In this document: in pieces, positions 1 through 64,000 of the stretch
Layout: each line of letters begins with the position of its first letter
Position numbering within the stretch: position 1 is the first letter of the stretch
Origin: Candidatus Dojkabacteria bacterium
Lineage (GTDB): Bacteria > Patescibacteriota > Dojkabacteria > B142 > JAFGMG01
Direction: 5' to 3'
Length of the DNA stretch: 64,000 nt
NCBI GenBank assembly: GCA_016927655.1
Contig: JAFGMG010000001.1
Span: forward strand, 115,599-179,598
Position numbers and translations under genes: made by a program
Notes under the pieces: model-generated
Databases searched by the model: none
The model's input: only the letters and a program-made list of their open reading frames with translations
Told to the model about the DNA's origin: nothing

Positions 1-513
1 GACCTCTAGAGCTTTTACAGGATCTCTCTCAATTTGAACACTGCAGCAATTTTTCCTGGCTTTATTGATCGTTCTTTTCATCGAAGAAGAAAGCCCTCTC
101 CACAGTTCTTCTTCATTCTTTGCCAGATCAATAATATTTGTTTGATTTGGCTGAATAGTTTTGCCAGTAATTTTGAAGCCGGCTTGCGAAAACGACTCCT
201 GACCCTTGGTCATATTTGGATCTATTATCAAATGAGACAGTTTCAAATCTTCTTTGGCATATTCAGTAAGTTCTATCAGCATCCAGTTCTCCAAAATATC
301 ATCCGAGAAACCTCTTGCGATATAGCCAAATTTGAAACCAAAAATTGGGAATTTTTTATAAAAAATTGTAACTGGGAAATTGCCGACAATTAATCTTTCT
401 ACTTTCCAGTCAGCGGATTTGATCTCTCCCCACTGCCAGGACTGCAGAATTGAGAATTTGTGTTTTTGAAACAATTCATCGTATTGCTTTTTATCAACAG
501 CCTTTATTATCAT
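1..513 (-). CDS. FemAB-family peptidoglycan bridge aminoacyltransferase (3'-truncated by window edge)
   Basis: Minus-strand ORF from ATG (rc of 511-513) to the window edge, not in the ORF table because it has no stop. Translation MIIKAVDKKQYDELFQKHKFSILQSWQWGEIKSADW...FGFKFGYIARGF... matches the N-terminal pattern of FemX/FemAB transferases (F.QS..W...GW ... YA.RGP). The listed + ORF 34..393 is its antisense. Confidence 0.6.
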   Translation of the reverse strand, partial: MIIKAVDKKQYDELFQKHKFSILQSWQWGEIKSADWKVERLIVGNFPVTIFYKKFPIFGFKFGYIARGFSDDILENWMLIELTEYAKEDLKLSHLIIDPNMTKGQESFSQAGFKITGKTIQPNQTNIIDLAKNEEELWRGLSSSMKRTINKARKNCCSVQIERDPVKALEV

Positions 514-585
514 TTATAATATTATAGCAAAGAGATTGGCAAGTGTCTGATTTTATGCAAGAATGAATTCAGATCGAAGAAATAG

Positions 586-1689
586 ATGAAAAAAACGTTA
601 TTATTTTTTCTCTTCTTATTTGCTCTCTTCTTAGGGATTGCGGTCACCCTATTTGGCATTTTCCTTTATACAAATTACTATAAATCTTCTACAGAGGAAA
701 CCGCAGAAGAATCCGAAGAAACCCCGCCTGCTAGAAATTATCAGCTAAATAAAGAAGTCTCGGCTTATATCCCCTGGTGGGATCAGGACGCAGCATTCGA
801 AAGCCTGCAGACAAATAAAGACTACATACAAACAGTACATCCCTTCTGGTATGAAGTAAAAGCTGATGGCAGTATTGATAAATTCAGCGGTGCAGAAGAT
901 CAGGAAATTATTGATTTTTGCAAAGATAATAATATCCAAATCATCCCCGCAATTTCAAATGAACAGGACCCTTTACCTGTAGAAGCGATTTTTGATAGCC
1001 CAGTCATTGTTGAACAACATGTTCAAAATATTACCAATCTTGTTTTGGAAAATGGGTTTGACGGGGTTGATATTGACTATGAAAGTCTTGAAACAGCCGA
1101 CCGTGAAGATTTTTCCAGTTTTATTGTTCAATTAGCAGTAAGCTTGAAAGAACAAAATAAACTTTTAACCGTAGCTGTGCACGCAAAGACTTCTGACGAA
1201 GGAACGTGGGATGGTCCTGCTGCACAAGATTGGATGGTTTTCAATGAATTTACAGACGGGGTCAATATCATGGCTTATGATTATCATTGGTCGACATCTG
1301 AAGCTGGCGATATAGCACCGGTTGACTGGGTTGAAGATGTCCTGGATTATGCTGTTACAGTGATCGAGCCCGAAAAGATTCATCTTGGCGTCCATTTCTA
1401 CGGCTATGACTGGCTGGCAGAAGAAGCTGAAGATCTGACCTATACAGACGTGCAGGAAATCATCGCCGCAGAAAATATCACCACCATTGATGTTTCAACT
1501 GGACTGGAAAATTATTTTACCTACAAAGATACTTTAAACAAAACTCATACAGTTTATTTCGCCGATAGTTATACAATTGCACCAAAAATTGACCTTGTAA
1601 ACCAATTCGATATTGGAGGAATAAGCATTTGGAGATTGGGGAATGAAGATCCTGAAAACTGGGATGTTATTTCAGATAAGTTTATTTAA
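586..1689 (+). CDS. Glycoside hydrolase family 18 (chitinase-like) with N-terminal membrane anchor
   Basis: DGVDIDYE catalytic motif (DxxDxDxE of GH18). N-terminal hydrophobic helix LLFFLFLFALFLGIAVTLFGIFLY. Confidence 0.75.
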   Translation: MKKTLLFFLFLFALFLGIAVTLFGIFLYTNYYKSSTEETAEESEETPPARNYQLNKEVSAYIPWWDQDAAFESLQTNKDYIQTVHPFWYEVKADGSIDKFSGAEDQEIIDFCKDNNIQIIPAISNEQDPLPVEAIFDSPVIVEQHVQNITNLVLENGFDGVDIDYESLETADREDFSSFIVQLAVSLKEQNKLLTVAVHAKTSDEGTWDGPAAQDWMVFNEFTDGVNIMAYDYHWSTSEAGDIAPVDWVEDVLDYAVTVIEPEKIHLGVHFYGYDWLAEEAEDLTYTDVQEIIAAENITTIDVSTGLENYFTYKDTLNKTHTVYFADSYTIAPKIDLVNQFDIGGISIWRLGNEDPENWDVISDKFI

Positions 1690-1713
1690 TTTAATTATTA
1701 TTCATACAATATT

Positions 1714-2364
1714 ATGTTCAAGAACTTACCATTAAAGCTGATTCTTGCTATTACTGGAGGGGTGGCCATTGTTGGTGCTGGAGTGTTGATACTTTATGAC
1801 AGGACGGACCTCTTCGATCGATTCCCCTTGATAGGAGAAGATGAAATAGAAATAGTTATCTGCGATGGAAGTATCTGCAAAAACAATGTAACCGACCAAA
1901 CTTCTGAAATGCTGATTTACAAAGGCGACTATGACGGAGTTGAAGAATTTGTTGAAGTAAACACTTCTCCTGATGGAAAGCACATCTGCTTTTTAGCGCA
2001 GGATATGGTCCCAAGATGGGTTTACTACGCTGAGGCCGATGGAACAGATGTCAGAGAAGAAATTGCACTTGCAATAAATTGTGTATGGTCAAATAACAGT
2101 GACAAATTTGCCTTTATCAATCACACAACTGACGTTTCTCCACATAATGTTTATGTATATGACATCGAAACAAAGGAAACAACGAATCTCACCGAGAGTG
2201 TAAATAGTTATGAAATTGAAAGGATATATCAAACTCCTGTCTGGTCGGATGATGATTCCACTATTAGAAGTAAATACATTCAATATGATTCAACTGCAGA
2301 CTGGGCAGAAACACAAGGAGAATCTGAGATAAACCTGGCAACTGGCGAAGTGACTGATTTGTAA
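1714..2364 (+). CDS. Membrane-anchored PD40/TolB-like beta-propeller repeat protein
   Basis: N-terminal TM helix. Repeated SPDGK...F / WS.DS.K.AF / VYVYD segments resemble WD40-like PD40 repeats. Confidence 0.4.
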   Translation: MFKNLPLKLILAITGGVAIVGAGVLILYDRTDLFDRFPLIGEDEIEIVICDGSICKNNVTDQTSEMLIYKGDYDGVEEFVEVNTSPDGKHICFLAQDMVPRWVYYAEADGTDVREEIALAINCVWSNNSDKFAFINHTTDVSPHNVYVYDIETKETTNLTESVNSYEIERIYQTPVWSDDDSTIRSKYIQYDSTADWAETQGESEINLATGEVTDL

Positions 2365-2389
2365 ACAATCCGTTGTTTACAACCATTAC

Positions 2390-3352
2390 TTACAAGTAGC
2401 CTGCTACTTGAGAATACCAGTTGGCGGCAATGATCGAATACCCGGATGTGTTCGGATGAGTTGAATCATACATCAGACTCGTTTTTGCCTGATGAGTCGA
2501 TGTATCATACAAATCCGACCAATTTGCAGTGAAGTATTTGTCATCTCCGGTAATTGAACTTGCCAATTTAGTGTTATAGTAAGAAATTGCCAGAGATCCC
2601 CATGTATCATATAAATTATTCGGAATAAATGCCGACAGAATCAATTTCGGATGGCTGCCATCCGGATTTGTGTGAGCTTTAACGGTATTTACTATCTGCT
2701 GGACCTCAGAAGCAGTTTGATTAACTACTGCATTAATTGTGTAAATATCGGCTTCTGCTATATCATTGCCGCCAACCATTAAAAGGACTACCTCTGGATT
2801 GTACTGGTTCAACCAGATGGATGTATTTGCCAGCACATTTTCTGCTTTGTAGCCATTTACGGCTTTGTTCACAACTGTGTATTCACCTGAGCCAAAAGCA
2901 CTATTAATTGAAGCCTGTAACTTTGCCGGATAGGTGCTTGAAGAGCCATTATATGGATAGCCGGCTGTAACGCTGTCTCCAAGGCATACAATATTTTCCG
3001 GCTCAGGCTCTGGAGTTGGTGCCGGAGTCGGCGTCGGGGCTGGCGTCGGAGTAGTTCCATCCTCAGTTCCATCCAAATCCTGCGAATTTGAACCAACACT
3101 GGAAGTACTATCTGTGTCAGATCGCCCCGCCCCATCTGGCAGATAAATATTTGCATTATCCCCTCTTCCATCAATATCAAAATTATAATTAATTTCCCCT
3201 TCCTCTGCTGCGCTTACATCCTGTTCATCCTGCTTATCATTGACAAAGACCCTAATCCAGCTGATTAAAACCAACAAAAACAAAGTAAAAATCAAAAACC
3301 CTACAAAAATCAGCCTGACATTTTTAGTTAGTCTTTTTTTTATCGACGTCAT
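2390..3352 (-). CDS. SGNH/GDSL family hydrolase with Pro-Thr-rich linker and N-terminal TM anchor
   Basis: GDSVTAGY block (GDSx catalytic Ser motif). TPTPAPTPTPAPTPEPEPE linker. N-terminal hydrophobic helix. Confidence 0.75.
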   Translation of the reverse strand: MTSIKKRLTKNVRLIFVGFLIFTLFLLVLISWIRVFVNDKQDEQDVSAAEEGEINYNFDIDGRGDNANIYLPDGAGRSDTDSTSSVGSNSQDLDGTEDGTTPTPAPTPTPAPTPEPEPENIVCLGDSVTAGYPYNGSSSTYPAKLQASINSAFGSGEYTVVNKAVNGYKAENVLANTSIWLNQYNPEVVLLMVGGNDIAEADIYTINAVVNQTASEVQQIVNTVKAHTNPDGSHPKLILSAFIPNNLYDTWGSLAISYYNTKLASSITGDDKYFTANWSDLYDTSTHQAKTSLMYDSTHPNTSGYSIIAANWYSQVAGYL

Positions 3353-3356
3353 CTAT

Positions 3357-4403
3357 TTACCTGCTATACAAAATTACAAATGTTCCACTTTCAAGAATGG
3401 CAACTCCCGGGTCTGCACCGTCCACTCTAGTGCCGGACTCCATAGTCCAACTCACCCCATCAGGCGAAATCGCGGATTTGACTCCATTGTCCGTTCCATA
3501 AAACCTCAATTTCCCCCCAATATTTATCACATCTCCAAGAAAAGTCATATCCGCATAAACGTCATCCTGTTGTATAAAGTCTATTCCTGTAGAAGATGTT
3601 GAATGAACATTCTTTTTTGTGCCGCTTACAGGCGCCGCACTCAGATCTTCCCCCGCTTCATGGAATGCTGTGTAATGGTGCCAGACACCATCGAAATACA
3701 CGACTGCAGGATCAAGGACCATCTGGCTTACCTCCAGCTGTTGCCCTTCGCTGACAAAAGTCCCATCAATTGTATCCGCCTTTGCGGAATATAGATTTGG
3801 GAACGCATCTCCCGGTGTCTGATATGTGAAATACAATCTGAAAGTGCCATCCTCTAGCTGCACCAAAGTAGGATCGACCGGATTTGGATTCGCCTCCATT
3901 TTTTGCGTGCTGCTTGTCAACCCGCTAAATTCAACTTTTTTAATTTTCGACCATGTTTGTCCACCGTCAGCAGAGATTGTGTAAACAATCTTGTCAAAAA
4001 GGCCCTCATTTACAAAAGAAAAATATTGGAAAGTTGCAATCAGATCTCCATCCCTGGTCGTTATCAGATTTGGGACGCCAGAATGACTCATGAAAAATTT
4101 ATCACCTGTAAAATCAAGTCCGTTGTTTGAACTCGAAAGATAGATATCCCCGTTCCATGGACCGGTATCAGCATTTTCCCCTCTTGCGATCCAGGCAGGC
4201 ATAGTATTGGTATCCTGTTCAAACACATCAGGTTCTAGGGAATAATCAATTTCCAAAATACTATTTTGACTGTCTTGTTTTTCATCATTCAAATCCTCTT
4301 TTTCATTGTCCCCAGGCAGCAAGAAAACTGCAATAAGTACGCCCAACAGGACAAGAAGGAATATAATTACCCCAATAAGCACCACTATAATTTTCCTGCT
4401 CAT
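3357..4403 (-). CDS. BNR-repeat (sialidase-like) glycosyl hydrolase, membrane anchored
   Basis: SADGGQTW matches the BNR/Asp-box SxDxGxTW. N-terminal TM helix. Beta-propeller-like composition. Confidence 0.55.
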   Translation of the reverse strand: MSRKIIVVLIGVIIFLLVLLGVLIAVFLLPGDNEKEDLNDEKQDSQNSILEIDYSLEPDVFEQDTNTMPAWIARGENADTGPWNGDIYLSSSNNGLDFTGDKFFMSHSGVPNLITTRDGDLIATFQYFSFVNEGLFDKIVYTISADGGQTWSKIKKVEFSGLTSSTQKMEANPNPVDPTLVQLEDGTFRLYFTYQTPGDAFPNLYSAKADTIDGTFVSEGQQLEVSQMVLDPAVVYFDGVWHHYTAFHEAGEDLSAAPVSGTKKNVHSTSSTGIDFIQQDDVYADMTFLGDVINIGGKLRFYGTDNGVKSAISPDGVSWTMESGTRVDGADPGVAILESGTFVILYSR

Positions 4404-4501
4404 CTAAAACTAATTAATAAATATTTACTCATTATAAAGAGCCTGCAGTCTTAAGTAAAACAAAATGGACACTAATGAATCGTATTTTGTATAATCATCA
4501 T

Positions 4502-5116
4502 ATGTGCTACAGATACTATATCGGGACGAATTTTTATATTGAAAAAAGGTTTTCTACTGTGCCCTTCGGGCTGGGACTGCAGCCAAATCTCAGTGCTTCC
4601 CCATCTCAGTTCCTGCCGATTATCCGCGAATCTGCAGAAGGCAGAAAAATTTCACTCGCTAAATGGGGACTGATTCCCTCGTGGGCCAAAAACGATGATT
4701 TTGCAAGTAAACTCGCCAATGCGAGATTGGAAAGTATCGAGACCAAACCATCGTTCGCAAGACCGTTTAAATTTAAGCGCTGCATTGTGCCAGTTTCCGG
4801 CTTCTATGAGTGGGAGCACAGGGAAGGAGAAAAGATCAAATACTCAATTGAACCAGAAGATGGAAATGGCTTTGGACTTGCAGGACTATGGGATGAGTGG
4901 ATGCCTCCAAACGGAGATCCAATCATAAGCTATACGATTCTAACCACCAATCCTACCCCTAAAATAAAGAAAATTCACCAGAGAATGCCAGTGATTCTTG
5001 AAAATGACGAGGAAAGTATTTGGCTTGCAGAGGACAGCAAGACAGATTCGCTAAAGCAATTATTTGATCCATATCCGTATAGAAAACTCAAAGTCTTTCA
5101 AACAGAAACCCACTAA
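4502..5116 (+). CDS. SOS response-associated peptidase (SRAP/YedK-type abasic-site processing protein)
   Basis: WGLIPSWAK and FYEW motifs of the SRAP family. The listed ORF starts at 4475, but the family's catalytic Met-Cys N-terminus corresponds to the MC at 4502-4507, so the start is probably 4502. Confidence 0.75.
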   Translation: MCYRYYIGTNFYIEKRFSTVPFGLGLQPNLSASPSQFLPIIRESAEGRKISLAKWGLIPSWAKNDDFASKLANARLESIETKPSFARPFKFKRCIVPVSGFYEWEHREGEKIKYSIEPEDGNGFGLAGLWDEWMPPNGDPIISYTILTTNPTPKIKKIHQRMPVILENDEESIWLAEDSKTDSLKQLFDPYPYRKLKVFQTETH

Positions 5117-5125
5117 ACCAGCAAT

Positions 5126-5749
5126 CTAGTTTTTGACGTCAATCCCGCCAAAAATCATAACCCCTTCTATCAATACAGTCACAGAAGAATCACTGTTTGA
5201 ATCTGTCTTATCCTCAACCCCTCCAAAAAGGGGCAATACGCTGCTTTTTACTTTCCATCCTTTTGGGATAATTATTTCATTACCGCCGAATAAGCTGAAA
5301 GTATCAATGTTTATAGTGTCTCCCGCTGGCTTAGCCTCTCTCAAATCGATATTATTACCCCCGAAAATTGCCGTTAGCGATGCCTTTTTAAAATTCTGTG
5401 ATTTAATTTTTCTCTCATTGCCAAAGAAAAATGCAAAATCATCAAGAGTATCACCTTCGTGGTGTTTCGATATCGGCGTTTTAAAAAGCCCAAAACTTCT
5501 CACCATCAGAATCAGCCCTACTAGAATAATTATCAACGGGAAGAAGTACTGCTCGATATCTGCCTCGAGAATATCTGAAAGAATAAAAAATATCCCCAAG
5601 AATAACAGGATGAATCCGGCAACCGGCTTTCTTTTCGCAAGAAGAAACAGCCCGATTATAAATAGAATCAGGCTCCAGAAACTCCCAAAACCTACCAGCA
5701 AGCTGATTCCAATTGTGATTAGAATAATGCCGCCAAATACATTACTCAT
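5126..5749 (-). CDS. LiaF-like membrane protein (DUF2154-type C-terminal domain)
   Basis: Three to four N-terminal TM helices, then repeated FGG.(N/E) beta-strand motifs (FGGNNIDL, FGGNEIII, FGGVED) typical of the LiaF C-terminal domain. The + ORF 5133..5762 is antisense to it. Confidence 0.45.
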   Translation of the reverse strand: MSNVFGGIILITIGISLLVGFGSFWSLILFIIGLFLLAKRKPVAGFILLFLGIFFILSDILEADIEQYFFPLIIILVGLILMVRSFGLFKTPISKHHEGDTLDDFAFFFGNERKIKSQNFKKASLTAIFGGNNIDLREAKPAGDTINIDTFSLFGGNEIIIPKGWKVKSSVLPLFGGVEDKTDSNSDSSVTVLIEGVMIFGGIDVKN

Positions 5750-5813
5750 ATGTCAAATTTAATAAGTAATTTAGAATATTTCGTTTAGCAGGTTTTATTA
5801 AATGACTAGATAG

Positions 5814-6218
5814 CTATTCGCCAAAATGTTCATCTTCCTCATCTTTAATGGCATCCTCTTTTGTCACATGGACTCTTCCGTCAATATGATTTGCAGGGGC
5901 ATAAACTGTATATAACTTCATTTCCTCAGTTTCTGAAGTATTTACAATATTGTGCTCTATTCCTGCCGGCACTACAATCGCAGAGCCATCTTTCAGTTCG
6001 TTTTCCTCACCATTCAGGACAGACTTCCCTTCTCCTTTGTCAATACGGATAAATTGATCGACTTTGTGATGGACTTCGCTCCCAATGTCTTCACCAGGCT
6101 TTAAAGACATAAGGACTAGCTGCATATGTTTACCTGTATAAAGAACTTTGCGGAAATTTGTATTATTGAGAGTTTCCTCTTCAATGTTGTCTACATAAGC
6201 CACTTTCGACATATTCAT
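5814..6218 (-). CDS. Cupin-domain protein
   Basis: Small beta-barrel protein with cupin-like G(x)5H..H and P.G..H.. pattern (HHKVDQFIRIDKGEG ... VVPAGIEHNIVN). Confidence 0.55.
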   Translation of the reverse strand: MNMSKVAYVDNIEEETLNNTNFRKVLYTGKHMQLVLMSLKPGEDIGSEVHHKVDQFIRIDKGEGKSVLNGEENELKDGSAIVVPAGIEHNIVNTSETEEMKLYTVYAPANHIDGRVHVTKEDAIKDEEDEHFGE

Positions 6219-6259
6219 GAATTACTTAGTAATAAATTAAGCAGTCTATCAAATACATA

Positions 6260-7027
6260 CTATCCTCTCAATGTCCCCGAGAAAACCTGCCATGCCAGGG
6301 CCGACTTGGCAAGCAGACTCAAAACTATATACATTCTTTCTCCAAACAAGTAATTTCTCCAGGGCCCGATTTTTTTGTACTGAAGGAACATATTGATAGC
6401 AAAAATATTGAAAAACAAGAAAAGCGAAATCAAAATTCCATAGACAAAAGTTGGAACTGAGTCTGAATAATTGTTAAGCGCTCCGTAGAAATACATTGCG
6501 ATAACGATCCAAGGAACAATTCCTGCAATGCAGCCAAATACAAAGCTCAGCCAGTTTGTTTTCTTTGTGGTTTGATTGTGCACTTCCATGATAAGCCCAA
6601 AGAAAATCATCATGGCGTTTAAAGTAAATATCAAAATCAAACTTGATAAATCATACATCCCGGAAAGCATAGCAATAATAACAATCATTAAAGAAGAACT
6701 GAAAGCATACTCATACCATCTAAGATAGTTGATTTTCTTTTTAAGATTCTCAACGTACCACTCATAAACAACCGGTAAAGTGAGCAGGAGATGCGCTAGT
6801 GCGGATATAAACAAGAACCCCGCTACTACAGGACCAATTTGAAGAGATGCCACCTCAACCGCATTTGGTGCAACGGAATTTTGGAAAGAATCATAGTCAA
6901 GATAAGAGGTTGTAATCGGCAGACTAAAACCATTACTTAAAACAAGCATTAAAACACCTTGAGCAAAATGTAAAATGGCCATAATGCCATTAAAGATTCT
7001 CAGATTCCGGAATTTCGTTTCGTCCAT
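6260..7027 (-). CDS. Heliorhodopsin (7-TM retinal protein, inverted topology)
   Basis: 255 aa, seven predicted TM helices. Strong similarity to heliorhodopsin hallmark segments: WYEYAFSSSLMIVIIA, FGCIAGIVPW, GERMYIVLSLLAKSALAWQVFSGTL (Lys in last helix = Schiff-base position). Confidence 0.8.
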   Translation of the reverse strand: MDETKFRNLRIFNGIMAILHFAQGVLMLVLSNGFSLPITTSYLDYDSFQNSVAPNAVEVASLQIGPVVAGFLFISALAHLLLTLPVVYEWYVENLKKKINYLRWYEYAFSSSLMIVIIAMLSGMYDLSSLILIFTLNAMMIFFGLIMEVHNQTTKKTNWLSFVFGCIAGIVPWIVIAMYFYGALNNYSDSVPTFVYGILISLFLFFNIFAINMFLQYKKIGPWRNYLFGERMYIVLSLLAKSALAWQVFSGTLRG

Positions 7028-7138
7028 AAAAAAAAATTAAAATATTAAATAGTCCGAGCTGCAAATTGCTCATTCACATAATAAAGAAAATGATGCGGAA
7101 AAGCAAAAGTGTTATAATTAAGGCAGAGTTTCGATGCA

Positions 7139-7211
7139 GCGCCTGTAGCTCAATGGATAGAGCAACGGTCTTCGGAACCGTAGGTTGGGGGTTCGACTCC
7201 CTTCGGGCGCA
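7139..7211 (+). tRNA. tRNA-Arg (anticodon TCG)
   Basis: Cloverleaf folded by eye: acceptor gcgcctg/cgggcgc, D-arm gctc-aatggata-gagc, anticodon arm acggt-CTTCGGA-accgt, T-loop ttcgact. 73 nt, no encoded CCA. Confidence 0.7.
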
Positions 7212-7347
7212 CATTTTATGATAAAATCGACAGTTTTCCTCCCGGATCAAATGACCAAAAGGAATTTGATCCGAAAAGGAGAAGACCACGGAAGCTAAAA
7301 TAAATGAGTTTACGAATTTATGTAAGCTGAAGTGCGTCTTCGACGCA

Positions 7348-7419
7348 GGGTTCGTAGCTCAATGGTAGAGCAACCGGCTCTTAACCGGTAGGTTGTGGGT
7401 TCGAGTCCCACCGGACTCA
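7348..7419 (+). tRNA. tRNA-Lys (anticodon CTT)
   Basis: Acceptor gggttcg/cggactc, D-arm gctc-aatggta-gagc, anticodon arm accgg-CTCTTAA-ccggt, T-arm gtggg-ttcgagt-cccac. 72 nt. Confidence 0.7.
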
Positions 7420-7435
7420 CGTTTTTTAACTGGGA

Positions 7436-8290
7436 TCAAACTACCTCCGTCTGTATTTGTTCTTGAACAAATTGCAAAGGCGTTTCCTTTTCGATTATTC
7501 TGACAAATTTTGAATCTTTTGAATGAGAAAGAAGATCCTGTAGCAGCTCTTTCCGTTTGATAAACGCTTCTATTTTTCCTTCTTTATACAAAGCCTTGTA
7601 GCTGTCATCCATTACCTCTACAATCGTAACCGCATTTGCATTGTGTCTTTCTACACCGGTTGCAATCACTAAAGAGTACGCATCAGGATCGGTAAATCTA
7701 TCATTGGCAAGAATTATAGAGGCCAGAGCTTCACTTGCATTGGCTTCAACAAATGTTTCTTTATCTATTGGGTTTGCGTATATGAAGTCAACTTCCTTTG
7801 GGAACGGGTTAAAATCCGTATCATTTGAGATCAGTACAATTTTCAGATGTTTCCCAAAATGCTCTCTTAATAATTTAACCACTCCTGCTGTCAGTGATGT
7901 ATAGCCGTAAATTACTACATGGTTGCTGTAGCCGATTCGAATTATTCCCTTTTCTCTTCGATCATATGTAATTCTGATTAGATCTGCGACTTCTGAAATA
8001 ACAATAGCCAGCAGAACCAACCCGGAAGCTATAACCAGAGCACCAAGAATTTTTCCTTCTACTGTGACTGGATACACATCTCCATATCCAAGTCCGGAAA
8101 TTGTCACAATCCACCACCAGAACATCTCTCCAAACGAATCGAACTGGATATTGACATCTCTTTCAACAGCAAAAACAATAAAGGTTATAGACAAAGAAAT
8201 TACGACTGTTATAGATATCCAGGCGAAAGAGTGTTTGATTCTATCTGTAATCTGCCTATTGAAACTGACCTTTTTCATAATTTCATTCAT
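7436..8290 (-). CDS. Potassium channel (2-TM pore with GYGD filter) fused to cytoplasmic RCK/TrkA-like domain
   Basis: TISGLGYGDVYPVT selectivity-filter motif. Two TM helices flank the pore helix. C-terminal Rossmann-like domain. Confidence 0.75.
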   Translation of the reverse strand: MNEIMKKVSFNRQITDRIKHSFAWISITVVISLSITFIVFAVERDVNIQFDSFGEMFWWWIVTISGLGYGDVYPVTVEGKILGALVIASGLVLLAIVISEVADLIRITYDRREKGIIRIGYSNHVVIYGYTSLTAGVVKLLREHFGKHLKIVLISNDTDFNPFPKEVDFIYANPIDKETFVEANASEALASIILANDRFTDPDAYSLVIATGVERHNANAVTIVEVMDDSYKALYKEGKIEAFIKRKELLQDLLSHSKDSKFVRIIEKETPLQFVQEQIQTEVV

Positions 8291-8401
8291 GAGAATACTT
8301 ACTAATAGATGAAAGCAGTATAGCTAAAAGATGAGGGAAAGTTAAGAAGAGAACAAATCTCAATGAGATATAGAATGCCTATTTACGAATAGATAGCTAT
8401 A

Positions 8402-8653
8402 GTGGTAGAATCGAGAAATTTTTATCACAGAATAATGAGTATACAACCTGGACCTGAATGCTCAGCAGTTGGGTGTCCTTTCGAGGGAAATTGTATACTT
8501 GACCCCAAGGTACCAGCACAAATTATTGCGGACATCGCCCGGGAAAATGGGATGCAGGGACAACTTATTAGATGCCCTAGATCTCCGAACTATGATCTCG
8601 AGGGAACCTTAGAAGAAATACGGACCCAAGAAAATGCTCAACAACCAGAATAA
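8402..8653 (+). CDS. Hypothetical small protein (Cys-containing, slightly higher GC)
   Basis: ORF only; no recognisable family. Start may be the internal Met at about 8435. Located between the K+ channel and tRNA-Leu. Confidence 0.25.
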   Translation: MVESRNFYHRIMSIQPGPECSAVGCPFEGNCILDPKVPAQIIADIARENGMQGQLIRCPRSPNYDLEGTLEEIRTQENAQQPE

Positions 8654-8771
8654 ATTACTTGGCAAATTTATTGTTTTGGGTACTGATCCACAACTACTAT
8701 AATAATCTTCTAATTCTAGCTTCTCAGCTAAATGATGTAAATGGTATAATTCTGCTGCTGTTTAACAATAT

Positions 8772-8859
8772 GCAGACGTGGTGGAATTGGTAGACACGCT
8801 ACCTTGAGGTGGTAGTGCCCATAATTACGGGTGTGGAGGTTCAAATCCTCTCGTCTGCA
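8772..8859 (+). tRNA. tRNA-Leu (anticodon GAG), long variable arm
   Basis: Acceptor gcagacg/cgtctgc, anticodon arm ctacc-TTGAGGT-ggtag, long variable arm tgcccataattacgggtg, T-loop ttcaaat. 88 nt. Confidence 0.7.
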
Positions 8860-8890
8860 CTTAAAAGATTAGCAGAAATCCAAAATTTTC

Positions 8891-8899
8891 TGATATAAT
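8891..8899 (+). promoter_or_regulatory. Extended -10 promoter-like element (TGaTATAAT) upstream of the tRNA fragment / GIY-YIG gene
   Basis: tgatataat at 8891-8899, with a weak -35-like ttagca at 8869-8874 (19-nt spacer). Sits 14 nt upstream of the tRNA-like fragment. Confidence 0.35.
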
Positions 8900-8912
8900 C
8901 TTTATGTCCTTT

Positions 8913-8968
8913 GGGGTTGTAGCTCAATTGGTTAGAGCATCCCGGTCTTACCGGGAGGGTCGCGAGTT
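8913..8968 (+). pseudogene. Truncated tRNA gene copy (5' acceptor, D-arm, Lys-CTT-type anticodon arm, T-stem 5' strand) interrupted in the T-loop
   Basis: The first 27 nt (ggggttgtagctcaattggttagagca) are identical to intact tRNA-Asp at 9230. The anticodon arm tcccg-GTCTTAC-cggga carries a Lys(CTT) anticodon. Sequence follows the tRNA through gcgag-tt, then diverges (ttagaattggcac-ATG), so there is no 3' acceptor strand. Confidence 0.55.
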
Positions 8969-8981
8969 TTAGAATTGGCAC

Positions 8982-9239
8982 ATGTTTGCAGTTTATATAC
9001 TAAAAAGTGAAAAATTTGACCGATATTATATTGGGAGTACAGGAAATATCAAAGATCGTCTGAGAAGGCATAACGAAGGGAGAGAAAAATATACAAAGAA
9101 ATATGCACCTTGGGAACTAAAATATAAAAAATATTTTAATACAAGATCAGAAGCAGTACGATTTGAGAATCATATAAAGGAACAGAAGGATAGAAGTTAC
9201 ATTGAAAACTTAATCTTAGAAGAGAAAGCGGGGTTGTAG
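8982..9239 (+). CDS. Small GIY-YIG nuclease-family protein (YhbQ/UPF0213-like, 85 aa)
   Basis: N-terminal VYILKSEKFDRYYIGSTGNIKDRLRRHNEG = GIY-(x10)-YIG motif with conserved Arg and His/Asn. The stop codon TAG (9237-9239) lies inside tRNA-Asp. Confidence 0.8.
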   Translation: MFAVYILKSEKFDRYYIGSTGNIKDRLRRHNEGREKYTKKYAPWELKYKKYFNTRSEAVRFENHIKEQKDRSYIENLILEEKAGL

Positions 9240-9303
9240 CTCAATTGGTTAGAGCACTCGCCTGTCACGCGAGAGGTCGCGAGTTCGAATCTCGTCAGCC
9301 CCG
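9230..9303 (+). tRNA. tRNA-Asp (anticodon GTC)
   Basis: Acceptor ggggttg/cagcccc (one G-U pair), D-arm gctc-aattggtta-gagc, anticodon arm ctcgc-CTGTCAC-gcgag, T-arm gcgag-ttcgaat-ctcgt, discriminator G. 74 nt. Confidence 0.8.
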
Positions 9304-9560
9304 CTTTCTCTTTTCATTATTCCCATTTCAATTGATTAAAGCATCCCGGTCTTACCGGGAAGGTCGCGAGTCCCGGTAAATCCATAGATTTACCGAGGAT
9401 CCTCGATTTTGTAACCAAAATAAAATTTTGGATAAAATCGGGATTCGAATCTCGTCAGCCCCGCTTTCTCTTTTCATTATTCCCATTTCAATTAATTAGA
9501 GCATCCCGGTCTTACCGGGAAGGTCGCGAGTCCCGCTAAATCCATAGATTTACCGAGGAT
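9284..9560 (+). repeat. Two tandem copies (period 160 bp, about 117 bp each, about 97% identical) of a unit containing the tRNA-Asp T-loop/3' end, a degenerate D-arm, and a Lys(CTT)-type anticodon arm + T-stem fragment
   Basis: 9284-9400 and 9444-9560 align with 3 mismatches. Each contains ttcgaatctcgtcagccccg, then ctttctcttttcattattcccatttcaatt.att.a.gca, then tcccggtcttaccgggaaggtcgcgag, then a hairpin ggtaaatc-cata-gatttacc. There is no 5' acceptor strand, so they cannot fold as tRNAs. Confidence 0.7.
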
Positions 9561-9623
9561 GCCCGAATGGGTGCCCCGCCACTTATTATCGACTCCCATA
9601 TTCCTTCCTGCTAAAATACCCAC

Positions 9624-10346
9624 ATGGAACTTAAAATCTTTAGTCTAAATTGCTGGCTCTTGCCGCCGCCCTTTTCGATAAACAACCAAAAAAGACTGAA
9701 CAATATTGTTTCAACAATCAAAGTATGCCGCCCGGATATAATCGCTTTACAAGAAATCTGGCTTAATAGATATATCAAAGAAATTGAAGAGCGATTGCAG
9801 GGATATTCCTTTGTAAAATCCAATTCAAGTATTATTAATAAAAGCGGCCTTCTAACAGGTATTAGAAAAGAAGCTGCAGATTTCGAAGTTAATTATTTCC
9901 CGCAGCATTCAGAATATGGACTGTTTGAGAAGATAGCCCGCAAAGGCTATCATACAATCAAATTAAATGAAGATCTATCATTTATCAATACCCATCTATA
10001 CTGCTCAAGAGCTATGACCGGCGAACTTATAAAAAAGACTCAATTCAAATTCCTCCAAAAATTATTCCCCACTCAAAAAGTAATCCTTGGAGGAGATTTA
10101 AATATTAATGAAAAATTACTTGCGAAATTAAATACAAGATTTGTATATGACAAATCACAAGGATCGACAGTTTCTTATACAAACGCTCTAACTAGAGCGA
10201 GATTCAATAGATTTGGCGTTCCAGATCATAAAGTTGATTATATTCTCATCTCAAAGGATACCGGCGCATCAATAACAACCAGGTATATCAAAAACCCAAT
10301 CGTATCAGATCATTACATGCTGCTATCAGATGTTAAAATAACATAA
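9624..10346 (+). CDS. Endonuclease/exonuclease/phosphatase (EEP) family protein
   Basis: N-terminal IFSLNCW...DIIALQEIW is the conserved EEP fold start (Mg-binding Asn/Glu). C-terminal SDHY motif. Stop overlaps the start of the next gene (taATGg). Confidence 0.6.
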   Translation: MELKIFSLNCWLLPPPFSINNQKRLNNIVSTIKVCRPDIIALQEIWLNRYIKEIEERLQGYSFVKSNSSIINKSGLLTGIRKEAADFEVNYFPQHSEYGLFEKIARKGYHTIKLNEDLSFINTHLYCSRAMTGELIKKTQFKFLQKLFPTQKVILGGDLNINEKLLAKLNTRFVYDKSQGSTVSYTNALTRARFNRFGVPDHKVDYILISKDTGASITTRYIKNPIVSDHYMLLSDVKIT

Positions 10347-11851
10347 TGGAATTCATGAAACGTCACAAAGAAACAATTACAACAGGTCTTATCATCCTTT
10401 TTGGAGCAGGACTTCGACTGGTCAATATCAGTGCACCGGATTTCTGGCGGGACGAGGCCTTTACCCTTCGTGCTGCAACTATGCAGTTTGGAGATATGTG
10501 GAGCTCACTTACGGCTGATACAGCTCCGCCGCTCTTTACTCTAATTTTGCATTACTGGTTGAAAATTGTCCCGTTAACAGAGTTATCGGCCAGAATTCCG
10601 TCATTTATTTTTGGAGTGGCAACGATCTATTTTGCATACCTGCTTGCCAAACAGCTTTTCCCATATAACAGGAAATACATTTATCTAACTGTAATATTAA
10701 CCGCACTCAATCCAGTATTGATTTTCTATTCACAGGAAGCACGCGCATATTCACTACTCTCACTCCTTGCAACCATTTCACTCTATTTGGTTTTCAAAAT
10801 TACCACACAACCTAAAACCAAAACTTTTGTCTGGGTATTATTAAGTATCATAACAATTCTAGGCCTTTACACTCACAACCTGTTTATTTTCATTGCTTTT
10901 GTAAATGGCTTGATAATTTTCGCTTCAAGAGCAAACCTTAAAGATCTCAAACAGACTGCTAAAAGAAATATTCCATTGGCTTTAGCGTATCTTGCAGTAG
11001 GCATAGTATTTCTGCCGTGGTTTCTCGTATTTCTCGAGCAGTCCAAAACTGTCTCACAAGGCGGATTCTGGCTGACCCTTGATCCGGTCAATGACCCAGC
11101 CAAGCTTTTGACTGACACATTCTCAGGCGAGCAGATTTGGATGGAGAGCGAACTATTTCGTAGTGTTCTAAAATATTTCTCAGACATTCTTGCAGGACTA
11201 TTTACAGCAGGCAGTTTTATTATAATTTATAAACAACGACAGAATGATAAATTCAACCAAAAACTCGCGGCATTATTGTTTTGGATATTTGCAAATTTTT
11301 TGATAGTTTATCTCTACAGCTTCAAAACTTCATTTATCTATATCAGATATCTTATTTATCTGATTGTTCCCGCACTCATAATTACAACCATACCTCTTCT
11401 AAATCTCAACCTCAATAAAACTCTGAAATACATTTTCACCGCATTCGTAATTGGAAGTCTTTCCATTTTTTCAGTAATTACACTTAGGAACATTCCAAAT
11501 TCAAAGGCTCCAATGAAAGACCTGATAGCCCAAGTTGAGGTATTAAACAGCGAAGAGAGTTTAATATTGCATTCTCACGCATATACAAATCACGGCTTTA
11601 AGATTTACTCGAATTTGCGAAGTCAGATTTATAACCCGCAAGATAATCTGCCTTATTATGAAGGCCTGGCCGTATTGAGTGAAGATGATTATTTTAGACA
11701 AACTGCGGTGGCTGGCTACAAACAAGTCTTTGTAATCTATCTTTGGGATGAGGATCAGGATTTAGCCGGCGAACTTGAGAAAAATTACAAAAAGTCAGAT
11801 AATTACGACTATTCTGGAAATCTGCATTTAGATATTTGGACATTAAAATAA
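10346..11851 (+). CDS. GT39/GT83-like membrane glycosyltransferase (PMT/ArnT-type polyprenyl-phosphate-sugar:acceptor transferase)
   Basis: About 12 predicted TM helices. Conserved first-loop RDEAFTLRAA (DE motif of PMT_2/ArnT families). About 500 aa. Confidence 0.6.
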   Translation: MEFMKRHKETITTGLIILFGAGLRLVNISAPDFWRDEAFTLRAATMQFGDMWSSLTADTAPPLFTLILHYWLKIVPLTELSARIPSFIFGVATIYFAYLLAKQLFPYNRKYIYLTVILTALNPVLIFYSQEARAYSLLSLLATISLYLVFKITTQPKTKTFVWVLLSIITILGLYTHNLFIFIAFVNGLIIFASRANLKDLKQTAKRNIPLALAYLAVGIVFLPWFLVFLEQSKTVSQGGFWLTLDPVNDPAKLLTDTFSGEQIWMESELFRSVLKYFSDILAGLFTAGSFIIIYKQRQNDKFNQKLAALLFWIFANFLIVYLYSFKTSFIYIRYLIYLIVPALIITTIPLLNLNLNKTLKYIFTAFVIGSLSIFSVITLRNIPNSKAPMKDLIAQVEVLNSEESLILHSHAYTNHGFKIYSNLRSQIYNPQDNLPYYEGLAVLSEDDYFRQTAVAGYKQVFVIYLWDEDQDLAGELEKNYKKSDNYDYSGNLHLDIWTLK

Positions 11852-11855
11852 CTTC

Positions 11856-12587
11856 ATGAAAAAAACAACTCTAGTCATTCCAACTTTCAACGAAAAAGAA
11901 AATATCGGACCCCTTCTAGAAAGAATTCAAAAAGTCTCGAATGAGAGTCTCAAAGATTTAACTGAACTGAGCATACTTTTCGTCGACGACAGTTCTCCTG
12001 ATGGTACTCAGGATGAAATCCGCCGGGAAGCAGAAAAATACACAAGAGATTTTGAAATTGATATTTTATCTCGAGAAGAAAAAACCGGACTTGGGACCGC
12101 CTATATAGCCGGCTTCAAAAAAGCTATTGCGAGAGGCGCAGATTATATCGTTCAAATGGATGGCGACTTATCTCATGAGCCAGAAGTGGTATCTGAAATG
12201 ATCAAAGCCCTCAAGACGCATGATTTTGTAATAGGTTCAAGATACATCAAAGGCGGTCAGCTTCCAAAATGGAGCTTTGTTAGAAAGATGATCAGCAAAG
12301 GCGGAAATCTGTATTCAAGAATTATCCTTGGGTTTAATGTGCGGGACTATACGGGCGGGTTTAACGGTTATCAAAGAAAGGTTTTAGAGACAATCAAGCT
12401 GGATGAAATAAAGAGCAATGGCTATGCTTTTCAAATTGAAATGAAGTACCGGGCAAAAAAAGCAGGATTTAAATTCCTGGAAATTCCAATTCACTTTAGA
12501 GACCGGACACACGGGAGCTCAAAGTTCTCAAGGAATATTTTTATCGAAGCACTTATAAATACTCTGCGACTGAAATTTACAATTTGA
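11856..12587 (+). CDS. GT2 polyprenol-phosphate glycosyltransferase (Dpm1/GtrB-like dolichol-phosphate mannose synthase type)
   Basis: LVIPTFNEKENI, VDDSSPDGT and DGDLSHEPE motifs characteristic of Dpm1-like GT2 enzymes. About 240 aa soluble form. Confidence 0.8.
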   Translation: MKKTTLVIPTFNEKENIGPLLERIQKVSNESLKDLTELSILFVDDSSPDGTQDEIRREAEKYTRDFEIDILSREEKTGLGTAYIAGFKKAIARGADYIVQMDGDLSHEPEVVSEMIKALKTHDFVIGSRYIKGGQLPKWSFVRKMISKGGNLYSRIILGFNVRDYTGGFNGYQRKVLETIKLDEIKSNGYAFQIEMKYRAKKAGFKFLEIPIHFRDRTHGSSKFSRNIFIEALINTLRLKFTI

Positions 12588-12596
12588 AAAAAATTT

Positions 12597-14315
12597 TCAA
12601 GCTTTCTTTTTAGTCAGATAGTATTCCAGATGTCTTCCGAATAACAGTCTAGTATGAGCCTCAAGACCGGGGACCGAGGTTAGGAGCAATCCGACAACCG
12701 GATTTATGAACCATTCAAAAGGAATTGTCAGCCTGCGAAGCAAACTAACTCCATCACGCTTTGGCCTAATTAGACTGTCAAAGATAATTACTATGATCAA
12801 GGCCGCCAGTGTAAACTGGAGAATCGTCGAAGAAACGTTGCTAAGCCTCGCGCCAAAAACTGTGTTAGCAAAACGCGGATTGAGAGCAGGCGGCAGGTTG
12901 GCCCCAAGAAGCAGCAAAAAGGATGAGGTCGGAGCCATAACATGATCAACAAGAACATGAATTCCTCGATAATATACCACCCAATTTAATTTCCCAACTC
13001 CAAAAATCATATTTTTCAATACCCAGCCATCATCCGAAACACCCCACTGCCATCTGCGGGATTGGTAGTAATTGTTTTTAAATGTATCCCAGGGGTTATC
13101 ACCTTCAGCAGCATCTACAAGAATTCTTGTCAGCAGCGGAATAGCGGATACTTTTGATGAAAACTTAAAACTGGCCTTGAAAAAAAGATGGAAATCCTCA
13201 GGTGTGATCCACGGTGTCCAAAATCCGACCTGCTCAACCAGCCAAAACGAAGTTGAGTATGTAGAAAAGGGGATAAATTTATCAGGCCGGACCATCTTGG
13301 CGACATTGTACATACTAGCTAGAGAGTTACGAACTCTTGCTACAAAATCAATCCTCCAGATATTTGCATAAAAAAGAATTACTCCGGTATAGAACTTGAA
13401 ATGTCTGTCCGGCCTGGTCAAATATTGATAGGAAAGAATCGAGAAATAATTCGCCGGGAGCTTCGAATCAGCATCACAGCTTGTGACAGTGGTAAGTTTT
13501 TTGTCCCAGCCGAGTTTATCAATTTCTGCTTTAGCAACCCGCCCCGCAGCAGCCATATTTGAGGATTTCCCGATAATCTCGTTTTTACCGAGCTTGTGAA
13601 CAGAAATCCAAACATTACCAAAATATTTCTCGTATTTATCTTTTAAAATCTTGGATTTTGTATACCCTTCTGGATCTCGCTCTTCCGCTCCAAGTACGAT
13701 ACTTATCTGCCTTGTCGGGAAATCCTGCTTTTTAAGTCTTCTTAAAGTTTCTTCAAGGACGCCTATTGGCTCTTTAGCATGAGGAATCATTATTACATGA
13801 TTTAGATCCTTATAAGAAGGCATTTCCAGACTCCTTAATTCTTTCAGTCTTTCAATTTCTCCCCGGATAAATCTTTTCGTTTTCCCCTTTTCAAGACTGA
13901 ATACAATCTTTTGTACAAAAGCGGGGAATTTTGAGATCGAGCCATAACTTCTATACTTGCCCGAAAGTACCTGCAAGTTTTTAGTTTCATCGAATTTTAC
14001 TTTTTTAATGGTTTCATAGATCTTTTCCAGACCACGAATTGTTTTGTCAATATCTTCCAGCCCCTCAAGTCTTGCCTGCCAGTTAATCTGCTCTGAAGAT
14101 CTCAATTTAAAAACCGACAAAATATACTGGACAGCCCAGGATACAGATCTATATAGGAAGAAAATATTGAAAAGTATCACAAATACTGCAACCGCAACTG
14201 GGATGAAGAAGCTTCCAATCAGTACAAAGAAAATCACTCCCCAGGTAACGAGCGCAGGGACTTTTTCGAAAAATTTATCTAGTAATGTTTTCTTGAATGT
14301 GACTTCTGCTGGCAT
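12597..14315 (-). CDS. Membrane-embedded processive GT2 glycosyltransferase (cellulose/chitin-synthase-like)
   Basis: N- and C-terminal TM helices flank a GT2 domain with D, DxD (SCDADS) and QxxRW-like QSRRWQWG motifs. Confidence 0.6.
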   Translation of the reverse strand: MPAEVTFKKTLLDKFFEKVPALVTWGVIFFVLIGSFFIPVAVAVFVILFNIFFLYRSVSWAVQYILSVFKLRSSEQINWQARLEGLEDIDKTIRGLEKIYETIKKVKFDETKNLQVLSGKYRSYGSISKFPAFVQKIVFSLEKGKTKRFIRGEIERLKELRSLEMPSYKDLNHVIMIPHAKEPIGVLEETLRRLKKQDFPTRQISIVLGAEERDPEGYTKSKILKDKYEKYFGNVWISVHKLGKNEIIGKSSNMAAAGRVAKAEIDKLGWDKKLTTVTSCDADSKLPANYFSILSYQYLTRPDRHFKFYTGVILFYANIWRIDFVARVRNSLASMYNVAKMVRPDKFIPFSTYSTSFWLVEQVGFWTPWITPEDFHLFFKASFKFSSKVSAIPLLTRILVDAAEGDNPWDTFKNNYYQSRRWQWGVSDDGWVLKNMIFGVGKLNWVVYYRGIHVLVDHVMAPTSSFLLLLGANLPPALNPRFANTVFGARLSNVSSTILQFTLAALIIVIIFDSLIRPKRDGVSLLRRLTIPFEWFINPVVGLLLTSVPGLEAHTRLLFGRHLEYYLTKKKA

Positions 14316-14318
14316 GTT

Positions 14319-16277
14319 TTATAGCCTATTTAAAAATATTTTGTATTCTTTCAGTAATTTTTCAGAGTTGTACTGCTTTGATTTCGCTAAATTTATATTA
14401 CAAATATCTTTTAAGTGCTTCTTATTCTCAAGTAACACGTTCACCTGCTTTGCAATCTTTTGGATATCTTCCTCCTTATAAAGATATCCATTGATTCCCT
14501 CTTGTATCAAGTTTATTGTATTTGGAGTTTTTAGACAAATCAGGAGATTCGAAGTGCAAAAAGCCTGTAATATTTTTTGCTGCTCAATTCTGTTATCAAG
14601 ATTTATATAAATTTTTGACGTGTTTAGAGCTTCAGCTGGCTTTGCTTCTATAACACGCTTCTTATATTTAGAGTCCAAATTTTTACTCGAGTTGATTTTT
14701 CTATAAAGCACCTCTTCTACCAGAAACTTGCATCTATTTGAGAAAGTCTCCCTTAGAAGCAAAGCCAGATCGTCTCCTCTGACAGAAGGGCCAACACTAA
14801 TTCCGGTGAACCCCCCAAGTTTCAGCTCACCCACCCCTTCTTCAATATCAAAAAATGCCGGCAGAATTTCTGCTCTACCTCGATATTGATAATCAAACTC
14901 GAATTTATTATTAAAAACTATTTCAAGAATAATTCTATAAAGCAAAGACTTAAACTTCGATCGAATTCCTGCCAGAATTGACTTGCGCTTTGTTTTGAAA
15001 TTTTTCTCCAGACATTCGATCGAAATAAACTTAATATTGCGGCTGAGTAATTTCAATCCGACTAATTTTGCACTCCAGGCTTTTGTAATACCGCCTTGGA
15101 TAAATACGACTCTGTATTTTTGGAAGTCTTTCAATATCTGAAAAAATGACCTTTTCTTTCTCAAATCAAATTGTACGGGTTCAAAATTCACTTTCAAAAT
15201 TTTTCCTAAATCAACCTTCCCCCCAAAGTCCAGTAAAAGGACTTTTTCTTTTGCTCTTGCCTGAATATTTCTCTCAATATTTTCGATAAGCTCTTTATAA
15301 AGTGCATCCGGTTTGAAAAATTTCCGCCTTTTCGCAGCTTTTTGCCGCAGTTGATCTCTTTCTTCTTTTTCTTCCATTAGATGCTTCATCCCTTGTGTAA
15401 TCGAATCGGCGTATTTAGAAGAAACCGCGAAGCCTGCATTCCCAAGGATCTCCTTTGAAACCGCATTATCCGCGCTGATGATGCATGCCCCGGCAAAAAG
15501 CTGCTCAACAAGCGAATATGGGAAATGTTCATAATCTTTCAGATTCACACAAATCTCCGCATTCCTTATCACGACCGGCAGGTCTTTTTCCTCGATAAGT
15601 CCTGCAAAGACGATTTTCCGCTGGAGCTTATATTTTGTGACAAGCTCGATAATTTCTCGTGCTCTTTTCGATTGACCAAGAGGCTTGTTATCCCAGCCGA
15701 CTTTGATTTCAGGGCTCGCCAGAAGCAGCTTGCAGTCCGGGAATTTATGATGGATCTGGGCAAAAGCTTCAATCAGACTTGAAACATTTGAGCCTTCATA
15801 TAAATGCGAATAGAAAAAAATAAATGGTTTATTTACTCTGTAAATAGTCAATATTCTTCTAATATTTCTTTCGTCATCGCTGATATTTTTTAGATCGAAA
15901 CACTCATCTGTTTTGTCATGAACAACAATGATTTTATCTTTTTCAATTCCATACTTATTAGAAAGCTGAAGTTTCTTAAATCCTGTTTTTACTATTATTT
16001 GATCGAAGTTTTTGAGATTTTTTACTGTTGCCCGTCCAGGAATAACGTTATCAGCAAGCACAAAATATTTTGCGGTCCTGACTTTCAAACCGCCGTATTT
16101 GAGATTAAAACTGATAAAACAATCAGCTTTGATCTCCTGATCCAATGCCTTTTTAATCCTAGGACTCCGGATCTCAAAAACATCCATACCGGAGTTTTCC
16201 AATGCATGGCAAAGATCTTTTCTAAAAAAATCTTCTCTCCCATCTAATTTGCTCAAAAAATCAACTGCAATTTTCAT
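14319..16277 (-). CDS. Two-domain GT4 (group 1) glycosyltransferase
   Basis: 652 aa. First half has the GT4 C-terminal signature EHFPYSLVEQLFAGACIIS. Second half repeats a similar Rossmann/GT-B pattern (EGINGYLY). Confidence 0.6.
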   Translation of the reverse strand: MKIAVDFLSKLDGREDFFRKDLCHALENSGMDVFEIRSPRIKKALDQEIKADCFISFNLKYGGLKVRTAKYFVLADNVIPGRATVKNLKNFDQIIVKTGFKKLQLSNKYGIEKDKIIVVHDKTDECFDLKNISDDERNIRRILTIYRVNKPFIFFYSHLYEGSNVSSLIEAFAQIHHKFPDCKLLLASPEIKVGWDNKPLGQSKRAREIIELVTKYKLQRKIVFAGLIEEKDLPVVIRNAEICVNLKDYEHFPYSLVEQLFAGACIISADNAVSKEILGNAGFAVSSKYADSITQGMKHLMEEKEERDQLRQKAAKRRKFFKPDALYKELIENIERNIQARAKEKVLLLDFGGKVDLGKILKVNFEPVQFDLRKKRSFFQILKDFQKYRVVFIQGGITKAWSAKLVGLKLLSRNIKFISIECLEKNFKTKRKSILAGIRSKFKSLLYRIILEIVFNNKFEFDYQYRGRAEILPAFFDIEEGVGELKLGGFTGISVGPSVRGDDLALLLRETFSNRCKFLVEEVLYRKINSSKNLDSKYKKRVIEAKPAEALNTSKIYINLDNRIEQQKILQAFCTSNLLICLKTPNTINLIQEGINGYLYKEEDIQKIAKQVNVLLENKKHLKDICNINLAKSKQYNSEKLLKEYKIFLNRL

Positions 16278-16386
16278 ACCCGTATTTTACATCAATTGAC
16301 AGATAGATTGAAGCAGAACTCTATTTGAAACATATTTCTTCTACTGCTATAATTTCCACATACTTAAGTTTAGATATCCTGCAACT

Positions 16387-17361
16387 ATGTCAAAAAAAGG
16401 AGCCATCACAACGATTATTATCATTCTTTTTCTGCTTTTCATTTTATGTTCTTGCTGCGCAATGTTCTTTGTTGCTACTAGTGCGGTTTCTGATTACGGA
16501 CTCAGCTCTGATATCACCGAGGAAGTGGTTGTGGACGGTTCAGATGGAGATGCGATAGCTCTTATAGATATCCAGGGCATGATTGCATCAAATACAGACG
16601 CCCTAGATAGCGGAAATAAAGACATGGTAGATATTATTATTGAAAAACTAGAGCGGGCAAGAACTACTGAAAAAGTAAAAGCTGTAATAATCAGGCTGGA
16701 TACTCCCGGAGGCACAGTCTACGACAGTCACATAATTGCACAAAAAGTGAAGCAGGTAAAACAGGAAAAACCTGTAATCGCCCTTATGACAACTTCTGCG
16801 ACTTCCGGCGGTTACTATATCTCAGCCCCCTGCGACAAAATCGTTGCATCTGAAGCAAGTTTAACAGGCAGTATTGGAGTGATAACACAAATCACAGACC
16901 TCGACGGACTTTATGAAAAACTTGGAATTGATGTCTATTCCGTCACAAACACCCAGGGAGATGTAAAATCCATGGAGAATCTTTCTGATCCAAACAGCGA
17001 AGATCGAGCAGTACTAGAGCAGGTCCTTGATGACTATTATGAAGGCTTCGTAAATGAAGTAGTAAATGGGAGAGATATGACAAGAGAAGAAGTACTGGCT
17101 ATTGCAGATGGAAGCATCTTCAGCGGAACCAGGGCAAAGGAGCTTGGACTTGTAGATGAATTAGGAGGAGTTGATAAAGCGATCGAGATTGCCGAAATAG
17201 AAGCCGGCATAAGCGATGCAAAAGTAATTGAATACAATACATACATAGATCCATTTTCAAATTTCTCATTACTTATGGCAAATAAAATCAATCCTTTGAA
17301 AGTCTATACTGATAAAATCAGCGCTGATCCTGGGATGTATTCGTATTATTTGCCAAAGTAG
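16387..17361 (+). CDS. sppA: Signal peptide peptidase SppA (S49 family, 36K type)
   Basis: N-terminal TM, then ClpP/crotonase-fold with IRLDTPGGTVYDSH and S49-type catalytic Ser/Lys context. Confidence 0.8.
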   Translation: MSKKGAITTIIIILFLLFILCSCCAMFFVATSAVSDYGLSSDITEEVVVDGSDGDAIALIDIQGMIASNTDALDSGNKDMVDIIIEKLERARTTEKVKAVIIRLDTPGGTVYDSHIIAQKVKQVKQEKPVIALMTTSATSGGYYISAPCDKIVASEASLTGSIGVITQITDLDGLYEKLGIDVYSVTNTQGDVKSMENLSDPNSEDRAVLEQVLDDYYEGFVNEVVNGRDMTREEVLAIADGSIFSGTRAKELGLVDELGGVDKAIEIAEIEAGISDAKVIEYNTYIDPFSNFSLLMANKINPLKVYTDKISADPGMYSYYLPK

Positions 17362-17975
17362 TGAAAGTTACCAGAATTTATCGAGGGAAAAAGTCGAACC
17401 GGATAAATATTGATATCGAGGAAGAGTTCGGATTTTCAGTTGAAGAAGATACTTTGATAAAATTTGATCTTTATGTCGGTAGAGAAATTAATGAAAGTTT
17501 TGTCAAAGAGATAGAAGAGTTTGACAGATCTGAATATCTTTTTAATAAAGCTGTAGGGTATATCGCCAGAAGACCTAGAAGTGAGAAAGAAATCTGCGAA
17601 TATCTGGAAGAAAAAAGCACAAAAAGATTTGGAGAAATAAATGCTGGAAGCATTGCAAAGGCTATAGACAAACTAAAAGGGCGGGAATATTTGAGCGATG
17701 CAGAATTTACAGCTTGGTTTGCAGAAACGAGAATAAATCAGCGGAAATATTCCGCTTTTCAAATAAGAAGTGAGCTGGCATTGAAGTTTGGGATTGATAA
17801 GGAACTGATAGGAAACATTCTAGCAAAGCAGAACATCGAGGAAAAAGAAAGAGATGCGATTGAAAGCCTGATAAGCAAAAAGCTAGGTCGTTACAAATCA
17901 AAAGAAAAAATGGCTCAGTATTTGAAAAATAAAGGTTTTGACTGGGACAATATTAAAACTGCACTAAATATTTAA
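17361..17975 (+). CDS. recX: RecX-like regulatory protein
   Basis: About 200 aa all-helical protein with three tandem three-helix repeats resembling RecX (EKEICEYLEEK..., FQIRSELALKFGI..., MAQYLKNKGF...). Confidence 0.5.
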   Translation: MKVTRIYRGKKSNRINIDIEEEFGFSVEEDTLIKFDLYVGREINESFVKEIEEFDRSEYLFNKAVGYIARRPRSEKEICEYLEEKSTKRFGEINAGSIAKAIDKLKGREYLSDAEFTAWFAETRINQRKYSAFQIRSELALKFGIDKELIGNILAKQNIEEKERDAIESLISKKLGRYKSKEKMAQYLKNKGFDWDNIKTALNI

Positions 17976-17991
17976 TTATTAGTTTAATACA

Positions 17992-18306
17992 ATGAAAATG
18001 CTCGCAGATACAATCAAGAAAGCCAGAGAAGAAGCAAAATTATCTCAACTTCAAGTTGGAGTAGCTCTTGGTGTATCCGATAAAACTATTTCGGGTTATG
18101 AAGCAGGACGTATCAGCCCGCCGATTGATAAACTTCAAAAACTTGCCGAACTACTCAAAAAGCCGATCGGTTACTTCGTTGGTGTTGATCAGCGGGAATA
18201 CAAAGTTGCAGCAAGATTAAGAGGTGTGGAAATAATGCTTAGAGATATCAGACGGGAACTTCGAGAAATCAAAGCTCTTGCGCAAAGCACAAATTTGGAT
18301 GTTTAG
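17992..18306 (+). CDS. XRE-family helix-turn-helix transcriptional regulator
   Basis: LSQLQVGVALGVSDKTISGYEAG is the canonical HTH_3 motif. Confidence 0.7.
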   Translation: MKMLADTIKKAREEAKLSQLQVGVALGVSDKTISGYEAGRISPPIDKLQKLAELLKKPIGYFVGVDQREYKVAARLRGVEIMLRDIRRELREIKALAQSTNLDV

Positions 18307-18363
18307 CAGTTTTGTAGTAAAATCAAGCCGTTTTAGAATATTTTTTGGTTTAATTATTGACTC

Positions 18364-18849
18364 ATGGATACAGACATTTTAAACAAGGCGGAACAAACAT
18401 ATTTAAAAACCGATATTCCCGAATTTGAAGTTGGGGATACTATTGCTGTGCATACGATTATTAGAGAAAAAGGAAAACAAAGAATACAGGTTTTCAAAGG
18501 CGTTGTAATTGCAATCAAAGGATCTGGGACAAGAAAGACTTTTACTGTTAGAAAAGTCGCAACTGGAGGGATTGGTGTGGAAAAAATTCTTCCTCTTCAT
18601 TCCCCAAATATCAAAAAAATTGAGTTTATCAAAAAAGGAAAAGTAAAAAGATCGAAGATTTATTATATGCGAAAGAGAATTGGTAAGCTGGCAACGAAAA
18701 TTTCAGAGGGAGAAATGAGAGAGTCAATGAAAAAACAGCACGAAAGTTTGAAGGAGGAAAAACTAGAAAAGGAAGAAATCGCACCAGAGAAGGTGGTTGA
18801 ACCTGAGGTTGTTGAAGAAACCGAAGTAAAAACTGAGGAAAAGAAATAA
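18364..18849 (+). CDS. rplS: 50S ribosomal protein L19 with Lys/Glu-rich C-terminal extension
   Basis: RIQVFKGVVIAIKG...TFTVRKV..G.GVEKILPLHSP.I..IE...GKV.R.K.YY.R matches L19 throughout. Extra 45-aa charged tail. Confidence 0.9.
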   Translation: MDTDILNKAEQTYLKTDIPEFEVGDTIAVHTIIREKGKQRIQVFKGVVIAIKGSGTRKTFTVRKVATGGIGVEKILPLHSPNIKKIEFIKKGKVKRSKIYYMRKRIGKLATKISEGEMRESMKKQHESLKEEKLEKEEIAPEKVVEPEVVEETEVKTEEKK

Positions 18850-18864
18850 CCTAGAGACAAATCT

Positions 18865-19491
18865 ATGTCCCAAAACTTTTTGGCTCCGTTTCAAGAGACT
18901 AAATTAATTTCCAGAAATTATGATCTAATAGTTGGTATCGACGAAGCTGGCCGCGGGCCATGGGCGGGACCTGTTGCTGTTGGATTTTTTTTATACCTTA
19001 AAGGCGATGCTATAATAGAAGGTATCGATGATTCGAAAAGCCTGAGTTCTAAAGCGCGTGGTATTATTTTCCCTGAGCTTATTTCAACTAATGATAATTT
19101 CTGTCTGCTTGGCACCTCCAAACAAATAGATGAAATTGGCATTGGGAAAACGATTGAAAGATTGATCGGTGACGGCATAAAAAAAATTCTGGCCGGAAAC
19201 ACAGATGCCCGGATTTTATTTTTGATTGACGGATATTTCAAAGAAAATTTCGATGCTGAATATGAGCTGATAAAAAAAGGTGATTCAAAATATTACGTAA
19301 TAGCAGCAGCTTCCATCATCGCAAAAGAGACAAGGGACAATCTGATGAGAAAATTTGCAGTTAAATTCCCCAAATATGGCTTTGAAAAGCATATGGGATA
19401 TGGAACTCAGTATCATAGGCAGATGCTGCAAAAGTATGGACCGAGTGAAATTCATCGAAGAAGCTTTAAACCTGTCAGAGATTTTATTTAG
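18865..19491 (+). CDS. rnhB: Ribonuclease HII
   Basis: VGIDEAGRGPWAGPVAV catalytic-site motif (DEAGRG) and overall RNase HII length. Confidence 0.9.
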   Translation: MSQNFLAPFQETKLISRNYDLIVGIDEAGRGPWAGPVAVGFFLYLKGDAIIEGIDDSKSLSSKARGIIFPELISTNDNFCLLGTSKQIDEIGIGKTIERLIGDGIKKILAGNTDARILFLIDGYFKENFDAEYELIKKGDSKYYVIAAASIIAKETRDNLMRKFAVKFPKYGFEKHMGYGTQYHRQMLQKYGPSEIHRRSFKPVRDFI

Positions 19492-21746
19492 CGGTACCTT
19501 TCTTCAATCTCCTCCCTTCTGACATCGGCTTCAATGCTACCCAGACCAAGAGTTGTAAATACTAGGAATCGAGTCTTTCTAAGCGCTGGATAGATAAATT
19601 CTTTTCCTCCGCCAAGTCTGAGTGCGATCATCCCTATAAGAACTGCTGCAATCCCTAATATCCAAGGAGTCTCATCGACTATCCCAGTTGATGGCAACAC
19701 TCCTGTTGTTCCGCAAAGATCATCTAAGTAGAAATTATACCTGACCTGATCGCTGTCATAAGTTACAGTAGCCACATTTTCGACTCCTTCGGCAAGTGTT
19801 GCTAGATTGGCATTTGGTATGGTAACAGTATAGCTGAATGTCTGACTTTCATTTTCACTGAAAGTTCTTTGGGTTTCTGTGCCTGTCCATGTGATTATCC
19901 CGTTACTGATACTTCCTGTCATCCCAGATGAGGAAGTAATGCCTGTTACCCAGCTATCCTGGATGCCATCGTCAATTTCATCTGTAACGTTGGTGATGAT
20001 TCCGGTTCCCGGTCCAAGGTTTGTAACTGTCAGGGTATAGCTCAAGGTCGCCCCACCTGCTGTGCTGCAAACAGAAGTACCTGTTTTAACTATCAAAAAC
20101 GCAGGTTCTACTTCTTCCCCGGAATCATATGTAAAATCATAAATACAAGCGGGGATAGTTTCCCATGTTGTTCCGCCATCGAAACTTACCTCTACTTCAT
20201 AGCTGCCATTAGCAAGGCTCGATGCCTGCCATGCAAAGTGATACTGCCAGTTGGTTTCTGATACTTGTGCCACTGCAAATGCCGTGACTATACCCTCTCC
20301 TGGATTATAGACATCTTCTCCGACTGGTATATCATCTGATGTTAAAGTTACTCTCAATTTAACGTTAGCAAGTGTATATGGCTGAGTAGTTCCTGTTGTG
20401 TTTACCTCAACGTCAAAAAGCTCTATTTCATTTGGCCCGACAGGATCTGTGGCTGCTCTATCAAGGGCTACGCAAGTATTTGTATCTTCTGCAGTAACCA
20501 TCTCACAATTTATATCACAACCAGGTGTTGGAGTTCCGCCATGATCACACTCTTCTGTTCCATTTACTATCCCATCTCCGCAGTATGTACAGTCTGCACG
20601 GCACTCTACATCTAGAGCTTCGCCTGAAGGACAGATTATTCCGCTAAGCGTTTCTGGATTTTCGCAGGTTTCTCCTGCCTGGCAGATACCATCCCCGCAG
20701 GATTCATTTGGTTCTACCGTACCGCTGCAATTTGAGAATATAAAATCAAAGTTATTCGCTGTTGGATTACCATTCCAGATATCATTATCTGCTCTAGGTA
20801 ATCGACAGTGATCGTAAAATTCATAGCCTAAATCGGTTAGCTTATCTGCTTTTTCATAACTACTGCTTGATACCGTACATACAAGAAAACCTTTTTCATA
20901 ATCTGGATTTGTTTCTTCTACATTCAAGCATTTTAAATTATTAACATTTTCATCATAATCACAATATGTGTTTGCAAGTGTAAGTACTGAATATGAAGTG
21001 CCATTTGAAAGAGTTTTTGTTTCATCAATATTGGAAATTACAACATCAAAATGTCCGCCCCAGCGAATATTATCAAAAAGTACTGAATATTTCCCATCAG
21101 TACCTGTTGTCGTTTTTATAGATTTACGCTCGAGTGCAGCTGGATCATCATTATTGATAAAGATTTCGACCCCAGTCATTGGATATTTCGTAGTTCCTTC
21201 CTGACAATAGACATTACCTTTAAACGTAATCGGATAAGTAGTAGTCCCAGTATCAGTGCCCTCATCCCCACCAGTATCACCGCCACCGCCATCCGAAGTG
21301 CACTCTTTTCTATAAATAACAGCTCCGCAATTACCCCCCCCCACACTATCTCCTGGCTCACTAAAATCTATCTGAACATACCCACAATCTACCGAGTTTA
21401 GATAGCCTTCAATGTTTACTTGCGCACCAGAAGACACCCCATCAGCTACTTGGACACAATTCTCTATACATCTACCAGTCGTTTGTGTTTCTTCGCATAC
21501 ACAGCGATCAACATGCAAACCATTACAGTAGTCGGCACTTGCCATAGTGCAATTCATACCAGAACAACCAAACCCGTAACCAGGATTCAGCAAACTGACA
21601 AATTCCCACGCTCCAGCAGCAGCACTTTCATCCGGAGCCTGACTTTCTCTTGAAAGCCTATAGCCTATATAAACGGACGCCCCGGCTAGTCCTAAAGTCA
21701 GAATAAGAAGAAATACAATTGTAAACCTACGCGCATTCCCTTTCAC
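19488..21746 (-). CDS. Large cysteine-rich cell-surface protein with DUF11-like repeat and C-terminal LPSTG sorting-signal-like motif
   Basis: N-terminal signal/TM. CGDGI..GE.C / CDHGG Cys-rich repeats (myxococcal Cys-rich repeat type). LSYTLTVTNLGPGTG (DUF11 repeat). C-terminal LPSTG + hydrophobic helix + charged tail (the tail is unusually long). Confidence 0.55.
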   Translation of the reverse strand: MKGNARRFTIVFLLILTLGLAGASVYIGYRLSRESQAPDESAAAGAWEFVSLLNPGYGFGCSGMNCTMASADYCNGLHVDRCVCEETQTTGRCIENCVQVADGVSSGAQVNIEGYLNSVDCGYVQIDFSEPGDSVGGGNCGAVIYRKECTSDGGGGDTGGDEGTDTGTTTYPITFKGNVYCQEGTTKYPMTGVEIFINNDDPAALERKSIKTTTGTDGKYSVLFDNIRWGGHFDVVISNIDETKTLSNGTSYSVLTLANTYCDYDENVNNLKCLNVEETNPDYEKGFLVCTVSSSSYEKADKLTDLGYEFYDHCRLPRADNDIWNGNPTANNFDFIFSNCSGTVEPNESCGDGICQAGETCENPETLSGIICPSGEALDVECRADCTYCGDGIVNGTEECDHGGTPTPGCDINCEMVTAEDTNTCVALDRAATDPVGPNEIELFDVEVNTTGTTQPYTLANVKLRVTLTSDDIPVGEDVYNPGEGIVTAFAVAQVSETNWQYHFAWQASSLANGSYEVEVSFDGGTTWETIPACIYDFTYDSGEEVEPAFLIVKTGTSVCSTAGGATLSYTLTVTNLGPGTGIITNVTDEIDDGIQDSWVTGITSSSGMTGSISNGIITWTGTETQRTFSENESQTFSYTVTIPNANLATLAEGVENVATVTYDSDQVRYNFYLDDLCGTTGVLPSTGIVDETPWILGIAAVLIGMIALRLGGGKEFIYPALRKTRFLVFTTLGLGSIEADVRREEIEERYR

Positions 21747-21807
21747 GATTTGTTATTTTTAATTTGCAACTAGTATGCAAACAGTATGTAGAGTTTTTTT
21801 CGCGATG

Positions 21808-23226
21808 TCAACTCAAAAACAGCCCCTCAATGTTAAAAAGAGTATAAATGGCACCTCCAGCAATCAGCACAATCAATACCAATTGTAGAATTCTCGCTCC
21901 ATATTTCTGCCATTCTTTTTTCAATCCACCAACCTTCAAATATTCGAATTCCAGCTCTTTCTTTTCTTTCTGCGCACTCAAATTCGCAACAACCGCCCCA
22001 AGCAGGAAAAGCACAATCAAAACCTGCATAGAATAATTAAAGAAGAAAGCAAGCATCCCAAGCAAGACCAAACTGCCAAATAGTCCATGTGCAAACATTG
22101 ATTTTTTATCCGGTTTCCCGGCAAGAGACCTGGCAGCTAAAGCAAGACTGCCGAAATACACCACGAAAAGAACAAGCCCAAGAAGTCCATAACTGGAAAA
22201 CACATTTGAAACAAAAGTCTGACTACTCACATCAAATCCACCACCGATCATAAATTCAACAGCCTTGATCCCTTTAAACACATCAATGTTGTCCTGTAAA
22301 CCACTTCGAAGAAGACCCAAAGTTCGATCAGAAAACAGCAAATTCAAAACAACCGCCATAGCAAGACCTAATGCAACCAACATATTCAAAACAGCATAAA
22401 GCGCACTATCAACTAGTTTAAATTTCAAACTCCCCTTTTTGTAGCTGATCAAATTACGGATATCTTTTAGTTTATAATCTCTTCTCAAAAAACCAATTCC
22501 AAGAATCAACACCAAAGCAAGCATATAGACAAATGCAAGTTCCAGATCAAGATTGAGAAAGCCAAGTAAGGCAACAAGAATCAATTCCACAAAGTAAATG
22601 ACCTTAAAATAATAGCTTTCAAGTTCAAGCCCGAACCCAATAAAGGCTGGTAAAAGTGCTAATATCAAATAAGCAATCGAAGTAAACACCTCTCCATCAA
22701 TAATGTATTTCCCAACAACTAATACTTGAATACTTGCAAACAAAACAAGCAGAATATTTTTTAGCCGGAAATTTTTCCTGAAAGAAACATCAAAAATATA
22801 ACCGCCAAAAAGCATTAGAAGAATTCCCAGAATCGTATAATGCCAGGCACTTTGATTTGGAAGCATCCCCTGGTTCCCCTCGAGGTCTAAAACCTGCTTA
22901 AGAAGCAGTGTCGAAATCAAGCCAATAGCCAGTAGCAGCGAAGATAGGTCAAACTTGCTCTCCGGGAAAAATTTCACCCCGGCTAAAACCGCTTTCACAG
23001 CCTGCGCTGCAAGAATTATAGCCAATGCACTAACCAGAAGCTCAAAAACATCCACATACTGCACCTTCGCAAGAATCGTAGTTCTTGCGAGCAAGAATGC
23101 AAAAACGATCCCGGTTGTAAGCTGAATTAGATTTAGCAATGTATAAGGAAGCTCTCTGCTTTTTATTTTCGGCAGCGAAAGATCCAGAGTCCTCGAACCA
23201 CTCAAACGAATTCTCAGCTTTGACAT
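21808..23226 (-). CDS. Polytopic membrane protein (possibly Wzy/O-antigen-ligase-like)
   Basis: At least 10 predicted TM helices with one larger external loop. No confident motif. The functional call is speculative. Confidence 0.3.
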   Translation of the reverse strand: MSKLRIRLSGSRTLDLSLPKIKSRELPYTLLNLIQLTTGIVFAFLLARTTILAKVQYVDVFELLVSALAIILAAQAVKAVLAGVKFFPESKFDLSSLLLAIGLISTLLLKQVLDLEGNQGMLPNQSAWHYTILGILLMLFGGYIFDVSFRKNFRLKNILLVLFASIQVLVVGKYIIDGEVFTSIAYLILALLPAFIGFGLELESYYFKVIYFVELILVALLGFLNLDLELAFVYMLALVLILGIGFLRRDYKLKDIRNLISYKKGSLKFKLVDSALYAVLNMLVALGLAMAVVLNLLFSDRTLGLLRSGLQDNIDVFKGIKAVEFMIGGGFDVSSQTFVSNVFSSYGLLGLVLFVVYFGSLALAARSLAGKPDKKSMFAHGLFGSLVLLGMLAFFFNYSMQVLIVLFLLGAVVANLSAQKEKKELEFEYLKVGGLKKEWQKYGARILQLVLIVLIAGGAIYTLFNIEGLFLS

Positions 23227-23357
23227 TTGAAATTTATATAATAATTAAAAGTGGGCAAGTTTCACTTTGTTTTGTTAAAGAAAGATTATCATAAAGAGGC
23301 TCATGCTTCAAGCGCAATTGCCTAGGTGCTATAATCTCGTACAATTACTGTAAATTA

Positions 23358-24254
23358 TTGAAAACAATTGACGGGCTCAAAATTTCAGAAAAGGTTCTAT
23401 CCGATGTCAAACAGGAAGTCGAAGAATTAGAGACCAAACCAGTTCTGGCAATAATTTATACTGGAGAAAATGCTGCCAGCGAAATATATGTAAACAAAAA
23501 AATCGACGCTGCGAAATTGGTAGGGATCAAGACAGAACTTATTCGTTTACCAGATACGACAACAGAAGATTTAATTCAAATTACAGATGCTTTAAATAAA
23601 AGGGACGAAATCACCGGCTATATCATACAGCTTCCAATGCTAAAGGGTATAGACGGAGAGGAAATTCTTGCAAATATTGCCCCAGCGAAAGATGTAGACG
23701 GATTGAGCCCAGAAAGCCTTGGGAATTTGTGGCATGGAAATGACTGCCTGGTTTCAGCAACCGCGCTTGCAGTTCTAGAATGCTTGAAATACTTCACCAG
23801 ATATGAAGATGGGGAATATAGCCACGAAGAATTGGAGCGCGGGGATGAATTTCTTAGCAAGTCCTTGAAAGGCAAAAACGTGCTGATAATCAATGACACT
23901 CTGCTTGTGGGCAAGCCACTAAGTGCAATCATGCTAAGAAACGGCGCAACTGTTACTATTGCCAATGAAAATACACCGGCACGGGAGCTGCAGAAATTTG
24001 TCGGACGATCGAAAATTGTAATCACTGCAACTGGCAAACATGGCTTGATCAATTCACATATGATTCACGAGGGACAGATCCTGATCGATGTCGGGATAAA
24101 TAAAACTGCACTAGGCATAGGCGGAGATATCGATCCAAAGGGACTTGAGAACATGAATATCTGGTATACACCTGTCCCGAATGGAGTCGGTCCAATCACA
24201 GTTGCAATGCTTCTAAAAAACGTATTAAATGCATACAAGAAAAAATATGAATAA
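23358..24254 (+). CDS. folD: Bifunctional 5,10-methylene-THF dehydrogenase / 5,10-methenyl-THF cyclohydrolase
   Basis: YV.KK...A...GI, QLP and PVPNGVGPITVAMLL motifs of FolD. TTG start. Contains an extra insertion of about 20 aa (HEELERGDEFLSKSLKG). Confidence 0.85.
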   Translation: MKTIDGLKISEKVLSDVKQEVEELETKPVLAIIYTGENAASEIYVNKKIDAAKLVGIKTELIRLPDTTTEDLIQITDALNKRDEITGYIIQLPMLKGIDGEEILANIAPAKDVDGLSPESLGNLWHGNDCLVSATALAVLECLKYFTRYEDGEYSHEELERGDEFLSKSLKGKNVLIINDTLLVGKPLSAIMLRNGATVTIANENTPARELQKFVGRSKIVITATGKHGLINSHMIHEGQILIDVGINKTALGIGGDIDPKGLENMNIWYTPVPNGVGPITVAMLLKNVLNAYKKKYE

Positions 24255-25602
24255 ACCAAATCTCAAAAAATCTGACCTAAAACTAGCAAAACTAATATTA
24301 CTGGAAGAAATCCGCCAGCAGGATAAACTTTCAATGATCCCTTCCGAGAATTTTACGAGCAAAGCTGTCCGTGAAGCTGTTGGAAGTGTGATGATGAACA
24401 AATATTCCGAGGGAAATATTGGAAAAAGATACTACGAAGGGAATGAATTCATCGACGAGATTGAACAGTTAGCAATCGACAGGGCAAGGCAAGCTTTTAA
24501 TCTACCGCAAAACTGGGGAGTAAACGTTCAAGCGCTTTCAGGCAGCAATGCCAATCTAGCCTCCCTTCTAGCCGTATTAAATAAGGACGATCTAATCATG
24601 AGTATGTACCTGCCTGATGGCGGGCATTTGTCTCATGGCTGGTCATACAATCCAGCTCTCAAGCCCGATCCTCAAAATCTGGTTTTTAAAGAAGGAACAA
24701 AAGAAGTCCATGTGGTATCAAAGCTTTTTAAAATCATTCAATACAAAACCGACCCAAAGACCCAGCTATTTGACTATGACAAACTGGAAGAAATTGCCCT
24801 TAAATACAAGCCAAGGATGATAATTACCGGGGGAACAGCTTATCCAAGAGAGATTGATTATAAAAGAATGCGGCAGATTGCAGATAAAGTCGGAGCTTTG
24901 TATTTGGCAGATGTCGCTCATGAGGCAGGTTTAATAAGTGCAGGTGTTTTGAGCTCTCCTGTTAGCATTGCGGATATCGTGACAATGACCACGCACAAGA
25001 CCCTAAGATGCACGAGAGGAGCAATCATTCTTGCCAGAAATGATTTGATCGAGAAAATCAACCACGCAATTCTTCCGGGACTTCAAGGCGGTCCGCACAA
25101 TCACAATATAGCAGGAATCGCTGCCGGACTTAGTGAAGCATTAAAACCAGAATTTAAAATCTACGCTAAACAAGTTGTCAAAAATGCGCAGATCCTGGCA
25201 GAAGAATTAAAGAAGTATGACTTTAATCTAGTCTCTGGAGGAACTGATAAGCACATGATCCTGATCAATATGACAAACAAGGGAATCCTTGGGAAAAAAG
25301 CTGCAAGAGCACTTGATCATGCAGGAATCGTTGCAAATATGAACACCATGCCTCAAGAAACAAGAAGTCCGGCAAACCCATCGGCCCTTCGGCTTGGGAC
25401 TCCGGTCATTACAACTAGGGGGATGAAAGTAAAAGAAATGAAACAAATCGCCAAATGGATAAATGAAGTTATTGAAATTGCAAAAGAATATACCAACTTG
25501 GAATTTGACGAATTTGATGAAAGGACCGCAAAAGATAAAAAAATCAAAGCCATAGCGATAGAAGTTAAAAAGCTTTGCAGGAAATTCCCATTAGCGATTT
25601 AG
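24229..25602 (+). CDS. glyA: Serine hydroxymethyltransferase
   Basis: SENFTSKAVREAVGSVMMNKYSEG and PLP-lysine block TTHKTLRCTRG. Overlaps folD by 26 nt. Start could be the downstream Met (24247). Confidence 0.9.
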   Translation: MHTRKNMNKPNLKKSDLKLAKLILLEEIRQQDKLSMIPSENFTSKAVREAVGSVMMNKYSEGNIGKRYYEGNEFIDEIEQLAIDRARQAFNLPQNWGVNVQALSGSNANLASLLAVLNKDDLIMSMYLPDGGHLSHGWSYNPALKPDPQNLVFKEGTKEVHVVSKLFKIIQYKTDPKTQLFDYDKLEEIALKYKPRMIITGGTAYPREIDYKRMRQIADKVGALYLADVAHEAGLISAGVLSSPVSIADIVTMTTHKTLRCTRGAIILARNDLIEKINHAILPGLQGGPHNHNIAGIAAGLSEALKPEFKIYAKQVVKNAQILAEELKKYDFNLVSGGTDKHMILINMTNKGILGKKAARALDHAGIVANMNTMPQETRSPANPSALRLGTPVITTRGMKVKEMKQIAKWINEVIEIAKEYTNLEFDEFDERTAKDKKIKAIAIEVKKLCRKFPLAI

Positions 25603-26700
25603 AAGGTTCGCATACAATCTCTCATATTCCCCAACCATCCTACTGACTGAAAAAAGTTTTTTGACCCTTTTTCTGGCCCTTTCAATATTTTCCTCCCTTA
25701 TTCCCTTATTGCTTGCGATATTTTCAATTGCTTTAGCCAGCTCCCCGGAATTTCCCGGCTCGACAAGAAGGCCTCCATCCTGGACTATTTCAGGCAGTGC
25801 TCCTGCTGTAGTTGCAATAACCGGGATCTCATATCCCATAGCCTCAGCAGTAGCCATTCCGAAACTTTCATCTAAAGAAGGCTGGACATAGATGTTTATT
25901 CCCGACCAGAAATCCTTCAAGTCTTCCCTTACTCCAAGCCATTGAACGTCAAAATTCACCTTTAGATCAACTGCGTGCTGCTTGAGAAAATCTTCTTCCG
26001 GCCCTTCTCCCACCACTTTCAATATTATCTTGTTGGAATTATTTTCACCAAATTTTGCAATTGCCTCTAGTAGAAAAAGAATCCCTTTTCTTCTGTGAAG
26101 TGAGGCAATAGTACCAACCGCAATCGGCTCCCAGGACTTTCTTGGCATGATTTTATCAAACTCTACTCCGTTATAGATCACACTGGAAGTTTCTTTTGAA
26201 GTTATTTTTTTGCGCAAAAGAAAGTCCTGGACTGCTTTTGAAACGCAGACAGTCCATGTCGTAAACCTTGACATTCTTCTTAAATTTGCCAGCTGGTAGC
26301 CCCTGCGCCAGTTCTGCGGCAATGTATAATCTTTAGTCCAATTATGCTCAGTATATACAAGAATCTGCCTGAATCTTGAGTTGAGCATTTTTAAAAATGA
26401 ACCAGCCTTAACCCCCTGTGCATGAAGAATTACTCTTGGATTTTTCTCAATTTCTGCTTTTAAAAATTTACGCAATTTCCGGACATTGCCAATGCCTCTT
26501 TTGAATTCAAATTCAAAATGCTTGATCCCTAATTTCTTCGCCTTTTTCGAAAGGAACCCGGAGGGACTAATTACAACGAGTTCGTAGCCCTTTTTGTTCA
26601 AACCTTCAAGAAGCTTTAGAAGCTGAATAGGCCCGCCCGAAAAGCCCGCATCTGCAATTGCATAAATTATTTTTGTTTTAGCTTCCGTCATTTTTATCAC
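25591..26700 (-). CDS. GT4 (group 1) glycosyltransferase
   Basis: ESFGMATAEAMGYEIPVIAT (E-x7-E GT4 signature). GT-B fold length. Confidence 0.8.
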   Translation of the reverse strand: MIKMTEAKTKIIYAIADAGFSGGPIQLLKLLEGLNKKGYELVVISPSGFLSKKAKKLGIKHFEFEFKRGIGNVRKLRKFLKAEIEKNPRVILHAQGVKAGSFLKMLNSRFRQILVYTEHNWTKDYTLPQNWRRGYQLANLRRMSRFTTWTVCVSKAVQDFLLRKKITSKETSSVIYNGVEFDKIMPRKSWEPIAVGTIASLHRRKGILFLLEAIAKFGENNSNKIILKVVGEGPEEDFLKQHAVDLKVNFDVQWLGVREDLKDFWSGINIYVQPSLDESFGMATAEAMGYEIPVIATTAGALPEIVQDGGLLVEPGNSGELAKAIENIASNKGIREENIERARKRVKKLFSVSRMVGEYERLYANLLNR

Positions 26701-27415
26701 AATTTAATATTCGAAAAACTCCATCTTCCAGACTGGCAGGGCAGTATCCATCTCGTCTCCTGACAAACCAGTCTTCTTCATTTTCAGGGAGTTTTACATT
26801 TGAGTCCAAAATATTTTCGGGCGGGTAGTTTGTCGCCGTGATATTCCAAAGTCCGATTAAAAAAATATAAAAAACAAATAGTCCTGTCATCAATAAGCCA
26901 AAAACGCTGGTTTTTGACAATTTCCGCCTTCTATCTTTATAGCTGGTTTCAATTTCCTTTAAGCTTGGATAAATCCACATCCCAAGACCCACACCAAGGG
27001 TCGAACCAGTAAGCATCCGGGTTAAATTTGTACTGGAATAGAATACATGCCCGCTCTCGGAAAGTCCAAGCATAGTAGCTACAAGCTGGATTCCTCCATC
27101 AAGACCGATCGGCAGGACGAAAAGAATTGCCTCATACCATTTAATCTCAGCTGTTTTAATAAATTTAAATACCACTCCAGCAGCAAATAATCCGAACCAG
27201 ATAAAAGCATCTCTTGTGCACCATGCGACCTGGTAGTCAAAGATATGAAGACTTCGGTAATGAAGCTGATGGCAGAAAAATGAGTATATAAAATAGATAT
27301 ATTTTGCTACTTCTTCCAAACCAAAATGCATAAGAACAGGAGCAAGATAGGCAAAAAAATTAAGCATAAAAACGAAAAGCAGCAGTAAATTGTATGGAGT
27401 TATATATTTTTTCAT
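26678..27415 (-). CDS. DUF2085-type membrane protein
   Basis: CHQLHYRSLHIFDYQVAWCTRDAFIWFG resembles the CHQ...RS...CaRCtG signature of DUF2085. About 6 TM helices. Confidence 0.5.
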   Translation of the reverse strand: MKKYITPYNLLLLFVFMLNFFAYLAPVLMHFGLEEVAKYIYFIYSFFCHQLHYRSLHIFDYQVAWCTRDAFIWFGLFAAGVVFKFIKTAEIKWYEAILFVLPIGLDGGIQLVATMLGLSESGHVFYSSTNLTRMLTGSTLGVGLGMWIYPSLKEIETSYKDRRRKLSKTSVFGLLMTGLFVFYIFLIGLWNITATNYPPENILDSNVKLPENEEDWFVRRRDGYCPASLEDGVFRILNCDKNDGS

Positions 27416-29064
27416 TGAATTTTTGCATCAATTAGTACTATCTGGACCTTTTGCTGCCCATTCCACTCATTTAGAGAAATCCTGCCAGCAAGATCAATCT
27501 TACCATTTAAAGTGATTTCTGATAACTCCTCTGCTTTACCAAACGCTAGAACTTCTACGAATGATTTTCTTTTTTCATCCGTGACAACTAGTTTGAGATG
27601 TTTTTCATCTGTGCCGAATTTGAAAATTTTCACAACTTTGAGATCTCGAAATTGGAAAACTGGTTCTTGATTGCCTTCCCCAAATGGAGCCAGCTTCTTA
27701 AGCTGCTTGTAAAGTTCAAGGGTCAGATCTGAGAAGTCTAACTCCATATCAATTTCTAACACTCGCTGAAACAGTTCTTCACGAAAGTTTTCATTAATAT
27801 ACTGAGCTATTTGGGTTTTGACGTTCTGCATGTTTGTCTCTTCGAAACTCAAGCCTGCGGCTTGGGAATGTCCGCCAAATCGAACTAACAGACTTTCATG
27901 CTGGGCAATAACTTCAGTAATATTTATTCCCTCGATGCTTCTGGCTGATCCGACTATCAAGCCATTCGATTTTGTGGCAGCAATCGCCGGCTTGTAGAAA
28001 GTCTCTTTGAGTTTGCCAGCGACCAAGCCTACTATTCCTTCATTCCAATTCTCATTGTAAGCAAATAAAAAGCTATCCTCATGTGAAATCTGCTCAAGAG
28101 CAGAATCCATCATAAATTGCGTCTCCTGCTGTCTTTGAATATTTAAATCATTTAAATACCAAGCAAGCTTCAGAGCTGCATCTTCGTTTTCTGTTGAAAA
28201 AAGTTTAACAGCGATCATTGCATCTTTCATCCTGCCGGCAGCATTGATTCTGGGACCTATTACAAAACCAATATTATAAGTGTCTGTTTTTGTGATGTCT
28301 CTGCCGGCAACTTTCATCAAGGCTTTCAAGCCGGGATTTTCTCCTTTTCTGATTCTTTCCAGGCCAGATTTCACAATCATTCTGTTTTCTCCGATTAAAG
28401 GCATTACATCTGTAACTGTTCCGATGCAGGCAAGATCAAGATACTTATATGGATCAAACTTTCTATTTTTCGCTTTGTTCAATTTTTCAGATAAAGCGCA
28501 AATTAATTTCCATGAAACTCCTGCACCCGCAAGATGTCTGAATGGATATTTCGAATCTTTCCTGTCCGGGTGTATAGCAATATGCGGGAAATTTTGATCT
28601 TCGGGCAGTGTATGATGATCCGTCACTACAAAATCAACCTGCTTTGAAAATTTCTGAATGATTTCCGAATCTTTAATCCCGCAATCGACTGTGATTATCA
28701 AATTAATCCCCTGGTCTATCAGAGATTTAATTGCTTCCTGATTTAGCCCATAGCCCTCATCGAATCTGGAAGGAATATAAGGTATAACGTCTACACCAAG
28801 TTCCCTGTACAAGAACTTCCAAAGTATTGAAGTGGCGGTAACTCCGTCAGCATCGTAATCCCCATAAATTGCAACTTTTTCTTTTTTTTCTCTTGCTTCA
28901 AGAATTCTTTCCGCTCCCCTTCTCATATCCGGAATCAAAAAAGGATCGTGAAATTTACTCTCTTTTTCAATACCGCGGGAGGCCATTAGCAATGGGACTA
29001 TTTCTGCAACTTTGACTTTTTCATTGAGAATTTTCCAGATCATGAGCGAATTGATTTTATCCAC
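27412..29064 (-). CDS. recJ: Single-stranded-DNA-specific exonuclease RecJ
   Basis: DHH motifs: YGDYDADGVTATSIL, ITVDCG, TDHHTLPE. DHHA1 domain GGHSQAAG. C-terminal OB-like domain. Confidence 0.9.
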   Translation of the reverse strand: MDKINSLMIWKILNEKVKVAEIVPLLMASRGIEKESKFHDPFLIPDMRRGAERILEAREKKEKVAIYGDYDADGVTATSILWKFLYRELGVDVIPYIPSRFDEGYGLNQEAIKSLIDQGINLIITVDCGIKDSEIIQKFSKQVDFVVTDHHTLPEDQNFPHIAIHPDRKDSKYPFRHLAGAGVSWKLICALSEKLNKAKNRKFDPYKYLDLACIGTVTDVMPLIGENRMIVKSGLERIRKGENPGLKALMKVAGRDITKTDTYNIGFVIGPRINAAGRMKDAMIAVKLFSTENEDAALKLAWYLNDLNIQRQQETQFMMDSALEQISHEDSFLFAYNENWNEGIVGLVAGKLKETFYKPAIAATKSNGLIVGSARSIEGINITEVIAQHESLLVRFGGHSQAAGLSFEETNMQNVKTQIAQYINENFREELFQRVLEIDMELDFSDLTLELYKQLKKLAPFGEGNQEPVFQFRDLKVVKIFKFGTDEKHLKLVVTDEKRKSFVEVLAFGKAEELSEITLNGKIDLAGRISLNEWNGQQKVQIVLIDAKIQ

Positions 29065-29633
29065 CTGTAGCCAAGATACCCCCCTGTAAGAACTAATGCT
29101 CCAAGGCCGAGGTAAAGAAGAACCAGGACAATCTGATGCATCAGCTTTGCGTTTTTGTATTCTTCTGATTGAGGAATTATTTCTTTACTGTCATTGAATT
29201 GCAGCTCGATTTTGTCTGATGAGACATAATTTACGTCTGCTTTGACTGCCGTTGCGACTACTTCGATCTCTCTTGTGCCGGCATAGGTTGCGACTAAACG
29301 CTTTTGGACTGTAGTTGTCTGGCCGGCACTTACTGTTGGTCTTGAATATCTTGATTCCGTGCTATCCGCAAATTTAATTCCTGATGGTAATTTCCATTCA
29401 ACAACGACCCGGTCAGAATCTATTCCAGAGTTGATTTCTGCTATAAGATAGAATTCTTTTGAACTCGGGCTCTGACTTGCATAGGACAAAACTACATCAA
29501 GATTCTCGGAGTCATCTACTTGTTCCAGATCCTGCATCTGATCGAGGGTTGTCTCCTCGTCCTGCGCAAAAGCGAGAGTAGGCAGTGAGAATAATGATAA
29601 AAGCATAAGTATAATAACCAAACCTTTCATCAA
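29040..29633 (-). CDS. Hypothetical exported protein with C-terminal membrane anchor
   Basis: N-terminal signal peptide (LFSLPTLAFA), C-terminal TM helix. No family recognised. Confidence 0.3.
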   Translation of the reverse strand: MMKGLVIILMLLSLFSLPTLAFAQDEETTLDQMQDLEQVDDSENLDVVLSYASQSPSSKEFYLIAEINSGIDSDRVVVEWKLPSGIKFADSTESRYSRPTVSAGQTTTVQKRLVATYAGTREIEVVATAVKADVNYVSSDKIELQFNDSKEIIPQSEEYKNAKLMHQIVLVLLYLGLGALVLTGGYLGYRWIKSIRS

Positions 29634-29734
29634 CCAGCCGGAGTAATAACTATTGATAGTATATTAGCAGATATGTATTTGGAATTCCAAAACAAATAAA
29701 ATTTCTCCACTGTTTCTGCAAATAATCCCAAATG

Positions 29735-31156
29735 TTATTCGAGAATCTCTCCCAGCAGCTCCTTCACCACCAGCGGATCGGCCTGTCCTTTGGTTTCTTT
29801 CATTACCTGGCCGAGTAAGAATTGAGCTGCGTTTGGGTTCTTTTTATAATCATCTACAATTTTTGGATTTGCATCGATTACTTTTTTCACCACTTCTTCA
29901 AGTTCATCACTGTTTTCAATCACTGTCATACTATATTCTTCAACAATATCAATCGGAGATTTTCCGGTTTCAAAGACCTTCGTGAGAACTTCTTTAGCAA
30001 TTGCAGATTTGATTTTACCCTCGTTAAGCAACGAAACAAGTTCTATTAAATGCTCAGGCTTTACTTTCGAATCTTCAAGTTTGACACCATGCGCTTTTGT
30101 CAATCTCCTCAGATCCCCAACCAGCCATTTAGTGGCCTCAACAATCAATTCGTTATTTCCCTTTGCCATTTCATCAAAAAATGCAAGAAGAGATCTATTG
30201 GCAACTAAAACCTCAACAGTGTCAGGATCAAGTTTATATTCGTCCACATAGCGCCATTTTTTCTCTTGAGGAAGCTCCGGAATTTCAGCCTTAATTTTCT
30301 CGATAAGTCCCGAATCAAAAACCATTTTTGGAATGTCCGGCTCGGGAAAATACCTATAATCAGCACTGGTTTCTTTCGTTCTTTGTGAAAGGGTCTCCCC
30401 TGTCATATCCTTAAGACCCCTGGTCTCCTGAGTTAATTTCTCACCCTTTTCCAGAAGTCCTGACTGCCTTTTGATTTCAAATTCAATCACCCTTTTTAGA
30501 ACCGAAATAGAGCCAATATTTTTCACCTCAATTTTGTAATCCGGCAATTCATTTGCATGCTGTGAAAGGCTTATATTTAATTCAAATCTCATCTGGCCTT
30601 TTTCCATATCAGCATCACTTATTCCGCAATATCTGACAATCTGCCTCAGCCTTTTTGCAAAAGCCTCAACCTCTTCGCTTGAAGTAAAATCCGGCTCAGT
30701 TACAATCTCAAGAAGAGGGACACCGGATTTATTGAAATCAAGAAGAGTTTTGTCACCTTGATGTAGAGACTTGCCCGTGTCTTCCTCCGCGTGAACTCTA
30801 GTGATTCTAAATCTTTTTGCATCTCTATCTACATCAGCTTCTACAAATCCGCCCCTGCCGATTGGCTCGTCGTATTGTGATATCTGATAACCTTTTGGAA
30901 GATCAGGATAGAAATAATTTTTACGGTCGAATTTCGATTCTTCTGAAATAGTGCAATTTAGAGCTAGAGCGAGCTTAATGCACTTTTCGATAGCTTCTCT
31001 ATTTGGCACAGGAAGCGCACCTGGCAGTCCAAGGCAAACTGGACATGTATGAGTATTCGGCTTGCTGCCAAAATATGCAGCGTCGCATCCGCAGAACATT
31101 TTTGATTTTGTTTTTGGCTGGAGATGAATCTCCAGCCCTATTATTGGTTGGTACAT
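29735..31156 (-). CDS. gatB: Asp-tRNA(Asn)/Glu-tRNA(Gln) amidotransferase subunit B
   Basis: MYQPIIGLEIHLQ...KMFCGC...NTHTCPVCLGLPGALPV is the canonical GatB N-terminus. Full length 473 aa. Confidence 0.9.
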   Translation of the reverse strand: MYQPIIGLEIHLQPKTKSKMFCGCDAAYFGSKPNTHTCPVCLGLPGALPVPNREAIEKCIKLALALNCTISEESKFDRKNYFYPDLPKGYQISQYDEPIGRGGFVEADVDRDAKRFRITRVHAEEDTGKSLHQGDKTLLDFNKSGVPLLEIVTEPDFTSSEEVEAFAKRLRQIVRYCGISDADMEKGQMRFELNISLSQHANELPDYKIEVKNIGSISVLKRVIEFEIKRQSGLLEKGEKLTQETRGLKDMTGETLSQRTKETSADYRYFPEPDIPKMVFDSGLIEKIKAEIPELPQEKKWRYVDEYKLDPDTVEVLVANRSLLAFFDEMAKGNNELIVEATKWLVGDLRRLTKAHGVKLEDSKVKPEHLIELVSLLNEGKIKSAIAKEVLTKVFETGKSPIDIVEEYSMTVIENSDELEEVVKKVIDANPKIVDDYKKNPNAAQFLLGQVMKETKGQADPLVVKELLGEILE

Positions 31157-31716
31157 TATTTAGTTTTCTTTTTATAACTTTCAGGATTGACATTAAACCC
31201 TAGTTCTTCTTTTGGTGTTTCTTCCTGAATTATTAATCTATTTAACGTTTCATAAACTTCCTTTAATTGCTCGGTATGATCCTTTTGATGTTTTTTGAGC
31301 CCATCCTCGAGCTCTTTAATTTTCTCAAAAATAATTTCATTGGTCTGGACTAAGTATCGCAACTTTGCAAAAGCCCGAACAATCGCGATGTTCATCTTGA
31401 TTGCTCGGTTCGATCTTAGCACACTGGCAAGCATTGCTACCCCAAGCTCTGTAAACACGAATGGAGTATAGCGCCTACCACCATACTCTTCCAGACTTGA
31501 GGTCGCAATTTGCGACCTCAAGTCTGAGAATTCTTTCTGAGTAAGCCTAAACATAAAATCATTCGAGAATCTTTCCTTATTCCTGGAAACCTGTTCATTC
31601 AGTCTTTTGGTAGCTACCCTCCTATACAACTCAGCCACATCAGAGTCCAAAATCACTTTTTGATCTCTTATCCAGAAAATCTTTCGTATTACTTTTTCTT
31701 CTGCAACTATGTCCAT
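31156..31716 (-). CDS. ORF6N-domain protein (phage/antirepressor-associated DNA-binding domain)
   Basis: IRDQKVILDSDVAELY...RLNEQVSRNKERFSNDFMFRLTQKE...RRYTPFVFTELGVAMLASVLRSNRAIKMNIAIVRAF matches the ORF6N consensus closely. Lies between gatA and gatB; its start codon overlaps the gatB start region. Confidence 0.7.
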   Translation of the reverse strand: MDIVAEEKVIRKIFWIRDQKVILDSDVAELYRRVATKRLNEQVSRNKERFSNDFMFRLTQKEFSDLRSQIATSSLEEYGGRRYTPFVFTELGVAMLASVLRSNRAIKMNIAIVRAFAKLRYLVQTNEIIFEKIKELEDGLKKHQKDHTEQLKEVYETLNRLIIQEETPKEELGFNVNPESYKKKTK

Positions 31717-31815
31717 AATCCCATCATACAGATCAAAGATGAAAAAACTATGGGAAGATCCTTGTGATTTAATGGAAATCTATGAATTTTTAAAGAGCTA
31801 AATTCCGCCGCTTAT

Positions 31816-33231
31816 CTACTCGCTCAAAATCTCCCAAATTCTCCCAAGTTTCAAAACTCCCAATTCATCCTTCTGTTTCCCGAAAATCTGCATACCGGTT
31901 GGCAGCCCCTTACTATCAAATCCTACTGGCACGCTCAAACAGGGCAGACCGGCTAATGCGCTTGGCTCAGCCAGTTCATCCATCAATTCTCCAAATATCG
32001 GACTTTTTGCAGCATCACCGATTTTTGTCGCATTCATTGGCATGGTAGGGCCTATTATCAAATCAACCTCTTGAAAGACTTGTTTAAAATCTTCGATGAT
32101 TAATGTGCGGACTTGCTGAGCCCTTTTGTAATAAGCATCATAATATCCAGCAGAAAGCGTATAAGCCCCGGTCATACTTCTTTGCTTTGCTTCATTGCCA
32201 AAGCCTTCCTGGCGATTGTATGCTATTTGATCTAGAAAAGTTTCCGCTTGCTCACTAGATCTATGCCCATATCTGATTCCATCGATTCTAGCTAAGTTTG
32301 ACGAGATTTCACTTCTGGAAATGACAGTATAAACAGCAAGCGCATACTTTTGATCAAAAAGGGCTATTTCTTTGACATCAGCACCATTCTTCTTCAGTAA
32401 ATCTATCGCTTCTTGAACTTTATTCCGGACTTCAGAATCAATTCGCTCGTCCATAAAATTCTTTGGGACACCCAATTTCAGCCCCCCCAAGTCTTCAAGT
32501 TTAAAGGAATTTATGGCTTCGACCAGTTTCATTGCTGGTTCATCAATTGATGTAGCGTCTTTCGGATCATGACCCGACAGGATTTCAGTAAGTATCGCAA
32601 TATCTTCAATAGAATTTGCCAAAATCCCGGGACGATCCAGAGACGACCCCATAGCAATCAAACCATAACGGCTGAATCTGCCATAAGTCGGGGCAAAACC
32701 ATACACGCCGCACCATGCAGCCGGACCCCTTACTGATCCTGCTGTCTCAGAACCAATCGAATAAACACTCATTCCAGTAGCAACAGCCGCAGCAGCACCG
32801 CCGCTTGAACCGCCGGCTACATGTTTTTTATTATAAGGATTGAGAGTTGTAAAAAAATCAGATTTCTCTGTGCTGCTCCCATGTGCAAACGCGTCCATGT
32901 TGGTTTTGCCCATGAAAAATGCACCTGCAGCCAGCAATCTTTCAGTAACAGTCGCATTATAAGGGGAAGTATAATTTTTCAAAATATTCGAACTGGCTGT
33001 AGTTTTAGTTCCTTTCCAGTTAAAATTATCCTTAAGAGATGCAGGTATCCCCGCTAGCTGCCTATCTCCAGACTGCTGAGCTTTCTCATCAGTTCTGCTT
33101 ACAAAAACATGCAATTTTGGATCGAGTTCCTCGATTGTTTTCCTAGTTTCAGAAATTAATTCTTCATAGGAATATTTCCCGCTATCTATGTCTTTTTTTA
33201 TTTGTGTGATGGTTAATCCTTTGAGATTCAT
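31816..33231 (-). CDS. gatA: Glu/Asp-tRNA amidotransferase subunit A (amidase signature family)
   Basis: Amidase signature GGSSGGAAAAVATGMSVYSIGSETAGSVRGPAAWCGVYGF with catalytic Ser-cisSer-Lys context. Confidence 0.9.
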   Translation of the reverse strand: MNLKGLTITQIKKDIDSGKYSYEELISETRKTIEELDPKLHVFVSRTDEKAQQSGDRQLAGIPASLKDNFNWKGTKTTASSNILKNYTSPYNATVTERLLAAGAFFMGKTNMDAFAHGSSTEKSDFFTTLNPYNKKHVAGGSSGGAAAAVATGMSVYSIGSETAGSVRGPAAWCGVYGFAPTYGRFSRYGLIAMGSSLDRPGILANSIEDIAILTEILSGHDPKDATSIDEPAMKLVEAINSFKLEDLGGLKLGVPKNFMDERIDSEVRNKVQEAIDLLKKNGADVKEIALFDQKYALAVYTVISRSEISSNLARIDGIRYGHRSSEQAETFLDQIAYNRQEGFGNEAKQRSMTGAYTLSAGYYDAYYKRAQQVRTLIIEDFKQVFQEVDLIIGPTMPMNATKIGDAAKSPIFGELMDELAEPSALAGLPCLSVPVGFDSKGLPTGMQIFGKQKDELGVLKLGRIWEILSE

Positions 33232-33345
33232 GATATGAGTTTATCAAGATTGACAGAATTATTCCAGAATTTGTTATTTGACGGGCTCTATAAAAAACTT
33301 TAAACTATCTTTATATTCTTTTGTCCAAGAAAAGAAGTTCTGCCC

Positions 33346-35532
33346 ATGGTAATTGATAATACAAAACTAAAGCAAATTCTTGCCAAATACAAAGTTGCAA
33401 GCGAGAAGCAGATACAAGGCGCTCTAAAAGAGGCTCAAAAAACTGGCAACGGGGTTGATCAGGTACTAATCGAAAAGAAGATTCTTACGAAAGATGATAT
33501 CGCCGAGGCAATAGCTAAAGAGTATGAAGTTCCCTATACCAATCTTTCAAAAAATACCCCCTCAGAAGAACAGCTTCTAAAAATCCCGGTAAGTGTTGCA
33601 AAGCAGTATTATGTCGTTCTTATCTCAGATTCTCCCCAAAAAGCCGTCTTTGCGACCGATGATCCGACTCAGGAAGGCTTAAAGGCAAAATTAAAAGAAG
33701 TTTATAAAGACCAAGAAATTGTTTTGACATATTCACTACCTCAAGATATCGAAAAAGTACTAGAAAGTCTTACCGAAGCAGGAAAGCCGGTGGATACGGA
33801 TAAAGCAGGAACAAAGAACCGGGGATTTTTTCAGAGATTATTCAAAGGGACAAAAGCAGATAAAGGGAAAATCAAATCCAAGAAGAAAGTAGAATCAATC
33901 GAGATTAATAATGAGAAATTAAAAGAGATCTTACAAAAGGGTAAATATGTCGGAGAAAGCGAACTCGCAAAAGCTTTTATAGAATCTGAAGAAACAGACC
34001 AGCCATTATCGCAAAGGCTTATAGAATTGGGGCTGATCTCTAAAGATATAATCGGCCAGGCAATTGCGGAAGAATTTAAGGTCCCATACGCTGATCTCAA
34101 TACAAACCCGCCTGGAACCCAGCAAATCCTGAGAATTCCAAAAGAAATCGCAACAACACTTTATACAATCCTGTATAAAGAAGATACCAATACGGTCACT
34201 GTAGCAACAGATAATCCTTCTCAGCCAAATCTGAAGCAAAAACTTAGAGATATATTCCCGAATAAAAGCATTGTTATAAATTATTCATTAAGCAGTGACA
34301 TTGAAAGGCTGCTGATAAATTACAGAGAGGATCTTACCAAGAGATTAAAAGACGCACAGGAAAAAGGAGACAGACCGGCAATTACGATGTTAAAAGACAT
34401 TATGGATGAGGCAATCACTTTGAAAGCCTCCGATATCCATCTAGAACCAGAAGACGATTATGTTGTAATTCGTTTCAGAATTGACGGCGTTATGCAGGAA
34501 TTTGGGAAACTTGAGTATTCCTTCTTCCCAAATATTTTAAACAGAATAAAAATCTTGAGTAAATTGAGAATTGACGAACATCTTAAATCACAAGATGGGT
34601 CAATGTCATTTGGAGAAGAAGAAAAAGAGGTAAACATCCGCGTATCTATAGTACCGACATTAAACGGAGAAAAGGTCGTAATGAGGCTTCTTGCTAAATA
34701 TGTCGAAGGATTTGCCTTGAGTGATATTGGACTGGGCAGTGCAAATGAAGAAATCTTAACTAGGGCCTCCAAGAAACCATTTGGAATGCTTTTAGTAACC
34801 GGGCCAACCGGCAGCGGAAAAACAACAACCCTCTATTCTGTCTTGAAACTTCTAAATAAGCGCGATGTAAATATTACTACCATCGAAGACCCGGTTGAGT
34901 ACAGAATCAAAGGAGTCAACCAGATTCAGGTAAATACAGAAACGGGTCTGACATTTGCAAAAGGCCTTAGATCAATTGTCAGACAGGATCCAGATATTAT
35001 ACTAGTAGGAGAAATCCGGGATGAGGAAACTGCAGAAATCAGCGTAAACGCTGCTCTTACCGGACATCTTATGCTTTCGACTTTTCACGCGAATGACGCT
35101 GCCACAGCAATCCCAAGACTACTTGATATGAATATTGAATCATTTCTGCTTTCCTCAACTCTGGAAGTCGTAATCGCGCAAAGACTTATCAGGAAGATCT
35201 GCAATAAATGCAAAACCAGCTATGAAATGTCCGCAACCGAAGTTAAAAATCACCCAGGACTTGGCAAAGGGAAGATGACTCTATATAAAGGTACAGGCTG
35301 TTCTGCCTGCAACAACTCCGGCTACCTAGGAAGAACCGCAATATTCGAGATCATCGAGGTCAATAAAGAAATGAAAGACCTTATTCTGACAAATCCATCA
35401 AGTCAGGAGGTTTGGGAACTTGCTAAAAAACAGGGCAGCAAGAGTCTCTATGAGGATGGAATAGAAAAGATCAAAGCCGGGATCACAACTATCGAGGAGT
35501 TAAGCAGAGTCGCATCTCCTAGCGAACTTTAA
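33346..35532 (+). CDS. pilB: Type IV pilus assembly ATPase PilB (GspE family) with duplicated N-terminal GspE_N domains
   Basis: Walker A GPTGSGKTTT, Asp box, His box. C-terminal tetracysteine CNKC...CSAC. Two N-terminal T2SSE_N-like segments. Confidence 0.9.
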   Translation: MVIDNTKLKQILAKYKVASEKQIQGALKEAQKTGNGVDQVLIEKKILTKDDIAEAIAKEYEVPYTNLSKNTPSEEQLLKIPVSVAKQYYVVLISDSPQKAVFATDDPTQEGLKAKLKEVYKDQEIVLTYSLPQDIEKVLESLTEAGKPVDTDKAGTKNRGFFQRLFKGTKADKGKIKSKKKVESIEINNEKLKEILQKGKYVGESELAKAFIESEETDQPLSQRLIELGLISKDIIGQAIAEEFKVPYADLNTNPPGTQQILRIPKEIATTLYTILYKEDTNTVTVATDNPSQPNLKQKLRDIFPNKSIVINYSLSSDIERLLINYREDLTKRLKDAQEKGDRPAITMLKDIMDEAITLKASDIHLEPEDDYVVIRFRIDGVMQEFGKLEYSFFPNILNRIKILSKLRIDEHLKSQDGSMSFGEEEKEVNIRVSIVPTLNGEKVVMRLLAKYVEGFALSDIGLGSANEEILTRASKKPFGMLLVTGPTGSGKTTTLYSVLKLLNKRDVNITTIEDPVEYRIKGVNQIQVNTETGLTFAKGLRSIVRQDPDIILVGEIRDEETAEISVNAALTGHLMLSTFHANDAATAIPRLLDMNIESFLLSSTLEVVIAQRLIRKICNKCKTSYEMSATEVKNHPGLGKGKMTLYKGTGCSACNNSGYLGRTAIFEIIEVNKEMKDLILTNPSSQEVWELAKKQGSKSLYEDGIEKIKAGITTIEELSRVASPSEL

Positions 35533-35542
35533 AAATCAAGAT

Positions 35543-36637
35543 ATGAATTTTGGGAAAATCCTTCGACAAATCAATATAAGATTAAATCTCAATCCTGGCG
35601 ACAAGAAATATTTTCTCGAGAGCCTTGCCCTGCTTGTAGGCAGTGGCATAGGAATCGCCGACGCACTGGATTCCATACGCCATGAAGTCAAATCCAGCGC
35701 CATGAGAATGCTAATCGACGAAATGGTGCATGATATTGATGGCGGGTCAAATCTAGCAGAGGCACTTGATAAGGCAAGTCTTTTCCCTTCATATGTAATA
35801 AATCTAATCAAAATCGGAGAGGAATCCGGGAATTTATCGACAAATTTAAAAGTGATAGTCGACAGGCAGGAAAAAGAAAGCGACTTCAGATCAAAGACAA
35901 TGACAGCATTCCTTTATCCAAGTCTAATATTATCTCTGACGTTTGGACTTGCAGTTTTTGTCACCTGGTTCGTGCTGCCGCGACTGACAAATATCTTTAA
36001 CAGCCTTGATATTGACCCGCCGCTGTTAACCAGAATTTTCATCCAAATCGGTGAATTTCTGGATACCAGCGGAGATGTGGCTGTGCCTATATTTGTAGCA
36101 GCTGTGGTCTCTTTAGTTTTTTTTCTATTTGGCTTCAGCAAGACAAAATTTATAGGTGAAGAATTACTTCTTAGATTTCCAGGTGTAAATACATTGATTG
36201 TTGAAACTGAAATTTCAAGATTTGCTTTTGTATTAGGTACTCTTCTTGAAGCTGGTTTGCCAATTGAAGATGCTCTCCGCTCTTTGGCCGATATAAAAAC
36301 TACACGCAGATTTTCAAGATTTTATAGGAAGCTGGCATCTGATATTCCAAAAGGCGATTCTTTTTCGCAAAGCTTCGCTTCAATAAAGGGTCTGAATAGA
36401 ATTTTTCCGCGCCCGATTCAACAAATGATAATATCTGCAGAAAAATCTGCTGAATTACCCGGAATTCTTCTCAAACTCGGAGAGATATATGAAAAACGAC
36501 TTGAAAATACCACCAAAAATCTTGCTGTTATGCTTGAGCCGATTCTATTAGTTATTGTTTGGCTAGGGGTGCTTCTGCTTGCCGTTGCAATTATTTTGCC
36601 TATTTATTCTCTTGTCGGGAACTTTAATGCGAGATAA
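35543..36637 (+). CDS. pilC: Type IV pilus inner-membrane platform protein PilC (GspF family)
   Basis: Two GspF-type cytoplasmic helical domains and 3 TM helices. Somewhat short at 364 aa. Confidence 0.8.
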   Translation: MNFGKILRQINIRLNLNPGDKKYFLESLALLVGSGIGIADALDSIRHEVKSSAMRMLIDEMVHDIDGGSNLAEALDKASLFPSYVINLIKIGEESGNLSTNLKVIVDRQEKESDFRSKTMTAFLYPSLILSLTFGLAVFVTWFVLPRLTNIFNSLDIDPPLLTRIFIQIGEFLDTSGDVAVPIFVAAVVSLVFFLFGFSKTKFIGEELLLRFPGVNTLIVETEISRFAFVLGTLLEAGLPIEDALRSLADIKTTRRFSRFYRKLASDIPKGDSFSQSFASIKGLNRIFPRPIQQMIISAEKSAELPGILLKLGEIYEKRLENTTKNLAVMLEPILLVIVWLGVLLLAVAIILPIYSLVGNFNAR

Positions 36638-36640
36638 TGT

Positions 36641-37090
36641 ATGAAAATATGGAAACAAAACAACAACAAAGGGTTCAGTCTATTGGAAGTACTGCTAGTT
36701 GTAGCACTGATAGGAATTGTAGCCGGTTTTTCTGCTGTTGTTTACACGGATTTTCAAACCCGTAATGAACTTGACCTGACCACTCAAAAAATCGCCCAAA
36801 GTCTTAGAACTGCCCAGCTCAATTCTCAAACAATGAAAAATGATTCTACATGGGGAGTCTATATTGCAAGTAATGAGATCACAGTTTTTGAGGGACCGGA
36901 CTATGCAGGAAGAAACGTTGATTCTGACTTTATTCAGACATTTTCGACTAGTATCTCCCATACCGGACTGGATGAAATCGTATTTAGCAAATACTACGGA
37001 GTACCAGATACAACTGGAGCAATTAATCTTGCGACAACTAATAATAGCAGTCAATTAACATTAAATGAAAAAGGTACCCTGGATTATTAA
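36641..37090 (+). CDS. Prepilin-type N-terminal cleavage/methylation domain protein (pilin/pseudopilin)
   Basis: KGFSLLEVLLVVALIGIVAGF = class III signal peptide (G|FSLLE) + hydrophobic alpha1 helix. Confidence 0.8.
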   Translation: MKIWKQNNNKGFSLLEVLLVVALIGIVAGFSAVVYTDFQTRNELDLTTQKIAQSLRTAQLNSQTMKNDSTWGVYIASNEITVFEGPDYAGRNVDSDFIQTFSTSISHTGLDEIVFSKYYGVPDTTGAINLATTNNSSQLTLNEKGTLDY

Positions 37091-38480
37091 AACTAAAAAA
37101 ACGACCGCAGCATTTTCACTTGTAGAGGTGCTTTTAGCTATTGCAATGCTTGCAATTATTACAACAGCAGTATTCGGGGCAGTTTTCTATGCTCAGGAAT
37201 CAAGTGTGGTAGTCACAAATAGAAATAGAGCCCTTTATCTGGCCGAAGAGGGATTGAATGCAGCCCAGGCAATTAGAGATGATGATTTTGCGAATCTGAT
37301 TGATGGAACGTATGGTTTATCCAGCGGATCAAATCAGTGGATATTTAACGGATCTTCTGATACTGTTGATATTTTCACTAGAGAGATAGAAATTTCAACA
37401 GTAGATGCTACTACAAAGCAGATCCTCTCAAGGATCACGTGGACCCAAAATGCCGGAAGAGAAGGACAAATAGAATTAGTTACGTATTTATCCGATATTT
37501 ATATTAGCGAAATAATTGAGCCACTAGTGAGCTGGGCTATACCAAACATCGCTCTGAATATGGATCTGCCCGGTAATGATAATGGGATAAAAATTCAAAT
37601 TATTGGAAATTATGCCTATATTTTAAGAGGCAGTGGTAATTATGAATTTTCCATTTATGATATTTCCAATCCACTTGCACCTTCGTTAGTCGGCAACACA
37701 GCGACAACGGGAACACCTACGAATTTTTTCGTCGTGGGTAATTATGCTTATGTGACTTCTACTGACAACACACAGGAACTTCAAATCTACGATATCACGA
37801 CACCGGCTACTCCTACGTTTGTGAGCTCGGTCAATCTCAATGGCAATGGTAATGCACAAAGCGTGTATGTTGAAGGAACTTATGCATATGTTGGCAGGGT
37901 AAAAAACAACCGGGATGAATTTGAAGTTGTAAATTTAGCTACTATCGCCAGCCCGACAATATCTGATACACTCGAAATTGGGGAAGGTGTAAATTCCATT
38001 AGAAAATCCGGGAACAATTTATTTATCGGGACAACTCGCAGTACCAGCGAGCTTCAAGTCGTCAATGTTACTAATCCAGCAGATGTCAGCGTCAGCTATA
38101 TTTATGACTTGCCGGGAAATGACTTGGTAAATGATCTGGAGCTTGTTGACAATAATTTATTTACAGCAACAAATGCCGGATATGTTTATGTTCTTGATGT
38201 AACCAACCCCGCCTCATTCACTATAACTGGAACTTATGACGCCGGGGGATCAGTAACCGGAATCAGTGTTGATTCTATAAATGAGTATTTATTCTTAGCA
38301 TCAAGTCTTCATGACTATGAATTTCAAGTTATAGATATCAGCAATTTATCAGCCCCCGCCCTTTTTGGATCAGCAATATATGCTACGCTAAATGACGTTG
38401 CCTATGAAAGTGTTTCAAATAAAACTCTAGGAGTTGGCGATGCAAATGCATCAGAATTGGTAGTCTTTGAACCACAGTAA
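37065..38480 (+). CDS. Large pilin-like protein: prepilin N-terminus fused to LVIVD-repeat beta-propeller domain
   Basis: AAFSLVEVLLAIAMLAII prepilin-like leader/helix. Repeated N.A.V.V.G.YAYV / LVDNNLFTATNAGYVYVLDVTNP motifs (LVIVD-type propeller blades). 471 aa. Overlaps the upstream gene by 26 nt, so the true start may be downstream. Confidence 0.6.
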   Translation: MKKVPWIIKTKKTTAAFSLVEVLLAIAMLAIITTAVFGAVFYAQESSVVVTNRNRALYLAEEGLNAAQAIRDDDFANLIDGTYGLSSGSNQWIFNGSSDTVDIFTREIEISTVDATTKQILSRITWTQNAGREGQIELVTYLSDIYISEIIEPLVSWAIPNIALNMDLPGNDNGIKIQIIGNYAYILRGSGNYEFSIYDISNPLAPSLVGNTATTGTPTNFFVVGNYAYVTSTDNTQELQIYDITTPATPTFVSSVNLNGNGNAQSVYVEGTYAYVGRVKNNRDEFEVVNLATIASPTISDTLEIGEGVNSIRKSGNNLFIGTTRSTSELQVVNVTNPADVSVSYIYDLPGNDLVNDLELVDNNLFTATNAGYVYVLDVTNPASFTITGTYDAGGSVTGISVDSINEYLFLASSLHDYEFQVIDISNLSAPALFGSAIYATLNDVAYESVSNKTLGVGDANASELVVFEPQ

Positions 38481-38489
38481 ATAGTATAT

Positions 38490-39026
38490 ATGAAGAAATA
38501 CTTATTGAATAAAAACGGAATGACATTATTGGAAATACTGCTCTATTTGAGCCTGGCCTCAGTTGTGCTGCTTTCAGTTTCTGTATTTATTACTTCAATA
38601 TTTCGAGCAAGGATCAAAAATGAGGCGGTAGTCCTAGTCAACGAAGAAGCTGCGCAAATTATATCCCAACTCCAAATCGAGATTTCCGAGGCCGATACAA
38701 TAAATCAACCTGCAGAAGGAGCAGCAGCAGCAAGCATAGAGTTTCAAGTAACCGGAGACCCAGTAGAAACAATTGATCTGCAATCACAGCAGATAATCTA
38801 CACTTTGACAGGAAATCTAGGGATCGCTTTGAATTCAACCAAAACAAACGTCACAAATATCAATTTTACAAGAATGAACACAGTTAGTGATAACGAGAGC
38901 ATAAAAGTAGAGTTTAGTATTGAGCGGGATAACTCAAGCGGTTTGCAGGAATACGAATTCTCAAAAACTTTTTATACAACAATAAATATTCCAAGAAAAA
39001 CAGGTGAGACAGAAACATACTTATAA
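38490..39026 (+). CDS. Prepilin-type N-terminal domain protein (minor pilin)
   Basis: NGMTLLEILLYLSLASVVLL (G|MTLLE). Confidence 0.65.
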   Translation: MKKYLLNKNGMTLLEILLYLSLASVVLLSVSVFITSIFRARIKNEAVVLVNEEAAQIISQLQIEISEADTINQPAEGAAAASIEFQVTGDPVETIDLQSQQIIYTLTGNLGIALNSTKTNVTNINFTRMNTVSDNESIKVEFSIERDNSSGLQEYEFSKTFYTTINIPRKTGETETYL

Positions 39027-39417
39027 ACAAAACAAAAAAGGCTATGTGACTCTAATGAGTGTTCTGATTTTGAGTGTAATTGCTTTGAGCATTTCAGTCA
39101 CACTGCTTGCCATGGGAATAACAGCCACACAAAACAGCTTAAGCTTAGAAGATGGCAGTAAAGCCAGTGCATTCGCTGATGCCTGTATGGAAAAGGCATT
39201 AGACAGTATTCGGGCAGACAATCTTTATACCGGGACAGTTCCGCTTACATTTACTGATGGAGAGTGCAGCGCAGTTGTGACAGATATTGCAGGAAACAAC
39301 AAAAGGATCGAATCGATCGGAACAGCAGACAATGCAACTCAAAGATTAGAACTTGAGACAACACAGGTTTATCCGCAGCTTATTATTGATTTTAGAAAAA
39401 ATACCGAAGATTTCTAG
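39004..39417 (+). CDS. PilX-like / degenerate pilin-like protein
   Basis: KGYVTLMSVLILSVIALSISVTLL N-terminal hydrophobic segment with Gly at the cleavage-site position. Cys pair further on. Weak. Confidence 0.35.
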   Translation: MRQKHTYKQNKKGYVTLMSVLILSVIALSISVTLLAMGITATQNSLSLEDGSKASAFADACMEKALDSIRADNLYTGTVPLTFTDGECSAVVTDIAGNNKRIESIGTADNATQRLELETTQVYPQLIIDFRKNTEDF

Positions 39418-39488
39418 CTTTTTACAAATAGCTCTTTACTTCTTTTATGTTTTTATTTACAATAGTTTTCATATTAACTGCTCATTAA

Positions 39489-39941
39489 ATGAAAAAACAA
39501 ATACTTAAAGTCAGAGACGGTTTTACACTTCTTGAAGTTCTTCTAGTAGTCGCAATTATTGCAATTTTGGCTGGAATTGTAATTTTAGCTCTAAATCCAG
39601 GCAAACAGATTTCGGATACAAACGATTCTCAAAGAAGCGTCGATGTCAACACAATTTTAAATGCCGTATGGCAGTATTCGCTCGATAATGACGGAAGTTT
39701 ACCTGCCGGGATTACCGGGACTTCAACCGAGATTTGCGCAACGGGTGCAGCTTCCTGTACCGGCCTTGTAGATCTTTCAGTTCTTACAACCGGAGAGACA
39801 TTTTTGGTAGCAATTCCGGAAGACCCTGCCGGTGGTATAGCTGCGAATGGCTCTGGATACAATATTTCTACTACCCCAGGAGGCAGACTGACAGTTACCG
39901 CAACTCAAGCGGAAAATACAACGATAAGTGTTTCCAGGTAA
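39489..39941 (+). CDS. Type IV pilin (probable major pilin)
   Basis: RDGFTLLEVLLVVAIIAILAGIV (G|FTLLE, Glu5). 150 aa. C-terminal Cys pair (ICATGAASCTG) for the D-region disulfide. Preceded by a 70-bp intergenic region and followed by a strand switch. Confidence 0.8.
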   Translation: MKKQILKVRDGFTLLEVLLVVAIIAILAGIVILALNPGKQISDTNDSQRSVDVNTILNAVWQYSLDNDGSLPAGITGTSTEICATGAASCTGLVDLSVLTTGETFLVAIPEDPAGGIAANGSGYNISTTPGGRLTVTATQAENTTISVSR

Positions 39942-40334
39942 TTAATTATCTTTCGAGACCATTTCTACAACCTTGCTCAGGTCGATATCTGATTTGACTA
40001 TATAATCAGATGCCCCAAGTTTTTTGGCCTTTTCTACATCCGAAGGCTGCGATAGATTTGTAAGGACAATTACTTTTGTTTTATTGTTCTCTTTTTTCAT
40101 CCATTCAAGCACATCAAACCCATTCATTTCAGGCATTATCAAATCCAACAGGATCAAATCGTACTTCCCCTGTGCCAGTAAATCGGTGGCAATCTTCCCA
40201 TTTTCCGCAACAGTCACATCAAATCCTTCAGCGTCCAACTTGATCTTTAGAACTTCAGAGATCGGCTTATCATCTTCAACAATCATCACTTTCTTTGCTG
40301 TACTCGTTGTTTTTGCTGTTTTTACTGTTGCCAT
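39942..40334 (-). CDS. Stand-alone response-regulator receiver (CheY-like) protein
   Basis: MIVEDD...DLILLDLIMPEMNGFDVL...VIVLTN...K receiver-domain motifs (DD, phospho-acceptor D, T, K). Confidence 0.85.
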   Translation of the reverse strand: MATVKTAKTTSTAKKVMIVEDDKPISEVLKIKLDAEGFDVTVAENGKIATDLLAQGKYDLILLDLIMPEMNGFDVLEWMKKENNKTKVIVLTNLSQPSDVEKAKKLGASDYIVKSDIDLSKVVEMVSKDN

Positions 40335-40361
40335 TTTGTTATTTTGTAATATATCGACAGT

Positions 40362-41141
40362 CTAGCAAAAAACCCCATTAAAAACTAGCGGGTCGCAATT
40401 TGCGAAGTACAATGCAAGAATCATAACTAAAACAACGATGCTAAGGAAGGATCCGTATGGCACAAGGTATTTCAATAATTTCTTTTTGTTTCCGCCACTC
40501 ACTATCAATGCAAACAGGATCCCCGCGACACTTGAGATAAAGATTGCCAGGGTGAAATAAAAATAATTGAGAAAAAATCCCAATCCAAAAGCCAGCTTCA
40601 CATCCCCAAATCCCATTTTCTTGTCACCGGTTAAGAAAAACGTCAAAAGAAGAAGTCCGGCAGCAAATGCGACATTGAAAATGCTCCCCAATAAATTCCC
40701 ATGCGTCAAGATATTTAATATTCCGCAAAGGATAAGAAAAATTTGCATTTCATCCGGTATTTCAAGATAAAGTGCATCACTGATTGCTATTACAAAGATC
40801 CCCAATGAAAAGCCCATATATATTACAGCCTCGGATAAATCCAATGTGCCAGTAGCATATAAATAGCCCCATAAAGCAGCGATAACTCCTAAAAATATTT
40901 CCCCGGATAGCTCTCTTTTTGAAATAGTTTTTCTACAGTACCTGCACTTTCCTTTCAGAAGCAAGAACGAAAAAACCGGGAGAAGATCTAGAGGACCCAA
41001 CTCATGTTTGCAAAATTCACAGTGTGATCTGGTAAGAAGAGATTCTCTTGTTTTAAGCCTGTAAACAAGCATATTTCCAAAACTGGCCAATACCAGACCT
41101 AAAACAGAAAAAAATATTATCAGTAGAAATTCATACATCAT
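40362..41141 (-). CDS. pilD: Prepilin peptidase (A24 family, PilD)
   Basis: N-terminal CEFCKHELGPLDL...KGKCRYCRKTIS Zn-finger (CxxC...CxxC). Catalytic Asp contexts ISDALYLEIPD and FGFGDVKL. Confidence 0.85.
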   Translation of the reverse strand: MMYEFLLIIFFSVLGLVLASFGNMLVYRLKTRESLLTRSHCEFCKHELGPLDLLPVFSFLLLKGKCRYCRKTISKRELSGEIFLGVIAALWGYLYATGTLDLSEAVIYMGFSLGIFVIAISDALYLEIPDEMQIFLILCGILNILTHGNLLGSIFNVAFAAGLLLLTFFLTGDKKMGFGDVKLAFGLGFFLNYFYFTLAIFISSVAGILFALIVSGGNKKKLLKYLVPYGSFLSIVVLVMILALYFANCDPLVFNGVFC

Positions 41142-41153
41142 GAAGGTATTGTA

Positions 41154-41456
41154 CTATTTTTGCACTACTCTTTGAACCACAACAAATCCATCCTGCACAT
41201 GAACTGCATTTTGGAGAGCTTCTTGCTGATTTAGACTTTCTGTCACAAAATCATCTCGAAAGACATTGATCGCACCTATGCTTGTAGAAGTTTCTTCCAC
41301 GTCATCAAGTAAAAGCTCATCAAATACGGAAGCAGCATCTAATGCAGTTTCTAATTGATCTTTAAAGTTTTCCAGCTGTTCTTCAGGGATATAAATCTTT
41401 ATCAAGTTTGCAATATTCTTGATATCTTCGTTTGTTAATTTTTTCATTGGAGTCAT
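41154..41456 (-). CDS. gatC: Glu/Asp-tRNA amidotransferase subunit C
   Basis: 100 aa. LTNEDIKNIANLIKI...EEQLENFKDQL...VFDEL...DVEETSTSI...NVFRDD matches GatC consensus (...a.LaRl.l.eee...f..ql..il.yv..L.e.dt..v.P...........R.D). Confidence 0.75.
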   Translation of the reverse strand: MTPMKKLTNEDIKNIANLIKIYIPEEQLENFKDQLETALDAASVFDELLLDDVEETSTSIGAINVFRDDFVTESLNQQEALQNAVHVQDGFVVVQRVVQK

Positions 41457-41460
41457 AAAT

Positions 41461-41844
41461 TTATTCTAACCTATATTGCTCCAATATTTCAAGCAGATTT
41501 AGAACATTCTGGTCTAAGTTATGCTTATTGATGTAGATAGCGCCAGCTCCAAGCAGATCGGCCTTATTTTTTACTTCGCTAACTAAATTTTTTATAACAA
41601 TTTCGTCTATCGGGTCTACCACTAGAAAATGAACTGTCAGATCAAATGAGCTATTAGAGAAAAAAACAAAACCTAGAAGTTTTTCACCTTGGAAATATCC
41701 AGCAGAGAAAGAATTCGGGGATTGGAGAAAAGCAAGCATCCTGGTTTTGAGATTATTGTAACCACTTTCCCCAAGTATTTTAAGACAGCTTTCGATATCT
41801 TTTTGTTTAAGTTCTCTGATCATTCTGATAAATTTACAATTCAA
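41461..41844 (-). CDS. Hypothetical protein (possibly degenerate GNAT-like)
   Basis: ORF only. Start overlaps the upstream gene. No confident motif. Confidence 0.25.
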   Translation of the reverse strand: MNCKFIRMIRELKQKDIESCLKILGESGYNNLKTRMLAFLQSPNSFSAGYFQGEKLLGFVFFSNSSFDLTVHFLVVDPIDEIVIKNLVSEVKNKADLLGAGAIYINKHNLDQNVLNLLEILEQYRLE

Positions 41845-42523
41845 TCACATCACCTTTGACAACGTTTCCAGGAGGATCAACGTTTATTTCCCATATTGCT
41901 TTTATTGTAGCCAGATTGTCCCGGATCTCATACCAGCTTTCGTTATTATAATCGCGTCTATCAGCTTTGAATCCCTGAACTTCGATCCCAAGCGAATTAC
42001 AAATATACATTGCTCTATTTAGATGGAAATCCTGTGTGATAATTACGGCTGATTCGACATTAAAGATCTCTTTTGCTCTGAGGCAGCTATCATACGTACG
42101 CCTCCCTGCATAATCGGGCTGAATTGCTGCCTCGGGTACTCCCTCAGCTTTGGCAAGCTCAACCATTGCTGTCGGCTCATCGTAATCCATCGTTCGATTA
42201 TCGCCTGACATTATCAATTTCTCGACTTTCCCGGCTTTGTAGAGATCTACTGCAGAAAGCACTCTATCTTCAAGGATAGGACCAGGTTCATCTCCCCAAA
42301 GCCCTGCTCCAAGTACCAAGGCAACTTTAGTATTCTCTACTTCTTCAATTTCGCTGTGTTTATAGGCTGAATACGTTTGTGCTATCCAGAAATTTACAAG
42401 AAAGATTGAGAAAATAATAGCAAGAAAGATTATAAAGAAAGCTAAAAGTATTTTCTTCCAGCTGCCTAATATTTTTTTTAATTTCTCTTTGAATGCTTTG
42501 ATCTTCCTTTTATTTTGTCTCAT
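41834..42523 (-). CDS. DUF218 (SanA/YdcF/ElyC-like) membrane-anchored protein
   Basis: N-terminal TM, then ALVLGAGLWGDEPGPIL...LIMSGDN...VITQDFHLNRA pattern typical of DUF218. Confidence 0.7.
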   Translation of the reverse strand: MRQNKRKIKAFKEKLKKILGSWKKILLAFFIIFLAIIFSIFLVNFWIAQTYSAYKHSEIEEVENTKVALVLGAGLWGDEPGPILEDRVLSAVDLYKAGKVEKLIMSGDNRTMDYDEPTAMVELAKAEGVPEAAIQPDYAGRRTYDSCLRAKEIFNVESAVIITQDFHLNRAMYICNSLGIEVQGFKADRRDYNNESWYEIRDNLATIKAIWEINVDPPGNVVKGDVIEL

Positions 42524-42664
42524 ATGACATTCTATCAGAAAAAATAAGTGAGCTAGGCTAAGACGAATTAGCGTCGCTCACTATTAAAAGCAAAAATGTG
42601 CAGTAAAACTGGAGACAGTCTAATGCTTATTTCAATTTTTGTAAAGGATTTTTTTGTCAAGGGA

Positions 42665-43108
42665 TTAAATATATTTTTCCCAATTAATTTTCAGCCATTT
42701 TTTGCTGAACCGGTAGATATCACCAAGCTCTCGTTTTTCCATTTCTTTTCTTATTACTCCGCCTTTGTGAGGATGATCGTAAATTTGATTTAGCGGAGAA
42801 TTAAATCCGTGTGCGTAATGACACATTTCGTGTGCTATAGTTCCGATTACAACATCTTCCGGGATAGTTTCATCTTTAAATTTGGAGGTGATTCTGATCA
42901 CGCTGATCTTTTTATCGTCTTGAATTTTTACCTTCTCTAGATGCTGTTCGATTCCTCTTGTTTTCTTTGTCGCCCAGGTAATGCAGCCTAGTTGTCTTTT
43001 GGCACCACGACCGAATTTTATTATAACAAGATTTTTGCGCGGGACATCTGAGAAGTGGTTCTCCCAAAGCTCATACATTTTTTCCTCCAGCCATTTATTG
43101 TCCCGCAT
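42665..43108 (-). CDS. SprT-like / HExxH zinc metallopeptidase-fold protein
   Basis: IAHEMCHYAHGFNSP contains HExxH. Size and context resemble the SprT-like domain. Confidence 0.45.
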   Translation of the reverse strand: MRDNKWLEEKMYELWENHFSDVPRKNLVIIKFGRGAKRQLGCITWATKKTRGIEQHLEKVKIQDDKKISVIRITSKFKDETIPEDVVIGTIAHEMCHYAHGFNSPLNQIYDHPHKGGVIRKEMEKRELGDIYRFSKKWLKINWEKYI

Positions 43109-43853
43109 ATGTAATGATTAAATATCGATTTAAATTTCCCTCTTGCCCATCTGCATTATAGTCTGCTTTTATTCTTAAGCCGGACCGTTTTAATTCATTA
43201 ATCAAGCCGTCAATTTCTTTATCACTGAAACTATGACAGTATCTTGGCAAGTCAGATCTATCCCAATTAAGCAGATAATCACCATCTTCAAAGTAATTAA
43301 ATAATTCTGCCGTCACTTTGTCAACTTGATTTTTACCAAGAATTGTCTTGTCAAATCGCCGCGATTTACGGAATTGCCAGAAAGTAAGAGCTAATTGGCC
43401 GTTGAGAGTTAACTTCGAGGCTAAGTCTTTCAAAAGTTCCAGACGGTTTTCGCGTCCTGGTATGTGGTGCATCAAGCCAAATACAACTATTAGATTGTAT
43501 TCCTGTCTAATATTATTTAAATTCTGCGTTTCAAGAACATCAATTACCTGAAATTTTTCATTGCCGTCTGCTTGATAACGCGCATGCGCAATTTGGATTA
43601 ACTTTTTTGAAGCATCGATGCCAAGATAATTTGCAAAGACTATCCCCTGCTCTTTTAGAAATCCCAAAAAACGCCCATTTCCACAGCCGACGTCAAGAAT
43701 ACTATTTAATTTCTTGCCTTTTCGTATCAAAATTTCAGCCAGCTTCTCCCACCCCGGCCAGTGAATTTCACGCGTATCACTGAAACTCTGTGCTTGAGCC
43801 TGGTAGAATTTTTTGTTTAATGAAACTAGTTTATTTTTGATTATTTCCTTCAT
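43095..43853 (-). CDS. Class I SAM-dependent methyltransferase
   Basis: ILDVGCGNGRF (motif I). Acidic residue ending beta2 (LGIDAS). Motif IV-like VFGLMHHIP. Confidence 0.75.
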   Translation of the reverse strand: MKEIIKNKLVSLNKKFYQAQAQSFSDTREIHWPGWEKLAEILIRKGKKLNSILDVGCGNGRFLGFLKEQGIVFANYLGIDASKKLIQIAHARYQADGNEKFQVIDVLETQNLNNIRQEYNLIVVFGLMHHIPGRENRLELLKDLASKLTLNGQLALTFWQFRKSRRFDKTILGKNQVDKVTAELFNYFEDGDYLLNWDRSDLPRYCHSFSDKEIDGLINELKRSGLRIKADYNADGQEGNLNRYLIITYAGQ

Positions 43854-43906
43854 CTAGACATTATACCGCACTCTAAAGAGTAGTTTTTATACATTACCGA
43901 AAGGTT

Positions 43907-45889
43907 ATGCTAGATTTCAGCAGAGAAAAGACACCCGCTAAATCTCTTCCTGTGAAGACCAACCCAGAGAGCGGGATTTATCAAAATAACCCAACATTAC
44001 CGATTGGCAATGTTTGTAAAGTAACTAAAACAGATATCCCTTCCAACAAATTAAAAAGCAGGCAGACAAGAATATACTGGTATAATCAACACATGGCATA
44101 CAGAACATTTGATCCGACAAAATACGAACGGGAACTACTAGGAATTTTCCAAGAAGTCCTGCAGGCTAAGAAGCTAAATCAAAGCAGGCTGCGCAAAATT
44201 CTTCACAAATATCCACGAGATGGCAACAAAATATTTTCCAAGGACCAGCTCGTTCAAGGATTTCAGTACCTTAAATCAAATAAGAAGAATTTTGCGCAAA
44301 AAGAACTTCCGGAATATCTAAAAAAGCGTCCCGTTAGAACAATTTCCGGAGTCACAACGGTCACAGTTCTTACCAAGCCATTCCCCTGCCCCGGCAGGTG
44401 CATTTTCTGTCCAAATGATATCACTATGCCAAAAAGCTACATTGCCAGTGAGCCCGGAGCACAAAGAGCTATCGCAAATAGATTTGATCCTTTTAAACAA
44501 GTTTACAACAGGCTCAAAGCATTACATCAGATAGGACACCCAACAGAAAAAATCGAACTTCTGGTTCTGGGCGGGACCTGGAGCTATTATCCAGAAAGCT
44601 ATCAGATTTGGTTTATCAAAAGATGCTTCGAGGGATTGAATGCTTTTGATCCTTTAGATTTAAAAGAATTCCCCCGACAGGAAATCGAATTTTCACCCAA
44701 TAATTTCAATAACAAAATAAGAAAACAAACCGGAAAAAAGACCTACAATGAGTTAATTAATACAAAAGAATACAAAGATAATTTCGCGAAAGAATTTGAA
44801 ACTAGTTTGCAGAAATCCACATGGGAAGAATTGTTTAAAGAGCATAAAATCAATGAAACTGCACACGCTAGAAACGTTGGATTAGTCCTTGAGACTAGAC
44901 CTGATACGATAGATACAAAAGAAGTTTTGAAGCTCCGCAGATTTGGAGCTACAAAAATTCAAATCGGTGTGCAAACACTTGATCCAATCGTCAATAAAGC
45001 AAACAAGCGATTTGAAACAATAGAGCAGATACGAAACGCTTTTAGTCTTCTGCGGCAAGCAGGTTTCAAGATCCACGCCCATATGATGCCAAATCTTTAC
45101 AAATCAACGCCCTTAAAGGATCTAAAAACATACAAAGACTTATTTAATCAGCTGGACTTCAAACCAGACGAGCTGAAAATATATCCGACATCAATAATTC
45201 CACACACCGAACTTGCCAGACTTCAGGAACAGGGGAAATACGAACCTTATAGTCCGCAGACCCTATCAAACCTGCTTGCCGACATGATTGAAACAACTCC
45301 AAGATACTGCCGTCTCAGCAGAATTGTCCGCGATATTCCTTCAGGAGAAATTGTGACAGGGAACAAAATTACAAATCTCAGGCAGCTTATTGAAGCCAGA
45401 CTGGAAACCGAACTTCGTAAAAACGAAAATATCAGGGCCAGGGAGATCAAAAACATTAAATTTGACAAAGAACAAGCGATATTTAAATCAACTAACTACA
45501 AGACAAACACCTCAATAGAATATTTTCTTGAATATGTGAGTAAAGATGACAAACTTCTTGGGTTTTTAAGACTTTCACTTCCTAATTCAAAAACTAATCC
45601 AATAACAAACGAGCTAAATAACTCCGCAATTATTCGAGAAGTTCATATATATGGGCCGGCGCAAAATATCCGGGGAAGCAAATCAAAAAAAATTATTCCT
45701 ACTAAAAGCAAAGCGCAGCATATTGGATTTGGCACAAAGTTACTCCAAAAAGCGATATCAATTTCAAAAGAAATGGGATTTGACTACCTTAGCGTAATTT
45801 CTGCAATAGGCACAAGAGAATATTACAGGAAAAGAGGATTTAGAGACGGGAGGCTGTACCAGAAGACAAAAACTCATCTCTCAAGCTGA
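43907..45889 (+). CDS. Elp3-like radical SAM / GNAT acetyltransferase (tRNA U34 carboxymethyl-uridine synthase family)
   Basis: CPGRCIFCP radical-SAM cysteine triad. Central TIM-barrel-like region. C-terminal GNAT domain (HIGFGTKLLQKAISISKEMGFDYLSV). The ORF has about 60 extra N-terminal residues, so the true start may be an internal Met (about 44087). Confidence 0.75.
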   Translation: MLDFSREKTPAKSLPVKTNPESGIYQNNPTLPIGNVCKVTKTDIPSNKLKSRQTRIYWYNQHMAYRTFDPTKYERELLGIFQEVLQAKKLNQSRLRKILHKYPRDGNKIFSKDQLVQGFQYLKSNKKNFAQKELPEYLKKRPVRTISGVTTVTVLTKPFPCPGRCIFCPNDITMPKSYIASEPGAQRAIANRFDPFKQVYNRLKALHQIGHPTEKIELLVLGGTWSYYPESYQIWFIKRCFEGLNAFDPLDLKEFPRQEIEFSPNNFNNKIRKQTGKKTYNELINTKEYKDNFAKEFETSLQKSTWEELFKEHKINETAHARNVGLVLETRPDTIDTKEVLKLRRFGATKIQIGVQTLDPIVNKANKRFETIEQIRNAFSLLRQAGFKIHAHMMPNLYKSTPLKDLKTYKDLFNQLDFKPDELKIYPTSIIPHTELARLQEQGKYEPYSPQTLSNLLADMIETTPRYCRLSRIVRDIPSGEIVTGNKITNLRQLIEARLETELRKNENIRAREIKNIKFDKEQAIFKSTNYKTNTSIEYFLEYVSKDDKLLGFLRLSLPNSKTNPITNELNNSAIIREVHIYGPAQNIRGSKSKKIIPTKSKAQHIGFGTKLLQKAISISKEMGFDYLSVISAIGTREYYRKRGFRDGRLYQKTKTHLSS

Positions 45890-46403
45890 TATTCCGCTAT
45901 TAGCTGTTTCTGGGCCCTATTCATCATTCTCTTCTCGCTCCGCCAGCCATCTTTGTTCCCCAGGCTAAGTGAATATTGTCTCTCCCAAGCACCAGCACTC
46001 CATCTACTTGTAGAGGGAACTTTTCTTCCGCTCCAGAGCTTTACGCTCAAATACTGGTCCATGATATTTGACCTAATTGCCTCTTAAAACGCAAGATAAA
46101 ATTACATAATACCCCAGTATATACTCAAAATATCACCCCATAGATGGTATAATCAAGTGTTATTAGTGAAATATTATGTCGGAAGAAAAACACAATCAAT
46201 CAGTAAATTGCTTTTTCACATTTTTGATTATTATGCTCCTTTTTCTTGTCTGTTCAGCATGCTGCTGCGTTGGGACTTTCCTGGCTCCGATGCTTCCGCT
46301 TTTATGCCCATTTGCATGGCTGTAAACCTTAAATCTACCGAAAAAATTTTAGCAAATTAAAGTATTGTGATAGAATTACATTCATATTTTTTACTTCTTT
46401 TTA

Positions 46404-47204
46404 ATGGCAAAAACAACACAGAAATCTGCACCCCAAGATCAAAATGTGATTGAGCTTGATTTGAAAGTTATCCTTACACCACTAGCAGTCCTGATTTCAG
46501 GACTATTTATTGGAATAGTATTGATTGTAGGGCTTTATGGTATCAATCAGACTTTGAAAAATGGGTCTACTGGTGTGAAAGGAACAGATACGACAGCAGA
46601 TACCGAGACAACTCAAGAAACAGCAGGAGAGCAGACGACTTTGTCTAATGGCGATGCAGTTTCAACAAAAATCTCAGACAATACCCCAATTGCCGGAGAT
46701 ACTGGGGCAAAAGTTGCAATCGTAGAATACTCTGATTTTGCCTGTGGATACTGCAAAAGACATGCAACAGAAACACTTGATCAAATTTTAAGTAATTATG
46801 TTGACCAGGGGAAAGTTGCCTACTACTTTAAAAGTTTCCCAATATTTACACCTCTAAATGCTGCCGGCGGATACTGTGCAGAAAAGCTTGGCGGAGATAG
46901 TGCTTTCTTGAAATATCATCAATCTATGTACTCTCAAGAACAGGTTACCGGGGAAGAGGCCCAAATTCTCAGCGTAGCAAAATCAATTGGACTTGATGAA
47001 GGATCATTTAAAGAATGTCTAAATAGCGATGAGGCAACAGCGCAAGCAACTGCAGATTATGATGAAGCAGTATCACTTGGAATTGGCGGAACACCAGGAT
47101 TTATAGTCGGGAAATTAAATGACGATGGCACAGTTGAAGGTGAATTCGTTTCTGGAGCTCAAGCATACAGCTATTTTGAAGAAGTTATTGCCAAATATCT
47201 TTAA
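46404..47204 (+). CDS. DsbA-family thiol:disulfide oxidoreductase, membrane anchored
   Basis: N-terminal TM helix. Thioredoxin-fold CxxC active site SDFACGYCKRH. Thr/Glu-rich linker. Confidence 0.75.
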   Translation: MAKTTQKSAPQDQNVIELDLKVILTPLAVLISGLFIGIVLIVGLYGINQTLKNGSTGVKGTDTTADTETTQETAGEQTTLSNGDAVSTKISDNTPIAGDTGAKVAIVEYSDFACGYCKRHATETLDQILSNYVDQGKVAYYFKSFPIFTPLNAAGGYCAEKLGGDSAFLKYHQSMYSQEQVTGEEAQILSVAKSIGLDEGSFKECLNSDEATAQATADYDEAVSLGIGGTPGFIVGKLNDDGTVEGEFVSGAQAYSYFEEVIAKYL

Positions 47205-47209
47205 AATTT

Positions 47210-47959
47210 ATGGATTATTCGAGATTTTTTATACCAAAAGAGAAGATCTTTAATGGTAAATTTTCACTTGAAAATCCAGCTGATGTAAGAAAGATCCGTC
47301 AGGTCTTGCGTCTTAAAAGGAAGGACAAAATCATTCTGCTGGATAATTCCGATCAAGAGTACCTGGCAGAAATTGAAAAACCAACAAAACTTTCCATCAA
47401 AGGCATCATTCTTGAATCCCGACCACTCCTGCAAAAAGCCGGAGAAAAATTACAGATAACTCTGGCACAAGGGCTTCCTAAAGCCTCTAAAATGGATGAT
47501 GTGATAAGGATGAATACAGAACTTGGAATTTCAGGTTTTATACCATTTGAGAGTAAATATTCTGTTTTAAAATTGGACAACTTCAATCCCAAAAAGCTTA
47601 CCAGATGGGAAAAAATTGCAAAATCGGCAAGTGAACAAAGCGAGAGAAAAGAAATCCCCGAGATAACCGGACCTATGAATTTTGGACCATTACTTGAACA
47701 GGAAGCAGATATTAAATTGCTTTTACATTCAAGACAGCTCCCAGGCTCTAAAAACATTTCAGAGATTACTTCATTATTAGAAAATAATTCACACCCCACT
47801 CATGTTTTAGTTGCCATTGGGCCTGAGGGAGGTTTTTCCGATGAAGAAATCAGCCAGGCAAAAGAAGTCGGATGGCAATTGATTTGGCTAAATCTGCCGA
47901 TTTTGCGAACTGAGACTGCCGGTGTTATTGTTTGCAGTTATTTGATTCTTAACAGCTGA
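47210..47959 (+). CDS. rsmE: 16S rRNA (uracil1498-N3)-methyltransferase RsmE
   Basis: RFFIPKE... N-terminal PUA-like domain, RWEKIAKSASEQSER, and C-terminal SPOUT knot IGPEGGFSDEE. Confidence 0.8.
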   Translation: MDYSRFFIPKEKIFNGKFSLENPADVRKIRQVLRLKRKDKIILLDNSDQEYLAEIEKPTKLSIKGIILESRPLLQKAGEKLQITLAQGLPKASKMDDVIRMNTELGISGFIPFESKYSVLKLDNFNPKKLTRWEKIAKSASEQSERKEIPEITGPMNFGPLLEQEADIKLLLHSRQLPGSKNISEITSLLENNSHPTHVLVAIGPEGGFSDEEISQAKEVGWQLIWLNLPILRTETAGVIVCSYLILNS

Positions 47960-47999
47960 CACTGCTATACTTACGTAAATTATATTTTAACAATTCTTC

Positions 48000-48425
48000 A
48001 TGAAAGCAATAGTAATTTTTGGAAGTACCACAGGGAATACCGAGGAAGTCGCCAATTATGTTACAAACGGGCTTAAAGATGCCGGGCATGAAGTTACTCT
48101 AAAAAATGTACTGGATGCTAATCCGGAAGATCTGATGGGATATGATTTGATCGCTCTTGGATCAAGCACCTGGAATGACGGAGAACTGCAAGATGATTTC
48201 ATCCCATTTTACGAAAATATGACTGGAATTGATTTAAAAGGGAAAAAAGCTATTATTTTTGGCTGCGGAGAGTCAATATATGATCATTTCTGTACAGCGG
48301 TAGACACCCTGGAAAAGAAATTACAAGAACTTGGCGCAGAGATTGTAGCCAAATCATACAAAATTGACGGAGACATAGCAGACGATCTGCCAAAGGTCAA
48401 AGAATGGGCTTCTGTAGTTAAATAA
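48000..48425 (+). CDS. Flavodoxin (short-chain)
   Basis: MKAIVIFGSTTGNTEEVA FMN phosphate-binding loop (T/SxTGxT). 141 aa. Confidence 0.9.
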   Translation: MKAIVIFGSTTGNTEEVANYVTNGLKDAGHEVTLKNVLDANPEDLMGYDLIALGSSTWNDGELQDDFIPFYENMTGIDLKGKKAIIFGCGESIYDHFCTAVDTLEKKLQELGAEIVAKSYKIDGDIADDLPKVKEWASVVK

Positions 48426-48429
48426 TCGC

Positions 48430-49536
48430 CTATTTTTTCTTTCCCATAGACATGACTGCAAGGCCAACAACTCCGCCTACAAGCATGACACTGCATAGTA
48501 TCACTAGCCACCAGTAAGTCACGAGCAAAGTGATAAGTGCTACTATTATTGCAGAAACGACGCCAAAAACAATTGTCGTTACACATCCGATGATTTTATT
48601 CAACCCTGGTACAAGCTTTGTAAGTACTAGAACTGGCGCAACCAGCGCGCTGAAGCCTAGAGTCAGAAGCAGCCATGCGACGAATCTCAAACCCCATCTC
48701 ATAGCACTTTCTTCTCCTTGAAGCTTTGAGACTAATTCCGTATCGGATAAATTTGAAATCATAAATACATCTCCCCCGTCGATTTTCTTGTTGTGAATAT
48801 TACCAATTACTATCAAATCATCACTTGCTGGCACATAACTGACGATCATTTTTGTATCACCTACTTGTGCTGAAGGATTTTCGTAGATCTGCGGCGCACC
48901 AGCTCCTGGAATTACTACATCGGTAATAATTTCAGTCTGCATATCGAAACGCTTCCCAATATCAGTTGTATCAAGCGCAATGTCTCCCAGACTGAATTCT
49001 CCAAAGGTTTGTGTAGTTTCCTTTGTAACCCATTCTTCATATATATCAGTTTTTTCTGAAGTCTGTTCGATCTGATCGCCATTTTCATCAGTTACAGTTT
49101 CGGTACTCTCTGAAGTCTGCTTGACTTGCTCATACATCTGATATTCAACTTCCAGATAAAGCGCTTCTTTATCGAAAATGTATGGAGTTTGCACACCATA
49201 AGCATCTTTAACAATATATTCCAGGCTGGCCTGTGAAGATAAAACTGCACTTCCTTCAACTTTTACCAGTTCGTCTTTATCCCCTGCCTCCTCAATGCTG
49301 AGCAAGTCAAGTTTTTCGATAGTTTTCGAATCATCTGAAACAGCTACAACACCGGCAATAATTATCCCGAATCCGATAACCAGCATCACACAGCCTCCAA
49401 CCATGCCGGTTATGCTTTTTGATAAATCTCCAAAGAACCCGCCGATTTTGCCAAGTGGTCCCGCCTTTCTCACGACTTTTGAAGAAACAATCCTTTCTGA
49501 ACTTGCACGCAGATCGTGGCCAGCCATATTTTTCAA
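48430..49536 (-). CDS. Membrane protein, TMEM43/DUF1625-like topology
   Basis: One N-terminal TM, about 230-aa extracytoplasmic Glu/Thr-rich domain, three C-terminal TM helices. No family motif recognised with certainty. Confidence 0.3.
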   Translation of the reverse strand: MKNMAGHDLRASSERIVSSKVVRKAGPLGKIGGFFGDLSKSITGMVGGCVMLVIGFGIIIAGVVAVSDDSKTIEKLDLLSIEEAGDKDELVKVEGSAVLSSQASLEYIVKDAYGVQTPYIFDKEALYLEVEYQMYEQVKQTSESTETVTDENGDQIEQTSEKTDIYEEWVTKETTQTFGEFSLGDIALDTTDIGKRFDMQTEIITDVVIPGAGAPQIYENPSAQVGDTKMIVSYVPASDDLIVIGNIHNKKIDGGDVFMISNLSDTELVSKLQGEESAMRWGLRFVAWLLLTLGFSALVAPVLVLTKLVPGLNKIIGCVTTIVFGVVSAIIVALITLLVTYWWLVILCSVMLVGGVVGLAVMSMGKKK

Positions 49537-49548
49537 TTAAAAAATAAA

Positions 49549-50034
49549 TTAAGAATCAAGATACTTATTTAGAATATATTGCTTAAGTTTAAAGTATCCC
49601 TTTTCCCTTATTCCTATTATTTCATAATTAAGCTTTTGATAAAAGCTTTTCATATTTTCGAAGCAATATAGCTCAACCACGTGACCATTTTTTGAAATAA
49701 CAAAATCCTCATAGTAGGCAACAAGCTTGCTTCCAATTCCCTTATTCTGCAGTTCTTTCACAACTTTTAGCCAGCTGATAAACCCAAGCCCGGCGTATGT
49801 CGAATTACCCCAGATAAAGCCTGCTAACTTTTCACCAGCAAAAGCACCAAATATTGCGATCTTTGGGAAAAGTAGATTTGACTGAATGTTCTGACGGGTG
49901 TAATCATGCGAGAGGAAAAAGTCACTTTTAGAGGCAATCTCTGGAATATCGACCTTGAGCATTTCTTCGAAAATCGGATAAAATTCATCCAGATCCTGCG
50001 CTCCGAGCCTTCGAATTACTATTTCCTGCTCCAC
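49549..50034 (-). CDS. GNAT family N-acetyltransferase
   Basis: Acetyl-CoA binding motif A-like LQNKGIGSKLVAYYEDF (Q/RxxGxG/A). Confidence 0.7.
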   Translation of the reverse strand: MEQEIVIRRLGAQDLDEFYPIFEEMLKVDIPEIASKSDFFLSHDYTRQNIQSNLLFPKIAIFGAFAGEKLAGFIWGNSTYAGLGFISWLKVVKELQNKGIGSKLVAYYEDFVISKNGHVVELYCFENMKSFYQKLNYEIIGIREKGYFKLKQYILNKYLDS

Positions 50035-50918
50035 TTAAGGTCTTTAATAACTGGGATTTTTCTTATAGAGAAATAGAAAATGTCTATCAAGTCAGCGAAC
50101 ATAAACGTTTCGACCAGAGTATTTAGCCCAAGAAAACTTAGAAGTAAAATTACTGCAGCTGATATATCATTTGAAACTAAAACCAGCGGCATAAAAATTA
50201 TTATTGAAAACAATCCGACAATTACAAAATTCCTGTCATATTTTAAGATAAATTCTCGTATAAATTTCGGGAAGTCATCCTGAGAATGCGCTTTTGCGGC
50301 CAAGTTGATCTTGAAAAGCAGCAGCATATCTACAAGCAGCCTGCCCACACTCAAAGTCAAAAACAGACTGATAATCTCATTGGTAAGAGGGAACAATCTA
50401 GACAAATTAAACAGTATTGAAACAAAAACCAAAATTTCAATAACATTTTGCACAAGGAAAGCAAAAAGCAAAGCATATCTATTTCTGCTTTTTTCGATGT
50501 TATTTAATAATATATACTGAAAAATAAGATACATCGGTAAAGCAAATCCCACAAAATATTTAATCCCGGTATAATTTTTTGCCACCAGATTATTTTCTTT
50601 TATTTGAGTATTTACAAATCCCTCAAGCTCCGAATATCTGTTCGTAATTGACTCATTATCTGTATCCAGATCAACAAAATCCACTATCACCTGGGAACTG
50701 TTTATTTTTTCGATTCTGTCATAACCACCGATATTCTTTGTCAAATCCACTACCTGATCCAGATCAACATCAGTGGAAAAATTAAGTTCGACCCTTTTCG
50801 TTCCGGCAAAATCGCTTGAAAGGGTCGGTTTGATCAAAACAATTACTGCTATGGAAACTGCCAATGCAGCAAAAAGCACAAAGTATTTTATAATTTCTAT
50901 TTTCTTTCCTTTTTCCAT
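50019..50918 (-). CDS. secF: Probable protein-export membrane protein SecF (divergent)
   Basis: N-terminal TM, periplasmic domain, then a 5-helix bundle with the SVGRLLVDMLLLF segment (cf. SecF siGmsVDanVvif). Start overlaps the upstream SecD-like gene. Weak similarity; an FtsX-like permease is not excluded. Confidence 0.4.
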   Translation of the reverse strand: MEKGKKIEIIKYFVLFAALAVSIAVIVLIKPTLSSDFAGTKRVELNFSTDVDLDQVVDLTKNIGGYDRIEKINSSQVIVDFVDLDTDNESITNRYSELEGFVNTQIKENNLVAKNYTGIKYFVGFALPMYLIFQYILLNNIEKSRNRYALLFAFLVQNVIEILVFVSILFNLSRLFPLTNEIISLFLTLSVGRLLVDMLLLFKINLAAKAHSQDDFPKFIREFILKYDRNFVIVGLFSIIIFMPLVLVSNDISAAVILLLSFLGLNTLVETFMFADLIDIFYFSIRKIPVIKDLKWSRK

Positions 50919-52342
50919 GAAGTATTCTGCATAAAAATAAACTGTAACAGGAAAATCTCAGTAAAGACATATAATTGCAGCATCGAAACAAATATTAGTA
51001 CTCCAAATGCTCCGGCGAACTGATCCACTACAAAAAGATTTATAACCGATGCAAAGAAAACAACAACAAGTGCTAAAAAGTGTGCGTTTCTGTAATATTC
51101 CCGGACCTCCTGAATCTTCTCCATAAGAACTTTCATTTTACCGCTGGTATCAAGCCTTCTTATAAATATAAGGTTTAGCAGCAATATAAATAAGACCCCA
51201 AGAAGAATTCCTGAGACCAGTGAGAGTGAAAGCTTGGTCCCAAAAAGTTTCATCAAAGCAATTCCCCAGATCAAGTTGACCAGCAAATATAACACTTGAT
51301 AAATACCAAGCCAGTTGTATCTGTAAATCAAAATTATCGAAAGGAACCCAAACATTAAAATAAGCGCAAGTTTAATATTATTCATATAGTCAGTTCCAAG
51401 TATAGGCTCAACTTCTTCTACCGCCTGGAGATTAAACTGGCTGTCCAGTTCTCCGGTTCGGAAAACTGCTCCTACTGCATCATTAATTGCAAAATTGTCT
51501 CCTACAAGGGAAGACATATACATAACCGGCTTGGAATCTTCTTTATCAGTATTTTCAAGCTGATATGAGCGCGTTGCTATCGGCTGACCGTCAATTACAA
51601 GCATTGTTCCTCTATAAGTCTCTGTCTGGGTCGCAATTAGTATTGGTAGCAATGCATCTGATGAGAATGTCATCTTGAACCCATATCCCCCGGCTTTTTG
51701 GCTGTAAAGAGACGACAGATCGACAATTTGATCTTTATTCAACTCAACTGCGATCATTCCAGTGAAAAAGCTAAACGAATCTTCTTCGGTTGCTGTTTCC
51801 GGATCATAGGCAGGGTCCTGGCTCCAAAGCTCTATCACACCCTGGCTTGCTAGCAGCTGCAATATCTGTTCATCATCTTCAAGATTTTTTGAGATGGTCA
51901 GTTCCAGCTGGAGAATGCTTTCATTTTCTAGAGACCATCTCAGTTCAAAGTCCTGATAGCCATAGTGCTCTAGCCTCGCGCCGAATTTCTCTGCGTTTGA
52001 TTTAGCTTTTGCCTGATAATCTATTTGAATGGCCGGCTCTTCCTCATTATTTTGAGAATCTGCTGCAGCACCTTCGATATCTGCCTCAGGACTTGCCTCA
52101 GGGAGAACTTCGCCAATTGATAAATCTGCGGAAAATATGTACTTCTTCCCGCCATGAAGTTCTAGTGAATCTCCGAATTGCAATTCTCCTTTGTATTTAT
52201 CATTGGTGATTGTGGCAAGATTTAGACCGTTCCAATCGATTGTCTGGCCCAGAAGTTTGATATTTGAAGCCGGCCAGGCAAATACTGCGATGATTGCTGT
52301 CAAAATTATAAATAGTATTGCCAATGTGTTTCGTATTCGCAT
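50897..52342 (-). CDS. secD: Probable protein-export membrane protein SecD (divergent)
   Basis: N-terminal TM, about 300-aa periplasmic domain, six C-terminal TM helices with LSLSLVSGILLGV...NLIFIRRL (cf. SecD lTLpGIAGiiLtiG...NVLIfERirEe). Gene order secD-secF. Confidence 0.45.
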   Translation of the reverse strand: MRIRNTLAILFIILTAIIAVFAWPASNIKLLGQTIDWNGLNLATITNDKYKGELQFGDSLELHGGKKYIFSADLSIGEVLPEASPEADIEGAAADSQNNEEEPAIQIDYQAKAKSNAEKFGARLEHYGYQDFELRWSLENESILQLELTISKNLEDDEQILQLLASQGVIELWSQDPAYDPETATEEDSFSFFTGMIAVELNKDQIVDLSSLYSQKAGGYGFKMTFSSDALLPILIATQTETYRGTMLVIDGQPIATRSYQLENTDKEDSKPVMYMSSLVGDNFAINDAVGAVFRTGELDSQFNLQAVEEVEPILGTDYMNNIKLALILMFGFLSIILIYRYNWLGIYQVLYLLVNLIWGIALMKLFGTKLSLSLVSGILLGVLFILLLNLIFIRRLDTSGKMKVLMEKIQEVREYYRNAHFLALVVVFFASVINLFVVDQFAGAFGVLIFVSMLQLYVFTEIFLLQFIFMQNTSWKKERK

Positions 52343-52380
52343 AAATGGATTTTAGCAGAAAGTGTGCAGGGGTGGAATGC

Positions 52381-52409
52381 TTGACAGGGTTTTTTGTATA
52401 TATTAGAAT
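52381..52409 (+). promoter_or_regulatory. Sigma70-type promoter (TTGACA-17-TAGAAT)
   Basis: ttgaca at 52381-52386, 17-nt spacer, tagaat at 52404-52409. Lies in the 255-bp gap between divergent genes. Confidence 0.5.
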
Positions 52410-52573
52410 GCGGTCACGCATATGAGGCGGATATATAGATTATATAAAGGATAATATGCAAAGCAATTTATTTATGCGCAATCTCTTTATTGTGATTATC
52501 AGGGCAGGACTCTGGGATATCGCAAGCATGGAGGCATAAATAAATTAGAAAAAAATCTAAATTATTAAATCAG

Positions 52574-52599
52574 ACCTCCAGAAACGGAGGTTTTTTATT
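52574..52599 (+). terminator. Intrinsic terminator-like hairpin + U-tract at end of an about 190-nt leader, immediately before ORF 52598
   Basis: acctcc-agaaac-ggaggt followed by tttttatt. It is oriented for the + strand only, since the T-run is 3' of the hairpin on +. Confidence 0.5.
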
Positions 52600-52960
52600 G
52601 TGGATGAAAAGCCGGATCAATCCAAATTATAGAGAATGTGAATATTGTGCCAGTCCTATGGCCCTTGTCGGAGATCAAGATCATCACGGGGTTACTGACA
52701 CATACGAATGCCATTGCAACCAATGCCGATATGCAATCGATGTAGCAACATGGGAGCCCTGGGTGCTCCCGACAGAAGAGAAACTGAAAGAAATGAATGT
52801 TTTTGATAGTGTTGTTGAGAAAGGACTGCCTTACACGCTTGGCAGCAATCCTGAATTTTATAATCGTGCAAAAAACACCCATCGCGGACTGCCGCCAGTA
52901 AAGCAAGAACCACTAGAGAAAATAACTGAATCTCATAACCCAGAACATCTTGCAATATAA
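52598..52960 (+). CDS. Hypothetical Cys-rich (zinc-ribbon-like) small protein
   Basis: CEYC...(25)...CHCNQC tetracysteine. Listed start is TTG; the ATG at 52604 is more plausible. No family recognised. Confidence 0.35.
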   Translation: MWMKSRINPNYRECEYCASPMALVGDQDHHGVTDTYECHCNQCRYAIDVATWEPWVLPTEEKLKEMNVFDSVVEKGLPYTLGSNPEFYNRAKNTHRGLPPVKQEPLEKITESHNPEHLAI

Positions 52961-52984
52961 ATTATTTATTGAAAATTTTCGATT

Positions 52985-53401
52985 ATGACAATATATGTTG
53001 TAGAAAACACAGAAGAACGCAGAGCCTTAGCTGAGGCTTGTCCAATAAATAAAGAACCTGAATATCGTCCAACCGTCTATCCATGCATTCCCCTAAGCAA
53101 ATATACCGGGATGCTTGGACTTATCAGGGGATCAAGCAATATGGAAAGCCCGAAACAAGCAAGAAAACTAGGGAAGTCAGAAGCTTTAAGAATTTGCGGG
53201 GAATGCCCATTTAATATAGAAAACCCTGATGCAACGCCAGTTAAAGTAATTTCTGGATATGGCGTCCGCTGTCAAGGTCCTCAAGTTACTACTACTCAAG
53301 CAATGACTCCAAATGGGATGAAAATACTTCCCTTTATAATTCCACAGCCGACAGAATTAGAGGAAATACCTGATGAAGAAATTTTCGCCCCGGAGCCTTA
53401 G
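52985..53401 (+). CDS. Hypothetical small protein (Cys-containing)
   Basis: ORF with RICGECP Cys pair. GC content slightly above neighbours. No family recognised. Confidence 0.35.
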   Translation: MTIYVVENTEERRALAEACPINKEPEYRPTVYPCIPLSKYTGMLGLIRGSSNMESPKQARKLGKSEALRICGECPFNIENPDATPVKVISGYGVRCQGPQVTTTQAMTPNGMKILPFIIPQPTELEEIPDEEIFAPEP

Positions 53402-53467
53402 ACAAAATTGTATTTTTGACATTATAAGAATCTAATATATAATTACTGCGGGGTAAATATTTCAACA

Positions 53468-53707
53468 ATGAACGAACAAGATCCAGGAATTCAAAAACAA
53501 TTAGAAGCTGATGGCTTATTAGTCCAAAGACCGGATGGAAGTAGAGGGCTGGATCTGCTAGCTGCACAAGATTGTGCGGAATTACTCCTAAGACAAAATG
53601 AATATACTACTTCCGAGGCTCCTGCAGCAGAACTGTATGCGCGTGCACTTCCAGGTGAAAGACCGAAAGACCTAAAATTTGAGGAATCAACCTTTAGAGA
53701 GCCCTAG
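53468..53707 (+). CDS. Hypothetical small acidic protein
   Basis: ORF only. Ends 2 nt before the convergent DUF2207 gene. Confidence 0.3.
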   Translation: MNEQDPGIQKQLEADGLLVQRPDGSRGLDLLAAQDCAELLLRQNEYTTSEAPAAELYARALPGERPKDLKFEESTFREP

Positions 53708-53708
53708 A

Positions 53709-55724
53709 CTATCTAGCCCCGATACTCCCGCCACCACCACCGCCGCCTGAGAAACCACCACTAAACCCTCCTCCGCCAGACCAGCCGCCGCCGGAACTGC
53801 TGCCTGAACTATTTGGCATAGAGCTCATTGTGCTTGCTGAAACCCGGTTCATGTTCGAGAGAGAATTTGCAAGAAGGATTGAATTGAAAGTTCCGCTATC
53901 AGACTCGTACCAATCAGGCTTCCCATCATAAATCCCCTTAAATGCTTTTGCCCAGCTGTCCTCCACACCAAATACAATTGCATAGCTCAAGTATTTCTCG
54001 AAATTCTCCGAAGTCAAGTATTTCAAATATTTCGTACCTTCTTTTGCCAATCTGTAGCGCTCCGCCGTATGCAAAAACATCCTGAAGCCTTTTGCCTTTT
54101 CAAAGATTATCGTTCCTCTGGCAGTCTTGCTAGGCATAAAAGGCCCGACAACAAAGAATGATATCCCGGCTACAACCAGAATCATTGGCGGAATGACAGG
54201 CGGCACAACCCCCAGCATAAATAGAATCGGACCAAGGAATGCCGCCGCGAGCACAGTTAGAACAATGCCAATCACAAAGGAAAATATCCCGAGACCAATA
54301 TAAGAAAGACGCACAGTATTTGGATTATGATCAAAATACCCAAGTGTAACCATTTCCTGATAAATTGCCCGCTTGATATTTGGCAATTTCATATAGAATT
54401 TATTTTTCAATTCGTCAGTTGTAACAGTATCATCACTCTCAAAGATGTCTCCCAAAATCATCTGCTCGACATTTCCAAGATCAATAAAATTCTTCAGTTT
54501 TATAAACTCATATTTCTTCTTGGAAATTTCTCTGATTTTGACATATCCCCTATAAGCAGCATCTATCAAAGTAGAAGTTATATCGACCATATCAACCTTT
54601 TCGTCTTTTACTGAGCCTAATAAATACGGCCTTATATCCTCAGGCGGCTTGAACCACGGCACAATAGTTCCCCTGCCCCCGATATCTCTTCCTTTATTTC
54701 TCCAGCGCAAAAACACAAGAAATACTGTAAAAGGAATGAAAACGCAGGAAAGAAGGTTTAGACAGATCATACTATAAGACAAAGTCTTGGCCCATGAAGT
54801 TTGATCCAATTTGATTGACAGATCCTGTATTTTGCCTGGTGTAATCGGAACCTCTAAACTTTCAGATTCAAATCCAAGTTTGGAAAATTTAATTTCATAA
54901 TCACCCTCAGGCAGTCCTGCGATCACATCGCCGCTAGACATTTCCCTTTCAACCCCAAGATAAGAAACTGTTTGCAAAGAAGGGTCTAAAGTTAGATTGA
55001 TCTTGCCAGGCTCATCAACAGAGTCATAAGGCAGTTTCAGAAGAACAGTAAAATCCTCATAAACAGCCATGTTTTCAACAGAAAGCACTAGATTGTCAGG
55101 ATTGATCTCATAATTATAATTTCCGACGAAACCCACAACATCAAAATCGTCTTCCACAATAGCAATATCATCCGGGAAATTTATCGTTACTTCAGCTTTT
55201 TTGAAGTCTTTTGTTCTCTGCTCAGGAAGCGTATTCCAATAGAAAAGCACATAATCCTCGTCTTCAAAAAAGCCCAGTCCGCCAAATACGGTATAACTGA
55301 TCTCCCAGGTTACTTCATCACCATTAAATGTCTTCGGACCAAAAGCGTATTCGATATTTTGAGTCCTTTCAGAATATCCTGTCGTAATAAATAGATCCAG
55401 ATCACTCACAGGAACTTCAACGCCATTATATTTAGAGCCGGTGATTTGAAGTGTATCAAATCCGCCGCATTGCAAAGAAGGATCACTTTGGCAAAGCCTT
55501 ACATTTTCGTAGTCCTCAAGTGTAATCCCACGCTCAAGCACTGAGAATTCCCCAGTAAATCTATAAGTCACTTTTTCTGTGATATCCATTGTGGAATCTT
55601 GATTTACATCAATTTCCACTTCGAAATTTTCGAAAGAGTAGTCTTTGGCCTGAGCAGAAGATTTATCCAAAGCAGACCAACCAAACCCTAGAAGCAGTAT
55701 TGCAGCAAACAGAAATCTTTTCAT
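53709..55724 (-). CDS. DUF2207-family membrane protein with Gly-rich C-terminal tail
   Basis: Signal peptide, about 300-aa extracellular beta-rich domain, TM segments flanking a cytoplasmic domain. C-terminal GGGWSGGGGFSGGFSGGGGGGGS tail typical of DUF2207. Sits immediately downstream of a LemA gene. Confidence 0.7.
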   Translation of the reverse strand: MKRFLFAAILLLGFGWSALDKSSAQAKDYSFENFEVEIDVNQDSTMDITEKVTYRFTGEFSVLERGITLEDYENVRLCQSDPSLQCGGFDTLQITGSKYNGVEVPVSDLDLFITTGYSERTQNIEYAFGPKTFNGDEVTWEISYTVFGGLGFFEDEDYVLFYWNTLPEQRTKDFKKAEVTINFPDDIAIVEDDFDVVGFVGNYNYEINPDNLVLSVENMAVYEDFTVLLKLPYDSVDEPGKINLTLDPSLQTVSYLGVEREMSSGDVIAGLPEGDYEIKFSKLGFESESLEVPITPGKIQDLSIKLDQTSWAKTLSYSMICLNLLSCVFIPFTVFLVFLRWRNKGRDIGGRGTIVPWFKPPEDIRPYLLGSVKDEKVDMVDITSTLIDAAYRGYVKIREISKKKYEFIKLKNFIDLGNVEQMILGDIFESDDTVTTDELKNKFYMKLPNIKRAIYQEMVTLGYFDHNPNTVRLSYIGLGIFSFVIGIVLTVLAAAFLGPILFMLGVVPPVIPPMILVVAGISFFVVGPFMPSKTARGTIIFEKAKGFRMFLHTAERYRLAKEGTKYLKYLTSENFEKYLSYAIVFGVEDSWAKAFKGIYDGKPDWYESDSGTFNSILLANSLSNMNRVSASTMSSMPNSSGSSSGGGWSGGGGFSGGFSGGGGGGGSIGAR

Positions 55725-55741
55725 CGATAGTTCTATACTAA

Positions 55742-56323
55742 TTATTTCTCCTCTTCGTCAGTGAAGCTCACTTTTACATTCTTTCTCTCTTCTTCACTGG
55801 ATTCAAAGAACTTCTTAGAATTAAACCCAAGCATTCCAGCGACCATATTTGCAGGAAAAACCTGAATTTTCATATTGTAATCCCGGACAGCTCCATTGTA
55901 GTATCTTCTAGCACTTTCAATCTCAGTTTCAATTTCTTTCAAAGTATTTTGCAGATTCAAGAAGTTCTGATCTGCTTTCAATTCCGGATAGCTTTCTGCT
56001 ACAGCGAAAAGGGTCTTAAGTGTCGATCTCATTTCACCTTCTATTTTCCCCAATTCTTCAGGATCATTCGTTCCCATTGCCCGTGTCCGGAGTTCTGCAA
56101 CTTTCTCAAAAGTTCCTTTTTCGTGCTTTGCATAACCTTTGACAGTTTCAACAAGATTTGGAATCAAGTCGTACCTTTTTTTGAGCTGTACATCAATGCC
56201 GCTCCATGCTTCCTCAACTAGAACTCTAAGCCGGACAAGCCCGTTATACAGCATAAAAATATATCCAAGAACCCCAAGCACCAAAACTCCTACGACAGCC
56301 AAGCAAACAAGAAGAATTTCCAT
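55742..56323 (-). CDS. lemA: LemA family protein
   Basis: N-terminal TM, then LYNGLVRLRVLVEEAWSGIDVQLKKRYDLIPNLVETVKGYAKHE, a near-consensus LemA. Confidence 0.9.
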   Translation of the reverse strand: MEILLVCLAVVGVLVLGVLGYIFMLYNGLVRLRVLVEEAWSGIDVQLKKRYDLIPNLVETVKGYAKHEKGTFEKVAELRTRAMGTNDPEELGKIEGEMRSTLKTLFAVAESYPELKADQNFLNLQNTLKEIETEIESARRYYNGAVRDYNMKIQVFPANMVAGMLGFNSKKFFESSEEERKNVKVSFTDEEEK

Positions 56324-56369
56324 AAAAATTTATTTAATAACTAATATTTACAGTATAGCCAAGAAATGG

Positions 56370-58208
56370 CTAAATCTCAATATGCCAGCTCGTTATACTG
56401 TCAAAACGATCTTCAAGAGAAACCATATTTTCCATCTCGATTCCTCTAACCCGATTATTCGCAATATAACTATAAACAGGATGGTATAGATAAATCACAG
56501 GCAACTCATCAAGAACAATTTCCTGGAAAATTTGATACTCCGGCTTGCGGTCAGATTCATTAAAAAGAGCCCTGCCTTTCTCCAATACATAATCAACTTC
56601 TGGAGGAGTTTCTTTCTTCCCGCCCCGAATAACTACAGTCGTCTTTTCTGATTTATAACTTGAAATGTTCAAATTTGGATAACCGATCTGCGAACTATGG
56701 AAAAGCTCGTATCTATCAGGATCGATAAACGTACTAACACCATAAAGAAGCATATCGAAATATCCTGGCAGCAAATAATCATTATTCACCTCAGCAATTG
56801 TTTTCGCGACAAGGTTTAGTTTTACCCCTATTTGTTCCAAATCTTCCTGGATCAAAACCGCAATTTTTTCCCTGTCTGAATTATCTACATACACCATGTC
56901 CAATTCCAATATCTCTCCTGCGCTATTCTGCCTATACACTTGACCTTCGGCCAGAATCCATCCTGCTTCATCAAGCAGCTGGCCGGCTTTAACTGGATCA
57001 TATACATTTCTGGCAAAATCTGTATAGGCAAAAGACGTTACTGGGATTGGACCATCTGCTGCGACCCCTGCTCCGGCCAGACTCTCTACCAGGAATTGCT
57101 TATTGATAGCGGAATCAACGGCTTTGCGGACCTTCTTTTCTTTCAGCGAAGCTTTACTTGATTCTGCCAGGTTAAAATAAATTCCCCAGTATTGATTGTA
57201 AATAACATTACTTGGATAAATGCCCAGATTTGAAAGTGCCGACAGCTCGTGCAAACCATCAGAATTAATACCAATTAGTGAATGTATTTGCCCGGTTTTT
57301 ATATCTGAAACTGCTCTTGTCTGGTCTTTATAAAGTCTGAAAATGAATCTGGAGAGTCTGGCTTGATCGCCGTAGTAATTTTTATTCCTTCTTAAAATTA
57401 CTTCCTCTCCTGATAATGAGCCGACCGTAAATGGGCCAGTACCAATTGGATTGGTATTAATTTTTGGTTCTGCGTAAATAATGTTTGTTGAATCTACATT
57501 TTCCAAAAGGTGTGCAGGCAAAATCTTGAATGAAATGACCTCAAAAAAATTCGGAATCACTGAGCCTTCCTCCTTCAAAGAAAACTCGAGCCTGTAATCG
57601 TCGACTTTTGTAATTACGATTTTCGAGGCAGCTTTCGAATATACGCTTGAGGTCTGGTTCCCGAACTCCAGAGTTTCAAGTAGATTAAAAGTCGCAATCA
57701 CATCATCGGTAGTGAAATCTTCTCCGTCATGCCATTTAACCCCTTCGCGAATTTTAATTCTGAATTTCTTTCCATCACCTGCGTCAATCACACTTTCAGC
57801 AAGGACTTTTTTCAAGCTGCCATCTTGGTTCACCTTTATTAAAGGCTCATAGACAAGCTCAGCAATATCTCTTTTGAGCTGCATATTGGTGACTATTAGA
57901 GGGTTGATAAAATCAACCGTCTGGACTCCCCCATCTGGCTGCTGTCCGACAATCACCCCTTCAACCATCGTATCTGTATCGATCATCAAAACTGCAGATA
58001 TATCTCTTGAAACAAAAAATAGAAGTAAAGTCAGTAGAAAGAAGTTTAGAAAAAAATGGCTGAATGGTCTCGATTTCAAAAAAAACTGCCGGAACTGCGC
58101 AGCGAAAGACTCTTTCCCGACGAAGAATTTTTCCGGATAATCCCAGAAAAAGTCTCTAATCTTGATCAGGAAGTTTTCAATTTTTGAAAAAAGCCCAAAT
58201 AGTCCCAT
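56370..58208 (-). CDS. ABC transporter substrate-binding protein, family 5 (oligopeptide/nickel type), membrane anchored
   Basis: SBP_bac_5-like architecture (ELVYEPLIKVNQDGSL..., KWHDGEDFTTDDV...). N-terminal hydrophobic anchor. The true start may be an internal Met. Confidence 0.65.
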   Translation of the reverse strand: MGLFGLFSKIENFLIKIRDFFWDYPEKFFVGKESFAAQFRQFFLKSRPFSHFFLNFFLLTLLLFFVSRDISAVLMIDTDTMVEGVIVGQQPDGGVQTVDFINPLIVTNMQLKRDIAELVYEPLIKVNQDGSLKKVLAESVIDAGDGKKFRIKIREGVKWHDGEDFTTDDVIATFNLLETLEFGNQTSSVYSKAASKIVITKVDDYRLEFSLKEEGSVIPNFFEVISFKILPAHLLENVDSTNIIYAEPKINTNPIGTGPFTVGSLSGEEVILRRNKNYYGDQARLSRFIFRLYKDQTRAVSDIKTGQIHSLIGINSDGLHELSALSNLGIYPSNVIYNQYWGIYFNLAESSKASLKEKKVRKAVDSAINKQFLVESLAGAGVAADGPIPVTSFAYTDFARNVYDPVKAGQLLDEAGWILAEGQVYRQNSAGEILELDMVYVDNSDREKIAVLIQEDLEQIGVKLNLVAKTIAEVNNDYLLPGYFDMLLYGVSTFIDPDRYELFHSSQIGYPNLNISSYKSEKTTVVIRGGKKETPPEVDYVLEKGRALFNESDRKPEYQIFQEIVLDELPVIYLYHPVYSYIANNRVRGIEMENMVSLEDRFDSITSWHIEI

Positions 58209-58221
58209 AGAATTTTCAAAC

Positions 58222-58455
58222 TTATCTGCTTAGAACTAGAGCCAACGCTATTGAATTTATTACAAAAAGAACTGCCAGAAAGATTGTCATCCGGGAAAGA
58301 CCCGCCTCCAGGCCTCTTTTTGACCTATAGCTATCACCACCGCCTCCGCCGAAAACTGTTCCCAAACCTCCGCCGCCTTGCTGCAAAAGCACAACAAGTG
58401 AGAGAAGAATCGCAATTACTGCCTCTGAAATCTGCAAAACATTCTTTATTTCCAT
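58222..58455 (-). CDS. secG: Preprotein translocase subunit SecG
   Basis: 77 aa, two TM helices joined by a Gly-rich loop LLQQGGGGLGTVFGGGGG. Confidence 0.85.
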   Translation of the reverse strand: MEIKNVLQISEAVIAILLSLVVLLQQGGGGLGTVFGGGGGDSYRSKRGLEAGLSRMTIFLAVLFVINSIALALVLSR

Positions 58456-58859
58456 GAATTTTCGTCTAATTGTTTAAATATAAATGTCAGAAGGGCAGAA
58501 TATACTGCAGTTACGATAACTGCCAATGTTTCAGTTTCTATTTCCATCATTGGGAATTCTACCGGGCCGAAAGCTCCTCCGAGATATCCCGCTCGAAAGT
58601 CCAGAAAACCTACTACAACAGTATCAAGCATAAAGAAAAACGCAAATGTCAGAAGTGTTCCGACTATCACAAAACCCCAGAAGTTTTTAGGGAACTTGAA
58701 AAATCCAAGTATCGGCTCAATAGCAGAGATAACAAGTCCATACATGATGCCTGTTGCTACAAGAGAAAACACCCCTTCTTCTTCAATGACCCCATTGAAT
58801 GTTGTGACAACGAAGCTTAGAATTAGTATTTGAAATGCTAGATTTTTAATTATTGACAT
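58446..58859 (-). CDS. DUF360/YvlD-type (phage-holin-4_2-like) small membrane protein
   Basis: 137 aa, four TM helices. GVISAIEPILGFF... pattern resembles the DUF360 family. Confidence 0.45.
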   Translation of the reverse strand: MSIIKNLAFQILILSFVVTTFNGVIEEEGVFSLVATGIMYGLVISAIEPILGFFKFPKNFWGFVIVGTLLTFAFFFMLDTVVVGFLDFRAGYLGGAFGPVEFPMMEIETETLAVIVTAVYSALLTFIFKQLDENSWK

Positions 58860-58898
58860 GGGGCCATTGCTAATAAATTATCAGGCTATTTTAGCAAA

Positions 58899-59633
58899 TT
58901 AGGAAACAATTGTCCCGATGTACTCTTTCCCAATTAAAGCATTTTTGAAACTTTCCAGGTCGCTTCCTGATATTACAATAAAATTTTTTCCTGCCTCTTT
59001 TGCCATTGCGCTAGCGATAGGGTCTACGGGGTAATTACCTCCTGGTTCATGTTCCTTTTTACCTCCGATAATTTTAAAATATTCATCCCAGGTCAGCTGG
59101 TCTAATCTTGTAGCGCTTGGATCTTTTTTGGGGTCGGCTGTATAAACACCATCTATGTCTTTCAGACTTATAATCGTATCTACATTTATTTTCCCAGCCA
59201 TTAATAACGCATCTACGTCTCCACTATGCCCGGCTCTGCCTCCACCTCCCACTATTATTGATTTGCCTTCTTCAAAATCTATCTGTTTCTCATCATAATA
59301 ATCTTCATAGGCAACAATTCTTTCGTTACACAATTCCGCCATGTACGCGCGTACAATTTCTGCATTCAGATTATTACTTGTTGTCCCGATCCAGTGAAGC
59401 TGGATCGTTTCATTTATTCCTCCAGCTTTTGCAATGTCACGGTATTTACGCATCAGATAGCCTCCGCCCAAAACGATAAACATACGGACATCCTGAGTGA
59501 TTAATTCTTCAACGACTTCTTTGAACCTTGCCAAATATTCAAAATCAATAAGCTTATCTTCACTTTTGCTAATCATCGATCCGCCAAGTTTCACAACAAC
59601 AGTTTTCATAGAAAGTTTGATAATATTTCGCAT
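58899..59633 (-). CDS. pyrH: UMP kinase, archaeal-type
   Basis: Amino-acid-kinase fold: KLGGSMIS, VLGGGYLMRKYRDIAK (matches archaeal GGGKLARKY rather than bacterial GGGNLFRG), DIDGVYTADPKKDPSAT. Confidence 0.8.
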   Translation of the reverse strand: MRNIIKLSMKTVVVKLGGSMISKSEDKLIDFEYLARFKEVVEELITQDVRMFIVLGGGYLMRKYRDIAKAGGINETIQLHWIGTTSNNLNAEIVRAYMAELCNERIVAYEDYYDEKQIDFEEGKSIIVGGGGRAGHSGDVDALLMAGKINVDTIISLKDIDGVYTADPKKDPSATRLDQLTWDEYFKIIGGKKEHEPGGNYPVDPIASAMAKEAGKNFIVISGSDLESFKNALIGKEYIGTIVS

Positions 59634-59698
59634 TTTACCTCATTTGGCAATTTAAATTCAAAAATTCGTCAATTTGATATATCATATACAAACAGACT

Positions 59699-60421
59699 AT
59701 GGATTATTTAGGACTAATTCAAAAAGTAAAAGCTCAAGGAGCAGACACTCTTGCTTCTCCGACTTTCCCATTTAACCCGCCTGGAGGGACTATCACCCCT
59801 ACCCCGACACCAGTCGCAGATCAAAATTCAATCACTATCGAGACAGATTCTACGCAAATCACAACTGGCGAAAATATAAAAGTTAGAATCGCAATCGATT
59901 CACAAGCCGAAGAATTAGGAAGCTTCTCAATCACAATCAGTTTCGATCCGGAATATATGAAAGTACTTGATTCAGACCTGACACTTAGCGGGGTTCAGAT
60001 TGATTTTATCGACAGCGTCTTTGAAGCAACGACAAATACTGCTAATAATTCTACCGGAATAATTACTTTAAAAGGCGAGGTTGCAGAAGGCGAGGAGACC
60101 TCTCTTGCAAGGACTGTTGCCGAAATCGAATTTACCGCCTTGAAAGCTGGGACAAGCGAAGTAAAACTGATAGAATCCAGCAGCAGCCTTGTGAGTACAC
60201 AAGGAACTGATGTTCTTGAGGAAACCAACTCTTTGAACTTTAATATCTCCCTGCAGACAGCAACTACTACGAATGATACCGAAACAACTACAATTACCAT
60301 TCCAAAGACCGGGATCTACGATAATCCGGCATATCTCTCCATTTTGATTGGAATTCTCCTAGTGGCAATAGGTATTATCTTAGCTCGCACCTCCTCTAGT
60401 GAAAAAACACGAAAAAACTAA
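59699..60421 (+). CDS. Cohesin-domain-like surface protein with C-terminal IPKTG sortase-type sorting signal
   Basis: Thr/Pro-rich N-terminal region, a cohesin-like beta-sandwich segment (SFSITISFDPEYMKVLD), then IPKTG + TM helix + charged tail (ARTSSSEKTRKN). Confidence 0.5.
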   Translation: MDYLGLIQKVKAQGADTLASPTFPFNPPGGTITPTPTPVADQNSITIETDSTQITTGENIKVRIAIDSQAEELGSFSITISFDPEYMKVLDSDLTLSGVQIDFIDSVFEATTNTANNSTGIITLKGEVAEGEETSLARTVAEIEFTALKAGTSEVKLIESSSSLVSTQGTDVLEETNSLNFNISLQTATTTNDTETTTITIPKTGIYDNPAYLSILIGILLVAIGIILARTSSSEKTRKN

Positions 60422-61328
60422 ATCTCTGATGAGCACAATTGTGCAAATTGAGATCAATTCAGATATCAGCAAGGCTCTCGCGGAGGATTTAATTGACAAG
60501 GCCTTTTTGGAGTTTGATTATGTGATCAAAAAATTCTCAAGATTCGATCCTCAAAGTGAGCTCAACCAGCTTAACAGACATTCAGGTGAATTTTTTAGAG
60601 TCTCGGAAGAGCTGTTTACACTGATCGAACTAGCCCTGCAAGCCTCAAAAGAGTCGGGCGATGTCTTTGATCCGACAATAATCGATCTTCTGAAAACTTA
60701 TGGTTACGATAAAAGTTATAACCCGGAGAATATCGTTAGAAAATTAGACAAACCGGGTTTTAAAAAAGATTTTCAACGATTGTTAACCTCAAGACCAAAA
60801 CCAAGGGAGACAGAGCTAGATCAAAGTAACCAAGCGGTCAAACTCCAAAAAGGCCAGAAAATTGACCTCGGGGCGATCGGCAAGGGTTATGCAATCGATT
60901 TGGCAAGAAAAGTGCTCGAGCGAAACGGAATCAGTGATTTTCTGATCAATGCCGGTGGTGATATTTTTGGCAGATCGGTCAGTGCAGATAAGCCGAAAAC
61001 TGCCGCACTTTTCGATCCGCGAAATCCCGACAAATCACTTGGCAATATCAAACTATATAATTCGGCCCTTGCAGGCTCAGGAAATTTTGCTAGAAAAATC
61101 GGGATTTTCCAGCATATAATAAACCCGCTAAAAGGTACAAAAAGTCAAAATAGCGACATTCTGCAGACATACGTGATTGCACCAACAGCAACTGAGGCAG
61201 ATTTGTATTCTACCGTTTTATTTCTAACCGGCAAAAGTGGATTAGATTTGATCCACCAAAAAGGTTATCAAGGGCTAGTCATTTCAAATAGCGGTTTGAA
61301 AGGGAATATTGATATAATTGGCAATTAG
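60399..61328 (+). CDS. apbE: FAD:protein FMN transferase (ApbE family)
   Basis: IDLGAIGKGYAIDLA and FDPTIIDLLK...INAGGDIF are ApbE hallmarks. Confidence 0.85.
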   Translation: MKKHEKTKSLMSTIVQIEINSDISKALAEDLIDKAFLEFDYVIKKFSRFDPQSELNQLNRHSGEFFRVSEELFTLIELALQASKESGDVFDPTIIDLLKTYGYDKSYNPENIVRKLDKPGFKKDFQRLLTSRPKPRETELDQSNQAVKLQKGQKIDLGAIGKGYAIDLARKVLERNGISDFLINAGGDIFGRSVSADKPKTAALFDPRNPDKSLGNIKLYNSALAGSGNFARKIGIFQHIINPLKGTKSQNSDILQTYVIAPTATEADLYSTVLFLTGKSGLDLIHQKGYQGLVISNSGLKGNIDIIGN

Positions 61329-61376
61329 AATGTCGTTTTGCTATCATCATTTTTATCAAGTTGTTAGTATAAAAGT

Positions 61377-62444
61377 ATGAAAATAATTATTTTTGCAGGA
61401 GGCCATGGGACCAGACTCTGGCCGCTTTCTAGAAGAAATTCTCCAAAGCAGTTTGAAAAGTTTTTCCATGGCAAATCAACCCTGCAGATGGCAATTGAGA
61501 GAATTTCTCCTATTGTAGAATTTGCAGATATTTACATCAGCAGCAACAGTAAATACCAGACAATTCTGGAAGAGCAGCTTCCAGGAATTCCGGCAGAAAA
61601 TTTCATCTGGGAGCCAGAGCGAAGAGACCTAGCAGCTGCTGTTGGGCTCAGTTTTATGAAATTAAAAGCAGATGGATACGAAGGGCCGGTTGCTATCCTC
61701 TGGGCAGATCATTTAATGGATCACGTTGATGAATTCCGCCAGGCGCTTCTTACCGGGAAAGAACTAATTGAGAAAGATCCAAATAGATTTGTCTATCTTG
61801 GCGAAACTCCCCGATTTGCAAATCACAATCTCGGATGGATTACTGTTGGCGAAAAAATTGATGAAATAAATAAATTTGACATTCTCGAATTTAAAAAATG
61901 GAAGTACAGGCCAGAGCTGGAGCTTTGTAAAAATATGTTTGCATCCGGGAAAAGTTTCTGGAATCCCGGATACTTTGTGACTGCAGTAGATTTTGTAATT
62001 TCTCTTTATCAAAAATTTCAGCCGAAAATTTATTCTCAATTAGAAGAAATTGCGGCAAACCCCCGTTTGCTCGAACAGATTTATCCCGAAATTGAATCCG
62101 TCAGTTTTGACGACGCAATTTTAGAGCACACAACTCCGGATCAGGCAGTTGTGATCAAAGTCAATCTCGGCTGGAGCGATCCCGGGACTCTATACGCACT
62201 AAAAGAAGCTCTGCAAAAAAGTCCTGATGATAATATCACCCAAGGTAAAACTTACGATCTGGGGTCAAAAGATACACTTGTAGTAAACAAAGATGAGAGC
62301 AAACTTGTTGCTACATCAGGGCTCAATGGGATGGTCGTGATAAACACAAAAGATGTCCTTCTAGTTGTTCATAAAGATAATGTGCCGGATGTGAAAAAAA
62401 TCGTTAGTGAATTGGAGGAACGCGGAATGGAGGAATATATTTGA
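61377..62444 (+). CDS. Mannose-1-phosphate guanylyltransferase (NDP-sugar pyrophosphorylase)
   Basis: MKIIIFAGGHGTRLWPLSRRNSPKQF nucleotidyltransferase G-rich loop. 355 aa without an isomerase domain. Confidence 0.85.
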   Translation: MKIIIFAGGHGTRLWPLSRRNSPKQFEKFFHGKSTLQMAIERISPIVEFADIYISSNSKYQTILEEQLPGIPAENFIWEPERRDLAAAVGLSFMKLKADGYEGPVAILWADHLMDHVDEFRQALLTGKELIEKDPNRFVYLGETPRFANHNLGWITVGEKIDEINKFDILEFKKWKYRPELELCKNMFASGKSFWNPGYFVTAVDFVISLYQKFQPKIYSQLEEIAANPRLLEQIYPEIESVSFDDAILEHTTPDQAVVIKVNLGWSDPGTLYALKEALQKSPDDNITQGKTYDLGSKDTLVVNKDESKLVATSGLNGMVVINTKDVLLVVHKDNVPDVKKIVSELEERGMEEYI

Positions 62445-62476
62445 CCTCGTAAATTTATTTTTTAGGACTGATTAAT

Positions 62477-62965
62477 ATGCTTATTAAAATTATGGATTGG
62501 GGAGCTGATCTGGCTCACAGTATCGCAAAGCGGATTCCAGTGATTGGGAAATACTTTACGGATCAAGTAATCCGGTTTTTAATTATTGGCACAAGTGCCT
62601 TTTTGATAAATTTCGCTATTTACCAGAGTCTGATTTTATTACTCGATCATTTGATTGATAGCAATGATGACATCATAAGAGCATTGATAGTCGGACTGCC
62701 ATTTCTATTGGCTTACTTCATTGCTTATCTGTTCAATTTCTATATGAGTAAAAAGTGGACATTTAAGAATCAAAGTCCACAAACTGCCAGACAGGCATTT
62801 AAATTTCTAGCAGTAAATACTTTCAATGCAGTCAGCGGTGCAATAATTATTGCAATTTTGGACAACATTGGGATACCGCCGATCATCGGACAGCCGCTGT
62901 TTGTAGCTTGTGAAGCATTTTGGTCATATTTGCTATACAAGCTCTGGGTTTTTAAAGAGCCCTGA
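62477..62965 (+). CDS. GtrA-family membrane protein (polyprenol-linked sugar translocation associated)
   Basis: Four TM helices with FLIIGTSAFLINFAIYQ N-terminal pattern typical of GtrA. Confidence 0.65.
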   Translation: MLIKIMDWGADLAHSIAKRIPVIGKYFTDQVIRFLIIGTSAFLINFAIYQSLILLLDHLIDSNDDIIRALIVGLPFLLAYFIAYLFNFYMSKKWTFKNQSPQTARQAFKFLAVNTFNAVSGAIIIAILDNIGIPPIIGQPLFVACEAFWSYLLYKLWVFKEP

Positions 62966-62982
62966 TCAACATGTAATTTTAA

Positions 62983-63570
62983 TTATTCTTCATCAGATAC
63001 ATCCATACTTGGAAGCCCTTCAACGTCTTTGTGCCAATCAAAAGAAAGTAACTGATGAGCTGCATGTATCGCATCTGATAAGAATTTGAAGTTTGAACCT
63101 ATCCAATCAGGGTCTATCCCTGGCTCATCCGGATCCACTGCTCTTGAATGCTCGGGATGAATTCTTCTTTGTGCGTCAAAGGTTCTAGGAGAAAATCGCC
63201 TGCTAAAGTATGAGTGCAGCGTTTTTATTTTTCTTCGGCGAGAAGTCCAGTCTTCGCCTTTCTCGGGGCGGATTTCTTCAAAATCCACCTTGAGGATGCC
63301 TCCTCTGAAAGGATATCCGAAATAAAATCTCTCATCATATAAGACAGGATCATATTGCTCCCTTGCGTAAACAGCAGCATAATTTAAGGCCGTTGACAAA
63401 TCCGGATTATCATATAATACACTTTGAGGAGAACTAGATTCAGTCATTAGACTCGGTAATTCCTTTGATTTCCATCCATTAAGAATATCCAAAGCTAAAA
63501 TTCTCTTCTGATCTGGATCAAATCTCTGCTCAAATAATTCAATATAGTTTTTTGGGTTAGACTCAGGCAT
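62983..63570 (-). CDS. Hypothetical protein
   Basis: 195-aa ORF, acidic, no family recognised. Confidence 0.25.
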   Translation of the reverse strand: MPESNPKNYIELFEQRFDPDQKRILALDILNGWKSKELPSLMTESSSPQSVLYDNPDLSTALNYAAVYAREQYDPVLYDERFYFGYPFRGGILKVDFEEIRPEKGEDWTSRRRKIKTLHSYFSRRFSPRTFDAQRRIHPEHSRAVDPDEPGIDPDWIGSNFKFLSDAIHAAHQLLSFDWHKDVEGLPSMDVSDEE

Positions 63571-63658
63571 AACGATACTTATTATATATGTATTATATTT
63601 GCTTACTTCTAATTGTGCAACATTTTGCTATAATTGCACTTATGTATTAAAGATTGAA

Positions 63659-64000
63659 ATGACAATTCTTATCACCGGCGGAGCGGGCTACATCGGTTCT
63701 ATTACTGCAGCAAAACTAATCCAATCCGGTTATAAAGTAATAATTCTCGACAATCTTGAAAAAGGACACCAGGAAACTCTAGATCAAATAAAGCAGGTCG
63801 CAGGTGATTTTGAATTTATAAAAGTTGATTTGCGTGACAAGGAAAAGCTCGAGCTTGCACTTGGAGAGGTTGACTTTGATGCAGTTATTCATTTTGCAGC
63901 ATATATTGAGGTGGGCAGGAGCGTGAAAGAGCCAAAGGAGTTCATGGAGAATAATTTTGGCGGAGCAAAAAATTTGATTGAGGTAATCGTCAAAAAAGGA
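63659..64000 (+). CDS. galE: UDP-glucose 4-epimerase (5' part; continues past the window end)
   Basis: MTILITGGAGYIGS (GxxGxxG NAD-binding) ... FIKVDLRD ... HFAAYIEVGRSV. In frame to the window end, not in the ORF table. Confidence 0.9.
   Translation, partial: MTILITGGAGYIGSITAAKLIQSGYKVIILDNLEKGHQETLDQIKQVAGDFEFIKVDLRDKEKLELALGEVDFDAVIHFAAYIEVGRSVKEPKEFMENNFGGAKNLIEVIVKKG

Follow-up and report, generated by a model that had tools for sequence, protein, structure and literature searches.

Judged by its sequence, the gene on the minus strand at positions 6260 to 7027 of the window, the 64,000-nucleotide stretch of Candidatus Dojkabacteria DNA analyzed here, is a true heliorhodopsin (HeR) gene, and chance cannot account for the match. 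Taking all lines of evidence together, we consider it very probable that it encodes a functional, vertically inherited HeR of the TaHeR-like subfamily that acts as a photosensor or regulator in Candidatus Dojkabacteria. The protein is already known, both as a sequence record and as biology, since an identical 255-aa protein, encoded on a 255,869-bp contig, is entered in NCBI under the name "heliorhodopsin HeR [Candidatus Dojkabacteria bacterium]," and a 2022 survey already reported Dojkabacteria HeRs (PMC9166423). As one more recognizable heliorhodopsin in a lineage already catalogued, it matters little alone. The useful outcome is a negative one: the surrounding cupin, LiaF-like, and K+ channel genes give little clue to the role of HeR.

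The open reading frame (ORF) list places an ORF of 255 aa with an ATG start at exactly these coordinates. Its translation contains the peptide LSLLAKSALAWQVFSGTL, quoted in a preliminary description of this DNA that had called the gene a heliorhodopsin, and its C-terminal end is IVLSLLAKSALAWQVFSGTLRG, which likewise matches the peptide quoted there. The Pfam family Heliorhodopsin (PF18761) is the top match, covering the model from end to end (1 to 242 of 242) with an E value of 3.3e-101 and 338.1 bits against a gathering cutoff of 26.7, and the NCBIfam equivalog NF038020, "heliorhodopsin HeR," is matched at 356.7 bits with a cutoff of 100. The only other Pfam match is ABA_GPCR, at 20.3 bits and under its cutoff, and the type-1 rhodopsin family (Bac_rhodopsin) gave no Pfam match at an E value of ≤0.01. 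Among solved structures, the best match is TaHeR (6IS6/7U55; E value of 1.9e-87, residues 2 to 254 of the query on residues 11 to 257 of the chain), followed by 48C12 (E value of about 5e-62). The family assignment made in the preliminary description is thereby confirmed.

In a three-way alignment, HeR is 59.5% identical to TaHeR and 48.6% identical to 48C12, and every literature-derived HeR residue that we checked is present in it. The Schiff-base lysine in TM7, the presence of which had been claimed from the sequence alone, is K241, aligned with K241 of 48C12 and K238 of TaHeR. It is preceded by the serine of the SxxxK motif (S237; S237 in 48C12 and S234 in TaHeR), so that the TM7 motif reads S237-L-L-A-K241. 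The counterion, a glutamate in TM3, is E106 (E107 in 48C12 and E108 in TaHeR), and the histidine pair near the Schiff-base cavity is formed by H20 and H79 (H23 and H80 in 48C12; H23 and H82 in TaHeR). The same alignment also identifies Q23, S75, W104, Y107, N100, and E148. Nine of the 10 checked positions are invariant in an alignment of 77 relatives, with K241, E106, H20, H79, Q23, S75, S237, and E148 all unchanged throughout, and the tenth, W104, is either W or F. The six residues that line the lateral fenestration, F162, C166, G169, F206, N207, and A210 in 48C12 numbering (preprint 10.1101/2025.11.27.691015), are identical in the query and 48C12.

Lysine and arginine residues are distributed very unevenly, with 11 in the N terminus and the TM2-3, TM4-5, and TM6-7 loops versus 1 on the opposite face. 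This charge pattern fits the positive-inside rule for the predicted inverted topology, in which the N terminus lies inside, and the end-to-end alignment with TaHeR agrees with it. When HeR is compared to its two closest lineages, nonsynonymous divergence is 0.11 to 0.16 and synonymous sites are saturated (pS of 0.74 to 0.82), corresponding to a dN/dS of about 0.05 or lower. Such a low ratio indicates that strong purifying selection acts on the gene, which is no relic.

Elsewhere in the window, the gene content is bacterial and CPR-like, with ribosomal protein L19, RecX, RecJ, GatA/GatB, SHMT, genes for a type IV pilus, and numerous glycosyltransferases; the G+C content is about 39%. The NCBI record derives the cupin and channel proteins from the same contig as HeR. 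In a neighbor-joining tree, HeR and its 78 to 83% identical relatives adjoin a clade of Dojkabacteria metagenome-assembled genomes (MAGs) and Saccharibacteria-labeled MAGs. The clade holding HeR is mostly Dojkabacteria, the large TaHeR-like group enclosing it also includes Chloroflexota, Thermoplasmatota, Paceibacteria, and Actinomycetota sequences, and 48C12 is an outgroup to the whole TaHeR-like set. Two related single-chromosome MAGs, one labeled Dojkabacteria and the other Saccharibacteria, measure 1.17 to 1.19 Mb, and judged from them the host genome is probably about 1.2 Mb. The preliminary description of the host as a small-genome bacterium agrees with these sizes and with the Candidatus Dojkabacteria origin of the identical protein. 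HeRs of CPR bacteria have been surveyed before: Chiriac et al. (2022, Microbiome; PMC9166423) counted 98 CPR HeRs (115 rhodopsins minus 17 predicted proton pumps), 7 of them in Dojkabacteria, with the TM7 SxxxK motif checked.

Where does the retinal come from? Pfam searches of the about 60 ORFs in the 64-kb window detected no Blh/BCD, phytoene synthase, phytoene desaturase, or lycopene cyclase, as the preliminary description had noted for retinal biosynthesis genes in the window, and no retinal or carotenoid genes were found in the approximately 5 kb by which locus L081 extends past the start of the window. Two published observations favor scavenging as the default expectation: TaHeR quickly binds exogenous all-trans retinal via an opening in the apoprotein, and blh is missing from the rhodopsin-bearing Saccharibacteria (PMC9296517). 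Conservation of the fenestration residues makes retinal scavenging plausible, a view that also draws on the gene content of these 64 kb plus about 5 kb and on the published TaHeR and CPR work. The locus adds another example of a CPR bacterium whose retinal protein is intact and strongly constrained and for which no route to retinal is visible in the window, and it fits the published idea that episymbionts rely on neighbors or hosts for their chromophore.

Retinal binding, spectrum, and photocycle can be extrapolated from homologs of 49 to 60% identity. On this basis, HeR would insert in the membrane with its N terminus in the cytoplasm and would form a protonated Schiff base between K241 and all-trans retinal, for which E106 would be the only counterion. 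The retinal would most likely enter from outside via the conserved lateral fenestration. Light would then cause isomerization and a slow photocycle that passes through a long-lived O state without net transport of ions, which suggests that HeR acts as a photosensor or as a light-dependent regulator of a partner protein. According to literature cited in the 2025 preprint, 48C12 and TaHeR do not transport ions, and their O state lasts for seconds. Regulatory binding by HeRs has been described for glutamine synthetase, a photolyase, and an ABC transporter (PMC9529153, PMC9769723, and PMC11109279), and the sensory or regulatory role proposed here, exerted via light-dependent protein interaction, is borrowed from these three experimental systems. 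The most likely function would thus be that of a slow-cycling, nonpumping photosensor or regulator.

A different view of the family is taken in the same 2025 preprint, in which HeRs are seen as two-antenna light harvesters and not as sensors (10.1101/2025.11.27.691015). HeR could then be mainly a light harvester, recruiting an exogenous xanthophyll to the fenestration as its antenna, or a transporter that conducts protons like viral HeRs. The fenestration and the proposed carotenoid-site residues are conserved in HeR, the preprint puts the antenna idea forward for HeRs generally, and viral HeRs are reported to transport protons in work cited in PMC11109279 and the preprint. However, the antenna idea consists of docking and structural analogy, with no energy-conserving output specified, and 48C12, TaHeR, and Cv06 showed no transport in the studies that the preprint cites on this point, TaHeR being the closest of these to the query. 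We therefore regard a harvesting or transporting role as very unlikely and retain the photosensor or regulator as the preferred reading.

Immediately downstream of HeR, separated from it by 41 bp and co-directional with it, lies a gene for a small single-domain Cupin_2 protein of 134 aa (positions 5814 to 6218, minus strand; Pfam Cupin_2 E value of 2.5e-15). It is followed after 64 bp, on the same strand, by a gene for a 207-aa membrane protein with a LiaF-TM domain (positions 5126 to 5749, minus strand; 30.6 bits with a cutoff of 27). On the other side of HeR, two plus-strand tRNA genes, tRNA-Arg(TCG) at positions 7139 to 7212 and tRNA-Lys(CTT) at positions 7348 to 7420, separate it from a minus-strand gene at positions 7436 to 8290. 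The 284-aa product of the latter combines a two-TM K+-channel-type pore (Ion_trans_2, E value of 7.8e-12 and 45.4 bits) bearing the filter sequence GLGYGD with a C-terminal cytoplasmic RCK/TrkA_N domain (TrkA_N, 26.5 bits versus a cutoff of 23.8), an architecture like that of MthK and Kch. NCBIfam channel equivalogs score far under their cutoffs, so only the channel architecture is established for this protein. The cupin, the GYGD channel, and the two intervening tRNA genes are thus as the preliminary description had given them. The LiaF part of that account stands for the TM domain only: the LiaF-like_C match reaches 22.3 bits, under its cutoff of 29, and no NCBIfam match was obtained. By Pfam, neither a LiaS histidine kinase nor a LiaR response regulator is adjacent, the flanking genes being the cupin and an SRAP peptidase, and the sole response regulator found in the window (positions 39942 to 40334) lies beside the type IV pilus genes. 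Without an adjacent histidine kinase or response regulator, the term "LiaF-like envelope-stress module" says too much.

A consensus scan, which is uninformative on operon structure, predicted no intergenic terminators between the HeR, cupin, and LiaF-like genes and one weak promoter-like site, bearing an extended -10, that falls within the 3' end of HeR shortly before the cupin; co-transcription of the three genes is possible. Pfam analysis of the window neighbors found none of the published HeR-neighbor families next to HeR on the same strand. The families compared were glutamine synthetase (GS), NAD+ synthetase, photolyase, MerR, TerC, ABC transporter, SDR, alpha/beta hydrolase, DUF2177, DUF2238, and glutaredoxin/GSHPx/glyoxalase. 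Conversely, cupins, K+ channels, and LiaF are missing from both published surveys of HeR neighborhoods (PMC8612252 and PMC11109279). Published neighbor families do occur at other Dojkabacteria HeR loci, with DUF2177 directly upstream of HeR in one (L053) and an SDR gene 17 bp upstream in another (L006).

Is this gene arrangement a property of HeRs or of one lineage? With 16 window proteins as tblastn queries, we searched the surroundings of HeR, as far as 8 kb to either side, in 80 species-representative loci; about 20 of these loci come from other Dojkabacteria or Patescibacteria. The cupin was found in none of the 80, and the LiaF-like protein and the K+ channel were found in one each, the former at L005, about 3 kb away from HeR and on the opposite strand, and the latter at L002, adjoining HeR. 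Conservation of the neighborhood across the family was rejected on these counts. Profile HMMs built from clade members revealed no further, diverged cupin or LiaF homologs at HeR loci, and Pfam detected no cupin or LiaF domains in the small ORFs that follow HeR on the same strand at other Dojkabacteria loci. All-versus-all clustering of 1,183 flanking ORFs yielded only lineage-specific blocks, e.g., in Paceibacteria, Thermoplasmatota, and Anaerolineae; no neighbor is common to all loci, and the idea of a universal HeR neighbor was discarded.

The closest relatives are absent from the 80-locus set and were obtained by exact-protein look-up. The order channel, tRNA pair, HeR, and cupin is kept in L084 to L086 (83% HeR identity) and in L082 (78%). 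In L083 (84%), the channel is kept, two genes are inserted between the channel and HeR, and the contig then ends. The tRNA pair is present in the relatives and is inverted in L082 and L083. The cupin is the sole neighbor that keeps direct adjacency to HeR in the closest relatives (L082 and L084 to L086).

Beyond the cupin, the arrangement breaks down. One reading, along the lines of the envelope-related role suggested in the preliminary description, is that HeR and the LiaF-like protein form a light- or envelope-stress-sensing module, and the LiaF-TM score above threshold, the shared strand, the short gaps, and the lack of a predicted terminator agree with such a unit. However, the equivalent, post-cupin position in L082 and L084 is occupied by a different multipass membrane protein, which has no Pfam domain and does not align with the LiaF-like one. 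When a single profile was built across the three post-cupin proteins, it split the LiaF-like protein from the others (97 bits versus >320 bits) and found no further members. This replacement by a nonhomologous protein in the closest relatives indicates that the LiaF-like gene is genome specific at this position. Added to this are the displaced, opposite-strand location of the only other homolog at a HeR locus (L005), the subthreshold C-terminal match, and the missing two-component partners. The proposed module is largely refuted by this poor conservation; the LiaF-like gene probably lies outside any HeR unit, and we believe that a joint sensing role is almost certainly not the explanation for HeR here.

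The K+ channel presents a different pattern. If HeR regulated the adjacent RCK-domain channel, light would be coupled to membrane potential or K+ flux, and the channel gene is indeed the first protein gene upstream of HeR and shares its strand; the two stay close together in L082, L084, L085, and L002, at HeR identities as low as 69%. Yet the two opposite-strand tRNA genes in between imply that the channel and HeR are separate transcription units, L083 has two more genes inserted, and the channel is missing from 79 of the 80 HeR loci. In L002, the one remaining locus, the GYGD filter is degenerate and HeR is intact. The channel family is small and lineage restricted (46 homologs at an E value of ≤1e-20), and four loci with homologs of 56 to 69% identity have no HeR within 5 kb, on which ground a wider link between this family and HeR was rejected. 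At two of these channel loci (L095 and L098), the backbone of PMT_2, GT2, and a 572-aa protein that lies on the other side of the channel in the window is still present in part, suggesting that the channel belongs to that glycosyltransferase-side synteny block, which persists without HeR. Regulation of the channel by HeR is, in our estimation, extremely unlikely.

The cupin is the only partner candidate in the window that comparative data favor in any respect. HeR and the downstream cupin could form a co-transcribed, light-responsive module in which photoactivated HeR binds and modulates the cytoplasmic cupin, itself an enzyme or small-molecule sensor. Besides being co-directional and separated by a 41-bp gap that lacks any terminator-like site, the two genes keep their adjacency (38 to 73 bp) in three lineages that have diverged to saturation at synonymous sites and whose genes further downstream differ, and HeR partners with experimental support are also encoded adjacent to HeR (PMC9529153 and PMC11109279). 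Against this, the adjacency is confined to one narrow clade (HeR identity of at least 78%), and this cupin is absent within 8 kb of HeR from all 80 species-representative loci, including the about 20 from other Dojkabacteria and Patescibacteria. The promoter-like site inside the HeR 3' end also counts against the module, and cupins do not figure in either HeR-neighbor survey. The cupin family itself is very large, with thousands of homologs at 65 to 73% identity across Patescibacteria, including Yanofskybacteria, Paceibacterota, and other Dojkabacteria. In the four other lineages examined, no HeR lies beside the homologs, and alanine racemase/MurB, an M16 peptidase/acyltransferase, a BipA-type GTPase, or glycosyltransferases are found there instead. 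This implies that the cupin has a function that does not depend on HeR; a link between the cupin family and HeR elsewhere was accordingly rejected. In L092, the cupin is preceded by a truncated gene, which was considered as a possible HeR and proved not to be one. We therefore think it very unlikely that HeR and the cupin form such a module. Equally improbable is its evolutionary counterpart, namely, that the HeR of one Dojkabacteria sub-clade gained a new cytoplasmic partner in the form of a small metal-type cupin, encoded 38 to 73 bp downstream, co-transcribed, and light regulated. If this were true, the cupin would be a new class on the short list of HeR effectors.

The simplest reading of these comparisons is that HeR and the cupin occupy the margin of a conserved synteny block, rich in tRNA genes, that belongs to one Dojkabacteria sub-clade, and the neighborhood would be owed mainly to shared ancestry within that narrow clade and not to a functional module. 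The idea that the cupin, LiaF-like, and K+ channel context could frame a sensory or envelope-related role has largely not survived: the LiaF-like gene is not conserved in the nearest relatives, the cupin is limited to a narrow clade, and the channel persists without HeR. Because the neighborhood fails comparison beyond that clade, it offers no argument for an envelope-stress- or ion-channel-linked role of HeRs. The partner in this organism is not deducible from gene context.

How does this HeR compare with characterized systems? It belongs to the same photoreceptor family as the HeRs of the AbHeR-glutamine synthetase, TfHeR-photolyase, and OcHeR-OmrDE ABC transporter operons; the partner genes of these operons and the 10 frequent neighbor groups of PMC11109279 are not adjacent to it. 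With 48C12, the founding member (PDB 6SU3, 6UH3, and 9LJJ), it shares the numbering of K241, and its E106 corresponds to 48C12 E107. Differences from 48C12 include a Met in place of Q213 and Leu and Val in place of W146 and W163, respectively. TaHeR, from the Thermoplasmatales archaeon SG8-52-1 (PDB 6IS6, 7U55, and 7CLJ), has the Schiff-base lysine, glutamate counterion, and histidine pair in common with the query, and the likeness extends to the M213-type residue (M210 in TaHeR) and the fenestration. The two differ in their hosts, an archaeon for TaHeR and a bacterium of the Dojkabacteria for the query, and in a five-residue insertion, NNYSD, in the TM5-TM6 loop of the query. F162 of the query corresponds to Y164 of TaHeR, and S111, N137, and F203 match 48C12, not TaHeR. 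The nearest counterparts in biological setting are the CPR and Dojkabacteria HeRs of PMC9166423, which are of the same family and from the same class of host; compared to SLVAK, SLIAK, and SFVAK, the commonest TM7 motifs reported there, SLLAK in the query is a conservative variant.

At other Dojkabacteria loci, the heliorhodopsin gene is adjoined by members of two families already published as heliorhodopsin associated, DUF2177 and short-chain dehydrogenase. A DUF2177 gene lies directly upstream of it at locus L053 (1602 to 2012), a member of the same cluster is found upstream of it at L051 (14 to 424), and a short-chain dehydrogenase gene is located 17 bp upstream of it at L006 (1510 to 2415). 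Within the window's clade, DNA damage genes are found repeatedly near heliorhodopsin: a SRAP peptidase gene three genes away (window 4475 to 5116), and homologs of uracil-DNA glycosylase at distances of ~7 kb in the window's own genome (7898 to 8560 of its extended locus, L081) and ~2 kb at a closely related locus, L082 (8779 to 9441). This recurrence probably represents residual synteny.

Many third-party-annotation (TPA) MAGs with the title "uncultured Candidatus Saccharibacteria bacterium" (L002, L004 to L006, L008, L010, and others) cluster with Dojkabacteria in the heliorhodopsin tree, and L002 and the window share channel/tRNA/PMT_2 synteny. The Saccharibacteria label of these MAGs is probably a placeholder rather than a true assignment. 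The pair of tRNA-Arg(TCG) and tRNA-Lys(CTT) genes between the K+ channel and heliorhodopsin genes has the same orientation in the window (7139 to 7420), L002 (6429 to 6778), and the closely related locus L084 (2029 to 2349) but is inverted in two other close relatives, L082 (5334 to 5694) and L083 (4089 to 4381), which looks like a small local inversion at the tRNA locus. Farther away, two MAGs of Kosmotogaceae (Thermotogota), a family with a toga outer envelope, carry heliorhodopsins of 54% identity (8001 to 8753 in both L064 and L071), which bears on the rule, put forward in the preliminary description, that heliorhodopsins are restricted to monoderms.

Elsewhere in the window, a stand-alone GIY-YIG domain open reading frame (ORF) of 85 amino acids (8982 to 9239, plus strand) lies between tRNA-Leu(GAG) and tRNA-Asp(GTC), with its 3' end running 10 nt into the start of the latter; in L083, these two tRNA genes are just 157 bp apart, insufficient for such an ORF. 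The usual gatA-gatB pair is split by a gene (31156 to 31716, minus strand) located between gatB (29735 to 31156) and a gatA-type amidase gene (31816 to 33231); its product has a domain of the ORF6N family, to which phage antirepressor-like proteins typically belong. In a 660-amino-acid protein (43907 to 45889, plus strand), the N-terminal ~290 residues have no assigned domain, and the C-terminal two-thirds carry a Radical_SAM domain together with a Radical_SAM_C domain, a pair reminiscent of Elp3-like enzymes. A shadow ORF of 209 amino acids (5133 to 5762, plus strand) spans the entire LiaF-like gene (5126 to 5749) in antisense and exceeds it by two codons; the minus-strand LiaF-like gene is favored over it because of its Pfam match and public gene call.

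The K+ channel (7436 to 8290, minus strand) may have unusual ion selectivity, judging from its filter sequence. In the L002 ortholog (5575 to 6426), the corresponding motif is T-G-I-G-G-T-Y-D and GYGD is gone, while the remainder of the protein is 68% identical to the window channel. The window channel itself has the filter S-G-L-G-Y-G-D, with Gly at the position occupied by Thr in the T-V-G-Y-G-D of canonical channels.

Follow-up and report, generated by a model that had tools for sequence, protein, structure and literature searches.

Slx1 is a structure-specific nuclease that acts on branched and stem-loop DNA, and we know of no established function for the bacterial UPF0213 proteins. In the literature searched, neither linkage to tRNA genes nor hairpin-bearing pseudo-tRNAs have been reported for UPF0213 proteins. 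By analogy, the closest precedent for the locus presented here is phage SegB, which recognises the T-psi-C stem-loop motif in tRNA genes and takes flanking tRNA genes along when it homes (PMC2330249), and for which recombination-dependent tandem amplification of tRNA plus segB units has been described (PMC13096335). SegB was the only comparable case in the searched literature, where small GIY-YIG genes welded to tRNA genes and hairpin-substituted pseudo-tRNAs are otherwise undescribed. Since the layout described below recurs beside many tRNAs in many bacterial phyla and no description of it was found, it appears to represent a new type of selfish cassette that rides on tRNA genes.

The window is a 64,000-nt stretch of a Candidatus Dojkabacteria bacterium genome (GCA_016927655.1, contig JAFGMG010000001.1, positions 115,599 to 179,598, forward strand). 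The locus of interest contains, in order, a candidate promoter, a hairpin-bearing 5' fragment of tRNA-Asp, a nuclease ORF, the intact tRNA-Asp and two hairpin-bearing tRNA-Asp remnants that lack an ORF (Table 1). It is a cassette in which a GIY-YIG gene of approximately 85 aa, of the Slx1/UPF0213 type, is joined to a tRNA and flanked by hairpin-substituted partial copies of that same tRNA. The favoured reading, to which a probability of roughly 55% is assigned, is that the locus belongs to a widespread family of tiny selfish, homing-like cassettes that ride a tRNA transcription unit.

Table 1. Features of the tRNA-Asp cassette locus, in window coordinates.
Feature	Position	Strand	Basis or remark
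Extended -10-like element, TGATATAAT	8891-8899	+	Sequence only; 14 nt 5' of the tRNA fragment; candidate promoter
5' pseudo-copy of tRNA-Asp, canonical positions 1-55, anticodon arm substituted	8913-8968	+	Repeat identity
Family hairpin 1, TCCCGGT-CTT-ACCGGGA (TCCCGGTCTTACCGGGA, 17 nt)	8940-8956	+	7-bp stem, CTT triloop (predicted fold)
GIY-YIG nuclease ORF, 85 aa	8982-9239	+	ORF list; catalytic domain alone
17-bp inverted repeat, 9220-9236 / 9296-9312	9220-9312	+	94% complementary
Intact tRNA-Asp(GTC)	9230-9304	+	ARAGORN; Rfam 73.2 bits, full-length
Two 123-nt direct repeats, 9284-9406 / 9444-9566	9284-9566	+	96% identical, 160-nt period
Second pseudo-copy of tRNA-Asp, D-loop to T-stem 5' strand	9331-9372	+	Same hairpin at 9344-9360
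Double-hairpin module within T-loop of second pseudo-copy	9371-9443	+	Sequence and comparison with L195
Hairpin A, TCCCG...CG-A-GGA, bulged A	9371-9399	+	
Hairpin B, TCC-T-CG...CGGGA	9400-9443	+	
Second tRNA-Asp 3' end (T-loop, T-stem 3' strand, 3' acceptor strand)	9444-9464	+	Exact 21-nt repeat of 9284-9304
Third pseudo-copy of tRNA-Asp, whole	9491-9583	+	Repeat comparison

An earlier note on this DNA had recognised the tRNA fragment upstream of the ORF, and its extent holds: 8913-8939 is identical to 9230-9256 at 27/27 positions, 8957-8968 (GGGTCGCGAGTT) matches tRNA positions 44-55 at 11/12 with a single mismatch, and similarity to tRNA-Asp ends past T54-T55. The intact tRNA-Asp was recovered by ARAGORN and Rfam alike, while the fragment scored only 20.6 bits against the Rfam tRNA model (threshold 29) and ARAGORN made no tRNA call there. 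The note also took the anticodon arm of the fragment for a Lys(CTT) type, which proved mistaken, as it differs from the arm of the genuine tRNA-Lys(CTT) at 7348. It is instead a 7-bp hairpin with a CTT triloop and the TCCCG...CGGGA feet found throughout the family, and it exactly substitutes for tRNA positions 27-43. Almost no credence can be given to the idea that the fragment is part of a genuine split, permuted or intron-containing tRNA, spliced to a 3' half further downstream (9444-9464, for instance). In sequence, the fragment can pair with the free 3' end in both the acceptor and the T stem, but neither ARAGORN nor Rfam joins the halves or calls an intron-containing tRNA, a call that by the earlier note would have refuted its reading, and the substituted arm has a 3-nt loop rather than an anticodon loop. 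Hairpins in relatives likewise have 3-4-nt loops, many copies have no partner half and, to our knowledge, bacteria lack the archaeal splicing endonuclease pathway.

The ORF begins with an ATG at 8982, 13 nt past the fragment, and its TAG stop codon (9237-9239) coincides with U8-A9-G10 of tRNA-Asp, such that ORF and tRNA overlap by 10 nt; both placements agree with the earlier note, as does the presence of TGATATAAT upstream. This element was not listed by the consensus promoter scan because it has no -35 match, and it is regarded as a candidate promoter of a fragment-ORF-tRNA-Asp transcript. No terminator-like site is predicted between tRNA-Leu(GAG) (8772-8860) and 9700, so read-through into the locus from the promoter-like site of tRNA-Leu (8721-8750) is also possible on sequence grounds. 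The inverted repeat around tRNA-Asp lengthens its acceptor helix by 10 bp, into the final ORF codons (AAGAGAAAGC) on one side and the 3' trailer (GCTTTCTCTT) on the other; it pairs in the predicted RNA fold and was seen in none of the relatives examined.

Downstream of tRNA-Asp lie several features that the earlier note did not mention, namely the fragments at 9331-9372 and 9491-9532, the double-hairpin insertion in the T-loop, the second tRNA 3' end and the 123-nt direct repeat. The second 3' end completes the second pseudo-copy, and the direct repeats are tandem units of spacer plus pseudo-tRNA without an ORF. The third pseudo-copy comprises a D-loop to T-stem part with the hairpin at 9504-9520, a copy of hairpin A at 9531-9559 and a degenerate tRNA 3' end with a terminal CCA (9560-9583). 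These repeats are not due to chance: the window has three copies of the 17-nt arm, where 0.04 would be expected, and two of the tRNA-Asp 3' end, where the expectation is 0.

The ORF product is 100% identical to an NCBI entry named 'GIY-YIG nuclease family protein [Candidatus Dojkabacteria bacterium]' and matches Pfam PF01541 (GIY-YIG) with E=2.5e-16 and 60.2 bits (cut-off 22.6), confirming the family named in the earlier note. Residues Y5, Y16, G18, R26, H30 and E62 are invariant among 11 homologs and correspond to the conserved GIY-YIG catalytic residues, and the AF2 model (pLDDT 91.4; E2-9, E15-20, H23-31, E44-52, H55-67, H71-82) has the beta-beta-alpha...beta-alpha GIY-YIG fold. The best phmmer match was UPF0213 protein BH0048 (1ZG2, E=5.7e-5), with Slx1 at approximately 0.02. 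Foldseek placed 1ZG2 first and Slx1 with it in ranks 1-10 (29-36% identity), followed by I-TevI and UvrC in ranks 11-15 (14-20% identity), and the model superposes on the Slx1 nuclease domain with an rmsd of 1.7-3 A. The NCBIfam model TIGR01453 gave 15.8 bits (cut-off 56) and the PHROGs library gave no match. From sequence and model, the protein is a predicted nuclease consisting of an Slx1/UPF0213-type catalytic domain (URI branch) without a DNA-binding domain. An I-TevI/Seg-type homing endonuclease was considered and rejected, as the protein is 85 aa in total and has neither the linker nor the C-terminal DNA-binding domain. The free-standing GIY-YIG element proposed in the earlier note stands as a small gene beside a tRNA with partial duplication, but not as a homing enzyme of that type.

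A search for related loci, built on a five-sequence nuclease alignment, returned 68 homologous loci, 51 of which (48/65 when redundant loci are removed) have a tRNA within 400 nt, nearly always on the same strand; the recurrent tRNA adjacency raised in the earlier note is thus strongly borne out. The linked tRNAs represent more than 12 species, and the hosts span many phyla, including Patescibacteria/CPR, Bacteroidota and Chloroflexota, with Dyadobacter linearis, Maribacter algicola and Lunatimonas salinarum among cultured carriers. An intact tRNA lies upstream of the ORF in 27 loci (ending -1 to 90 nt before it) and downstream in 12 (starting -23 to +21 nt after it); 14 of the 27 upstream cases have a T-run terminator between tRNA and ORF. 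The ORF is bounded by partial copies of the neighbouring tRNA, with 5' fragments upstream and 3' fragments downstream, and these copies sometimes include locus-specific flank (9 nt in L041). In these copies TCCCG...CGGGA hairpins exactly replace the anticodon arm, often in tandem arrays, and sometimes the T- or D-loop is hairpin-replaced too. Among 59 hairpin-bearing copies, 30 of the 33 upstream ones start at position 1, and upstream copies end at about positions 52-57; downstream copies begin in the D arm and often reach the 3' end. The window follows this polarity, as its 5' pseudo-copy runs from position 1 to the T stem/loop and its second pseudo-copy starts in the D arm. Tandem arrays comprise five units of 81 nt (L014), five of 80 nt at 100% identity lying between a promoter-like site and the tRNA (L040), three of 109 nt (L034) and, in L013, four units of 329 nt that each contain terminator, ORF and pseudo-tRNA.

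Such recurrence already contradicts the notion that the pieces are ordinary scars, i.e. integrase att duplications or random tandem duplication and decay next to an unrelated GIY-YIG gene, which is accordingly held to be very improbable. Fragments of tRNA genes do often stem from integrative elements (PMC9897764), and scars of this kind are present at two related loci, L003 and L200, the latter with a tRNA-Pro reduced to its 3' part from the anticodon loop. However, ORFs and tRNA fragments are associated, with a specific hairpin, in dozens of independent loci. At the window locus itself an integrase-type att duplication was rejected: the ORFs in 7000-12000 include no recombinase gene, and what precedes the ORF is a 5' piece of the tRNA, just 0.3 kb away from the intact gene, whereas 3' att repeats bound kilobase-scale islands.

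Across taxa, nuclease subclades group according to the species of the neighbouring tRNA (Pro-TGG, Asp, Val, Ala-GGC, Gln-TTG and Pro-GGG), and so show fidelity to a single conserved target across hosts. The Asp clade unites the window (Dojkabacteria) with L021 (Zixibacteria), L001, L003 and L194, the last being the closest relative, whose nuclease is 56% identical and which is arranged in the same way at tRNA-Asp. In conserved tRNA-Val/tRNA-Asp pairs the ORF is found on either side of tRNA-Asp, and ORF-less derivatives occur, both of which are indirect signs of presence/absence polymorphism. No empty site was recovered for the window or the related loci searched, so the case for mobility is built on distribution and architecture: no relative with synteny to the window turned up (homologs of the EEP gene downstream reach 54% identity at most and are non-syntenic), the exact 56-nt tRNA-Asp core had 0 matches in metagenome contigs, and a Dyadobacter search with the AraC-type flank of L041 gave only rearranged loci with different neighbours and no empty allele.

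Within 700 nt of the ORFs the pattern TCCCG-N3-12-CGGGA has 74 occurrences, where shuffled sequences give 0.66. It is present at 34 of the 64 non-redundant relative loci, and the tRNA backbones that bear the hairpin are Asp, Pro, Val, Ala, Gln, Gly, Ile and Met. Stems are 6-8 bp with 3-4-nt loops. Loops and inner pairs covary, whereas the feet stay the same from host to host; the sixth pair is Watson-Crick in 63/74 cases, with all four pair types represented, and G.T wobbles favour the sense strand 13:3. L195 has a conserved counterpart of the double-hairpin module of the window, with covarying stems, placed in the D-loop of a pseudo-tRNA-Met beside a 53%-identical nuclease; the two loci share the module although tRNA and insertion point differ. 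Distant nuclease clades have other feet (TCCGCC/GGCGGA, CCCGCC, CCCCGA). In metagenomes the pattern TCCCG-N-CGGGA-RGGYCGCGAG gave many chance matches in GC-rich coding DNA, and about 21 of 80 examined loci were genuine pseudo-tRNA-Asp. Rfam searches of the window and ten related loci matched tRNA alone, with no ribozyme or known RNA family to explain the hairpins, and ARAGORN labels some hairpin-substituted copies tRNA-Ile(TAT) or tRNA-Asp(ATC).

Conservation of this kind also invites the view, rather unlikely on balance, that the locus is an RNA-protein module, either type III toxin-antitoxin-like or autoregulatory, in which transcribed hairpin-tRNA fragments bind, neutralise or regulate the nuclease. 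The tRNA scaffold would give a strong promoter, processing and stability, arrays would raise RNA dosage, terminators would set the ratio of RNA to protein, and tRNA adjacency would come from duplication of a neighbouring tRNA as RNA partner and not from homing. In keeping with this, feet are kept across hosts as loops and inner pairs covary, wobbles prefer the sense strand, the hairpin module travels with the protein whatever the tRNA species and insertion point, distant clades have feet of their own, the identical-unit array of L040 sits between promoter-like site and tRNA, and the T-run terminators at tRNA-upstream loci recall the toxI-terminator-toxN order. Known type III toxins, however, are ToxN-like endoRNases, not DNases of the GIY-YIG kind. 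The majority of array units are 5' pieces of tRNA, truncated and unable to fold as tRNAs, and the repeats in the window are downstream of the ORF instead of upstream. Alone, such a module would explain neither the fixed-polarity placement of the ORF between local tRNA pieces nor the tracking of tRNA species by nuclease clades across phyla. Membership of the ToxIN-like systems was rejected for the window, where there is a GIY-YIG and not a ToxN fold, no predicted terminator and downstream repeats, and where the resemblance is one of layout only. An RNA-protein module may well be complementary to the selfish-cassette reading rather than exclusive of it.

A host-beneficial tRNA-locus system, serving adaptive tRNA amplification, protection of integration sites or provision of decoys against tRNA-targeting nucleases, appears improbable. 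For phage T6, amplification of tRNA genes by SegB is adaptive (PMC13096335), integration into tRNA genes is common, with integrase-type scars at the same tRNAs in L003 and L200, and PADLOC gives weak matches (E ~1e-4) to the GIY-YIG domain of candidate defence proteins. Those matches nevertheless span only residues 3-38, which form the shared catalytic motif. Conserved partner defence genes are absent near the cassette loci, the amplified units are non-functional pseudo-copies and not intact tRNAs, and the distribution is patchy.

The comparisons demonstrate a recurrent architecture with constant polarity, conservation and covariation of the hairpin, and a link between nuclease subclade and tRNA species, and on the favoured reading of a selfish, homing-like cassette they can be assembled into the following model. 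As the ORF has no room for signals of its own, it would be expressed within the tRNA transcription unit, and RNase P cleavage would truncate the nuclease mRNA, because the stop codon lies inside the tRNA, thereby holding nuclease levels low. The nuclease would cut the DNA of the tRNA gene or its immediate surroundings, the likeliest site being near the T-loop, which is where the 5' fragments end. Recombinational repair could then use the tRNA-derived repeats as homology arms and place a copy of the cassette at the same tRNA gene in other genomes, giving homing-like spread, while out-of-register repair would produce tandem arrays, as has been seen experimentally for phage SegB. Substitution by the hairpin would break homology, limiting deletion of the ORF and inactivating the extra tRNA copy; given that its feet are conserved across hosts, the hairpin probably also provides the nuclease with a site for binding or regulation, in the sense strand or in the transcript.

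Some observations sit uneasily with homing. Characterised homing endonucleases have a DNA-binding domain, which the 85-aa nuclease does not, and the nuclease is always accompanied by an intact tRNA copy that it could presumably cleave. Phage and plasmid collections yielded no nuclease homologs, save one weak viral-contig match, and thus no candidate transfer vector. Pure homing also leaves the cross-phylum conservation of the feet and the sense-strand wobble bias unexplained, indicating an additional role at the level of RNA or single-stranded DNA. It is suggested, tentatively and as less likely than not, that the hairpin-substituted tRNA pieces are functional nucleic-acid partners of the mini-nuclease and not scars, with the tRNA scaffold presenting the TCCCG/CGGGA hairpin, as RNA or folded sense-strand DNA, to recruit, regulate or neutralise the enzyme. 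Such a partner could be an antitoxin-like inhibitor, or could guide or tether the enzyme, leading it by way of the tRNA-derived arms to the cognate tRNA gene, and would represent a new class of RNA-associated nuclease system on the tRNA genes of many bacterial phyla.

If the selfish-cassette reading is right, a very small class of element, approximately 0.3-0.4 kb, has colonised some of the most conserved bacterial genes without destroying them, since the element makes a partial duplicate of the tRNA and is carried by the tRNA transcription unit. It would also provide the first functional context for the large bacterial family of UPF0213/Slx1-like mini-nucleases and account for one type of tRNA prediction that is spurious or odd. 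Furthermore, the conserved hairpin module offers a handle on how a nuclease without a DNA-binding domain finds its substrate.

Set against described systems, the cassette shares with type III toxin-antitoxin systems (ToxIN) its tandem short repeats, a conserved hairpin and an adjoining small nuclease gene, often with a terminator between, but its protein is GIY-YIG and not ToxN in fold, and its repeats are tRNA-derived and lie on either side of the ORF. Integrase-mediated insertion likewise uses a tRNA as landing site, keeps it functional and leaves a partial duplicate; the cassette, however, has no recombinase, an insert of only about 0.3 kb, duplicates that may be 5' fragments, a precise arm-to-hairpin substitution and tandem arrays. 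SegB of T4/T6 resembles it more closely, being a free-standing GIY-YIG nuclease gene amid tRNA genes that recognises the T-psi-C motif, as cassette 5' fragments end at the T-loop, that forms tandem tRNA-nuclease units reminiscent of the arrays, especially L013, and whose homologs are statistically associated with many tRNA isotypes. Hairpin-substituted pseudo-tRNAs, overlap with the tRNA and clade fidelity to one tRNA species are nonetheless unreported for SegB, which is an I-TevI-type phage enzyme with a DNA-binding region, in contrast to the 85-aa Slx1/UPF0213-type domain encoded on bacterial chromosomes. The best sequence and structure matches of the cassette nuclease are with the UPF0213/YhbQ/Slx1 (URI-domain) proteins; Slx1 differs in requiring Slx4 and in having a RING/PHD domain, but its activity on branched and stem-loop DNA would, by analogy, fit a hairpin or cloverleaf substrate.

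On the evidence of sequence comparison, this locus exemplifies a widespread mini-nuclease cassette that is welded to tRNA genes and accompanied by pseudo-tRNAs, i.e. partial tRNA copies in which a hairpin with TCCCG/CGGGA feet replaces the anticodon arm. ARAGORN, Rfam, Pfam and alignment agree with the earlier note on the 5' fragment, the ORF, the intact tRNA-Asp and the stop codon inside the tRNA. The fragment opens with 27 nt identical to the tRNA-Asp start (8913-8939), continues with a substituted 17-nt arm, TCCCGGTCTTACCGGGA (8940-8956), that differs from tRNA-Asp, and matches tRNA positions 44-55 again at 8957-8968, the likeness ending past T54-T55. Its Rfam score is sub-threshold (20.6 bits) and ARAGORN makes no tRNA call on it. 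The ORF starts 13 nt further on, and its TAG coincides with tRNA-Asp positions 8-10. The promoter-type element TGATATAAT is indeed present at 8891-8899, but it has no -35 partner. The window holds one nuclease copy, and an identical database protein is labelled Candidatus Dojkabacteria (a CPR bacterium).

The partial tRNA duplication had been noted only as the 5' fragment, and the downstream copies were overlooked. The 17-nt arm occurs twice more, at 9344-9360 and 9504-9520 (0.04 expected), in pseudo-tRNA-Asp pieces whose T-loops are both broken by another hairpin. With the second tRNA 3' end, these parts make up two 123-nt direct repeats at a period of 160 nt. Furthermore, AAGAGAAAGC, within the last ORF codons, is complementary to GCTTTCTCTT in the tRNA-Asp 3' trailer; the 3' arm of the resulting inverted repeat recurs at 9456-9472, and the inverted repeat was not found in related loci.

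Features of the tRNA-Asp locus in the window
Feature	Coordinates	Basis or remark
5' tRNA-Asp fragment	8913-8968	sequence comparison with 9230-9304
GIY-YIG ORF, 85 codons	start 8982, TAG 9237-9239	Pfam GIY-YIG, E=2.5e-16
17-bp inverted repeat	9220-9236 / 9296-9312	lengthens tRNA-Asp acceptor stem by 10 bp
tRNA-Asp(GTC)	9230-9304	ARAGORN; Rfam tRNA model, 73.2 bits
Pseudo-tRNA-Asp pieces, D-loop to T stem 5' strand	9331-9372, 9491-9532	each encloses one copy of the 17-nt arm
Double-hairpin module	9371-9443	entire T-loop insertion of the first piece
Second tRNA-Asp 3' end, perfect copy	9444-9464	directly after the double-hairpin module

Elsewhere in the neighbourhood, tRNA-Arg(TCG) (7130-7217) and tRNA-Lys(CTT) (7339-7425) resemble each other in leader and trailer (repeat families D3 and D5), suggesting that one tRNA unit was duplicated. 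Of the four tRNA genes, three have sub-threshold Rfam 'Plastid-ycf2' matches on their antisense (minus) strand (7139-7212, 7348-7420 and 8772-8860), which are artefacts of a model that contains tRNA-like sequence. Just downstream, 9624-10346 encodes an endonuclease/exonuclease/phosphatase-family protein whose homologs (51-54% identical) include one in a Woesearchaeota genome and another beside archaeal-type genes (TBP, XPG), a pattern that could stem from genes being shared by CPR bacteria and DPANN archaea.

The closest homologs of the nuclease (45-57% identity) all adjoin tRNA genes. In the closest relative, L194 (L numbers denote related loci holding homologs of the ORF), the layout at tRNA-Asp is exactly that of the window; the D-arm and anticodon-arm sequences are common to both, whereas the acceptor stem, T stem and hairpin interior differ. 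An unbiased search by peptide pattern, covering one genome per species, gave 62 loci among Bacteroidota, Chloroflexota, Patescibacteria, Armatimonadota, Zixibacteria, Leptospirales and others, which with six contigs encoding the closest homologs make a set of 68 (65 non-redundant). The suspected association with tRNAs proved recurrent: a tRNA lies within 400 nt in 51 of the 68 loci (48/65 non-redundant), nearly always on the ORF strand, against our estimate of a few per cent from tRNA density. In 27 loci (type A) the 3' end of an intact tRNA lies -1 to 90 nt ahead of the ORF, the gap being either shorter than 30 nt, too small to accommodate signals, or furnished with a T-run terminator; in 12 (type B), including the window, an intact tRNA starts -23 to +21 nt past the ORF. 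Two approaches recovered no empty site for the window or related loci, and phage and plasmid collections yielded no member of the nuclease family beyond one weak viral-contig match. In L003 a second tRNA-Asp 3' end immediately past the tRNA (3341-3373) abuts a serine recombinase gene (3362-4837); this is a classical att scar, left by a separate integrative element at the very tRNA that hosts the cassette. The tRNA-Pro(GGG) that bears the cassette in L041 is reduced in L200, from a close relative of Dyadobacter linearis, to a 3' remnant starting from the anticodon loop and joined to unrelated DNA (860-912), a disruption of integrase type.

Homologs share invariant catalytic residues, and AlphaFold models the protein with confidence (pLDDT 91). 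Among solved proteins its best matches, in sequence as in structure, are UPF0213 BH0048 and the Slx1 nuclease domain, with I-TevI and UvrC far behind. Protein clustering yields subclades that follow the adjacent tRNA (Pro-TGG, Asp, Val, Ala-GGC, Gln-TTG and Pro-GGG), and the Asp clade holds both a CPR bacterium and a Zixibacterium.

TCCCG-N-CGGGA exactly takes the place of the anticodon arm (positions 27-43) in the pseudo-tRNA copies, and the motif has 74 matches within 700 nt of the ORFs, in 34 of 64 non-redundant loci (0.66 in shuffles). The 76 distinct hairpins have stems of 6-8 bp and loops of 3-4 nt, so they are not anticodon loops; the CTT that the earlier note assigned to a Lys-type anticodon arm is thus a triloop of this family, and that assignment is rejected. 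At the sixth position of the stem, 63 of 74 hairpins have a Watson-Crick pair and all four pair types occur, showing that pairing is under selection. G.T wobbles favour the sense strand 13:3. Similar hairpins lie in the T-loop (L012, L018, L088, L124, L138 and the window) or D-loop (L195, L048, L032), and distant nuclease clades have other feet (TCCGCC/GGCGGA, CCCGCC, CCCCGA). The double-hairpin T-loop module of the window aligns to the D-loop module of a pseudo-tRNA-Met in L195, with the connector CGAGGATCYTCGATT kept and the stems covarying; as the two sit at different tRNAs, hairpin modules travel with the nuclease gene and not with the tRNA.

Partial copies of the adjoining tRNA occur on the ORF flanks with a fixed polarity. 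Among 59 hairpin-bearing copies, 30 of the 33 upstream ones begin at tRNA position 1, and upstream copies end around positions 52-57, in the T stem/loop; downstream copies begin in the D arm and often reach the 3' end. The L041 duplication takes in 9 nt of locus-specific upstream flank and was therefore made in situ. Tandem arrays are found in L014 (5x81 nt), L034 (3x109 nt), L024 (5x131 nt) and L040, where five 100% identical 80-nt pseudo-tRNA-Asn units (1418-1880) separate a promoter-like site from the intact tRNA-Asn. The L040 sequence implies that amplification is very recent or ongoing and that the units would form part of the tRNA leader transcript. In L013 (1226-2610, a Microbacter MAG) four copies of an entire 329-bp unit (terminator, ORF and pseudo-tRNA) stand in tandem behind an intact tRNA-Pro(TGG), and the stop codon of the ORF lies inside the hairpin loop. 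A metagenome scan for the hairpin in tRNA-Asp context matched at least 120 stretches; about 21 of 80 loci examined were genuine, including ORF-less forms with a pseudo-fragment immediately 5' of an intact tRNA-Asp. As explanations of the window locus, the data contradict integrase scars, chance duplication and a split tRNA alike. ARAGORN calls full-length hairpin-substituted copies in L014 (1859-1937 and 2237-2314; Rfam 48-50 bits) and L001 (3246-3325) as tRNA-Ile(TAT) and tRNA-Asp(ATC), so such copies probably contaminate tRNA gene catalogues. A further tRNA-Ile(TAT) call, in L048 (2246-2320), may be a genuine gene.

Taken together, the fixed ORF-tRNA junction, local tRNA duplication of fixed polarity, clade-tRNA fidelity across phyla, ORF-less derivatives and tandem arrays argue for a mobile selfish cassette that would target tRNA genes while sparing one functional copy. 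In taking it for a small GIY-YIG element that inserted or homed beside a tRNA gene, the earlier note was partly right. That the locus instead benefits its host is improbable. ORF expression would depend on the tRNA promoter and, in type B, would be limited by the stop codon inside the tRNA, since RNase P cleavage would give a non-stop mRNA. The hairpin would break up homology between repeats and inactivate the extra tRNA copy. Conservation of the feet and the bias towards the sense strand suggest that it may also be a nuclease binding or regulatory site, the least secure step. Alternatively, the hairpin RNA could be an antitoxin-like or regulatory partner; this would account for the conserved hairpin and the arrays but leaves the duplication polarity and tRNA fidelity unaccounted for, and it is unlikely on its own, although it may complement the selfish-cassette explanation.

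The literature searched, with coverage short of all journals, holds no description of this tRNA-welded architecture. The best-documented analogue is phage SegB, the free-standing GIY-YIG homing endonuclease of the T-even tRNA cluster, which homes, its recognition target being the T-psi-C stem-loop motif in tRNA genes (PMC2330249), and which tandemly amplifies tRNA+segB segments in a recombination-dependent manner (PMC13096335). By this analogy, the cassette nuclease would cut the DNA of tRNA genes close to the T-loop; the cassette would be copied when the break is repaired from a template bearing it, the tRNA-derived repeats serving as arms, and out-of-register repair would expand the arrays. 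The enzyme itself is not of the Seg type: the window nuclease lacks a DNA-binding domain, scores far below threshold against the group I intron endonuclease model, and has its nearest relatives in the UPF0213/Slx1 branch of the GIY-YIG superfamily.

Follow-up and report, generated by a model that had tools for sequence, protein, structure and literature searches.

The segment 8913-9581 of the window (the whole 64,000-nucleotide stretch of DNA that was analysed) is probably a single locus at which an Ssn-type nuclease system lies within a tRNA operon. We regard it as a tRNA-embedded variant of the NTS-ssnA-NTS architecture: a small GIY-YIG nuclease gene sits between an upstream partial copy of tRNA-Asp and the intact tRNA-Asp, and two downstream modules follow (Table 1). 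Four observations carry this reading, namely the anatomy of the locus, the linkage of gene, hairpin and tRNA throughout the family, covariation in the hairpin stem, and recurrent tandem amplification. Chenal et al. described the Ssn family in 2025 (PMC11893778). SsnA-family single-domain GIY-YIG nucleases bind the NTS/SRM hairpin on single-stranded DNA; in vitro, SsnA itself binds it in no other form and cuts a few nucleotides upstream of it (PMC11893778). The discussion of the same paper left open what role Ssn has outside Neisseria and whether NTS-ssnA-NTS units are, or once were, mobile.

Table 1. Features of the locus, in window coordinates
Feature	Coordinates	Strand	Description
Upstream module	8913-8968	+	tRNA-Asp positions 1 to ~56, with a hairpin in the place of the anticodon arm
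Hairpin a	8940-8956	+	TCCCGG-TCTTA-CCGGGA; NTS/SRM-like core at the anticodon-arm position
GIY-YIG nuclease gene (Ssn-like)	8982-9239	+	85 aa, single domain; PF01541, E = 2.5e-16, residues 2-71
Leader/trailer pairing	9220-9312	+	10 bp; inverted repeat of 9220-9229 (aagagaaagc) with 9303-9312 (gctttctctt)
Intact tRNA-Asp(GTC)	9230-9304	+	ARAGORN; Rfam tRNA 73.2 bits; CCA not encoded
Downstream module 2	9317-9463	+	Pseudo-tRNA-Asp without 5' acceptor strand
Hairpin b	9344-9360	+	Identical to hairpin a
T-loop hairpin 1	9371-9399	+	TCCCGGTAAATC-CATA-GATTTACCGaGGA; outer bases of TCCCG/CGGGA type, one bulged A
T-loop hairpin 2	9400-9443	+	TCCtCGATTTT...AAAATCGGGA, inner hairpin CCAAAAT/ATTTTGG; segment B of A-B-A'-C
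Second copy of tRNA-Asp T-loop, 3' T-stem, 3' acceptor strand and 13-nt trailer	9444-9476	+	33/33 bases identical to 9284-9316
Downstream module 3	9477-9559	+	Degenerate D arm, hairpin c, variable loop, 5' T-stem, T-loop hairpin 1'
Hairpin c	9504-9520	+	Anticodon-arm hairpin inside module 3
T-loop hairpin 1'	9531-9559	+	One pair broken
Putative diverged tRNA 3' end	9560-9581	+	tgcc-cgaat-gggtg-ccccg-cca, read directly from the sequence

What an earlier note had described as a 160-bp-period tandem duplication corresponds to downstream modules 2 and 3, which follow one another after the intact tRNA-Asp. The two copies themselves are real: an ungapped comparison of 9284-9443 with 9444-9603 returned the 117-bp copies reported before (9284-9400 and 9444-9560), with mismatches at 9334/9494, 9339/9499 and 9376/9536 and nowhere else. 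Beyond 9400/9560, the likeness of the copies collapses; the layout is therefore A-B-A'-C and no clean head-to-tail array. Because the unit is repeated only in part, Tandem Repeats Finder gave zero rows for the repeat when run on the window. Both copies start with ttcgaatctcgtcagccccg, the T-loop and 3' acceptor strand of tRNA-Asp, which was found twice against an expectation of 0, and the degenerate D arm that the note placed next is present in modules 2 and 3. A perfect 8-bp hairpin had been assigned to each copy, but it is perfect only in the first; a G-to-C change breaks one pair in the second, and the stem is really of about 12 bp (TCCCGGTAAATC/GATTTACCGaGGA). The view that this is no ordinary intergenic DNA is borne out. 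The segment is built of tRNA-Asp-derived pieces, and its unit is better read as a trailer followed by a pseudo-tRNA-Asp with extra T-loop hairpins than as a tRNA 3' end plus fragments.

The modules share one plan. The upstream module contains the 5' acceptor strand, D arm, variable loop, 5' T-stem and the bases TT, and it is truncated in the T-loop, 13 nt ahead of the ORF start. Its first 27 bases all match the 5' end of the intact tRNA-Asp, the next 36-44 nt are 93-97% identical to the downstream modules, and the alignment of its hairpin flanks to the tRNA stops at position 27 and starts again at 45. Taken whole, the module scores 20.6 bits as a tRNA, below the gathering score of 29. Read from 5' to 3', module 2 has a degenerate D arm; where the anticodon arm would follow there is a hairpin, after which come the variable loop, the 5' T-stem, two extra hairpins at the T-loop, and finally the T-loop, 3' T-stem and 3' acceptor strand. 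Folded as single-stranded DNA, 9305-9475 reaches -32.3 kcal/mol (z = -5.6) and forms three hairpins enclosed by the T-stem. T-loop hairpin 2 is present only in module 2. Module 3 may be completed by a diverged tRNA 3' end with CCA immediately behind it, an assignment possible at low confidence.

The nuclease gene occurs once in the window, and its stop codon, TAG, falls on positions 8-10 of the tRNA-Asp gene. It is one of a large family of small GIY-YIG genes. Residues Y5, Y16, R26, H30 and E62 of its product are invariant in an alignment of 11 homologues, and the AlphaFold2 model (pLDDT 91.4) shows the GIY-YIG fold and nothing else. SsnA of Neisseria meningitidis, with 94 aa and catalytic Y6, Y17 and E64 (PMC11893778), is a similarly small single-domain protein, and the spacing of Y5, Y16 and E62 in the 85 residues encoded here matches it. 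The layout is also like NTS-ssnA-NTS, the gene lying between co-oriented hairpin repeats, with hairpin a 26 nt upstream and hairpins b and c downstream. The best matches among solved structures are the UPF0213 proteins BH0048 (PDB 1zg2, E = 1.4e-15) and EF2693 (PDB 1ywl, E = 7.9e-14); no Ssn structure from the PDB is among the structure matches, and no Neisseria protein is among the best 120 matches of the profile search. Neither tblastn against plasmids nor a look-up of the exact product gave a match. The proposed likeness to Ssn rests on size, catalytic spacing, hairpin core and flanking layout; the nearest solved structures are of UPF0213, a sister group of small GIY-YIG proteins. UPF0213 proteins are of similar size and fold, but they are ~32% identical to the window protein and carry a G-x-G-A-K-Y-T motif, where the family of the latter has G-R-x-K-x-T-K. 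We know of no hairpin or tRNA linkage for UPF0213.

Judged by its sequence, the arm TCCCGGTCTTACCGGGA is a predicted Ssn-type nuclease-associated DNA hairpin and no relic of tRNA-Lys. It occurs three times on the + strand, against 0.04 expected, and the hairpins are confined to the locus, none being found elsewhere in the 64-kb window. By eye, its core TCCCGGT-CT-TACCGGG fits the central SRM pattern YYVSBRH N0-5 WNVSBRG. The Neisseria NTS is CGTCATTCCCGCGMAVGCGGGAATCYRG; therefore, NTS and the window hairpin have the core TCCCG..CGGGA in common. Some relatives come close to identity with NTS, such as TCCCGCGGAGCGGGA in locus L053 and TCCCGCAAAGCGGGA in L011. As in NTS/SRM, where the palindrome core is TCCCG(C)...(G)CGGGA, the inner stem and loop vary between lineages. 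Across the family, the outer pairs TCCCG/CGGGA are constant and the inner stem varies in a compensating manner: at pair 6, 68 of 73 unique hairpins have a Watson-Crick pair, four pair types being represented, and at pair 7, 51 of 53 do. The L010 hairpin, TTCCGG..CCGGAA, keeps the same loop as that of the window. The full published SRM pattern with its flanks (HGTCWY ... RNCYNB) matches nothing in the window and none of the hairpins at 86 related loci, because the flanks are tRNA-derived (..AGAGCA before, RGGTC after) and not CGTCAT / ATCYRG; its only matches in those loci, in L004 and L005, both lie inside the ORF. If flanks set recognition, as in Neisseria, those in use here would differ.

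The earlier note had counted three Lys-like anticodon arms around a single intact Asp gene. Three identical arms and one intact tRNA-Asp are indeed there, but the arms are not Lys. An exact-pattern scan of 185,579 species representatives found the Lys(CTT)-type arm TCCCGGTCTTACCGGGA in no genuine tRNA; its single match, in non-tRNA DNA of a Proteobacteria contig, is a chance one, and the same stem stands beside many tRNA types. A 27-mer scan of metagenome contigs gave no match. Nor is there a tRNA-Lys pseudogene, for ARAGORN and Rfam find nothing at 9305-9600 and the 5' acceptor strand is absent. The intact tRNA-Lys(CTT) at 7348 does have a different arm, as had been noted. Three further tRNA readings were rejected: an intron in the T-loop, a split or permuted gene, and alternative splicing that yields a tRNA(CUU). 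All three fail because a 5' acceptor strand is lacking and the hairpins of relatives cannot form anticodon arms; no Rfam intron family matches at the locus.

Further evidence comes from comparison with 86 loci that carry related GIY-YIG genes, in which strict hairpins (TCCCG-N3-11-CGGGA) and a relaxed motif were scored separately, with mononucleotide shuffles as the control. Strict hairpin sites number 104, and 98 of these lie no more than 300 nt from the ORF; shuffled sequences give 0.64. The relaxed motif lies within 300 nt in 74 of the 86 loci, on both sides of the ORF in 33. A co-oriented tRNA is found within 100 nt in 60 of the 86, and 114 of 116 tRNAs are co-oriented with the ORF. The partners include tRNA-Gly, Val, Pro, Ala, Met, Ser and others, and the same TCCCG...CGGGA stem, with other loops, stands in partial copies of at least 15 tRNA species across phyla. 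Usually the hairpin takes the exact place of the local tRNA's anticodon arm within the partial copy (flanks aligning up to position 24-30 and resuming at 42-47 at ~43 sites), and sometimes that of the T arm (up to ~50, resuming at ~59-67, at no fewer than six sites). A second hairpin at the T-arm position, as in the window, was seen in L014, L018, L073 and L085. In 15 of 30 cases, against 4.3 expected, the hairpin loop retains the anticodon triplet of its partner tRNA, which a simple model of a foreign hairpin pasted into a tRNA does not explain.

Upstream modules are 5' tRNA portions and downstream modules 3' portions, and the 30-50-nt overlap between them holds the hairpin. Seven of eight upstream modules start at tRNA position 1 and seven of eight end 15-25 nt short of the tRNA 3' end; among 22 downstream modules, 19 start at positions 8-21 and 15 reach the 3' end. 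The overlap forms a direct repeat around the ORF and one intact tRNA. Module boundaries scatter over ~10 nt, and we dropped any inference of exact cut sites from them for that reason. Tandem ORF-plus-module copies occur in 12 loci; five modules stand in tandem in L058, and L010 carries a chimeric module in duplicate. The tRNA-embedded layout recurs across many uncultivated bacteria, and the same design is present in named Zixibacteria, Chlorobiaceae and Ignavibacteriae genomes. We found no published description of it in the literature on GIY-YIG, SsnA, pseudo-tRNA, CPR/Patescibacteria and COG2827/UPF0213/YhbQ.

How might such a locus arise? By analogy with SsnA (PMC11893778), the protein would bind and cut single-stranded DNA. 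It may nick hairpins that are extruded when transcription or replication leaves the tRNA operon single-stranded; modules would then be created and amplified during repair, through template switching or unequal recombination among the tRNA-derived repeats, and the intact tRNA-Asp inside the cassette would preserve function. Nuclease-stimulated recombination is thus a plausible source of the duplication. The earlier note had likewise named an adjacent nuclease as driver. A neighbouring nuclease is a likely one, but the relevant gene would be the GIY-YIG gene at 8982-9239 and not the Exo_endo_phos gene at 9624. More tentatively, and with rather less than even confidence, we propose that Ssn-type cassettes specifically colonise tRNA genes: they would copy a portion of the tRNA they target and write their own hairpin over its anticodon or T arm, in many cases with the anticodon loop retained. 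The outcome would be a cassette with a 30-50-nt duplication at its flanks and one intact tRNA inside it. A duplication of that length around the hairpin is what staggered nicks in single strands, one on each side of the extruded hairpin, would be expected to leave.

Action of the modules as RNA is unlikely, although several features would suit it. The UCCCG/CGGGA-stem tRNA-like transcripts could serve as RNase P/Z processing signals, as decoys or as protein-binding sites that control the nuclease mRNA or the maturation of tRNA-Asp. All modules point in the same direction as the tRNAs and the ORF. Upstream of tRNA-Leu there is a promoter-like site, and the sequence as far as 9700 showed no terminator-like site. 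Stem covariation suits RNA as well as DNA, and loops often retain the partner's anticodon. The only intact tRNA-Asp also has a 10-bp leader/trailer stem, which lengthens its acceptor stem to 17 bp and whose trailer half sits in the repeated unit. This stem is absent at 18 other ORF-adjacent tRNAs and is not a family trait. Against an RNA role, SsnA shows no RNA binding in vitro and no activity on double-stranded DNA or RNA (PMC11893778). Downstream modules lack the 5' acceptor strand and upstream modules the 3' half, no Rfam family matches, and some hairpins are unable to imitate an anticodon arm, such as that of L006 with its 7-bp stem and 3-nt loop. Across relatives, the loops of the equivalent hairpins measure 3-6 nt and their stems 6-8 bp.

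It is quite improbable that the modules are passive debris unrelated to the nuclease, produced as tRNA-Asp pseudogenes decayed and underwent ordinary slippage in replication or unequal crossing-over. The A-B-A'-C order, with short common motifs at the junctions, is compatible with illegitimate recombination, and the second copy already carries a stem-breaking change. Yet random decay would not give the same stem in so many tRNA species, nor the clustering of 98 of 104 sites around one gene family, and the stem changes are compensatory.

The earlier note also proposed att-like scars, here taken to mean that a tyrosine or serine recombinase repeatedly integrated and excised elements at the 3' end of tRNA-Asp; we consider this very improbable. 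A 33-nt tRNA 3' segment, from T-loop to discriminator plus trailer, is duplicated exactly, and L006 has a 33-nt 3' copy of tRNA-Asp beside a serine recombinase gene. However, the repeat holds D-arm, hairpin and 5' T-stem parts needless for att sites, and only 44 nt (9400-9443) separate the copies, and therefore there is no cargo. The neighbouring genes encode a heliorhodopsin, a K+ channel, the Exo_endo_phos protein, PMT_2, GT2 and a 572-aa membrane protein. Seven large ORFs lie between ~3 kb upstream and 5 kb downstream, and none is evidently a recombinase; the Pfam scan gave other assignments for five of them, the remaining two being the GT2 and 572-aa genes. The gene order downstream is conserved as syntenic core genes in another Dojkabacteria contig, which starts 89 nt before the Exo_endo_phos gene (two other contexts compared were not syntenic). 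Identity to the closest orthologue of that downstream gene is 54%.

That the repeat was expanded or mis-joined in a metagenome-assembled genome has the slightest chance of all. The sequence comes from a metagenome bin, Logan contigs assembled independently from run SRR13394437 break here and inside nearby tRNAs, and the syntenic Dojkabacteria contig likewise ends just upstream of the Exo_endo_phos gene. But the copies differ at three positions and at their right-hand junctions, and multi-module arrays are common in independent assemblies of relatives. Moreover, one Logan contig begins at window 9506, the first 31-mer with the copy-2-specific C at 9536, and runs into the unique downstream gene; this implies both variants in the reads and fits two distinct copies.

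Known systems resemble the proposed tRNA-embedded Ssn locus in part. SegB of T-even phages is a multi-domain endonuclease of ~220 aa. Like the gene described here, segB is a GIY-YIG gene inside a tRNA cluster without preference for a tRNA isotype, and a unit of nuclease plus tRNA gene undergoes nuclease-dependent segmental tandem amplification via short homologies (PMC2330249, PMC13096335); double-strand breaks in tRNA-containing sequences have been attributed to SegB (PMC13096335). It differs in being phage-encoded, and no conserved flanking hairpin or arm-substituted pseudo-tRNAs have been described for it. A free-standing homing endonuclease of the Seg type was rejected, the 85-aa protein being a catalytic domain only, with no C-terminal DNA-binding domain. 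In REP/BIME elements with RAYT and in IS200/IS605, a small nuclease gene is flanked by hairpins recognised as single-stranded DNA, and composite arrays occur. The locus shares with them the small nuclease gene, the flanking hairpins and the clustering into arrays. Its nuclease, however, is a hydrolytic GIY-YIG and no HUH/Y1 transposase with a covalent intermediate, so it would not rejoin DNA on its own, and its hairpins stand in tRNA scaffolds. Integrase att sites in tRNA genes fall into anticodon-loop, T-loop and 3'-end classes. Duplicated tRNA 3' segments downstream of an intact tRNA and break points in the T-loop recall these sites; unlike them, the locus has no recombinase or cargo, its 5' tRNA portions are duplicated as well, and a conserved hairpin replaces an arm.

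Relative to Ssn/SRM itself, the hairpins stand in partial tRNA copies and are not free-standing intergenic repeats; PMC11893778 makes no mention of tRNA. Confinement to one locus also sets them apart from the hundreds of hairpin copies in Neisseria. The hosts here are CPR and the Zixibacteria/Chlorobi/Ignavibacteria group, whereas Ssn hosts are mainly Pseudomonadota. The tRNA-embedded form in these lineages makes the question of Ssn mobility concretely testable. The sequence and register of the scaffold around the putative recognition hairpin are known, the modules follow an order, with the 5' portion upstream and 3' portions downstream, and the overlap and tandem arrays record past recombination events. 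If cassettes do colonise tRNA genes, this would be the first natural footprint of movement or amplification of the Ssn family, and it would define a mobile or selfish element driven by a hydrolytic single-stranded-DNA nuclease, not by a transposase or recombinase. There is also a consequence for annotation: the hairpin is easily mistaken for the anticodon arm of another tRNA, as in the previous Lys reading, and tRNA finders call some modules tRNAs with odd anticodons ('Asp(ATC)', a type-I-size 'Leu(TAA)' and 'ctta').

Read from its sequence, the locus at 8913–9581 is best described as a tRNA-embedded form of the Ssn architecture, the arrangement recently reported for SsnA-family single-domain GIY-YIG nucleases and their hairpin repeats; for its protein, the nearest solved structures are UPF0213 proteins. 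It is the only repeat cluster of its type in the 64-kb window. Partial copies (modules) of tRNA-Asp lie on both sides of an 85-aa ORF and the intact tRNA. Upstream and downstream modules have 36–44 nt in common at 93–97% identity, so the ORF and the intact tRNA are bracketed by a direct repeat with a hairpin inside. Three occurrences of the 17-nt arm TCCCGGTCTTACCGGGA (8940, 9344, and 9504) compare with 0.04 expected. In module 2, two more hairpins sit precisely at the junction of the 5' T-stem with the T-loop, and after them come the T-loop, the 3' T-stem, and the 3' acceptor strand; these extra hairpins open with TCCCG or TCCtCG and close with CGaGGA or CGGGA. Folded as single-stranded DNA, 9305–9475 forms three hairpins enclosed by the T-stem (-32.3 kcal/mol, z = -5.6). 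A perfect 10-bp leader/trailer pairing (9220–9229 with 9303–9312) lengthens the acceptor stem of tRNA-Asp to 17 bp; its leader half codes for the C-terminus of the GIY-YIG protein, its trailer half lies within the repeated unit, and none of 18 other tRNAs next to an ORF in related loci has this pairing. No CCA is encoded by the intact tRNA-Asp, and the segment directly 3' of the second copy may be the displaced original tRNA 3' end.

Features of the locus in the window, a neighboring gene, and modules of related loci called as tRNAs by ARAGORN
Feature	Sequence	Position	Strand	Description
Heliorhodopsin gene	window	6260-7027	-	PF18761, E = 3.3e-101; adjoins a K+ channel gene and the tRNA cluster
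Upstream module	window	8913-8968		tRNA-Asp positions 1 to ~56, 17-nt hairpin for anticodon arm, break in T-loop
85-aa ORF	window	8982-9239		stop codon within tRNA positions 8-10
Intact tRNA-Asp	window	9230-9304		followed by 13-nt trailer
Module 2	window	9317-9463		degenerate D arm, no 5' acceptor strand, hairpin at anticodon arm, variable loop, 5' T-stem
Repeated trailer	window	between modules 2 and 3		same trailer as after intact tRNA-Asp
Module 3	window	9477-9559		matches module 2 through first T-loop hairpin
Candidate diverged tRNA 3' end	window	9560-9581		tgcccgaatgggtgccccgcca, encoded CCA, directly 3' of copy 2
ARAGORN-called module	L004	2746-2825		Asp(ATC)
ARAGORN-called module	L038	2235-2307		Ala(TGC)
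ARAGORN-called module	L042	297-369		73-nt Leu(TAA)
ARAGORN-called module	L069	537-619		Pro(AGG)

The ORF product is the GIY-YIG catalytic domain alone (PF01541, E = 2.5e-16), and no second gene of this kind is present across the 64-kb window. Its AlphaFold2 model (pLDDT 91.4) finds UPF0213 proteins, SLX1, I-TevI, and UvrC as top structural matches, and residues Y5, Y16, R26, H30, and E62 are invariant in an alignment of the first homologues. A profile search with a cutoff of E <= 1e-8 returned at least 2195 proteins; those from named organisms belong to several CPR lineages, Zixibacteria, Chlorobi, and Ignavibacteria. Some family members (P0007, P0010, P0028, and P0038 are the examples) show annotation artefacts that are typical for loci of this kind: gene calls run on through the neighboring tRNA gene, with the N-terminal '...GRGFESRLP' being a translated T arm, and two entries of 179–191 aa resemble fused tandem copies.

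Gene, hairpin, and tRNA are linked in this way across phyla. We compared 86 loci, comprising six contexts from an exact protein look-up and 80 metagenome loci with relatives at 41–56% identity; several of the counts take in near-duplicate loci, such as L007–L009, L080/L082, and L004/L005. In the six contexts, a real tRNA (Asp or Gly) stands on one side of the gene and a partial copy of the same tRNA on the other; in that copy the anticodon arm is swapped for a hairpin starting with TCCCG and ending with CGGGA. A co-oriented tRNA is found within 100 nt of the ORF in 60/86 loci and within 400 nt in 70/86, and of the 116 tRNAs, 114 share the orientation of the ORF. The linked species are Asp, Val, Gly, Pro, Ala, Met, Ser, Leu, Thr, Cys, Glu, Tyr, Asn, Lys, and Phe. 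Nearest-neighbor protein pairs have the same tRNA species in 32/62 cases versus 10% expected, so a given association persists, yet has switched many times. Named genomes include Zixibacteria (tRNA-Asp, in the order of the window), Chlorobiaceae (tRNA-Gly, within a Tyr-Gly-Thr-Trp-rpmG-secE-nusG cluster), and Ignavibacteriae (tRNA-Ser, same design). The strict motif TCCCG-N3-11-CGGGA occurs at 104 sites in the 86 loci, of which 98 lie no more than 300 nt from an ORF, versus 0.64 in shuffles; with one mismatch allowed, it lies near the ORF in 74/86 loci, 33 of which have it on both sides. The stem is constant in its outer five pairs, with covariation in the next ones: pairing is Watson-Crick at pair 6 in 68/73 unique hairpins (A-T 41, C-G 16, T-A 8, G-C 3) and at pair 7 in 51/53.

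Aligning both hairpin flanks to the nearest real tRNA defined the position of the hairpin in the tRNA scaffold. At ~43 sites, counted by hand from the flank-alignment table, the 5' flank runs to tRNA positions 24–30 and the 3' flank resumes from 42–47, so that exactly the anticodon arm is replaced. At six or more sites the T arm is replaced instead, the flank stopping at ~50 and restarting at ~59–67. The modules are ordered and their duplicated parts overlap. Under strict filters, 7/8 upstream modules begin at tRNA position 1 and 7/8 end 15–25 nt before the tRNA 3' end, whereas 19/22 downstream modules begin at positions 8–21 and 15/22 reach the tRNA 3' end; the modules of the window fit this pattern exactly. 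The bracket encloses the intact tRNA, which may be 5' or 3' of the ORF. The hairpin loop holds the anticodon of the partner tRNA in 15/30 cases versus 4.3 expected, although some matches come from the stem; a simple pasted-in hairpin does not explain this retention. ARAGORN calls some complete modules tRNAs with odd anticodons.

The closest known system is SsnA of Neisseria meningitidis, a 94-aa single-domain GIY-YIG protein with catalytic Y6, Y17, and E64 (PMC11893778; Chenal et al. 2025), which binds the NTS repeat CGTCATTCCCGCGMAVGCGGGAATCYRG as single-stranded DNA only and cuts a few nucleotides upstream (PMC11893778). SsnA homologues number in the thousands (CDD cd10448) and are typically flanked on both sides by related hairpins, termed SRM; the authors likened NTS-ssnA-NTS to an insertion sequence and left the role outside Neisseria open (PMC11893778). 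The NTS palindrome core, TCCCGC..GCGGGA, is the motif of the loci described here. The degenerate SRM search sequence including flanks matches none of our hairpins: the central part of the pattern fits, but the flanks differ and are tRNA-derived in this subfamily. The word 'tRNA' is absent from PMC11893778, we found no description of the tRNA-embedded form in the literature, and it appears undescribed so far. A functional analogue is SegB, a GIY-YIG homing endonuclease of T-even phage tRNA clusters, tied to tRNA genes of all isotypes, which drives segmental amplification of a tRNA + segB unit via microhomology (PMC2330249; PMC13096335).

By analogy with SsnA (PMC11893778), the nuclease may recognize single-stranded hairpins and cut upstream of them. 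Hairpins would be extruded when the tRNA operon becomes single-stranded in transcription or replication; a promoter-like site lies upstream of tRNA-Leu, with no terminator-like site following. Nicks at the hairpins could then cause template switching or unequal recombination among tRNA-derived repeats, generating and amplifying modules, while the intact tRNA within the bracket would maintain function. Module boundaries in the D and T arms, flanking a palindromic hairpin, would fit staggered two-strand nicks followed by fill-in, which would yield a 30–50-nt duplication; the boundaries are too scattered to call a cut site.

It is possible that the tRNA-like modules act instead at the RNA level, as suggested by their co-orientation, the stem covariation, and the retained anticodon loops; against this, acceptor strands are missing, and SsnA, inactive on dsDNA and RNA (PMC11893778), shows no RNA binding. 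In Rfam, the upstream fragment reaches only a sub-threshold tRNA score (20.6 bits), and the downstream copies match nothing.

The repeat that the earlier note placed at 9284–9560 is a real feature. Its two 117-bp copies (9284–9400 and 9444–9560) differ by 3 mismatches, as claimed; at the start of both stand the tRNA-Asp T-loop, 3' T-stem, and 3' acceptor strand (a 20-mer found twice versus 0 expected), and only one intact tRNA-Asp exists. The downstream hairpin, described as perfect, is so in copy 1 only. Similarity ends abruptly beyond 117 bp, giving an A-B-A'-C layout in which the 44-nt segment B (9400–9443) is present once, which is why Tandem Repeats Finder calls no repeat here. An assembly artefact behind the duplication is unlikely: in the independent Logan assembly of run SRR13394437, a contig begins at window position 9506, the first 31-mer with the copy-2-specific C at 9536, and extends into unique downstream genes, as a de Bruijn graph behaves with both variants in the reads. 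Logan contigs of this run (L003, L002) break in tRNA-Lys (window ~7383), in tRNA-Leu (~8807), and at 9506, and the syntenic Dojkabacteria contig L092 likewise begins just upstream of the Exo_endo_phos gene; the region around the tRNAs and the repeat is systematically hard to assemble. The GIY-YIG and downstream Exo_endo_phos proteins are each 100% identical to an NCBI Candidatus Dojkabacteria (CPR) entry, and no close sister genome was found in the collections searched.

The same note had offered att-like scars of integration as one reading of the repeats. Of the seven large ORFs between about 3 kb upstream and 5 kb downstream, five have other Pfam assignments and none is an evident recombinase, and cargo is lacking as well. 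Passive decay cannot explain the same TCCCG/CGGGA stem in copies of 15 different tRNA species. The supposed Lys-like arms are not tRNA-Lys debris. At the related locus L006 (2763–2875), an exact 33-nt copy of the 3' part of tRNA-Asp, CCA included, comes after that tRNA, a classical att-like duplication and a process distinct from the hairpin modules; a serine recombinase gene comes next (2862–4337), beside the GIY-YIG locus.

Tandem amplification is a family trait, and the two downstream modules of the window are one more case of it. At least two tandem copies of ORF + module occur in 12 of the 86 loci, and arrays of modules without an ORF are also present (L058, L080, L082, and L010). L080 and L082 have four modules each, and L058 has five tandem upstream modules with a 75-nt period (1440–1800). 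In the Asp-linked L010, two upstream modules (595–770) carry TTCCGGTCTTAACCGGAA (TTCCGG-TCTTAA-CCGGAA), with the loop of the window and a compensated change at pair 2. The second of these, a duplicated chimeric module, joins a tRNA-Asp 5' part to a tRNA-Val 3' part and Val trailer and is thus the record of a duplication that spanned two tRNA genes; in the ARAGORN output it appears as a tRNA whose anticodon has 4 bases, 'ctta'. The L058 hairpin loops CTAACGA, CTGACAA, and CTTACGA are the canonical anticodon loops of three tRNA-Val isoacceptors, set within a TCCCGA../..TCGGGA stem.
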